64,000 nucleotides of DNA. Origin: Amoebidium appalachense. Lineage: Eukaryota; Protista; Ichthyosporea. The DNA is taken from contig CAVNZM010000011.1 in NCBI GenBank assembly GCA_963693365.1, positions 2,216,989 to 2,280,988 of the forward strand, read 5' to 3'. The notes under the pieces are model-generated. The model saw nothing but the letters and a program-made list of their open reading frames with translations. It searched no databases and was not told the origin of the DNA. Made by a program: the position numbers and the translations under genes. Positions 1-64,000 of this stretch are shown piece by piece; the stretch's first letter is position 1, and each line of letters opens with the position of its first letter.

Positions 1-78
1 CCAGTTATAAAGCTTTCCTTCCAACACGCACCCACGCACACACGCACGCTCTCACGCACGCACGCACACACACACACA

Positions 79-121
<43 letters not shown>

Positions 122-122
122 T

Positions 123-218
<96 letters not shown>

Positions 219-242
219 GCATGCACACGCACACGCACACAC

Positions 243-7483
<7,241 letters not shown>

Positions 7484-7584
7484 GTATCAGTTTCTGGTAT
7501 CCTTCTACCCATCAAAAAAAAAAAAAACTTGTCGGCCCGACGTTCTGCCAAACAGTCGCTCTACTACCATCCACCTAGTCAGTC

Positions 7585-7615
<31 letters not shown>

Positions 7616-8839
7616 ACCCCCGGCCTCAACACACTCATACACAACAAGAACACCGGAGCTGAGCTGGGAAGACACATAAAAATCGACCCTACCACAAAAA
7701 CTCCCCCCAACATACACCGAGACAACTCGTGCTCCCTGCCCCACACCAATTCCTAGATCCCACTACCAACCGCCCGCTCCACCTCCCAAGTGGTGCAAGA
7801 TCCCCCCTTCCCTAGACCTCACATTTCGAACCGGACAAGACCAACAGTACGTCGTTACAATAAACTGCCAAGCCACTGCTAGACTTAGAAACCGAAAGAT
7901 AGAAGTAATTGGCCAGTCTTAGGGAAATAAGATCTCAGAAGTAAAAACGGGAAGTAGGGAGTCCTCCCAAAAAGGGTAAAGAACGTGTTGAAGAGAGTAC
8001 ACCTAGTGGACACGAACTACATAAGCAACATCGTGTGCATTAACCGAGCAAGAATATACAAAAAATCAACTACATTTGGGCCTTTCTTAATTTGCTCGTA
8101 GCCCACAAATACGTCCAACGAAAACACTCTCCCCACCTTCCAAGCCGGGCAGGCCCGATCAATTATAACACATCCCCCAAGCCACCCTTTAACAAACCAC
8201 AGTTGCCCTTGTTAGCTGCCACAAGCTCACCCTGCCCACTCCGCACCTACTTGACAACACATGCTCTCTATATTCTCTGCCACTAGCGTGCAGATTTCCT
8301 GCTGCGCTCGTTTTATCCCCTACAACCAGCCTGTGCGGAATATTTATTTATCGGTCGCGGCTAGCGCTGGTTTTCGCGCCCTTTTGATATTATCTGACCA
8401 GTCGACGTTGCCGGCGCTCACTCTCCTGCGCGCAACACACACTAAAGCGTACCCAAAAACCTACAGTGCTTCGCATGTAATTTAACCGTACATTACAAAC
8501 CCTTAACAACCGCCAGCGCAAAAAAAAAGAGAAAGAGAAAGAGAAAGAGAGTGAACGACACAAAGAAAAAAAAAAAGGGCAGGAAAGGGAAAGAAAACAC
8601 AAAGGGGAACCCAGTTACACGTTTTGCAAGCACTCACCGGTTTGTTCTGGTGCGTTGCAAGCGCTCGACGACATCACCTGCTCCAACTGTTACAACAGTA
8701 TATCTGATATAACCGTGTTCACTACCTCATACTTTCCACCTTCCCCTAAGAAAACTCGCAAAGCTTGTTTGAGTCGCTGCTTCACAGTTTTGAAGTTTGC
8801 GTGTTTCTCTCGCTGGAGCCGCCCTCAAAATCGAGATTG

Positions 8840-8888
8840 TGACGTCACAGGACACATGATGGTGACGTCAGGGCAGCTTCTGATTGGT
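8840..8888. promoter_or_regulatory. Two CRE palindromes (TGACGTCA) plus a reverse CCAAT box in the ARID2/COX11 divergent intergenic region
   Basis: TGACGTCA at 8840-8847 and 8863-8870; ATTGG at 8883-8887. Function is inferred only. Confidence 0.4.
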
Positions 8889-10291
8889 CCATTCGATTTT
8901 TTGGCCCGCCCGTCAGTTTGAAGGCTTAGAAGTTGGCAAAGTTGCTGAGGACGTCTGCCGCCTCACACCGTCTAGAAAGTGTGTGATGCATGCATGCATG
9001 CGCAACCCATCATAGGGGAGATTTTCATGAAGAGTAAAAAACGATGCCTTGAAGGCTTAAGTTGATAGGGGTTGAAAGGAGAGGGGGAGGGAGGGAGGGA
9101 GGAGGAGGGTGGCCGGGGCAGGAGGGGAGGGGAGGGGGTATGGGGAAAGGGGGGAGGGGGAGAGAGGGGGGAGGGGGGGGGGGGGGGGGAAGAAGGGGAC
9201 GGCGGTGGGAAAAGGTGAGATAAAGGGTAAATTAGAGCTGCTTTGTGTCAAAGTTTAGAAACTGCTGTTTATGTAAACGTTGGACGATCAAACCTTCACT
9301 AAAATAGCTACACCTTGCTTTCGAAGACAATAGCTGCTACAGGAGTAAACATTGGCCAGGAGGAAGAGCTGCAGTCCACGTGGATGTAGAACACTTCGCG
9401 CAACCTCTGCACTCCCTGCTGTGGCCTATGTGCATATACTGACTAACCACACAAGCCACTCCATGGCGGATCCCAGATTCAAGTTTGATCGCAGACGTAC
9501 GTGTGCACCCATAGACACAACCGAATCTCGGCACACATATGCACCAAACACACACGCACGGACACTCGACAATCAGTGCATCAGTGCAGCTGAGGGCGTC
9601 GTGTACATGCACGCCGGGAGCAACCGTTTTTTTTTTAGGCCCAATATTGGCTTGCACTAGGTTAGGACCTTTTATCCGCTGCTATCCAGCCCTGTATAGC
9701 TGTAGCAGCATTGGTTTGTCGTAGCCCCATTTCTCTTGTTCGACACAAAAGTAGACCCCCCCTCCCTCCCCCTTCCCCACCCCCCTGCCCCACCCACACC
9801 AACACAACAATACCAACTTCCTTCACCACTTACCCCCCCTCCCCCCAACCTCTCCCCCCTCCCCCCCCGACCCCCACACACACACACCTGGCACACATAG
9901 CTCAAACTCACACGCCCCCCATGCCCCCTAGCCCCTTCCTAATCTATTTCCAATGATAGCTATACGCATACGTGGGTGGTAGCTGAGAAGATTTCGCCAG
10001 CGCTCGTTGTCACATATAGGTCGCCAGCACCGTCCTAGCCGCTGTTGTGCTTCACGCGCAGAGTTGCTTATTTAAGCTGGGGCACTTACTATGATTGACA
10101 AGTTCCCGGGGCCCTGTAGCATTTGGCAACTCCTCCCCCCTCCCCCCCCCCTCGCCCCCTCTCCCCCCCCCCCCACCCCACCCCACCCAACCCCCACCCC
10201 CCCCCCCCTCCCCCCTCCCGACCCCCCCCCCCCTGCCCCCCCGTTTCACTACAACCCCGACACCCAGGGTATCAACCTCCCCTTCCTCCCA

Positions 10292-10324
<33 letters not shown>

Positions 10325-10637
10325 CAGGGAAAAAAAAAAAAAAAAAAAACCTCTAATTTCCCTCCTCTACAGTACTATTAGCATATACACTTACATACCA
10401 ACGGGGCGAAAGGCAGAAAGCGTACACACTCGCACACGCTCGGTGCCCCACAAAACAAATGCACCTTTACATTCACATAAGCGTGTACGCTCGCTGATGC
10501 AGCTGACACACTCACATACACGGCACAACCTGCAGTTAACTCATTTTCAAAGCATCTAAAGCTTTACTGAGTCTGATGGGCATTCTGATGCCCCGCGGCA
10601 CACAAAACAAACCGGGCTGAGCCTGCCGGCTGTGCGG

Positions 10638-11360
10638 CTGTGTTGTACCGGACTTTGACGACTACAACTCGACTTGACTAGTCAAGTTTTGGGATTTTCT
10701 CCACTACGACTACGACTGGAGTCGGGGATGGGGCAACGACTTGACTACGACTATGACTACGACTTTCATATTATGTATGCCTTCACTGACCATGTACAGC
10801 AGCCAGAGCAGCTTGGCCCGAAGGCCGGGGGGGGGGGGCAGAGAGGGGGAGGGGGGGGGGGGGGGGAGGAGAGAGCTCGAGCAGGGGGGAGGGGGGGGGA
10901 GGGAGAGGGGGGGGCAGGGGGGGGGGGGGGGGGGGGGGGGGGAGGGGGGGGCAGGCGGGAGGGTAGTGTGCGTATGAGCGATGCAGGTCACGCCGTGTTA
11001 TCATGATGATCCTTACCGCCAGCCCGGCCCCGTTTTAAGGGCCGCCCCAAAGACATATAAGACACGGCGCATAATCTGCGCATTGCCCACATGTGCACAT
11101 GATATCGATCATGAGCATTTCCCCTCCCTCCCTCCCCCCCCCCCCCCCCCCCTCGCCCCCTCCTTCCCCCCCCCCCCCCCCACCTTCCCCCCCCCCCCTC
11201 TCCCTCCCCCTCCGAGGCACCCCCTCCCCCCCCCCCCCCAAAAAAAAAGTCGTGGGCCATAGTCGTAGCTGTCGCCCTCGGCGACTCAACTACGACTTCA
11301 CGACTTTGCCACTCCGGCGACTACGACTGACGACTTTTTCTACAAATCGGTACATCCCTG
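10638..11360. mobile_element. Candidate degenerate non-autonomous DNA transposon (MITE-like)
   Basis: Imperfect 13-bp inverted ends (CTGTGTTGTACCG at 10638-10650; CGGTACATCCCTG at 11348-11360; 10/13 match). Dense CGACTA/ACGACT motifs lie just inside both ends. No target-site duplication seen. Confidence 0.35.
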
Positions 11361-11822
11361 CACGTGCATGGGGGACCGGGCCCCGGGGTGTGAAAATACA
11401 ACCAATGGTGGAATGCAAGGAAACCAATCGATGCGCACCGATAAGGGCTTTTTGCATTCCAATCTTGCGCAACAGCTTCAAGTTGGCTTCTCGCATGATC
11501 TGCTGATGACGCAAACACAGCGCATGGCCTTTGGCAGGAAAAGAGGCCGTGAGCTTTTTGGCAAGAGCTGAATCAGTGCAGTCACTTGTAAACATCGTTT
11601 TGTAAGCTTTCAGCATTTTGGGAGGTTTTGGCTAGTGGGAGGCCGGGGCCTAGCAGAGGCACGATAAGCCACGACAGCACTATTATACAACTGAATTGTA
11701 GCAATTTATGGAACAGCACACTTCAGATCTTCCCTAAAACCCCTCAGCTGCAGTGTGGGCTGTGCACCCTTTTGTTCCCCGTTTCTCTCTCTTTCACGGC
11801 ATTTGTGGACATATATTTCATC

Positions 11823-17229
<5,407 letters not shown>

Positions 17230-17412
17230 CCTATTTTTAGCTTGTGTGGTTATTTTTGGCCCCACTCGATTGTTTTAGCCCATGTTGGCCTCTATGGTAT
17301 AAGCAAGTAAAAGAAGATTAGCAAGCGTGACTTGGCAGAGTTGCGAGAGTGCTGTTTAAAAACCATTATATATATTTGTTCCTTTATCAATTTCTTCAAT
17401 TTCCTTTTTTCT

Positions 17413-17447
<35 letters not shown>

Positions 17448-18617
17448 AAAATAGTGCCAGTTTACTGGTGTGTGTGTGTTTAGAATTCAGCTTTATTCTT
17501 TAGTGAGTTTCCCTTTTCTCGCTGTGATAAATGAATAAGGTTAGGGACTTGCGGCCTGCGGGTGTTGTTCATGCAGGCACAGATTTTTGGACAGTTCTGT
17601 GTGATGATGCCCTGGCATTGGTATGCTGTGGTCAGGTAATGATTGGCTTGCTGATCGATATTCTGCAGCAAGAAGTCCACAGCACGTAGGACATATTCGT
17701 CTAGGGGCCGGTCCCCTATACCCTTCAGATATGAACATGGAAGGCCATTTATAAACAGCCCGGGTATCTCTGTTCAACCTCCTGCATGCCTTTGTTCATC
17801 CCGTTGTTGATGCCCTTCTGTTGCCTCTGCCCACCCGGTTGCTGCCCTCCCTTATCCCCCCTTCCCCCCCCCCCCCCCCCCCCCCCCCCCCTTCCCACCC
17901 ACAAGCGACCGCGCGCACACGCGAACATGTATACGCTCCACAATATGTATAATATCATATTATGACCGTGCGCGCGCTTACATACACACTGAAAATACTT
18001 CACGTACACACTACACTCGTGCACACAATCATTCCTGTGATCACACCACACACATACACATACACAGAACACATTGTGCATGCAGACGTACACATACACA
18101 CACACGCACACACACACACACACACACAAGACGTGGAGGGGGGGGGGGGGGGGGGAGGGGGGAGGGGGGGGGGGGGGGGGGGGGGGGGGGTCAACTAAGG
18201 GCCACCCGATCCACCTAGAGCTCAGAACACCAGCCACTGGATAGCACATTTTTGTAGTACCATCATGCCCATGTAGGAAACTCAGACGTAAGCTTTATTA
18301 AGGATGTCCGTTCGGAACGCACTTTCGAAAATATGCTGGCGGCTATGCCCATGCAATTTTTAATTGAACACTGTGCATGTTTTTAGAATCCATCCTTGAT
18401 CACATATTGCATCCAGATCCAATACGTAGATAGCAGCATGTACCTTCATACATACAAAAACTTGACCGCGACGCAAGCAACATACATACAGTATATTAGT
18501 CCTACTTCAAAAGATCACACATCCACTGTCCCACGCCAAAAAAAAAGAAAGTGCCTTGAAAGATACAGTGTGCGTGTTCGTTGGGGGGGTGGTGGGTGGG
18601 TGGGTGGGTGGGTGAGT

Positions 18618-18653
<36 letters not shown>

Positions 18654-18874
18654 ATTGGTTGTGTGTGTGTGAGAGGGGGGGGGGGAAGGGGAGAGGGGGG
18701 AGGGGGGGGGGGGGAGTGTGTGGGGCCAGCGAGGGTCCGGAGAAGGGTCAGCAGAAGGAGGAAGAGGTCGAAAGAAAAAAAAAAAAACTCAAACCCGCTC
18801 TACTATCCTCAGTCCAAATAAAACCACTCTTGCCAATCATTGATTTGCATTAAATTTTAAACTGATGATAAAGC

Positions 18875-19287
18875 TCACGTTTCATCGGACTCCACGTGCA
18901 AAGGTACCTCCTCCATCTCATCCTCCTCTCCATCATTGTTCTGCACCCGGAGAATTCGCACCTCAAATTTACCCTCCTCTAGTGCGCTACTGATTGCTTC
19001 ATAATCGATTTCGTCCACCGCGGTATCGGATGTGACGTCATGTGGTTCGGGTTGCTGCACCTGTGAGGGGTTAAACGGGAAGTGTTAGTGGATTGGTGAA
19101 GAATTAGGTTGCGGATCGAGGTACGCACATCTTGCCGGGTGCTAGACTACTGTAAGTATGCGAGAAGAATGTCAGCCTTTGATGTGTGTGTGTTTTTTTC
19201 TCCTGGGGTTGTTTTTTTTTCTTTCTTTTTTTTTTTTTTTTTTTTTTCCCCTTCTTTTTTTTTTTTTTTTTTTTCCCCTAGAAGGAA

Positions 19288-19367
<80 letters not shown>

Positions 19368-20411
19368 GGAGGAAGTGGAAAGAAGAAGGGGGTAATTCGG
19401 GGCGGAGAGGAAAGCCTTGGGGGGGGGGGGGGGGGGGGGGGGGATGGATGGACGGAAGGCTGGAGGAAACACACGTGTACGCGTTGGGGTGTGGGGTTGG
19501 TCGCGATAGGGGCCCGGGGTGGGGGGGTAAGGGGGGTATTGTGTAAAGATCTTCGGAAATGTGTCCCAGCCCACCTACCACACCCTTTCTCATCACTGCT
19601 TTTCAACCCCCCCCCCCCCCCTCCCAAAAACAGACACACACACACCTCCCCCCCCCCCCCCCCCCCCTCCCCCACCCTCCCCTCACACCTAGTTATTCGT
19701 GGTACGGAAAATATTAGTGGCCAAGAGTGGAAACCCCAACTCGACTGGCAATGCTCAGAGAACAAAAGAAGACTCAACAAAAACACTTGGTTATAATATC
19801 GCATGCATATCCACAAAGTACTACTGCTTGCACGCACCTGCATTGGTTGGCCGTACTGCGGCATCACCTCGTCCCACCCCCTCCTCCCCCTCCATCACCC
19901 CTTCAGTGTCCACCTCCACCCCCCCCTCCACATCGCCCCTCACTGACCCACGTGCCACCCAGTACTCGTTGCCCAGTCGTCCCCACAGCCCAGTTGTGTC
20001 GTCATCGCGCGGTATTTCATCATTTGGTAAAGGCACAATCCTTGTGATTGGTCTGCAGAGATATTTTTAAGGTGTTAATCCGGGTACACTAAGAGCACAT
20101 CAATTTTCTGAAACCCCACACCCAAATTCTCATCTTGTGGGTTTGCTTTCTTCTTCTTCTTCTTCTTTTTGCGCGTGCGCGACGCCGCGGGGGAGCAGGA
20201 GGGGGAGGGGGAAGGGGGGAGGGGGGGGGGGGGGGGGGGGGGGCACATTGCTTCAGCTAGTGTACAAATGTGGCATTCTTCTCATGCCTTTATGCTCCGC
20301 CTGAACCTTTATCACGTAGCAAGACAACTGGCAGTGAAGAATGATTGGGAGGAGGAAGAGGTGGCGATGGTGGTGGTGGTGGTGGTGTGAGTTTTTTTTC
20401 TTTTTTTTTTT

Positions 20412-20463
<52 letters not shown>

Positions 20464-20729
20464 GGGGGGGGTTCGCAGCGAACGCCAAATTGCGTAGATA
20501 AATGTTGATGCATGACAGAATTGGGGCTAAGAGGACACTGGGACTGCAAAGGGTGCAATAAGAGAACTGTTTCGCTCCCATATTCATGTGTCCGCGCTCA
20601 CATCTCTGGGCTAGAGTTGTTCCATGGTGTCCAAGCTACCGAACCGTGACACCGGACACCGTATCGATTTCTTTCTTTCTTTCTTTTTTTTTCTTTTCTT
20701 TTCTCTTCTTTTTTTTTTTTTTTTTTTTT

Positions 20730-20775
<46 letters not shown>

Positions 20776-20989
20776 ATTTATGAGTAATTGTGACTCAGAT
20801 GTGAAAAGATATCTCCAGACCCCCTGTGTTTCTGCCTTCAATGAAAGCAAAACTGAAAATAGATACTCACATTTCAATATCCATGCTGGCCACTTGTGCC
20901 GGGGGGGTGACGAGACTTCGAAAACTGGTTTCCATTCCGCTCCGTGCTGCCTGCAAAGATCTAGATCGATGACAAACGCAGGAGTACAC
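18875..20989 (-). CDS. Hypothetical protein with acidic C-terminus; candidate exons 20989-20871, 20052-19838, 19060-18875; 5' end unresolved (possibly near 21230)
   Basis: Non-repetitive blocks bounded by CAG acceptors and GTGAGT/GTGCGT donors. They read PITRIVPLPNDEIPRDDDTTGLWGRLGNEYW... and VQQPEPHDVTSDTAVDEIDYEAISSALEEGKFEVRILRVQ...ESDET*. Joining needs a 1-nt correction in the homopolymer at 19877-19881. No family recognised. Confidence 0.4.
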
Positions 20990-21429
20990 CTGGCAAAAAA
21001 TCTTAGTCAGAGTAATTTCCAAAAGGTAGAGTTTTGTCAGCTGATCATAAACTGTTTTCAAAACTGAAAAATACTAGGTGGATGCTGTTCTGTGAGTGCG
21101 CAAGCCTAATAAATCGACACAGCAAGCTCCTAAAGCCAACGAATGCACCAAATTTACTTGTGCAAAAGTATCGAGTAACCGCTTTACGGCGACGTGCCAC
21201 TTTCCCTTTGAGTACTGTGTCTTCAACGCTCGCTGCGGCCAATCCTACTGCTCATATAACCACCTACCACTCTAAGTACTTTTCATCAGCTATGTGCTCC
21301 TCGTTTTTTTCCCTTTTGTTCTCCCTTTGCTTCTCATGCCGCACACTTCCGTCACCTTTTCTTACCGTTTGACACCGTGCGAGGAATGTGCCATCAGCTC
21401 TACTGCTCACTGGGCATTGGCACATATCA

Positions 21430-21846
21430 GCCAATCACTGCGTGATTACGGCAAACGAATCCGATTGCTGATGCGCTCCGAGCCAATCGCTGAGGGCTCA
21501 CCAAAACAACCAATCAAATCACTTCCGTTGTTTACAGGCCACCAAACAGCTTGCAAGTTGGATCCCGGTGTCCTACAACTTCACACACTCCCTTTTGTCC
21601 AGCTCAGCACACGCATGTGCCCACGAGCAACACCTCACATGTACTGCACAGCACAAGGACATGACCTAAGGTGTATCATTCCTTGTTTTTGTCTTTATCT
21701 TTCTCTTTAACCACCCCTTTATTCACGGCGATAACACTCGAGTATATTTGCAGTCCATGAGGTCCATACCACACCGCGCACCGTCGTTGGATAATCATCA
21801 GTCCTGGTGCCTGTAAGTGGCATCTGTGGCCTGCAGGGTGACGTCA
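21430..21846. promoter_or_regulatory. CCAAT boxes and a CRE palindrome upstream of the CSD-PP2C gene
   Basis: CCAAT near 21431, 21483 and 21510; TGACGTCA at 21839-21846; lies in a repeat-free intergenic stretch between divergent genes. Confidence 0.35.
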
Positions 21847-22430
21847 CATCCACACTGAGAAATCGCCTGTGTCATCTGTTACGCAAAGATGGATACATAC
21901 ACGTTATGCAATGCGATGTTCGCTGCGGCTTTATCACTTTCATCCTTTTTTTCCGCGGACGGTCATCGCTCGCGGGTTGCAAACCAGCCTTCTCAGTCAG
22001 ACAATACCACACACCATGTATCCCGGGGACCACACCGTGTCCCTCCAACTCAGCACAAACGCCGAAACTGAAGTCAGTTTGTTGTTGTGTTTCAAAGTGG
22101 AGGCAACGTTTAGCATCAGCAACCCGGCCGCGGAACACAGACCCCTAAACAACGAAAGTGGGTGCACATGGTAGTCGTTGCTCCATGTCTGTAAAACCGA
22201 GTTCTGTCTGTTTGGTCAAGATGGTAGGCAACTGGGGGCTAGTAATTACTCATTTATACCGTGTGGGAGTAAGAGGTTGGAAACAGCAGTATAGCATGTG
22301 GCCAGGAGGTACTTGTTCAAAAATTTGCATTAGGTTGAAAACGAGAATACATTGATTTTGTACGGTTTTATTGGCAAAAATGAAATGATAAATGTTGTAA
22401 TGTTTAACCCTATTACCACAGCTTACTACC

Positions 22431-27610
<5,180 letters not shown>

Positions 27611-28924
27611 GGGGGGAGGGGGGAGGGGAGAGGGGGGAGGTGTATAAATAGGAGGGGGGGGGGAGGGGGATACAGAGTTGGAGTGCACGTTGGTGGTTGT
27701 CAAAAGTGCAGAAGTCTGAACAAATTTTAGACCATCATGCAAAGTAGAGTGGTATTTTATGGTAACATTTTCTTGTGTTTGGATGGGAGGATTCAGCTGT
27801 TGGAAATGGGCTGCTCAAGGCAGTGGACCTTTGGCGGAAGTCAGGACCTTTTTTGGGGCCCGATCTATTTGCCATGTACTTACATAAGAGGCATGGGCAG
27901 TGAGTGAACACGTGCAATGTGCCTGGAAATGATTGGCTGGCTATCACTCGCATGCGCATGGCTGTAATTTCTGAAAATAAATACTAACAAGATACCGGAT
28001 TATGGACCCGTCGACGGCATCGCGAGGCTCAGCTTCAGCTAGCCACATACATCACACGTATTGCCACACCCAGAGTAAAAGTGTACGTACTAAAAAATGG
28101 AAGGAGGGAGAAGAAGCCCATCGTGATCATGAGAGGCGAATTCCCAAAATTGCGCCTGAACTGCAAATGGCTGGCAGCCCGAGTGCGGGTCCCGGACTCA
28201 GCGGCACACAGATCAGTTGTAAGAGGGGAGGTTGCAATTGGGGTTGGCAAATATGGATATGGTAATGCATAGGGAAAGGTGGGTCGCAGTGGGGGGGGGG
28301 GGGGGGGGGGGGATAGGGGAGCTATATAGATAGCGCTCCGGGTGGTGCGTGTGTGTCTCCCTGCCAGTGCTAAAATAGTTTTTTGATTTCTTGCTTTGTG
28401 TGTGTGTGTGTGATGGTGGTTGGGGAAAGGTGGGGGTTATCCCGCAACATTGGGGCGTATGGGGAGAGGGGAGGTGGGGAATCTCACAACAGCCTATGTA
28501 GGACAGAGTGGGGAGGTGAACAAGGGGGAAGGGGGGGAGGAGAATAGCACTAGAGCTGTGTACAATGTTTTTAATGTCAGGGTCTCTGCTGCCCCGAAAT
28601 CACCGGCCACGGATACTACCACCCACCTATGGCTCTCCATGACATGCATCCAATCCCATGGCGGGTATAAAATGGATACCCACTCACAGTGAGCCATTAC
28701 AAAAATGAAGCAACAGGAATGTACACTACCTATACACAAGATGTAGGTGCTCCAACACTCGATAGAGGAAAGCTCACACACACTATGACAGTATTTTTGC
28801 TGTGGACTGCTACACATGTTCGTTACGTGCATACAGTCTCTTTTATCCACGTATCACTCCTATCCTTCCTCCCGAACATGTCTGCCCCCCTCCCCAACTT
28901 GTTCTATTTATACTAACTGCTCTA

Positions 28925-28978
<54 letters not shown>

Positions 28979-29041
28979 CTTCCATTTTATTTCTTCTTCT
29001 TTTTTTTTTTTTTTTGCCGACACGGCCCTTTGTGGGGTAGT

Positions 29042-30168
29042 CTATCCCACACGGATGATGCCGGCACTGACCAGTTTGTTGATCTTCTTCGCCACCGCAG
29101 GGTTCTTCAGGTGGCTGTGTGTGTGTGTGGTGTTGTGGGACGAGGGTGGCAGGGAGGGGGAGGGGGCGATGTGTTCAGTGTGAGAGAGAGTGGAATCCTA
29201 AGTCTGGGTACTACAGAAATCCCCCCCCCCCCCCCCCCCTGCCCTTTCGCCCTTTTTCCCTGTGGTGGCCACGCCATACCAAGGATGCAACATAGGCACA
29301 TCAGACACGGAGTTGCTTGCACCTGACTTGCTCACAGACATGCAGACAAACACATCACTCACCGACAGATACGTGCAGGCATACACAGCATACTCACACA
29401 CGCATGCGTGCACACACACACGTGCGGAAATGCACAAAAGGCTTGCACACGCACGAACACCTATCCACCACACCCACACACCCACATACCCGCAGACGCA
29501 CATCCACCCACCCACGCGCCAACGAACCCACCCACACACACACCATGGCGTCAAGCACCACACACACACACACACACACACACACGACTACACACACACA
29601 CACACACGTACTCTCTGACTGCTGCCGGGTCCTCTTGCATCTGTGACAGGATGGTCCGCATCACTGGGTCCGCCATGATCTCCTGCTCATACTCAGTCAG
29701 CTCACACCCAAGACACCCACACACGTACAAATGCATCCCCCCCCCCCTCCCCCCCCCTCCGCCAAACACACACACACAAACCAATACACGCAAAAAAAGC
29801 AGAAATGATAAAAAAAACAACTCACACATACGCACACGCACACACACATCCCCCCCCCCCCCCCCCCCCCCCCTCCCCCACACCGCAAACACCAAAAAAC
29901 AGACCAAACAAAACCAACCAACACACAAACCAACCAGCACCCACCTGCACCTCGGGGTCCTTCAGTGCCTCCTCAGCAATCTGATCCTTCGTCATACTGC
30001 TGTGTGCCCTCTGCATAGCCGCAAGTGTTCTCTGTATCCCCTCCTCAGCCTCCTTGTTTTCCGAATCCAACTTGAGTGCCTGTTCGTATGTCTCCAAGGC
30101 TTTACTGTAATCCTTGAGGAACAGGTGGCAGTTGGCCTTGCGAGAGTAGCCCTTGACTGTGTGTGTGT

Positions 30169-30199
<31 letters not shown>

Positions 30200-31299
30200 G
30201 GGGGGGGGGAGGGGAGGGGGAGGGGGCGAGGTATAAGTGCTAGAAGGGAAGCAACCGTATCACCAGGCTCAGCACGCCTGCATCACTATATGCAACCATG
30301 GACAAACACAACTACGATTCACTTCTTGTGTATTGGTTAAAAAAACCCATTCCCCATACCAAATTCGGCACTTTGTGTACCCCCCCCCCCCCCCCCCCCC
30401 CCGACCCCACACCCATTTCAATCTTGAGCATGCTACCTACCGAAGGTGGGGCACATGTCAATGCACTTCTCACAGTCCTTGAGGGCCGTGGGGAACTCTC
30501 CCAGCTTCATGTAGGCCGCAGCACGGTTGCTGTAAAGCACGTGATCCGAGGGGTTCCTGTGGCCACATGTGGTTAGAGAGAAGGGCAGGGGAAGACGGCA
30601 GGCAAACCTATTTTCTTGCAACATATGCACCACAATACGACAGAGGCGGTAGGAGAGGGAGGGTGAGGGGGAGGGAGGGAGGGGGGAAGGGATGGGAGGG
30701 AGGGAGGGAGGGAGAAACGAAAGAAGCATCATGGTAACACCGGAATATCACCATATGGACACGTGAAGAGAACAAATGACGTGGAGTGGAATGACCAAGA
30801 AGTATTATCCCTCTGCTATTCTGCCCCACACCGTGGATGCGCACACAAACCTGCACACCATTGATACCATTGATGCTACACACGCGTCTGCTCCAGTGCA
30901 TGCTAAACCCACATTTGTGCACGTGCAGACTACAACGTGCCACCCATTCACACCCACCCACCTCTTTATGGCCTCACTGTATGCCTTTACTGCCTCCGGG
31001 AAGTTGTTGTTCTTAAAGAACTCATTGCCCTTTGCCTTTTCTTCTGCTGCCTTCTCTGGGTCGATGTATGCATTAATGCGCTGCTCCTGAAGAAGTTTCT
31101 CGGCCTGCACACGACGGGGGAAAATAGATGGTCAGAAACACCAAAGATATACACCCCACTCCCCCTCTTTGACCACCAACACCAACACCACCACCATACA
31201 CCCACAGCACCGATAAAACCAATTCTTCCGTTTCTCGTCTTCTCCCACTATTATAGCCTTCGGCGCTACCTCAATCTTCACAGCCATTTGCATGCCGAC

Positions 31300-31351
<52 letters not shown>

Positions 31352-31665
31352 CTGACACCCTCCCTTGTATAAACCCACAAACTATCCTTGCCCCCGATAC
31401 CCAAACCAAAATTACTGTTCCCTTCCACCCCCCCCACCACCCCACCACCACCACCACGCCAAAAAGGAAAAATAAAAATCAATCTTGCGCCCACTAACCC
31501 CCTCCCCCCCCCCACACCCACCCACCCACCTTGATCTGCTTCTCCAGCACGTCCTTGACTCTGTGCTCGGTCAGACTCTTGTTGTACCACTGCACGGCCT
31601 TCTCGTAGTCGCCCTCCTTGAAGTAGCTGTTGCCCATGCGCGCATACGCCCTGTACGTGTGCGTG

Positions 31666-31715
<50 letters not shown>

Positions 31716-32824
31716 TGCACGGTGAAAGAGTGTGAGAACATTAGAAATGGGTTGTTGGCATGACCAGCGTTCATGTGCTCGTGTATCCTTTTTTGCGTGT
31801 GAAGTAAAACTCTAAAAGGAGGGGCAGATGGGCGGGCGGTTCCGAAGAAGGTGGTGGGGCAGGCAGAGAGGGGGTGGGGGTGGGGTGGGGGGAGGGGGGG
31901 AAGGGGGGGTAAAGTAGTAGAATCTTGTATGTGAGGGAGCCCATGTGTGCAATACGTGTGTAATCGTCCGAGGATGTATTCTCAACATGCTATGGTGCTG
32001 GTTGCTGCTTACAAAAGTGCATATCTACACGCACGTGTGCACATGCAGGATATGTCCGTTCTGTGTCTTCATGTCCCTCAGATCAAACCAGAAACAATGT
32101 GTGCCAACAGCCATACGTGGGCCTGTGTAACGCCATTTATCAGGGCATGCTGAAATGCAATTTAGAAAACACACACGCTTTCTTGCGTACATGCCCATAC
32201 ATACATAAACCTATCTTGCATGGACATGCACACCCGCTTATCACATGCACATGCACACACACACACACGCCACAAACACACACCCACCCACCCACCTGCA
32301 CACCCAGCTACGAACACCCACCTCCACCCCCCACCATCCCTACCACCCACCCACCCACCCACACCCACCTCCATCCGCACCCCCTCACCTCCCCACCCAC
32401 GAACACCCACACCCACCCACCCACGCCTGCACACACACACACACACCCGCCCACGCACACACGCACATACTTTGCCATGTTCTTGAAGTCTGCACGGAAC
32501 TCGTGTCCCAGGTCGATTGCTTTTTGGCACATCTCCCGGCACTTCTCCATGTCTCCCACCTCAAAGTGCACAGCTGCAAACCCAATCCACCGTCAGCTTT
32601 GTTTCTTGCTGCTAGGCATGTACCCCCCCCCCACCCCCAACCACCTCACACACATACACACTGATGCCCTTAGCAGGCATTTCCTTGTCGCCACCTACCA
32701 ACCGGAAAAAAGAAAAACCCAGAAACTATTAACCCCCCCATCCCCCCCTCCCCAAGCGAATCTTCCCCCCCCCCCCCCCCTCTTAAAGGAGGGATAAAAA
32801 TACGTAAACGTACTACTCCTATTG

Positions 32825-32874
<50 letters not shown>

Positions 32875-33217
32875 TACCTGCAGCGTTAGTGCAGTAGAGC
32901 ATGTTTGTAGGGTCCAACTCCATAGCTTTTGTATAGTGGGCCAGCGCAGTGTCAAACTGTTTTTTCTTGTATGCCTCGTTGCCTGCCTCTTTTTCCTTTT
33001 CCGCATCTTTTTTCTTCATTTCTTCCTCATCGAGTTCCATAGGGTCATCCTCTGGCTCCGGCTCCGAGGGTTTTGGTTTTTCCTTGGGGGGTTCCTTTGC
33101 GGGTTCTTTCTTCTGTGGCGGGGGGCTCGATGGGGGTGACTGTGTGCCGTTTGAGGCCTTGAGGTTGACACCCATGAGAGCTCCGAGAAGACCGAGCATG
33201 CGTGGGTCGCCCAGCAT

Positions 33218-33276
<59 letters not shown>

Positions 33277-34115
33277 AAGGTGTGAGTATCAGGAGCACAA
33301 GAAACATTGCAGTGTGCATGCATTGTGTGCGCGTGTGTGCGGGGGTGGGGGTTGTGGTAACTAAAATCCACATCCTCCCCCTCCCCTTCTTCCGGCTCCC
33401 TCCCTCTAAAAGAAGAAAGTAATTCTTACATGCATACAACACACACACACACAGAGAGAGAGAAAGCGAGAGAAAAAGAAGCGAGAGATAGAGAGCGAGA
33501 GTGAGTAAAAGAAGGGAGAAAGAGAGGGGAGAGGGAAAGGGAGAAAAGAAAGGGGAGCACGAGAGGGAGAGGGCACAGGCATTCAAGAAAGATGTGAACA
33601 CGCACTCCCAGCCAAAAACAAGAGAGGCAGACGGTAGACAAGTGTGAGATTGTCGAGTCACATACTCTCCCAGCTAAAATGGAAGATTTAGATATCTGTG
33701 AGATAGTCGAAGCACACAAGTGGATGAGAGAGCTATAATAGAATTATGTAAAATAGTCGGAGCACCTATTCTTCAACCACAAAGGAGAGATTAGGATATC
33801 CGTGAGATAGTTGGGGAAAGTATTTGTCAGCTAGTAAAGAGGAATTTAGATATCTGTATATTCGTGAGATATTTGGGGCACGTACTCTCCAAGCTTATTC
33901 GGATCCTGCTGCAGTGTCTTCACATTGGCCACAAACGTGGGGTCGGCCATGTGCCTGCTGAGCTCGGGGCTGGCTGCAATAGTCTGCCACACAGACCCAC
34001 TGCGCAGCGCCTGTGTGACCTTGGCCATGGGGTCGGAGGCCTCGGCCACTGTGGTGTGTGTGTGTGTGTGTGTGTGTGCGCGTGCGCGCGCGTATGTTGT
34101 GTTTAGGGTGGGGAG

Positions 34116-34147
<32 letters not shown>

Positions 34148-34322
34148 GGGGGGGGGGGAAAGGCGGAAAGGTAGGCTCAGTAAGTGGCGGTAGCAAGGAA
34201 GACGGTGTGTTGGAAGTTGAATAGTGGGCTGCGTGTTAGATGGGTGGGAAGGAGGGGGAGAGGAGTGAAAATGAGAGAGGAAGCAGGGAAGTGGTGAAAG
34301 ATTGAAGTGTCTGAGTGTCTGG

Positions 34323-34355
<33 letters not shown>

Positions 34356-34483
34356 GGGAGAGGGGGGGGGGGGGGGGGGGGGGGGCAGAGGGGCAAGAAG
34401 CTGGCACTGTGTGTGTGTGTGTGTGGAGGGGGGAGGGCGGAGGAGGACCGTCCTTAAACATCTTCAAAGACTCCTTATTTATA

Positions 34484-34523
<40 letters not shown>

Positions 34524-36552
34524 AAAAAGAATGTCCGACAAAACCTTCAGCCACAACCAGATTATCTTCCTTCCTGTTTTCGATATGGCACACAATCACA
34601 ACTATCTCCGCTACCATCCCCCCCCTCCCCTCCCCCCCCCCTCCCCACCTTTGCCCAAGTCCTCTGCTAGCTATACCTACCACTTCCCCATCCTCCTCCT
34701 CAATGCAATAGGTCTCTCCCCCGCTTCCCTCGATCCAACCTCTTATCCAGACCATCAAACATCCTACCCGCAAACAACTCACTACCCCCCCCCCCCCCCC
34801 CCTTTCCCCTCGTCCCCCATCCCCTCTCTCTACCCCAACACACACACAACCACCCATGACACTCGGCTCCACTCACATCCACCCCTCCTCCATCCATCAC
34901 CACTTGCGGGTATGCAGCCCTCCACCCACTACCCCCCCCCCCCCCCCCCCCCCCAAACCCCCCACACACACACACACACATACTCTTCTGCTGGGCCACA
35001 TCCTCAAGGGCCTTTGTGAGGGTGGGGTCATTGGGGCACATCTTCAGGCCGTCACTGTACGTGTCCATGGCCTCATCCAGACGGCCCAAAAACGCAAGTG
35101 CAGTGCCCTTGCGGGAGTAGCCCTGTATGCGGGTGAGGGGGGGTGAGTGCCTGTTTGACATGCCATTGTCGAAAAAGCCGTGCTGGGAAGACACGGGGGA
35201 AGGGGGGAGGGTGGGGGACCAAATTCTGCAAAGCAGGTCTGAGGGAACGAGATGGAGAGGGCAGGCCGCAGGGGGAGGGGAGGGGGGGGGGAGAGGCAGG
35301 CAGGCTGCAGGGGGGGGGGGGGGGGGTTGAGCTAGAACATATTTGCTGGAATAATGGACTGCGGGGAAAGGGGCGAGGGGGGTGGAGTGGCACCCCGGGG
35401 CTGAGAGATGGGGCCCAAGTGCATGCCCAGCGAGGAGGCAGCACAAGATACATTGGGGTTCTGCTCGTCGGAGCGCAAGGTAGGGGAAAGGGGCGGGGCA
35501 GGGCCCGGGGGACGGGGGGAGGGGGGGGGGGGGGGGGGGGGGGGCGGGGGGGGAAGGGCGATAAAAGCGGAGATAGCAGGAGACAGTCCGGTACAACGTG
35601 TGTATCCCAAACGTTCTCTGGCAATCTCAGCCAAGAAACGAGGTCTTACACCACAGGGAAAAGGGAGAGGAAGGGGGAGGCGGAGCCAGGGCGGCAAGGG
35701 GGAGAAGGAGGGGGAGGGAGGGGGTGTGTGAGTGTGAGGGGGGGCCGGGGGAGGGGGGAGGTGGGGGGGAGATGGAAGAGCAAACATGTTAGAACAGCCA
35801 CCCACCCAGAAGTGTGCATGCATGCACCCAGAACACACTCACGTACCTTGGCCCAGTCGTTCTTGAGCTTAATAGTCTTCTCTGCATCCTTAAGGGCCAG
35901 ATCATACTGGCCACTGGCTGCATAGGCACCGGACCTGCAAAAAGATGGTTTCAGATCATACACAAAACCGAAAAAAGCGAGAGACAGGCGCGCAATACAC
36001 ATGGAAGCAAAGGCATAACGTGACAGGCACTGCACACAGATTTTGCAGGAGATGTTGTACAAACCTGACTTGAATCACAGATCCACAGAAACTCTATGCC
36101 TCTAAAACAAACCCACCACCCACCTGTTGCTGTAGAGCACATGGTTTGTCGGGGCCAGGGCTATGGCCTGTGTGAATAGATCAATAGCCTTCGGGTAGTC
36201 TTTGGATGTGAAGGCGGCGTTACCTTGGGCCTTGAGTGCTTCTGCCTGCATCCGGCAAAACCCACGTGTTAGAATGCAAAAAAATACAACGAACGAATGC
36301 AGGCATTCTATGTTCTCAGCCATTTATAGAAAAACAAAGTTGCAAGAAGCTTTTGCTGCACATAACACAGAACAGACGGTAGACACCTGCATATGAACGT
36401 TGCATATTCAGAGTTCGCAGTTGCCGTACGTTACACAGTTGCCATACTCAGCAGTACTTTTGCAACACAACAAACGAACAACACGAGGACACAAAAAAAA
36501 AAAAAACAGCACAGTCACTCCACCAACTTTGCGTTCCTACCTGGTCAGCCAT
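29042..36552 (-). CDS. STIP1: Hsp70/Hsp90 organizing protein STI1/HOP; 13 exons: 36552-36541, 36245-36124, 35934-35847, 35122-34984, 34048-33886, 33218-32878, 32573-32471, 31650-31530, 31104-30962, 30556-30441, 30156-29945, 29682-29612, 29114-29042
   Basis: TPR1 ([12 protein letters not shown]...HVLYSNRSGAY...WAKGYSRKG), DP1, TPR2A ([14 protein letters not shown]), TPR2B ([18 protein letters not shown]...[11 protein letters not shown]) and DP2 ([24 protein letters not shown]...KLVSAGII). All junctions are GT-AG and in phase. Confidence 0.96.
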
Positions 36553-38444
36553 TATTTCGGCTCTATGTTCAAGTTCTCAGCTTTTTCTGGGTGCTCTGAA
36601 CTTCTGAAGTCGCTTGATCATCAGTGGTGTGTTCAAAAGTTTGTTTGATTCTTGGTTGAAAAATCAGGAAAATGCTTGTGACTGGTAGCACACGGTACAT
36701 CGGGCTTGTGACGTACATGTTTTAAATTCTTAACGTTAGAATACAAAACCTATGTAAAGATGAATAAGAAGTATCTATTGGTTTAAAAGAAAAAGGGCGC
36801 GGTTCTGATATTAGCGGCTTTTCGGCTCTGGGGAGAAACCGCCTGGGGGCCTGGCCCGGGCCCCGGCGCCGGCCAGGTTTTTGTAGAGCCTCTCTCTGCA
36901 GCTCAGCCTGGGACCGGGTGACTGAGTGACTTGTACAAAATCCAAAAACTATCCACAGACTTGGTTTTTATGTGGTTTCAGGTTTGCTGCTGTGCGCCAG
37001 ACATGACTAAAATCATTATGCTGCCCAACCCGTCGTCTCTCATTGTGTCATTCCCCCTACAGCTGCTCGATTTCTGCTGACCACGCTCGGACCTAGGCCC
37101 GATGTGCAGGGCCGATTATCATGCCCCCATTCTGCTGTGACCTGAATGTGCTGACAACTAGTATGCAAAAGGTTGTTACAAAAGCAGCAATGCCATGTGA
37201 GCATTTTTAGCTCCAGTTTGGGCAGAGCTAGCGTAGCAGCATATATAACCACATTCGACCGATGTGCTGGATGCCATCCCTCTGTGCACACTTGAGAGAT
37301 TCGTTAAGCTCTTCACAGTGTGTGCAACTCTCCTTCAGACGAGTATCCCTTGTGTGCAGGCTAACAACGCTATTCTTCTATATGGAGTTATCGAACCTGT
37401 TATATTATCAAGAAGGACTCGGACACTTCGTCCCAACCTCTTCCACTGGCCGAGTGTCCGACAGCAGGCAGAACCCTCTAATCCCGTATGCATATGTTCA
37501 GTTAGGCAGCAGAAAGACGTAAAAGAAGCAGGCACGAGCACTCCGGGGTATACAGGAAGTTCGTGTGTGGTCCGAAACTGTGTGGTGACGTATGAACGTG
37601 TACCCGTGGCCGCACAGAAACCAGTTCTCTCCCCTAATCCGTCCCTGTCCACCCAGGCATGGACTAGCACGAGTAATGGCCATTACAGCCTATACTTTGA
37701 ACTTCGAAGACTAATGCCATTCCTCCCTCCTTCCGCCCCCCCTCGCCTCCTCCCGGACTCCCCCGCCTGATCCCCGCCCCCTTGCCCCGGGACCCCCGGG
37801 CTCTCTCTGCGGCCATATCCTCTTGCCACCAACACCAAGTCAGCTCCCTCCGCCCTTTTCCCTTTTACCTGATATGCCGCTTAGTGTACATATACTGCCT
37901 TATCCAACGGATTAGGCAGTTCTTTCCGCAGTTCTGCTCGTGGGCTTGCCCCAGCGGTTTGTGCTGGTGCACGTACACCTTCCCCCCCCCCCCCCCCCCC
38001 CCCCCCCCTGCTCACAAAAACAAACACATACACACAAACATAAAAAACAGGAGAACTGGGGTGTGGTCGCACATACGTGCACACATCATTGAAAGTCAAC
38101 CCTTCCTGCAGTTTATGTTTCTGACCGTCTGAACACCCTGACACCCTGGCAGTCTGGCCGCGGAGTCGTCCAGACTGTGCAACAGGATCCCCCCAGAGCA
38201 CGAAAGATGACGTCACGCTTCACGTGGGCCGCCCACTGCAGAATTTGGCGCCAACTTGCTGGCGATCAGCGGGGATCACACGCAGGTCTAAAAAAACAAA
38301 AAAAAAAAACACGAAGGCCAGCCTGCGCATACACACGCACAGACACGCAGAGATTTTGCTGAACGCACGCACAGTCTAACAGTATTCAAGCCCACCAATA
38401 AACACACGCACGTAGCTGTCGGTAGACACACACAGACAGGCAGG
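36553..38444. promoter_or_regulatory. Putative bidirectional promoter region between STI1 and TCP1
   Basis: Start codons are divergent and about 1.9 kb apart. The region is largely microsatellite-free, with a GC-rich inverted repeat near 36849-36877 and a CRE at 38208-38215. Confidence 0.45.
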
Positions 38445-50110
<11,666 letters not shown>

Positions 50111-51479
50111 AGCCCACCACCATGCATATGCACCAAGTAATGGGCTCCACGTGTGACCTGCCACCAATAGGAGCACCAGGGCTCCTTTATCGGATAATTT
50201 GCATAGATAGAACCCCCAATCCCGCCCCAACCCCCCAACCCCCCCCTTTTTATGGCCCGGCCACCGGTTGGCTGGGCCGAGCAGCCAGCGGGTCTGGCGT
50301 GTCACGTGACTAGCAAGTGAATTCGGCCCCGGCTAGTGCGGCCAGGGGCTATGTTTTTGTTGTCTGCACGTGTCGTGTTTGTAGAGCCCCCCCCCCCCTC
50401 CCCTCCCTCCCAAAGGGCCCCCAGGGCCTCTCGTATATCCTTGTGGCATGTTGACACACGGTATACATTCAGATGCGTCGCACGTTCTTCGATTACGACC
50501 CTCCCCCCCCTCCGCCCTCTCCCTTCAAGATCTTTCGACCGCGGGTGGCCGGAAAGCACTTGCAATTGGCATAACTACACGTGGACTATGCTTGAGATGA
50601 TAGACCCATGCACGGTCGATTGGTGCATGCGCATGCCCATCTGTGCAGTTACGCATTTTTGCATGCATCATGCGCGTGCGCACAACACAGCTGGGCACTG
50701 TGTGCTGCTGGCTTTGACCTGTGCGGTACCGTGCTCTGTTTGCATGTCCGGGGCCCACAGCCAACCTTGCGCCGTTCCTCATGACACGACAACACAAGGT
50801 GCATGCAAGCACACAACTTGCCAAAGGGATCATTTCTTGTGCATATCTTGTGAATGATGCATGCAGCATCGATCCTGGACGTGTTCACGATAGGCAGGCA
50901 CTTGAAGCCAAGCGCGACGGATGGGTGCACGCAGCAACCAGAGAGAGCACACACAACAGCATCAGCCTAGGCCTACACGTGCTTGCGCCTGCTCGTTTAC
51001 TCTTGACCCTGTTTGCGTTATCATGTGTTTTTACAACTGAAGGTGTGACGACCAAGCTCTTATGCAAGAGTCATGGATGAATCATGTGTTCGTGACGTAC
51101 ATTTGATCATTTATCAGTGAAGTTCGGCGTCATTGAGGCACCCTTAGTGAACACACCACTTTGCAACAAAACACGAGGCACACCACGGCACGTGTTTTTT
51201 TACCTTGCAGCACTATATAAACGCAAATTTCTGCAACTCTAGCCCCGGGGCTAGGGCACACGCACACAGCCACGGGCAGACGAACTCGCTACTGTAGACC
51301 GAATGCACGTGTGCACACATACACGCAAGGACAGAACTGATTTCTGCAGTTAGCTCAGCATACACACGAACACACACGCACACACACGCAGAAACACGCA
51401 CACGCCCTGGCCAAGGCCCTTGGAACACGCGCACAGCTAGGCCATATGGGTCAGACAGAGCGCTAGGCGCTGAGGCAGC

Positions 51480-52959
51480 ATGGCGGGGTCGCTGCTGGAT
51501 GCCCTGAGAGACCCCATCCTGGTGCTGGCTTTGCAGGTGGGTGCAGTGCAGGTGCGCACATGGGCACGCACAGAGGCACGGGCACATGCAAATGCACAGG
51601 CCAGGCACTTCACAGGCAAAGGCACGGGCATGCACACGCACAGCCGTGCACAGATAAAGGCACACATACGCACGTACGGCCACACATAAACACAGGCTCA
51701 GGCAGAGGCGCAGGCGCAGGCACACCCACAGGCAGGACCACAGGCACACACACATACACGTGTACGACCACGGGCACGTGCACGAGTCCCAAGCCCCGGC
51801 GGGAGGAGACAGGCACAGGCAAAGGCACAGGCACAGGCACAGGTGCACACACCAGGCACACAGGGGTTTTCACACGCACAGACACATCACAGGCAGACAT
51901 CAGGCTTTTAAGCGCACAGGCGCAGGCACAAACACAGGCACAGGCACATACAAGGGGGGCCACACTCACAGGCAAGGGCACGGGCATACAGGAGCGTATA
52001 CAGGGCATATACAGGCACACACATGGGCAGAGGCACACACACAGGCACAGAAAAAGACACAGGCAGGGAGAGGCACGGTCAGGAGGAACAGGCACAGGCA
52101 CACACGGGGCACGTGCAAGCACAAACCCTTCATAAATTACACATTCTTTTTACCCCCCCCCCCCCCCCCCCCCCCCACTTCTCCCCCCTCGTCCCCCCTG
52201 TTGGCTTGACTGGGGCCACCCTTCTGTTCTTTGCATGGTGTAACACTCCCCCTCCCCCCCCCCCCCCCCCCCCCCCCAACACACACACACACACACACAC
52301 CGCCCTTTCCTTGGTTCCACAGGGCACGGTGTCTGAGCTGAACACGGCTGCACGCAAGTGGCTGGGTGTTGGGGATGGCACAGGCCAGGCGCTTGGAACA
52401 CTGTGTTCCAACCCAGACGAACTCCTCGATTCAGCAAGTGGGGCCGGGGCGGTCTGTATTGGGAAATGGCGCACGGTTGGGGGAAGATGTGTGCAGGCAG
52501 AGACACACGTGCGGTTGTTGAGGGGGCACTCGGAGACACAGGTGGTGGTGCACATTGCAGGCCATGCACGTGCAGCAGAAAAGGAGACGGCCTGGGGCCC
52601 CGTGTTCCAGAGCACGAGAGAGGGCGTGTTGGTGGTTGCGGCAACCGGGGGTGTGGTGGCTGCGAATGAGGCGGCGTGTCAGTTGTTTGGGAGGGCGGAT
52701 TTGGCGGGGACGGATGTGAGAGATTTGTTCCCTGGGGCAAGCAGAGATGCACGGTGGGCACAGATCAGGGCACTTATGCAACAGGAGAGGAGCAGGGGGA
52801 GTGGGGCGGCACACAGACAGGAGAGACGGGTGAGTGTGTCTCGCTGTATATTTCTTTTCGCCTCCTCGCTCTCTCTTTCTCACATACACACACACACACA
52901 CTCTCTCTCTCCCTCCCCGCCCCTCTCTCTCTTTCTCCCCCCCCCCCCCCTCTCCCTCC

Positions 52960-52995
<36 letters not shown>

Positions 52996-53832
52996 CCTCG
53001 CTCGCTCCCTCCCCTCTCCCCCCGTCCTTCCCTCCCTCCCTCACTCCTTCCCTCCCTCTCTCCCGCGCTCCCTTTATATCGCTTTCCCCCTCCCCCTCCT
53101 TCTCACTCTCTCTCTCTTTCTCTCTCCCCTTCCCCCCCCCCCCCCCCCCCCCCCCTATCTGTCTATCTATCTATGTATCTATCTATCTCTCCGTCTATCT
53201 ATCTCTCCACGAAACCCCCCACCCTGTCTCCTTTTCCCTTTTCCGGCCTTTTGCTTCCACCAGGGAAAATCTTTCTTTCTCCTCTTCCCCCCCCCACATG
53301 TCGGTAGCTGCCTCACCCGCCCTTCCTTGCCTCCCTTCTCTCCCCTTTCCCCCTCTCGCTTCCTCTCCTCTCCCCCCCCCCCCCCCCCCCCCCGTTTCCT
53401 CTCTCCTGCTCCTTCCTTCCATGCCTCCCCCCCCCCCCCCCCCTCCACCCTTCCCTCTCTCCCCGGCCCTCCCCCCTCCCCCCCCCCCCCCCCCCGTTTC
53501 TCTCGTCGTTTCTCTTTTGTGTGTATGTGTGTGTGTGGTGTGTGCGTACGTGTGAGTGCATGCCTATTAGGATGCCGTGTGCGCGTACATGGGCTTGTAT
53601 GTGTTTCTTGTGTCGTGCTTTTTATTCTTTTCTGTTGTAACTGTGTGATTGTGTGTGGTTTTTTTTCTAACCCGCTTTTATCTCTAAATGGATAGTTGCT
53701 ACCGTGTATCCTCTATGTCCATGCCTTACGTGCGCTCGCCTGCCTGCCTGCCTCCCCTCCAGTTTATAGATAGTGCCCTTACGGCTGCACTGTAGTGGGT
53801 ATGCATGTAGTTCAATCACTTACATCCCCCCG

Positions 53833-53867
<35 letters not shown>

Positions 53868-53990
53868 TTCAAGTGTCTTCTGCCTGCAAGCTTAAGTTGT
53901 TTGATTTTGGATTTCCCACTTTTGTGACGTTTTGTTGTTGCTCTTTGTTATCTCCTCCATATTTTCAACCCTCTAACGCATACATCTCCC

Positions 53991-54042
<52 letters not shown>

Positions 54043-56103
54043 CCTTCTTCTCGGGCTGCCACAGATGCAAGGCCTACGTGGTGATGGTACTGTGGGTGGG
54101 CTGTCTGTGCTCGTGTCCTCCCTGGCCCCCAGTGACGGGGTGGAGGGGTGCCTGTACCTGCTGCACGTGCAGGACACCAGCCAATCAGACATCAGCAGCG
54201 CAAAACAGGCACAGCTATTGGCTAGCAACCGCCTTTTATGGGCAATGGGGGTGGCTGTGATTGGTGTAGACCCTCAGGGCATTGTCGTTTCAGCCAATCC
54301 GGCGGCAGCGTCTATGCTCGGGCATGTGGGCCCGGCAGACTTGGTGGGAGTCGGAGTGGGGGCAATTTTGTCAGATGAGTGTGTGACCCAGTGTTTGCCC
54401 CCCCTCGTACGGACCGAGACGGATAGGTGGACGGCGAATGGGAGATATGTAGCACGGAGGAGGGACGGGGGCCGATTGCCTGTGGATGTTTGTGTGTCAC
54501 AGGCAGAGGGGGAGGGGGAGGTGATGTATGCCGTGACTTTATGCGACGCCACGTTGGCGACACACACGGAGAAGGAAGTGGAGTCTGAAAGACAGCAAAA
54601 GGTGTTGTTGCAATATCAAAAGGAGGCTCTATTGGCGAGCAGTATGGATGCGGTGTTGCTGATTACAGACAAGGGGGTGATTGAGGAATACAACAGGGCA
54701 GCAGAGAGGATGTTTGGTTATTCGGCTAGTGAGGTGGTGGGGCAGAACGTGAGCCTGCTGATGCCTCAGGAGTTGGGTAACCTCCACCAGGGGTACATCG
54801 ATAGGCACGTTACAAACCAGACTACAGGCGCTGCTAGGCCCGTGGGACGCAAGAGAAAGGTGTGTGTACGTTTGTGTGGGGATGGGGTTTGGTGGGCGGG
54901 TGGGTGGGTGGGTGGGTGTGTGTGTGTGTGGGTGTGTGGGTGTGGGTGTGGGTGTGTGTGTGTGTGGAGGGTAAGGAGGAGAGGGGGGAGGGGGGGGGGG
55001 GGGGGGAAGGAATTTGATTTTGGCTGCGCTGTGGTTTTTTGCTGGCAGGGGAGGAGAGGGAGGGGGGAGGGGGTCATTTCTTTTTTGTGGGGAGTTAGCC
55101 GTTTTTTTTTTGTTTTTGTTTTTTTTTGTTTTTTTTTTTGCCCCCCTGTGTGAGGTGTCATTAGTTTCTGCCTGTCCGCCGCATGCTGATCGATCTTCCC
55201 AGCTTGTTGGTGTTCGGCGGGATGGCAGCCGGCTGCCGATTGTGTTGAATGTTGCCGACGTGCAGGTGCTAGGCCAGGGACCGAGGTCCTTTGTCAGCTG
55301 CATAAGGGACGTCACGGACTATGATAAGGTGCATGGGCGTGGGGGGGATACGGAGGTGGAGATAGGGGGAAAGGAGGGGGGGAAGGGGAGGGGAGGAGAA
55401 GGGGGGAAGGGGGGAAGGGTTTGGGGGTGGGGGTATATTTGTGAGGGCGTGGGGGGATGGAAGGGAGACGAGGAAGGGGGTGGGGATGTGTGGGCGAAGT
55501 GGAGTGGAGAATGTAGTGTATGTGTGTGTGTTTGGGGGGGGGGGGGGAAGGGGTCATATGGGTGACGAGAGCGTGGGGATGGGTTTGTGGTTGTGTGGAC
55601 GATTGGTGTACTCATGCGATTGTCTGCCTGTGTGGAAACATTGGGTGGGAAGCATGCAATGGCTATGTGTTTGGGGAGATTAGGGAAGGACAAGGAAGGA
55701 ATTTAAGGAGAATGGCTGCACTAGATAATGCACTCTAGGGTATAAAGAAGGGAAGGAGAGATGTATGGGGAGTGTGTGGTTAGTGTTTCGATCTCAATTA
55801 TGCTCGGGGATGGGGCAGATTCAAGCTCACACCACACACACATACGGACGTGCGCGCCGGCTTACGGATATATACACATATCCTCACAAACACTCACACA
55901 AGCACCTCAGCCCATCATCCTCTTTTTGTGGCATTTTGTAGTTTGTCCTTTGGTGTTTCATCTATATATCCAACCCTCTAACGCATACATCCCCCCCCCC
56001 CCCCCCCCCCCCCCCCTCCCCCCCCCCCTCCAAAAAAACAAACAAAAAAAACCCCTCAAATGCATACCCCTCCCCCCTCCTTACATCTTCCCATCCTCGT
56101 TAA

Positions 56104-56152
<49 letters not shown>

Positions 56153-56300
56153 ACACACACGCACGCACACACCACCACCACCACCACCACCACCACCACC
56201 ACCACCACCACCACCACCATACACACTCGTTGTCCCCCTATCCCACACAGACACACACACACACAAACACACACCACTCTCACCCATCCACCCACCCATC

Positions 56301-56347
<47 letters not shown>

Positions 56348-57494
56348 ATCCCCCCCCCCCCCCCCCCCCCCCCCGGGCCCTCCTCTTCTCTAAACACACA
56401 CATGCACCACCACCTCCCCACATGCATACACACATAGGTGCTTGCCGACCTGGAGTGCAAGACACAGGAGATTGAGGCGATACTGCACAGCATTGGGGAT
56501 GGGCTGGTGGTGGTGGATGAGGGGGGCACCATTATGAGCTTCAACGGGGCTGCATCACGCATGTTTGGATACACACAGGAGGAGGCTGTGGGTACGTGCT
56601 TGTGGGTGGGTGGGTGGGTGGGTGGGTGGGTGGGTGGGTGGGTGTGGGTGTGTGTGTGGAGGTGTGTGTGGGGGGGGGTGCGTGTGTGTATGTGGGCGAG
56701 CGCGCACGCGTGTGTGTTTATGTGCGTATGCCCGTGAGGGTGTAGGTCTAACCATCCCTGCCTCCCTCCCCCCCCAAACACACACACACACAAAAAAAAT
56801 GTCCCCCTCCCCCTCCCCCCCCCCCCCCCCCCTCCCACCACCCCCCCCCCCCCCCCTTCCCCTCCCCACCCCCCCCCCCCCCCCCCCGTCTTCCCCTCTA
56901 CGTCTCCCCACCCCCCTCCCCTCTTCCCCTTTCCCCCTTTCGCCAACCCAACAATTTACCCTGCAGGCATGGGAGTAGAGCAGCTTGTTCCAGAGCACAT
57001 GGCGGAGCAGCACACGACCTTCATGCAGCGCTTTATGGACAGTGGGGATAAGGCCATGGGCCGGTTAATGGTTCGGGGCAGGCAGGTGAAGGCACGTAGG
57101 CGTGATGGCAGCACCTTTCCCTGTGTGATTACTCTCAGTGAGGTACAGGGCGGTCTGAGATCGGCTGTGGCTGCGGGTGCAGAACCAAGGAGACTGTTTA
57201 CTGCAAGTGTGAGGGATGTGAGTGATAAGGTGAGGGTTTGGTGGTGTGAAGGGGAATTGGGGGGGGGGGGGGGGGGGGGGTAGGCGAAGGTGGGTTTGGA
57301 AACCGGGGGGGAGGGAGGGGGGGGAGGGGGAGGGGGGGGGGGGGAGAAGGGTCGGTGGGTGTGGGGGGGGTGAAGGCAAGGAGGAGGAAGGAAATGGGTT
57401 GGGAGAGGGAAAGTACATGGGTGTGATGTGTATACATGTATCAACTTTGATGTTGGAGGAAGGCTTGGATGAAGTGGGGGAGGAGGTGGTGGGT

Positions 57495-57537
<43 letters not shown>

Positions 57538-58151
57538 GGAGACCAGAGGTATCATTTGGTTTTGTCGTATGTGTTGTGCCATTATGCAATTGGGCTCAAG
57601 AGAGTGAGAGTTGCCTCCTGTTGTGTGAGCAGTGACATGGTGGTGGAATCCAGACGGGTGGTGGACCTCTGTCGGTGTGTAGATGTGTGTATTAGAAAGC
57701 CTCCACATTGCGCACATGTGCTCGAATGTTTTGCTCCAAGGTTGTGCTCCAACCTTGTTTAGCACCCAATGTGCAATTGTGCATGTGCAATCACAAGCCT
57801 GATACTGACCGCCTGTGCCACCTAGATGGCCGCCGACTCAGCACTTCAAGCAGAGAAACAACTCGGTGCCGAGCGCACTGCCCGCATGGAGGCTATATTT
57901 AGCAGCGCCCTGGACGCTATTGTGATGATCGACGAACAGGGGGTAGTCTTAGAGTTCAACAATGCAGCCGTCAATTTGTTTGGCTGGCGGGCAGATGAGG
58001 TGGTGGGGCAACCGGTGGCTATGCTCATGCCGGATGATGTGGGGAGAATACACCAGGCGTATATTGACAGGTATCTGAGGAGTGGGGAGAAGGCTAAGGG
58101 TAGAGCTGTCGGCAAGAAGCGAAAGGTGCGTGTCTGTATGGGTGGGTGGGT

Positions 58152-58187
<36 letters not shown>

Positions 58188-59426
58188 CGGGCAGGAAGGG
58201 TGAGGGTGTGGTGTGGGATGGGGATGGGTGGGTGGGTGTGTGGTGTGTGGGTGTGGGTGTCTGGGTGTGTGTGGGTGGGTGGGTGTGTATGGGTGTAATT
58301 TGTGGGTGTGTGTGCTGTGGTGTTGGTTGTCGGGGAGGAGAGGGGGAAGATGGGTGGAGCTGGTTTGTGAATTCTCATATGGTTGTTTGGATGCAGCTCA
58401 TGGGGCGGTGCCGTGACGGCCGACTGTTCCCTATGACACTCTCTCTCAGCGAGGTCGTGCCAGAGGGGGGTGGGGAGAGTCCCCGCCACTTTGTGGGTGT
58501 GATTCGGGACACGAGCGAAGCAGAACGGCTAGTGAGTGAACTCGACGCAAAGACACTGCGCCTGGAGGCTATTTTGAACAGTGTTGCTGAAGCGGTGGTG
58601 GTTTTGAATGGCACCGGCACGATTTTGAGCCTAAACGCTAGCGCCGTGAGAATATTTGGGTTTAGTTTGGAAGAGGTGGAGGGGAGAGACGTGGCGATAC
58701 TTATGAGCCCCGAACTGCAGAACGTCTGGCGTACGTTTCTGGATCGCTATGTTCCAACTAGCCCACGTGGCACACCCGGATATGTGTTGGCTAGGGGTCA
58801 GGTGGTGCAGGGGAGAAGGAGGGATGGTAGTTTCTTCCCTGCAATATACACACTGAGCGAAGCGATTGGTGTTCTGGGTGGTTCGGCCCCCTTGGATCCC
58901 GCGGCTACGAGACAGTTTGTTATGTCGGTGCGAGATTTGACGGAGAAATTGAGGGTGGAAGCGGCGTTGGAGAGCGAGAGGGTGTCGAGTTTGGAGAAAA
59001 CAAGGAGAATGGCGGCAATATTTTCGTGTGCAAACGATGCGGTGATCATGATGGATCAGAGGGGAAAGATACTCGAGTTTAACAGGTATGGGTGTTGGAT
59101 TATTGTGTGCTTAGTGGGTTTATTTGCATATGGATTTTTGTACTTGTGGCGGTGCATTCCTAGGGATTTTCTTGTTGTTCTTTCGGATTAGTCTGATCTT
59201 ATTAGTCCGCATAATTGTGTGCAATGTATATACGATGCAGGCACAAGCACGCATACACGCACCATACACGGAACAAAAGTGCGCACACAAGCACGCACAT
59301 GCCTACACGAGCACACACAGACACAGATGCGCGCACTTTTCTCATACCTGATCACTGGCCCATAACCATCCGCACACTAACATTTAAGCCACGAACACAT
59401 CACACACACACACACACACACCCACC

Positions 59427-59477
<51 letters not shown>

Positions 59478-60492
59478 CTCGCCTCCCCCGCCCACACAAT
59501 TGCACACCCACACACTCGCACACACCTGCACACCTACAGGGCTGCCGAGAAGACCTTTGGGTGGCGTGCCGATGAGATTCTAGGCCAGGACGTGTCCCGG
59601 CTCATGCCGGAGCACATCGGCCGCATGCACCAGAGCTATGTGGACCGTTATCTGAAGTCAGGCGAGATGGCCTCCGCACGGGCTGTGGGCCGCAACAGAA
59701 AGGTAGCCCCCCCTCCCTCCCCCTCCCCCCCCCCCCCCCACCGGGGCCATTTTTCTCGAGATGTGTGTCCTGTTCCCACCTCCCCCCCCCCCCCCCTTCT
59801 TCTTAGTTTACTGTGCTTACCCCCCCCCCCCCCCCCCCTCCCCCTCCCCTAGGCGGGTGCATTTTGCTAGGGGTACGTGTGGGTGTATCGTGTCACCGCA
59901 ACTCCATTAACTAGTGTTACCGCAACTCCATTAACTTGTATGCCGTGCATATGTGAGCTGCTTAGTGTTTGAAATGGTGTATGCCAGTTTTCTTCTATTC
60001 CCTCCTTTCCCCCTCCCCCCCAAATGCATCATGTGCATGGAACATATACTTACTGATTTGGACCCTTCCCTCCCTTTCTCCCCAAATCACTCCACGGTCC
60101 TCCTCCCTATCCCACAATGTTTCATTGACCTGCCCTCACACAACTCCTCTTACCCCCCCCCCCCAACACTTACACACCCCAACCCTTTCCGCCCCCCAGC
60201 TCCACGGGCAACACCAAGACGGGCACATCTTTCCCATCACACTCTCACTGAGTGAGGTTGAGGGTGCACCGGACGGGGATCGGCAGTTTGTGGGTGTGAT
60301 CAGAGACCTGACCGAGACAGAGAGACTAGCAGCGGACCTTCAAGCCAAGACACAGCAGGCGGAGGCGATACTCAACAGTGTTGCAGATGCAATAGTGGCG
60401 CTGTCTTCAGATGCAAAGATAGTTGCTTTCAATAGGACCGCTACGGTGCTGTTTGGATGCACGGTCGAGGAGGCACTGGGTATTTAAACAGT

Positions 60493-60533
<41 letters not shown>

Positions 60534-62349
60534 AGAAAAAGGAAAGAAAAGAAGAAAGCGTGTGTGGGTGGGTGGGTGAGTTTTGGGTGGGTGGGTGGGT
60601 GAGGGGGAGGGGAGGGGGGGGGGGGGGGGGGGAAAGAGGGGGTGGAGGGGGAAGGGGGGGGGGGGGGGAGGGGAAGAAGCAGAAAAGGGGAAAGCGGTGG
60701 AAAGAAATGAAGGAATGGATTATTGTGGTTATAAGGGGAAAGAAAAAGAAAATAGGGTGGATAGGACTGTGAAGAATGACGGTTTACACCAACCACCGCT
60801 TCTCCCACTTTAGCATCTGGGCGCTGACCAGCCGAGAGCCACATTTCTTACATGCGATTCACCAATCAAGAGACTCAATCAAATGTCGACATTCGACAGA
60901 GCCTTTCGCGCCCTTTTTAGGGCCACATGGCGTCATGGAATTTGTGCACAAAATGACGTGACCAATGTGGCTCGCCGCCCAGAGACTATGGAAGTAGCGG
61001 TGGTTGCTTTAACTTCTCTGTGGGACTGCACCTTGTTGTCCTCAATGGTCCTTGTACGTGGCGCTGTGCCGCAGGCTAATTCCCCTTGCCCTTCCCCCCC
61101 CCCTCCCCCCCCCCCTCCACCTCCACACTCCCCTCCCCCTTAATCCCCCCTACAACAGGGCGACCCCTAGGGGATCTTCTGGCCGGAAACAGCACCCAGC
61201 TCCTGTCCGACATCATTCAGTGGCTGGGTGGCAGCACAGGCCCCGATCCCACCCCAAGACCGGCCATGGGTCGAAGGAAGAATGGGGGTGTGTTTCCTTT
61301 GACGGTGGCTATGGGAGATAGCCAACAGATTGGTCTCAGCACAAGAGTATACACGGTGTGCCTAAGAGACCAGACAGAGAAGGTAGGAATTGTGAAGAGT
61401 GGGTGTGGTGTGTTTGGAGGTGTGGGAGGCTTGTGAGTGTGTTGTGTGGTGGTGGTGGTGGTGGTGCATGTGTGTGTTTTGGGGGCGGAGGGGAAGGGGG
61501 GAGGGGGGGGGAGGGGCATGGATGTATGTTTTTTTTGGGGGGGGTAGGGGGAGGGGGGGGGGGGGAGGGGGGGGGGAGGAGGCCGGGGGAGGGAGGGGTG
61601 GAATGGGTGCATGGTGTTTTGTACAGGGAAGTGGGTACGTGTGCTTTCTCCCGGTTTGTGCCTGCTTGAAGGGCGCCACAGGATTAAAGCAGGGGAGAAA
61701 ATTTGCAGGGCACATAATTAAGATGGGTGATTGTGGTGGCTATGCGGGTGGTGATAGGCGAGTTACTTTCTCCAAATGGAAGAAAACAAAAACAAAAATA
61801 ACAAAAAAATTAATAGTAAAAATAAAAGCAATTTTCAAAGAAAACAAAATGGTAAAAAACGAGAGCAAAAAAAGTAAACGAATAAAACAACTTTTGGCAC
61901 TGACGTCTGCCCATTCTGTTTTAGGCCGAGGCCGAGGCAGCGCTGCACAGTGAGCGCAAGGTTTCATTGGACAAGAGTAACCACATGGAGGCTATTTTTA
62001 GCAGCGCATTGGACGGCATAATTGTCATTGACGAGAGGGGATTGGTCCGAAACTTCAACACCGCCGCTGAGCGTCTATTTGGCTGGAGGGCAGATGAGGT
62101 GGTGGGGCAACCGGTGGCCATGCTGATGCCAGAACATATTGGGAGGGTGCACCAGACATACATCGATAGGTATCTGAGGAGTGGGGAGAAGGCCCATGGC
62201 AGGGCCGTGGGGAGAAACAGAAAGGTATGTGGTTGGGTGTGGGGATTGAAGGGAGGATGGAGGAGGGTAGGGTGGTTGGGGGGAGGGGGGGGGGGGGGGG
62301 GGGGGGGGGAGCTAATGGCTGACGGGGAGGGAAGGGTGGCTAGAGGGGC

Positions 62350-62400
<51 letters not shown>

Positions 62401-62628
62401 GAGTTGGAGGGAGGGAAGGAGTCGGAGAGAATACTGACCTCCACACGAACACTACAACCACCACACACACAAATACACACACTTCTTGAACATGCACACG
62501 GACACGCGCACACACACACACACACACACACGCATGTATACCATACAGTTGCACATACACACACAAACATATACATTTACATATACACATACCCACACAC
62601 ATACACCCACGCACCCACGCGCGCGCAT

Positions 62629-62673
<45 letters not shown>

Positions 62674-63094
62674 CACACACACTCACACATTTACCATCCA
62701 GCTTCAAGGGCGGCGCAAGGACGGCACATACTTCAGCATGACTCTGTCTCTCAGTGAGGTTGCAGGTGCCTCCACACGCTGTTTTGTCGGTTTCATCCGT
62801 GACCTGAGTGAGCTAGAGAGACTTATGGAAGAGTTGGAACATAAGAGCAGTCATATCGAGGCCATCTTTAACAGTACGGTGGATGCTATGGTTACCTGCG
62901 ACCAGCACAGCAGGATCAGTGCATTCAACACCGCAGCAGAGAGGATGTTTGGGTGGCCACGGCAGGAGGCACTGGGGCAGAACATAGCCGTGCTGATGGA
63001 GGAGAAGTTTGGGCAGCTGCACCAGCAGTATATGGACCAGTACATCGGGAAGGGTAAGAGAGGGGGGGGATGGAGAGGGAGAGAGAGAGAGAGA

Positions 63095-63154
<60 letters not shown>

Positions 63155-63237
63155 AGGGGAGGGGGGGGGGAAGGGAAAGGGAAAGGGAGAGTGGGGGGAG
63201 GGGGAGGAGAGAGAGTGTGTGGGTGTGTGTATGTGTT

Positions 63238-63285
<48 letters not shown>

Positions 63286-63306
63286 TTTTGTGTGTGTGTG
63301 TGTGTT

Positions 63307-63351
<45 letters not shown>

Positions 63352-63898
63352 GTTCGGTTGGTGCGGGTTGGTTGGGGGGTGGGGGGGTGTCTGCGAGGGT
63401 GTGGGTGGGTGGGTGGGTGGAAGTTGGTGGTTGGGTGGATGTCAGAGAGAAGGTGTGGTGGGGAGGGGAAGGTAGGGGTAAGGGGGTGGGGGGTGGGGCA
63501 GAGGGTCTGGGTTAAGGGGAGTACAATTTATAGGCACACTGGCTGACATCTATCAGCACATGCACAAGTAAAACATACTAGTGTTAAATGTACGTGACTA
63601 ATGCAGAAAATGTCAGCTCAACGTATGTGTTTACATGTTTGCGCAAGATAAGGGAAACGGGGGGCAAGGGCTCTATGCGTGTGTGCTAATAAGGTTATGC
63701 AGGGGACACTGCTATTGGGCAGATTCTTGGCCGGGGCCGGCAGCTTGTGGGTCGGCGACGTGACGGGGAGCTGTTCCCCATCCTGGTGACCCTCAGCGAG
63801 GTACGGCACAACCTACCGGGCAAGGAGAGAGAGTTCACGGCATCCATGAGGGATCTGAGTGAGCTCAAGAGAATAGCAACAGACCTGCAGACGGAGAG
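51480..63898 (+). CDS. Multi-PAS sensor protein (at least 11 tandem PAS/PAC domains, 6 of FixL heme type), 3'-partial; 14 exons: 51480-51536, 52323-52829, 54065-54859, 55203-55328, 56438-56591, 56967-57229, 57826-58125, 58397-59085, 59540-59702, 60200-60479, 61159-61382, 61925-62224, 62702-63053, 63703-63898
   Basis: Repeated EAIxxSxxDAIVxIDxxGxIxxFNxAAERxFGxxxxEVVGQxVxxLMP ... GRRRDGxxFPxxLSLSEV ... FVGxIRDLTE units separated by short coiled-coil linkers. All 13 junctions are GT-AG and in phase. The last exon ends at a donor, so the gene continues past the window. Confidence 0.92.
51590..52105 (+). repeat. Degenerate (ACAGGC)n hexamer repeat region in PAS-gene intron 1
   Basis: Many ACAGGC/GCAGGC units, with a pure stretch near 51809-51843. 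Confidence 0.8.
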
Positions 63899-64000
63899 GT
63901 GTGTGTGTGTGTGCGTGCGTGTGTGCGTGTACGTGTGTGTGTGTGTGTGTGTGCCTGCTGCCTGCCTGCCTGCCTGCCTGTGTGTGTGTGTGTGTGTGTT

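What the first reader, a model, noticed from the sequence alone, without database searches (positions are those of the whole stretch)
51480..63898. Eukaryotic protein with at least 11 tandem PAS domains, six retaining the FixL heme-ligating His: candidate multi-heme O2/NO/CO sensor
Seen: the spliced product has at least 11 consecutive PAS domains. PAS4, 5, 6, 8, 10 and 11 carry L(M/V)xxxxxxxHxx(Y/F)(I/M/V)xx motifs: LMPQELGNLHQGYIDRH (His codon 54785), LVPEHMAEQHTTFMQRF (57011), LMPDDVGRIHQAYIDRY (58051), LMPEHIGRMHQSYVDRY (59628), LMPEHIGRVHQTYIDRY (62150) and LMEEKFGQLHQQYMDQY (63020). Each is followed by an FG-loop Arg segment such as AVGRNRKL or QILGRGRQLVGRRRDG. Known: rhizobial FixL has LMPxPxxxxHDxYIxRY...IIGIGRxVxGxRxDG, where the His is the proximal heme-b ligand and the Arg stabilises bound O2. 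FixL has a single heme PAS, and FixL-like PAS proteins also occur in green algae. Inference: a chain of six or more heme sites on one helically linked rod could give cooperative or graded gas sensing. The bacterial-type domains with 13 spliceosomal introns suggest an old, domesticated and amplified acquisition. The output domain lies beyond the window.
Basis: partly seen in the sequence, partly recalled or inferred. Interest (0 to 1): 0.85.

Follow-up and report, generated by a model that had tools for sequence, protein, structure and literature searches.

The report
Six-heme oxygen-sensor rod in animal relative
A spliced gene in what is likely a single-celled relative of animals encodes a chain of ten clear and one probable PAS sensor domains, six of which keep the histidine and arginine that bacterial FixL uses to hold heme and oxygen, so it is likely a multi-heme oxygen sensor, and similar untested arrays occur in several other protists.

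Summary
Real gene: 14 exons, 13 GT-AG introns, 1468 open codons, running off the window; 7 of 13 joints are displayed in spliced contigs. Ten PAS domains score, PAS1 only aligns. Six keep FixL's proximal His and distal Arg. New anatomy: the array is a tandemly copied A-B pair (shared intron, linkers alternating 27/34 residues, a shared 3-residue FG-loop insert), with different distal pockets in A and B. The host is likely an ichthyosporean. Best reading: a soluble multi-heme O2 sensor whose output lies in at most about 506 unseen codons; histidine kinase is the leading guess. It is not unique: 63 of the top 150 hits carry six or more His-PAS domains, among them 13-PAS membrane proteins (Bodo, Diplonema, Colponema clusters), a diatom cyclase and a thraustochytrid kinase. 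Ten paper searches found no description of such arrays. This scan noted a nine-PAS array on other DNA before (e1-7189736). Heme binding, cooperativity and bacterial origin are untested or unresolved. New variant of a known kind; interest 0.58.

The parts
51216..51221 (+). TATA-like box 264 nt before the ATG
   Evidence: sequence; function inferred
51480..63898 (+). Gene, 14 exons in the window, 1468 aa, open at the 3' end: 51480-51536, 52323-52829, 54065-54859, 55203-55328, 56438-56591, 56967-57229, 57826-58125, 58397-59085, 59540-59702, 60200-60479, 61159-61382, 61925-62224, 62702-63053, 63703-63898
   Evidence: spliced contigs; in-frame stop two codons before the ATG
51480..52589 (+). PAS1, degenerate, no His (probable)
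   Evidence: alignment only
52587..54184 (+). PAS2, degenerate A-type, no His; carries the A-type intron
54212..54562 (+). PAS3, degenerate, no His
54608..55325 (+). PAS4, A-type, His429 (codon 54785) plus distal Arg; Pro at FixL Ile215 position
56459..57828 (+). PAS5, B-type, His562 (codon 57011) plus distal Arg; Leu at position 215
57874..58522 (+). PAS6, A-type, His710 (codon 58051) plus distal Arg; Ala at position 215
58550..58951 (+). PAS7, B-type, His replaced by Trp and distal Arg by Gln; intact PAS fold between two continuous helices
58997..60319 (+). PAS8, A-type, His994 (codon 59628) plus distal Arg; Ala at position 215
60347..61382 (+). PAS9, B-type, His replaced by Leu, shortened F-helix/FG loop
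61973..62815 (+). PAS10, A-type, His1262 (codon 62150) plus distal Arg; Ala at position 215
62843..63866 (+). PAS11, B-type, His1393 (codon 63020) plus distal Arg; Ile at position 215, Gln at Arg206 position
63867..63898 (+). Start of another linker in the same register, ending at a GT donor; the transcript goes on beyond the window

Best explanation
The gene encodes a protein with no hydrophobic segment, built from a tandemly copied pair of FixL-type PAS domains joined by predicted helices, and it likely works as a multi-heme O2 sensor: six domains would each bind heme b through the conserved His, bound O2 would be held by the distal Arg, and the summed twist along a likely dimeric coiled-coil rod would switch an unseen C-terminal output, most likely a histidine kinase. 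Shown: gene, splicing, fold, residues, repeat structure. Inferred: heme binding (about 0.85), O2 as the working ligand rather than NO, CO or redox state (about 0.7 given heme), dimer, and output (histidine kinase 0.40, cyclase or phosphodiesterase 0.20, more PAS or no enzyme 0.20, Ser/Thr kinase 0.15, other 0.05). A-type pockets (Ala or Pro at FixL Ile215) and B-type pockets (Leu or Ile) would differ in affinity, giving a graded response over a wider O2 range. PAS1-3, 7 and 9 would act as heme-free spacers.
For: His and distal Arg are 2 of only 19 invariant columns of 125 among six domains that are 32-71% identical; His-less PAS7 and PAS9 each keep 14 of the 19. Across 1129 collected PAS domains the two residues go together (701 both, 268 His only, 19 Arg only, 141 neither; rows are related, so the p-value is inflated). 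The best solved matches are FixL and DosP heme domains. Xing et al. [quoted passage not shown] PMC10765370 (passages) shows that the Ile215-equivalent residue tunes O2 binding. Linkers alternate 27 and 34 residues; 27 is the PAS-PAS spacing of FixL-like kinase P0161, which aligns without gaps to FixL, and 27/34/41 recur in the kinases P0142 and P0145 and the diatom cyclase P0133. AlphaFold2 gives both linkers of exon 8 as continuous helices of 23 and 30 residues (pLDDT 89.8). The six His domains are closer on average to His-PAS of kinase/cyclase-type proteins (34.5%, 177 domains) than to TmcB-type arrays (29.7%, 419 domains). Capsaspora has 11 histidine kinases (PMC6324907, passages).
Against: No heme or gas binding was measured. 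The FG loop is 3 residues longer than in FixL (His-to-Arg 23; 616 of 695 other domains have 20, 8 have 23), and Ala at position 215 is rare elsewhere (4%), so the pocket may behave differently. The output was not seen. Of 64 other proteins with six or more His-PAS, only 1 scored with the kinase probe and 1 with the cyclase probe; 32 were TmcB-type and 30 matched no probe (many of these may be fragments). No intact His-bearing domain was folded, since each is split by an intron.
Confidence: 0.6

Rival explanations
1. An output-less multi-heme chain that buffers or scavenges gas (an O2 store or NO/CO sink) or signals only by binding a partner.
For: PAS-only arrays exist: P0120 (1657 aa, 10 His-PAS, ends at its last PAS), and the TmcB-type proteins end in 13 His-PAS with no enzyme. 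The remaining <=506 codons could hold three more PAS domains, and the linker after PAS11 is in the register of the earlier ones.
Against: Linkers keep a strict 7-residue step, as in kinase and cyclase rods. Five of eleven domains lack the His, which is wasteful for a store. FixL-type domains bind O2 weakly (recalled, not from a call).
Confidence: 0.2
2. A heme-PAS sensor whose working signal is NO, CO, heme availability or iron redox state rather than O2.
For: FixL domains also bind CO and NO (solved complexes listed). The A-type pocket departs from FixL at position 215 and in loop length, and changing this residue abolished the stable oxy complex in S. meliloti FixL (PMC10765370, passages).
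Against: The distal Arg, used for O2 and not needed for CO or NO (recalled), is invariant in all six His domains.
Confidence: 0.15
3. The domains bind no heme. The His is inherited from recent duplications and the array is a spacer or binds other small ligands.
For: Xing et al. report that 40% of FixL-cluster domains lack the His (PMC10468136, passages); five domains here have lost it. PAS6 and PAS10 are still 71% identical.
Against: A and B types are 32-48% identical and exons 7 and 12 differ at 61 of 100 codons, yet His and Arg are invariant in six domains.
Confidence: 0.05

Closest known systems
Rhizobial FixL heme-PAS (B. japonicum, PDB 1DP6/1DRM/8JS5; S. meliloti 1D06) and E. coli DosP
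   Same: PAS fold, F-alpha His, distal Arg, Arg206-equivalent in 5 of 6 domains, 27-residue PAS-PAS helical linker.
   Different: One heme-PAS per chain in FixL (recalled) against six here; FG loop 3 residues longer; Ala/Pro at Ile215 in A-type domains; eukaryotic, 13 introns; output unseen.
Eukaryotic multi-PAS histidine kinases (oomycete, cryptophyte, fungal group V; PMC6324907 and PMC10468136, passages)
   Same: Long N-terminal PAS array in a eukaryote; more than 14 PAS per kinase are reported for Phytophthora.
   Different: The passages seen do not describe them as heme arrays ('heme' occurs 0 times in PMC6324907). Kinase domain untested here.
TmcB-type membrane proteins with 13 His-PAS domains (clusters holding Bodo saltans CUG33156.1, Diplonema papillatum KAJ9436222.1, Colponema vietnamica; database records only)
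   Same: Tandem FixL-type PAS with His kept; 32 of the top 150 hits have 12-13.
   Different: They have a multi-pass N-terminus, TPR_TmcB in 3 of the scanned full-length members, the array at the C-terminus and 23-residue linkers; the window protein has none of these.
Diatom cyclase P0133 (cluster with Conticribra weissflogii KAL7466838.1) and thraustochytrid hybrid kinase P0157 (cluster with Mucochytrium quahogii)
   Same: Soluble, seven His-PAS in a row ahead of an enzyme; each array groups by itself in the tree, like the window's.
   Different: No A-B alternation; 25-27% identity over the array for P0133; other lineages; untested.
Chlamydomonas FXL proteins (Murthy et al. 2012; recalled, not found in the library)
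   Same: Eukaryotic FixL-type PAS reported to bind heme and O2 through the His (recalled).
   Different: Recalled as membrane proteins tested as single domains; not compared here.

Membership tests
FixL/DosP-type heme-PAS domain | PAS fold | tested here: met
   Pfam and TIGR00229; AlphaFold2 model of exon 8 matches FixL 8JS5 at E 6e-13
FixL/DosP-type heme-PAS domain | Proximal His on the F-alpha helix (BjFixL His200) | tested here: met
   Aligned to FixL; present in PAS4, 5, 6, 8, 10, 11; absent in PAS1, 2, 3, 7, 9
FixL/DosP-type heme-PAS domain | Distal Arg at the end of the FG loop (BjFixL Arg220; numbering partly recalled) | tested here: met
   Aligned to FixL; Arg in 6 of 6 His domains
FixL/DosP-type heme-PAS domain | FixL-like distal pocket (Ile215, His-to-Arg spacing 20) | tested here: inconclusive
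   Spacing is 23 in all six; Ile/Leu in B-type, Ala/Pro in A-type
FixL/DosP-type heme-PAS domain | Binds heme b and O2 reversibly | not testable with these tools
   needs spectroscopy
FixL protein (NF041777) | Whole-length match, single heme-PAS plus histidine kinase | tested here: not met
   Exon pieces score 54-86 bits against a cut-off of 850 (pieces, not the whole protein); six His-PAS in 1468+ aa against a 485-position model
Eukaryotic multi-PAS hybrid histidine kinase | HisKA, HATPase_c and receiver after the array | not testable with these tools
   Lies beyond the window; at most about 506 codons in the contig, enough to hold them
TmcB-type 13-PAS membrane protein | Multi-pass N-terminus with TPR_TmcB before the array | tested here: not met
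   No hydrophobic segment in 1468 aa; in-frame stop just before Met1, inside the transcribed stretch
TmcB-type 13-PAS membrane protein | 23-residue PAS-PAS spacing | tested here: not met
   27/34 here
PAS kinase (PASK) | C-terminal Ser/Thr kinase domain | not testable with these tools
   Beyond the window; PMC10468136 places Capsaspora PASK-PAS in the FixL cluster, so it was considered

The most novel reading that the evidence does not exclude
A unicellular relative of animals has an analogue O2 meter: a rod of alternating high- and low-affinity heme-PAS units that sums six or more binding events per chain into one output. It is one of several separate protist inventions of poly-heme PAS arrays (kinetoplastid/diplonemid 13-heme receptors, diatom cyclases, thraustochytrid kinases), an overlooked eukaryote-wide mode of O2 sensing that needs no HIF.
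Probability: 0.3. Interest if true: 0.85.

Novelty: new variant of a known kind. Interest (0 to 1): 0.58.

Why it matters
Characterised heme-PAS sensors carry one heme domain per chain (recalled). A chain with six sites in two pocket classes offers a direct test of how several ligand-bound PAS domains add up along one helical rod, and single domains are small enough to express. If the host is an ichthyosporean, it gives a concrete candidate for how single-celled relatives of animals measure oxygen. The search also exposed a large set of uncharacterised protist proteins with 7-13 His-PAS domains, one of them annotated only as a putative chemotaxis protein, which may matter more than this one gene.

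Tried and rejected
No assembly is held for this window, so paralogues and the 3' exons could not be read. Searches for the protein itself or a close relative found none: exon 8 against 402-2000 aa proteins (88 hits, best-scoring 32-34% identity), exon 13 against 206-2000 aa proteins (9 hits), exon 12 against the 50% representatives (top 150 at most 45% identity), exon 12 in metagenome contigs (65 loci, at most 52% over long matches; the scan covered 20 of 64 parts; loci not examined further). These are weak negatives; proteins over 2000 aa were outside. No RNA holder was listed on record; X10 and X14 were guesses that the splice joints then bore out. The ESM Atlas gave only generic PAS clusters. 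A two-copy complex job on PAS7 with its linkers gave no verdict (score 0.10). Origin by transfer from bacteria: FastTree on 507 of 1129 domains put PAS4-11 in one group with two stray His-less domains (0.92); IQ-TREE quick on 117 rows set the window's 8 domains apart from 64 eukaryote-array domains (SH-aLRT 90; the careful search did not finish); on 84 of those rows (4 long branches dropped, arrays thinned to four domains each) window and eukaryote arrays fell on one side (support 31). The 45 comparison rows were picked for likeness to the window and are mostly unnamed. Verdict: unresolved. Cooperativity was dropped as a main claim for lack of any evidence. Membership in the TmcB-type family was rejected. 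Paper searches that found no description of multi-heme PAS arrays: (its genus term was an untested guess). The library lacks most subscription journals. The one supplementary file of PMC10468136 held as text had none of five organism or accession terms; its data tables S2/S3 were not seen and may list these proteins.
Full report
Observation. The region holds a eukaryotic gene on the + strand with microsatellite-rich introns. An in-frame stop lies two codons before the ATG and a TATA-like box at 51216. The stop is inside the stretch covered by the spliced contig, so there is no longer N-terminus. A hydropathy scan finds no membrane segment. Pfam hits PAS families in 10 of 13 exon pieces and TIGR00229 passes its cut-off in 6 of 6. 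Ten domains score with a profile made from the six His domains; PAS1 only aligns.

Expression and continuity. Contigs of runs X10 and X14 skip 7 of the 13 introns in the displayed rows, and the DNA runs X1 and X3 show none of these joints. Contig lengths add up exactly to exons 1-7 (tail 738 nt) and exons 7-12 (1520 nt). A third contig covers the end of an A-type exon and exon 13 and goes on for 1713 nt. If it includes exon 14, about 1518 nt or at most 506 codons remain beyond the window, unless that contig is itself cut short. Two of the breaks sit at a 31-nt exact repeat shared by exons 7 and 12, so one transcript is well supported but not shown end to end. The letters beyond the window were not obtained, so the output domain stays open.

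Host. A 77-aa piece of the upstream TCP1-alpha gene has as best hit a EukProt protein labelled Ihof at 81% identity; the other 119 hits listed, mostly animals and fungi, reach at most 76%. I read the label as the ichthyosporean Ichthyophonus hoferi (recalled). The host is therefore likely another ichthyosporean; this rests on one exon and no tree. Neighbouring genes are housekeeping or unrelated. A review notes ichthyosporean sequences from low-oxygen habitats (PMC11286789, passages).

Heme-site anatomy. The best solved relatives are FixL and DosP heme domains by sequence and by fold (on an AlphaFold2 model of exon 8, pLDDT 89.8). PAS4, 5, 6, 8, 10 and 11 keep the His200 and Arg220 equivalents, and five of them the Arg206 equivalent; PAS7 has Trp and Gln, PAS9 has Leu and a shortened loop. 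His and Arg are among 19 invariant columns of 125 in six domains that are 32-71% identical, which argues for selection. Two features depart from FixL. All six have 23 residues from His to Arg where 616 of 695 other domains have 20 and 8 have 23. The Ile215 position is Ala or Pro in PAS4, 6, 8, 10 but Leu or Ile in PAS5 and 11; this residue affects O2 binding in S. meliloti FixL (PMC10765370, passages).

How the array was built. Even-numbered (A) and odd-numbered (B) domains form separate groups in two trees (supports 0.94 and 0.87; 85 and 93). PAS2, 4, 6, 8 and 10 all carry a phase-0 intron at the same point after the distal Arg; PAS5 and PAS9 share a phase-1 intron. Linkers alternate 27 (A to B) and 34 (B to A) residues, predicted as continuous helices of 23 and 30 residues. 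So an A-B pair that already carried an intron was copied in tandem inside a eukaryotic genome. The 7-residue step keeps helical phase, the pattern known from dimeric bacterial sensor kinases (recalled); 27 is the spacing in FixL-like kinase P0161, which aligns gap-free to FixL.

Relatives. No close homologue was found. The layout, however, recurs. Of the top 150 representatives, 63 have six or more His-PAS domains, 38 have ten or more, 32 have 12-13, and 47 have six or more with both His and Arg (counting domains that fill at least 75% of profile columns: 1129 of 1330). The ranking sums scores over domains and so favours arrays; these are not frequencies. Named members are eukaryotic: Bodo saltans, Diplonema papillatum and Colponema vietnamica clusters, of about 3400-3600 aa at full length, with many hydrophobic segments, TPR_TmcB and 13 His-PAS at the C-terminus; a diatom cyclase with seven (P0133) and a thraustochytrid hybrid kinase with seven (P0157); and PAS-only P0120 with ten. 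Of 64 proteins with six or more His-PAS, 32 matched the TmcB probe, 1 the kinase probe, 1 the cyclase probe and 30 none. TmcB-type arrays use 23-residue spacing; the window shares the 27/34/41 series with kinases and the cyclase. Whether the founding domain came from bacteria or from an old eukaryotic stock is unresolved, though Xing et al. argue for repeated transfers in general (PMC10468136, section 10 read).

Mechanism. Most likely (0.6) a soluble rod with six heme-b sites in two affinity classes and heme-free spacers, passing a summed conformational signal through in-phase helices to a C-terminal output, with a hybrid histidine kinase the leading guess (0.4). Shown: gene, splicing, fold, residues, repeat structure. 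Inferred: heme, ligand, dimer, output. Rivals: an output-less buffer or adaptor (0.2), a sensor of NO, CO or redox state (0.15), no heme (0.05). Nothing here speaks for cooperativity.

Literature. [quoted passage not shown] PMC6324907 (passages) lists multi-PAS kinases in oomycetes, cryptophytes and fungi and 11 kinases in Capsaspora, with no mention of heme. PMC11244166 (passages) only lists a TmcB-related protein and two PAS proteins among Chlamydomonas ciliary proteins. The Chlamydomonas FXL heme-binding work is recalled, not read. Ten searches (listings only, apart from the papers named) found no account of poly-heme PAS arrays; the library is incomplete.

Verdict. It is a new variant of the FixL-type heme-PAS sensor, not FixL and not a TmcB-type protein. 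It is one of several separately amplified arrays in protists, widespread in databases but, as far as my searches reach, uncharacterised.

Noticed in passing
proteins P0089-P0125, P0244: A family of about 3400-3600 aa multi-pass proteins with TPR_TmcB and 13 C-terminal PAS domains that all keep the FixL His (31 proteins with 13 of 13); clusters include Bodo saltans, Diplonema papillatum and Colponema vietnamica. The Bodo record is annotated as a putative methyl-accepting chemotaxis protein. Possibly a 13-heme membrane receptor; no paper found.
   Followed up: partly
proteins P0133, P0157, P0196, P0120, P0173: Other poly-His-PAS arrays: diatom adenylate/guanylate cyclase (7), thraustochytrid hybrid kinase (7), an LtrA-like membrane domain followed by 8, and proteins with PAS only (10 and 7).
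   Followed up: partly
protein P0141: A 4799-aa hybrid histidine kinase with 32 PAS domains; it is not among the proteins with four or more His-PAS.
   Followed up: no
window 4620-4886 (-), 15150-15368 (+), 25240-25611 (+), 29873-36323 (-), 41376-49400 (+): Neighbouring intron-rich genes: ARID-domain protein, Cox11, PP2C phosphatase, a TPR protein resembling STI1/HOP (name recalled) and TCP1-alpha. No functional link seen.
   Followed up: partly
window about 700, 14817-15779 (two copies), 48088-48386: A dispersed element of about 100 nt next to poly-C runs recurs in non-coding DNA (seen as repeated pseudo-translations); intron bins at 51625, 53750, 55450 and 60975 draw very high depth in DNA runs, pointing to high-copy repeats.
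   Followed up: no
window 5054-5856: Tandem repeat of a 30-nt unit, about 15 copies, open in several frames.
   Followed up: no
window 55571-55963 and 61609-61952: Low-depth intron-covering contigs in run X10 (12.7 and 7.9 against 88-167 for spliced contigs): pre-mRNA, retention or DNA carry-over.
   Followed up: no
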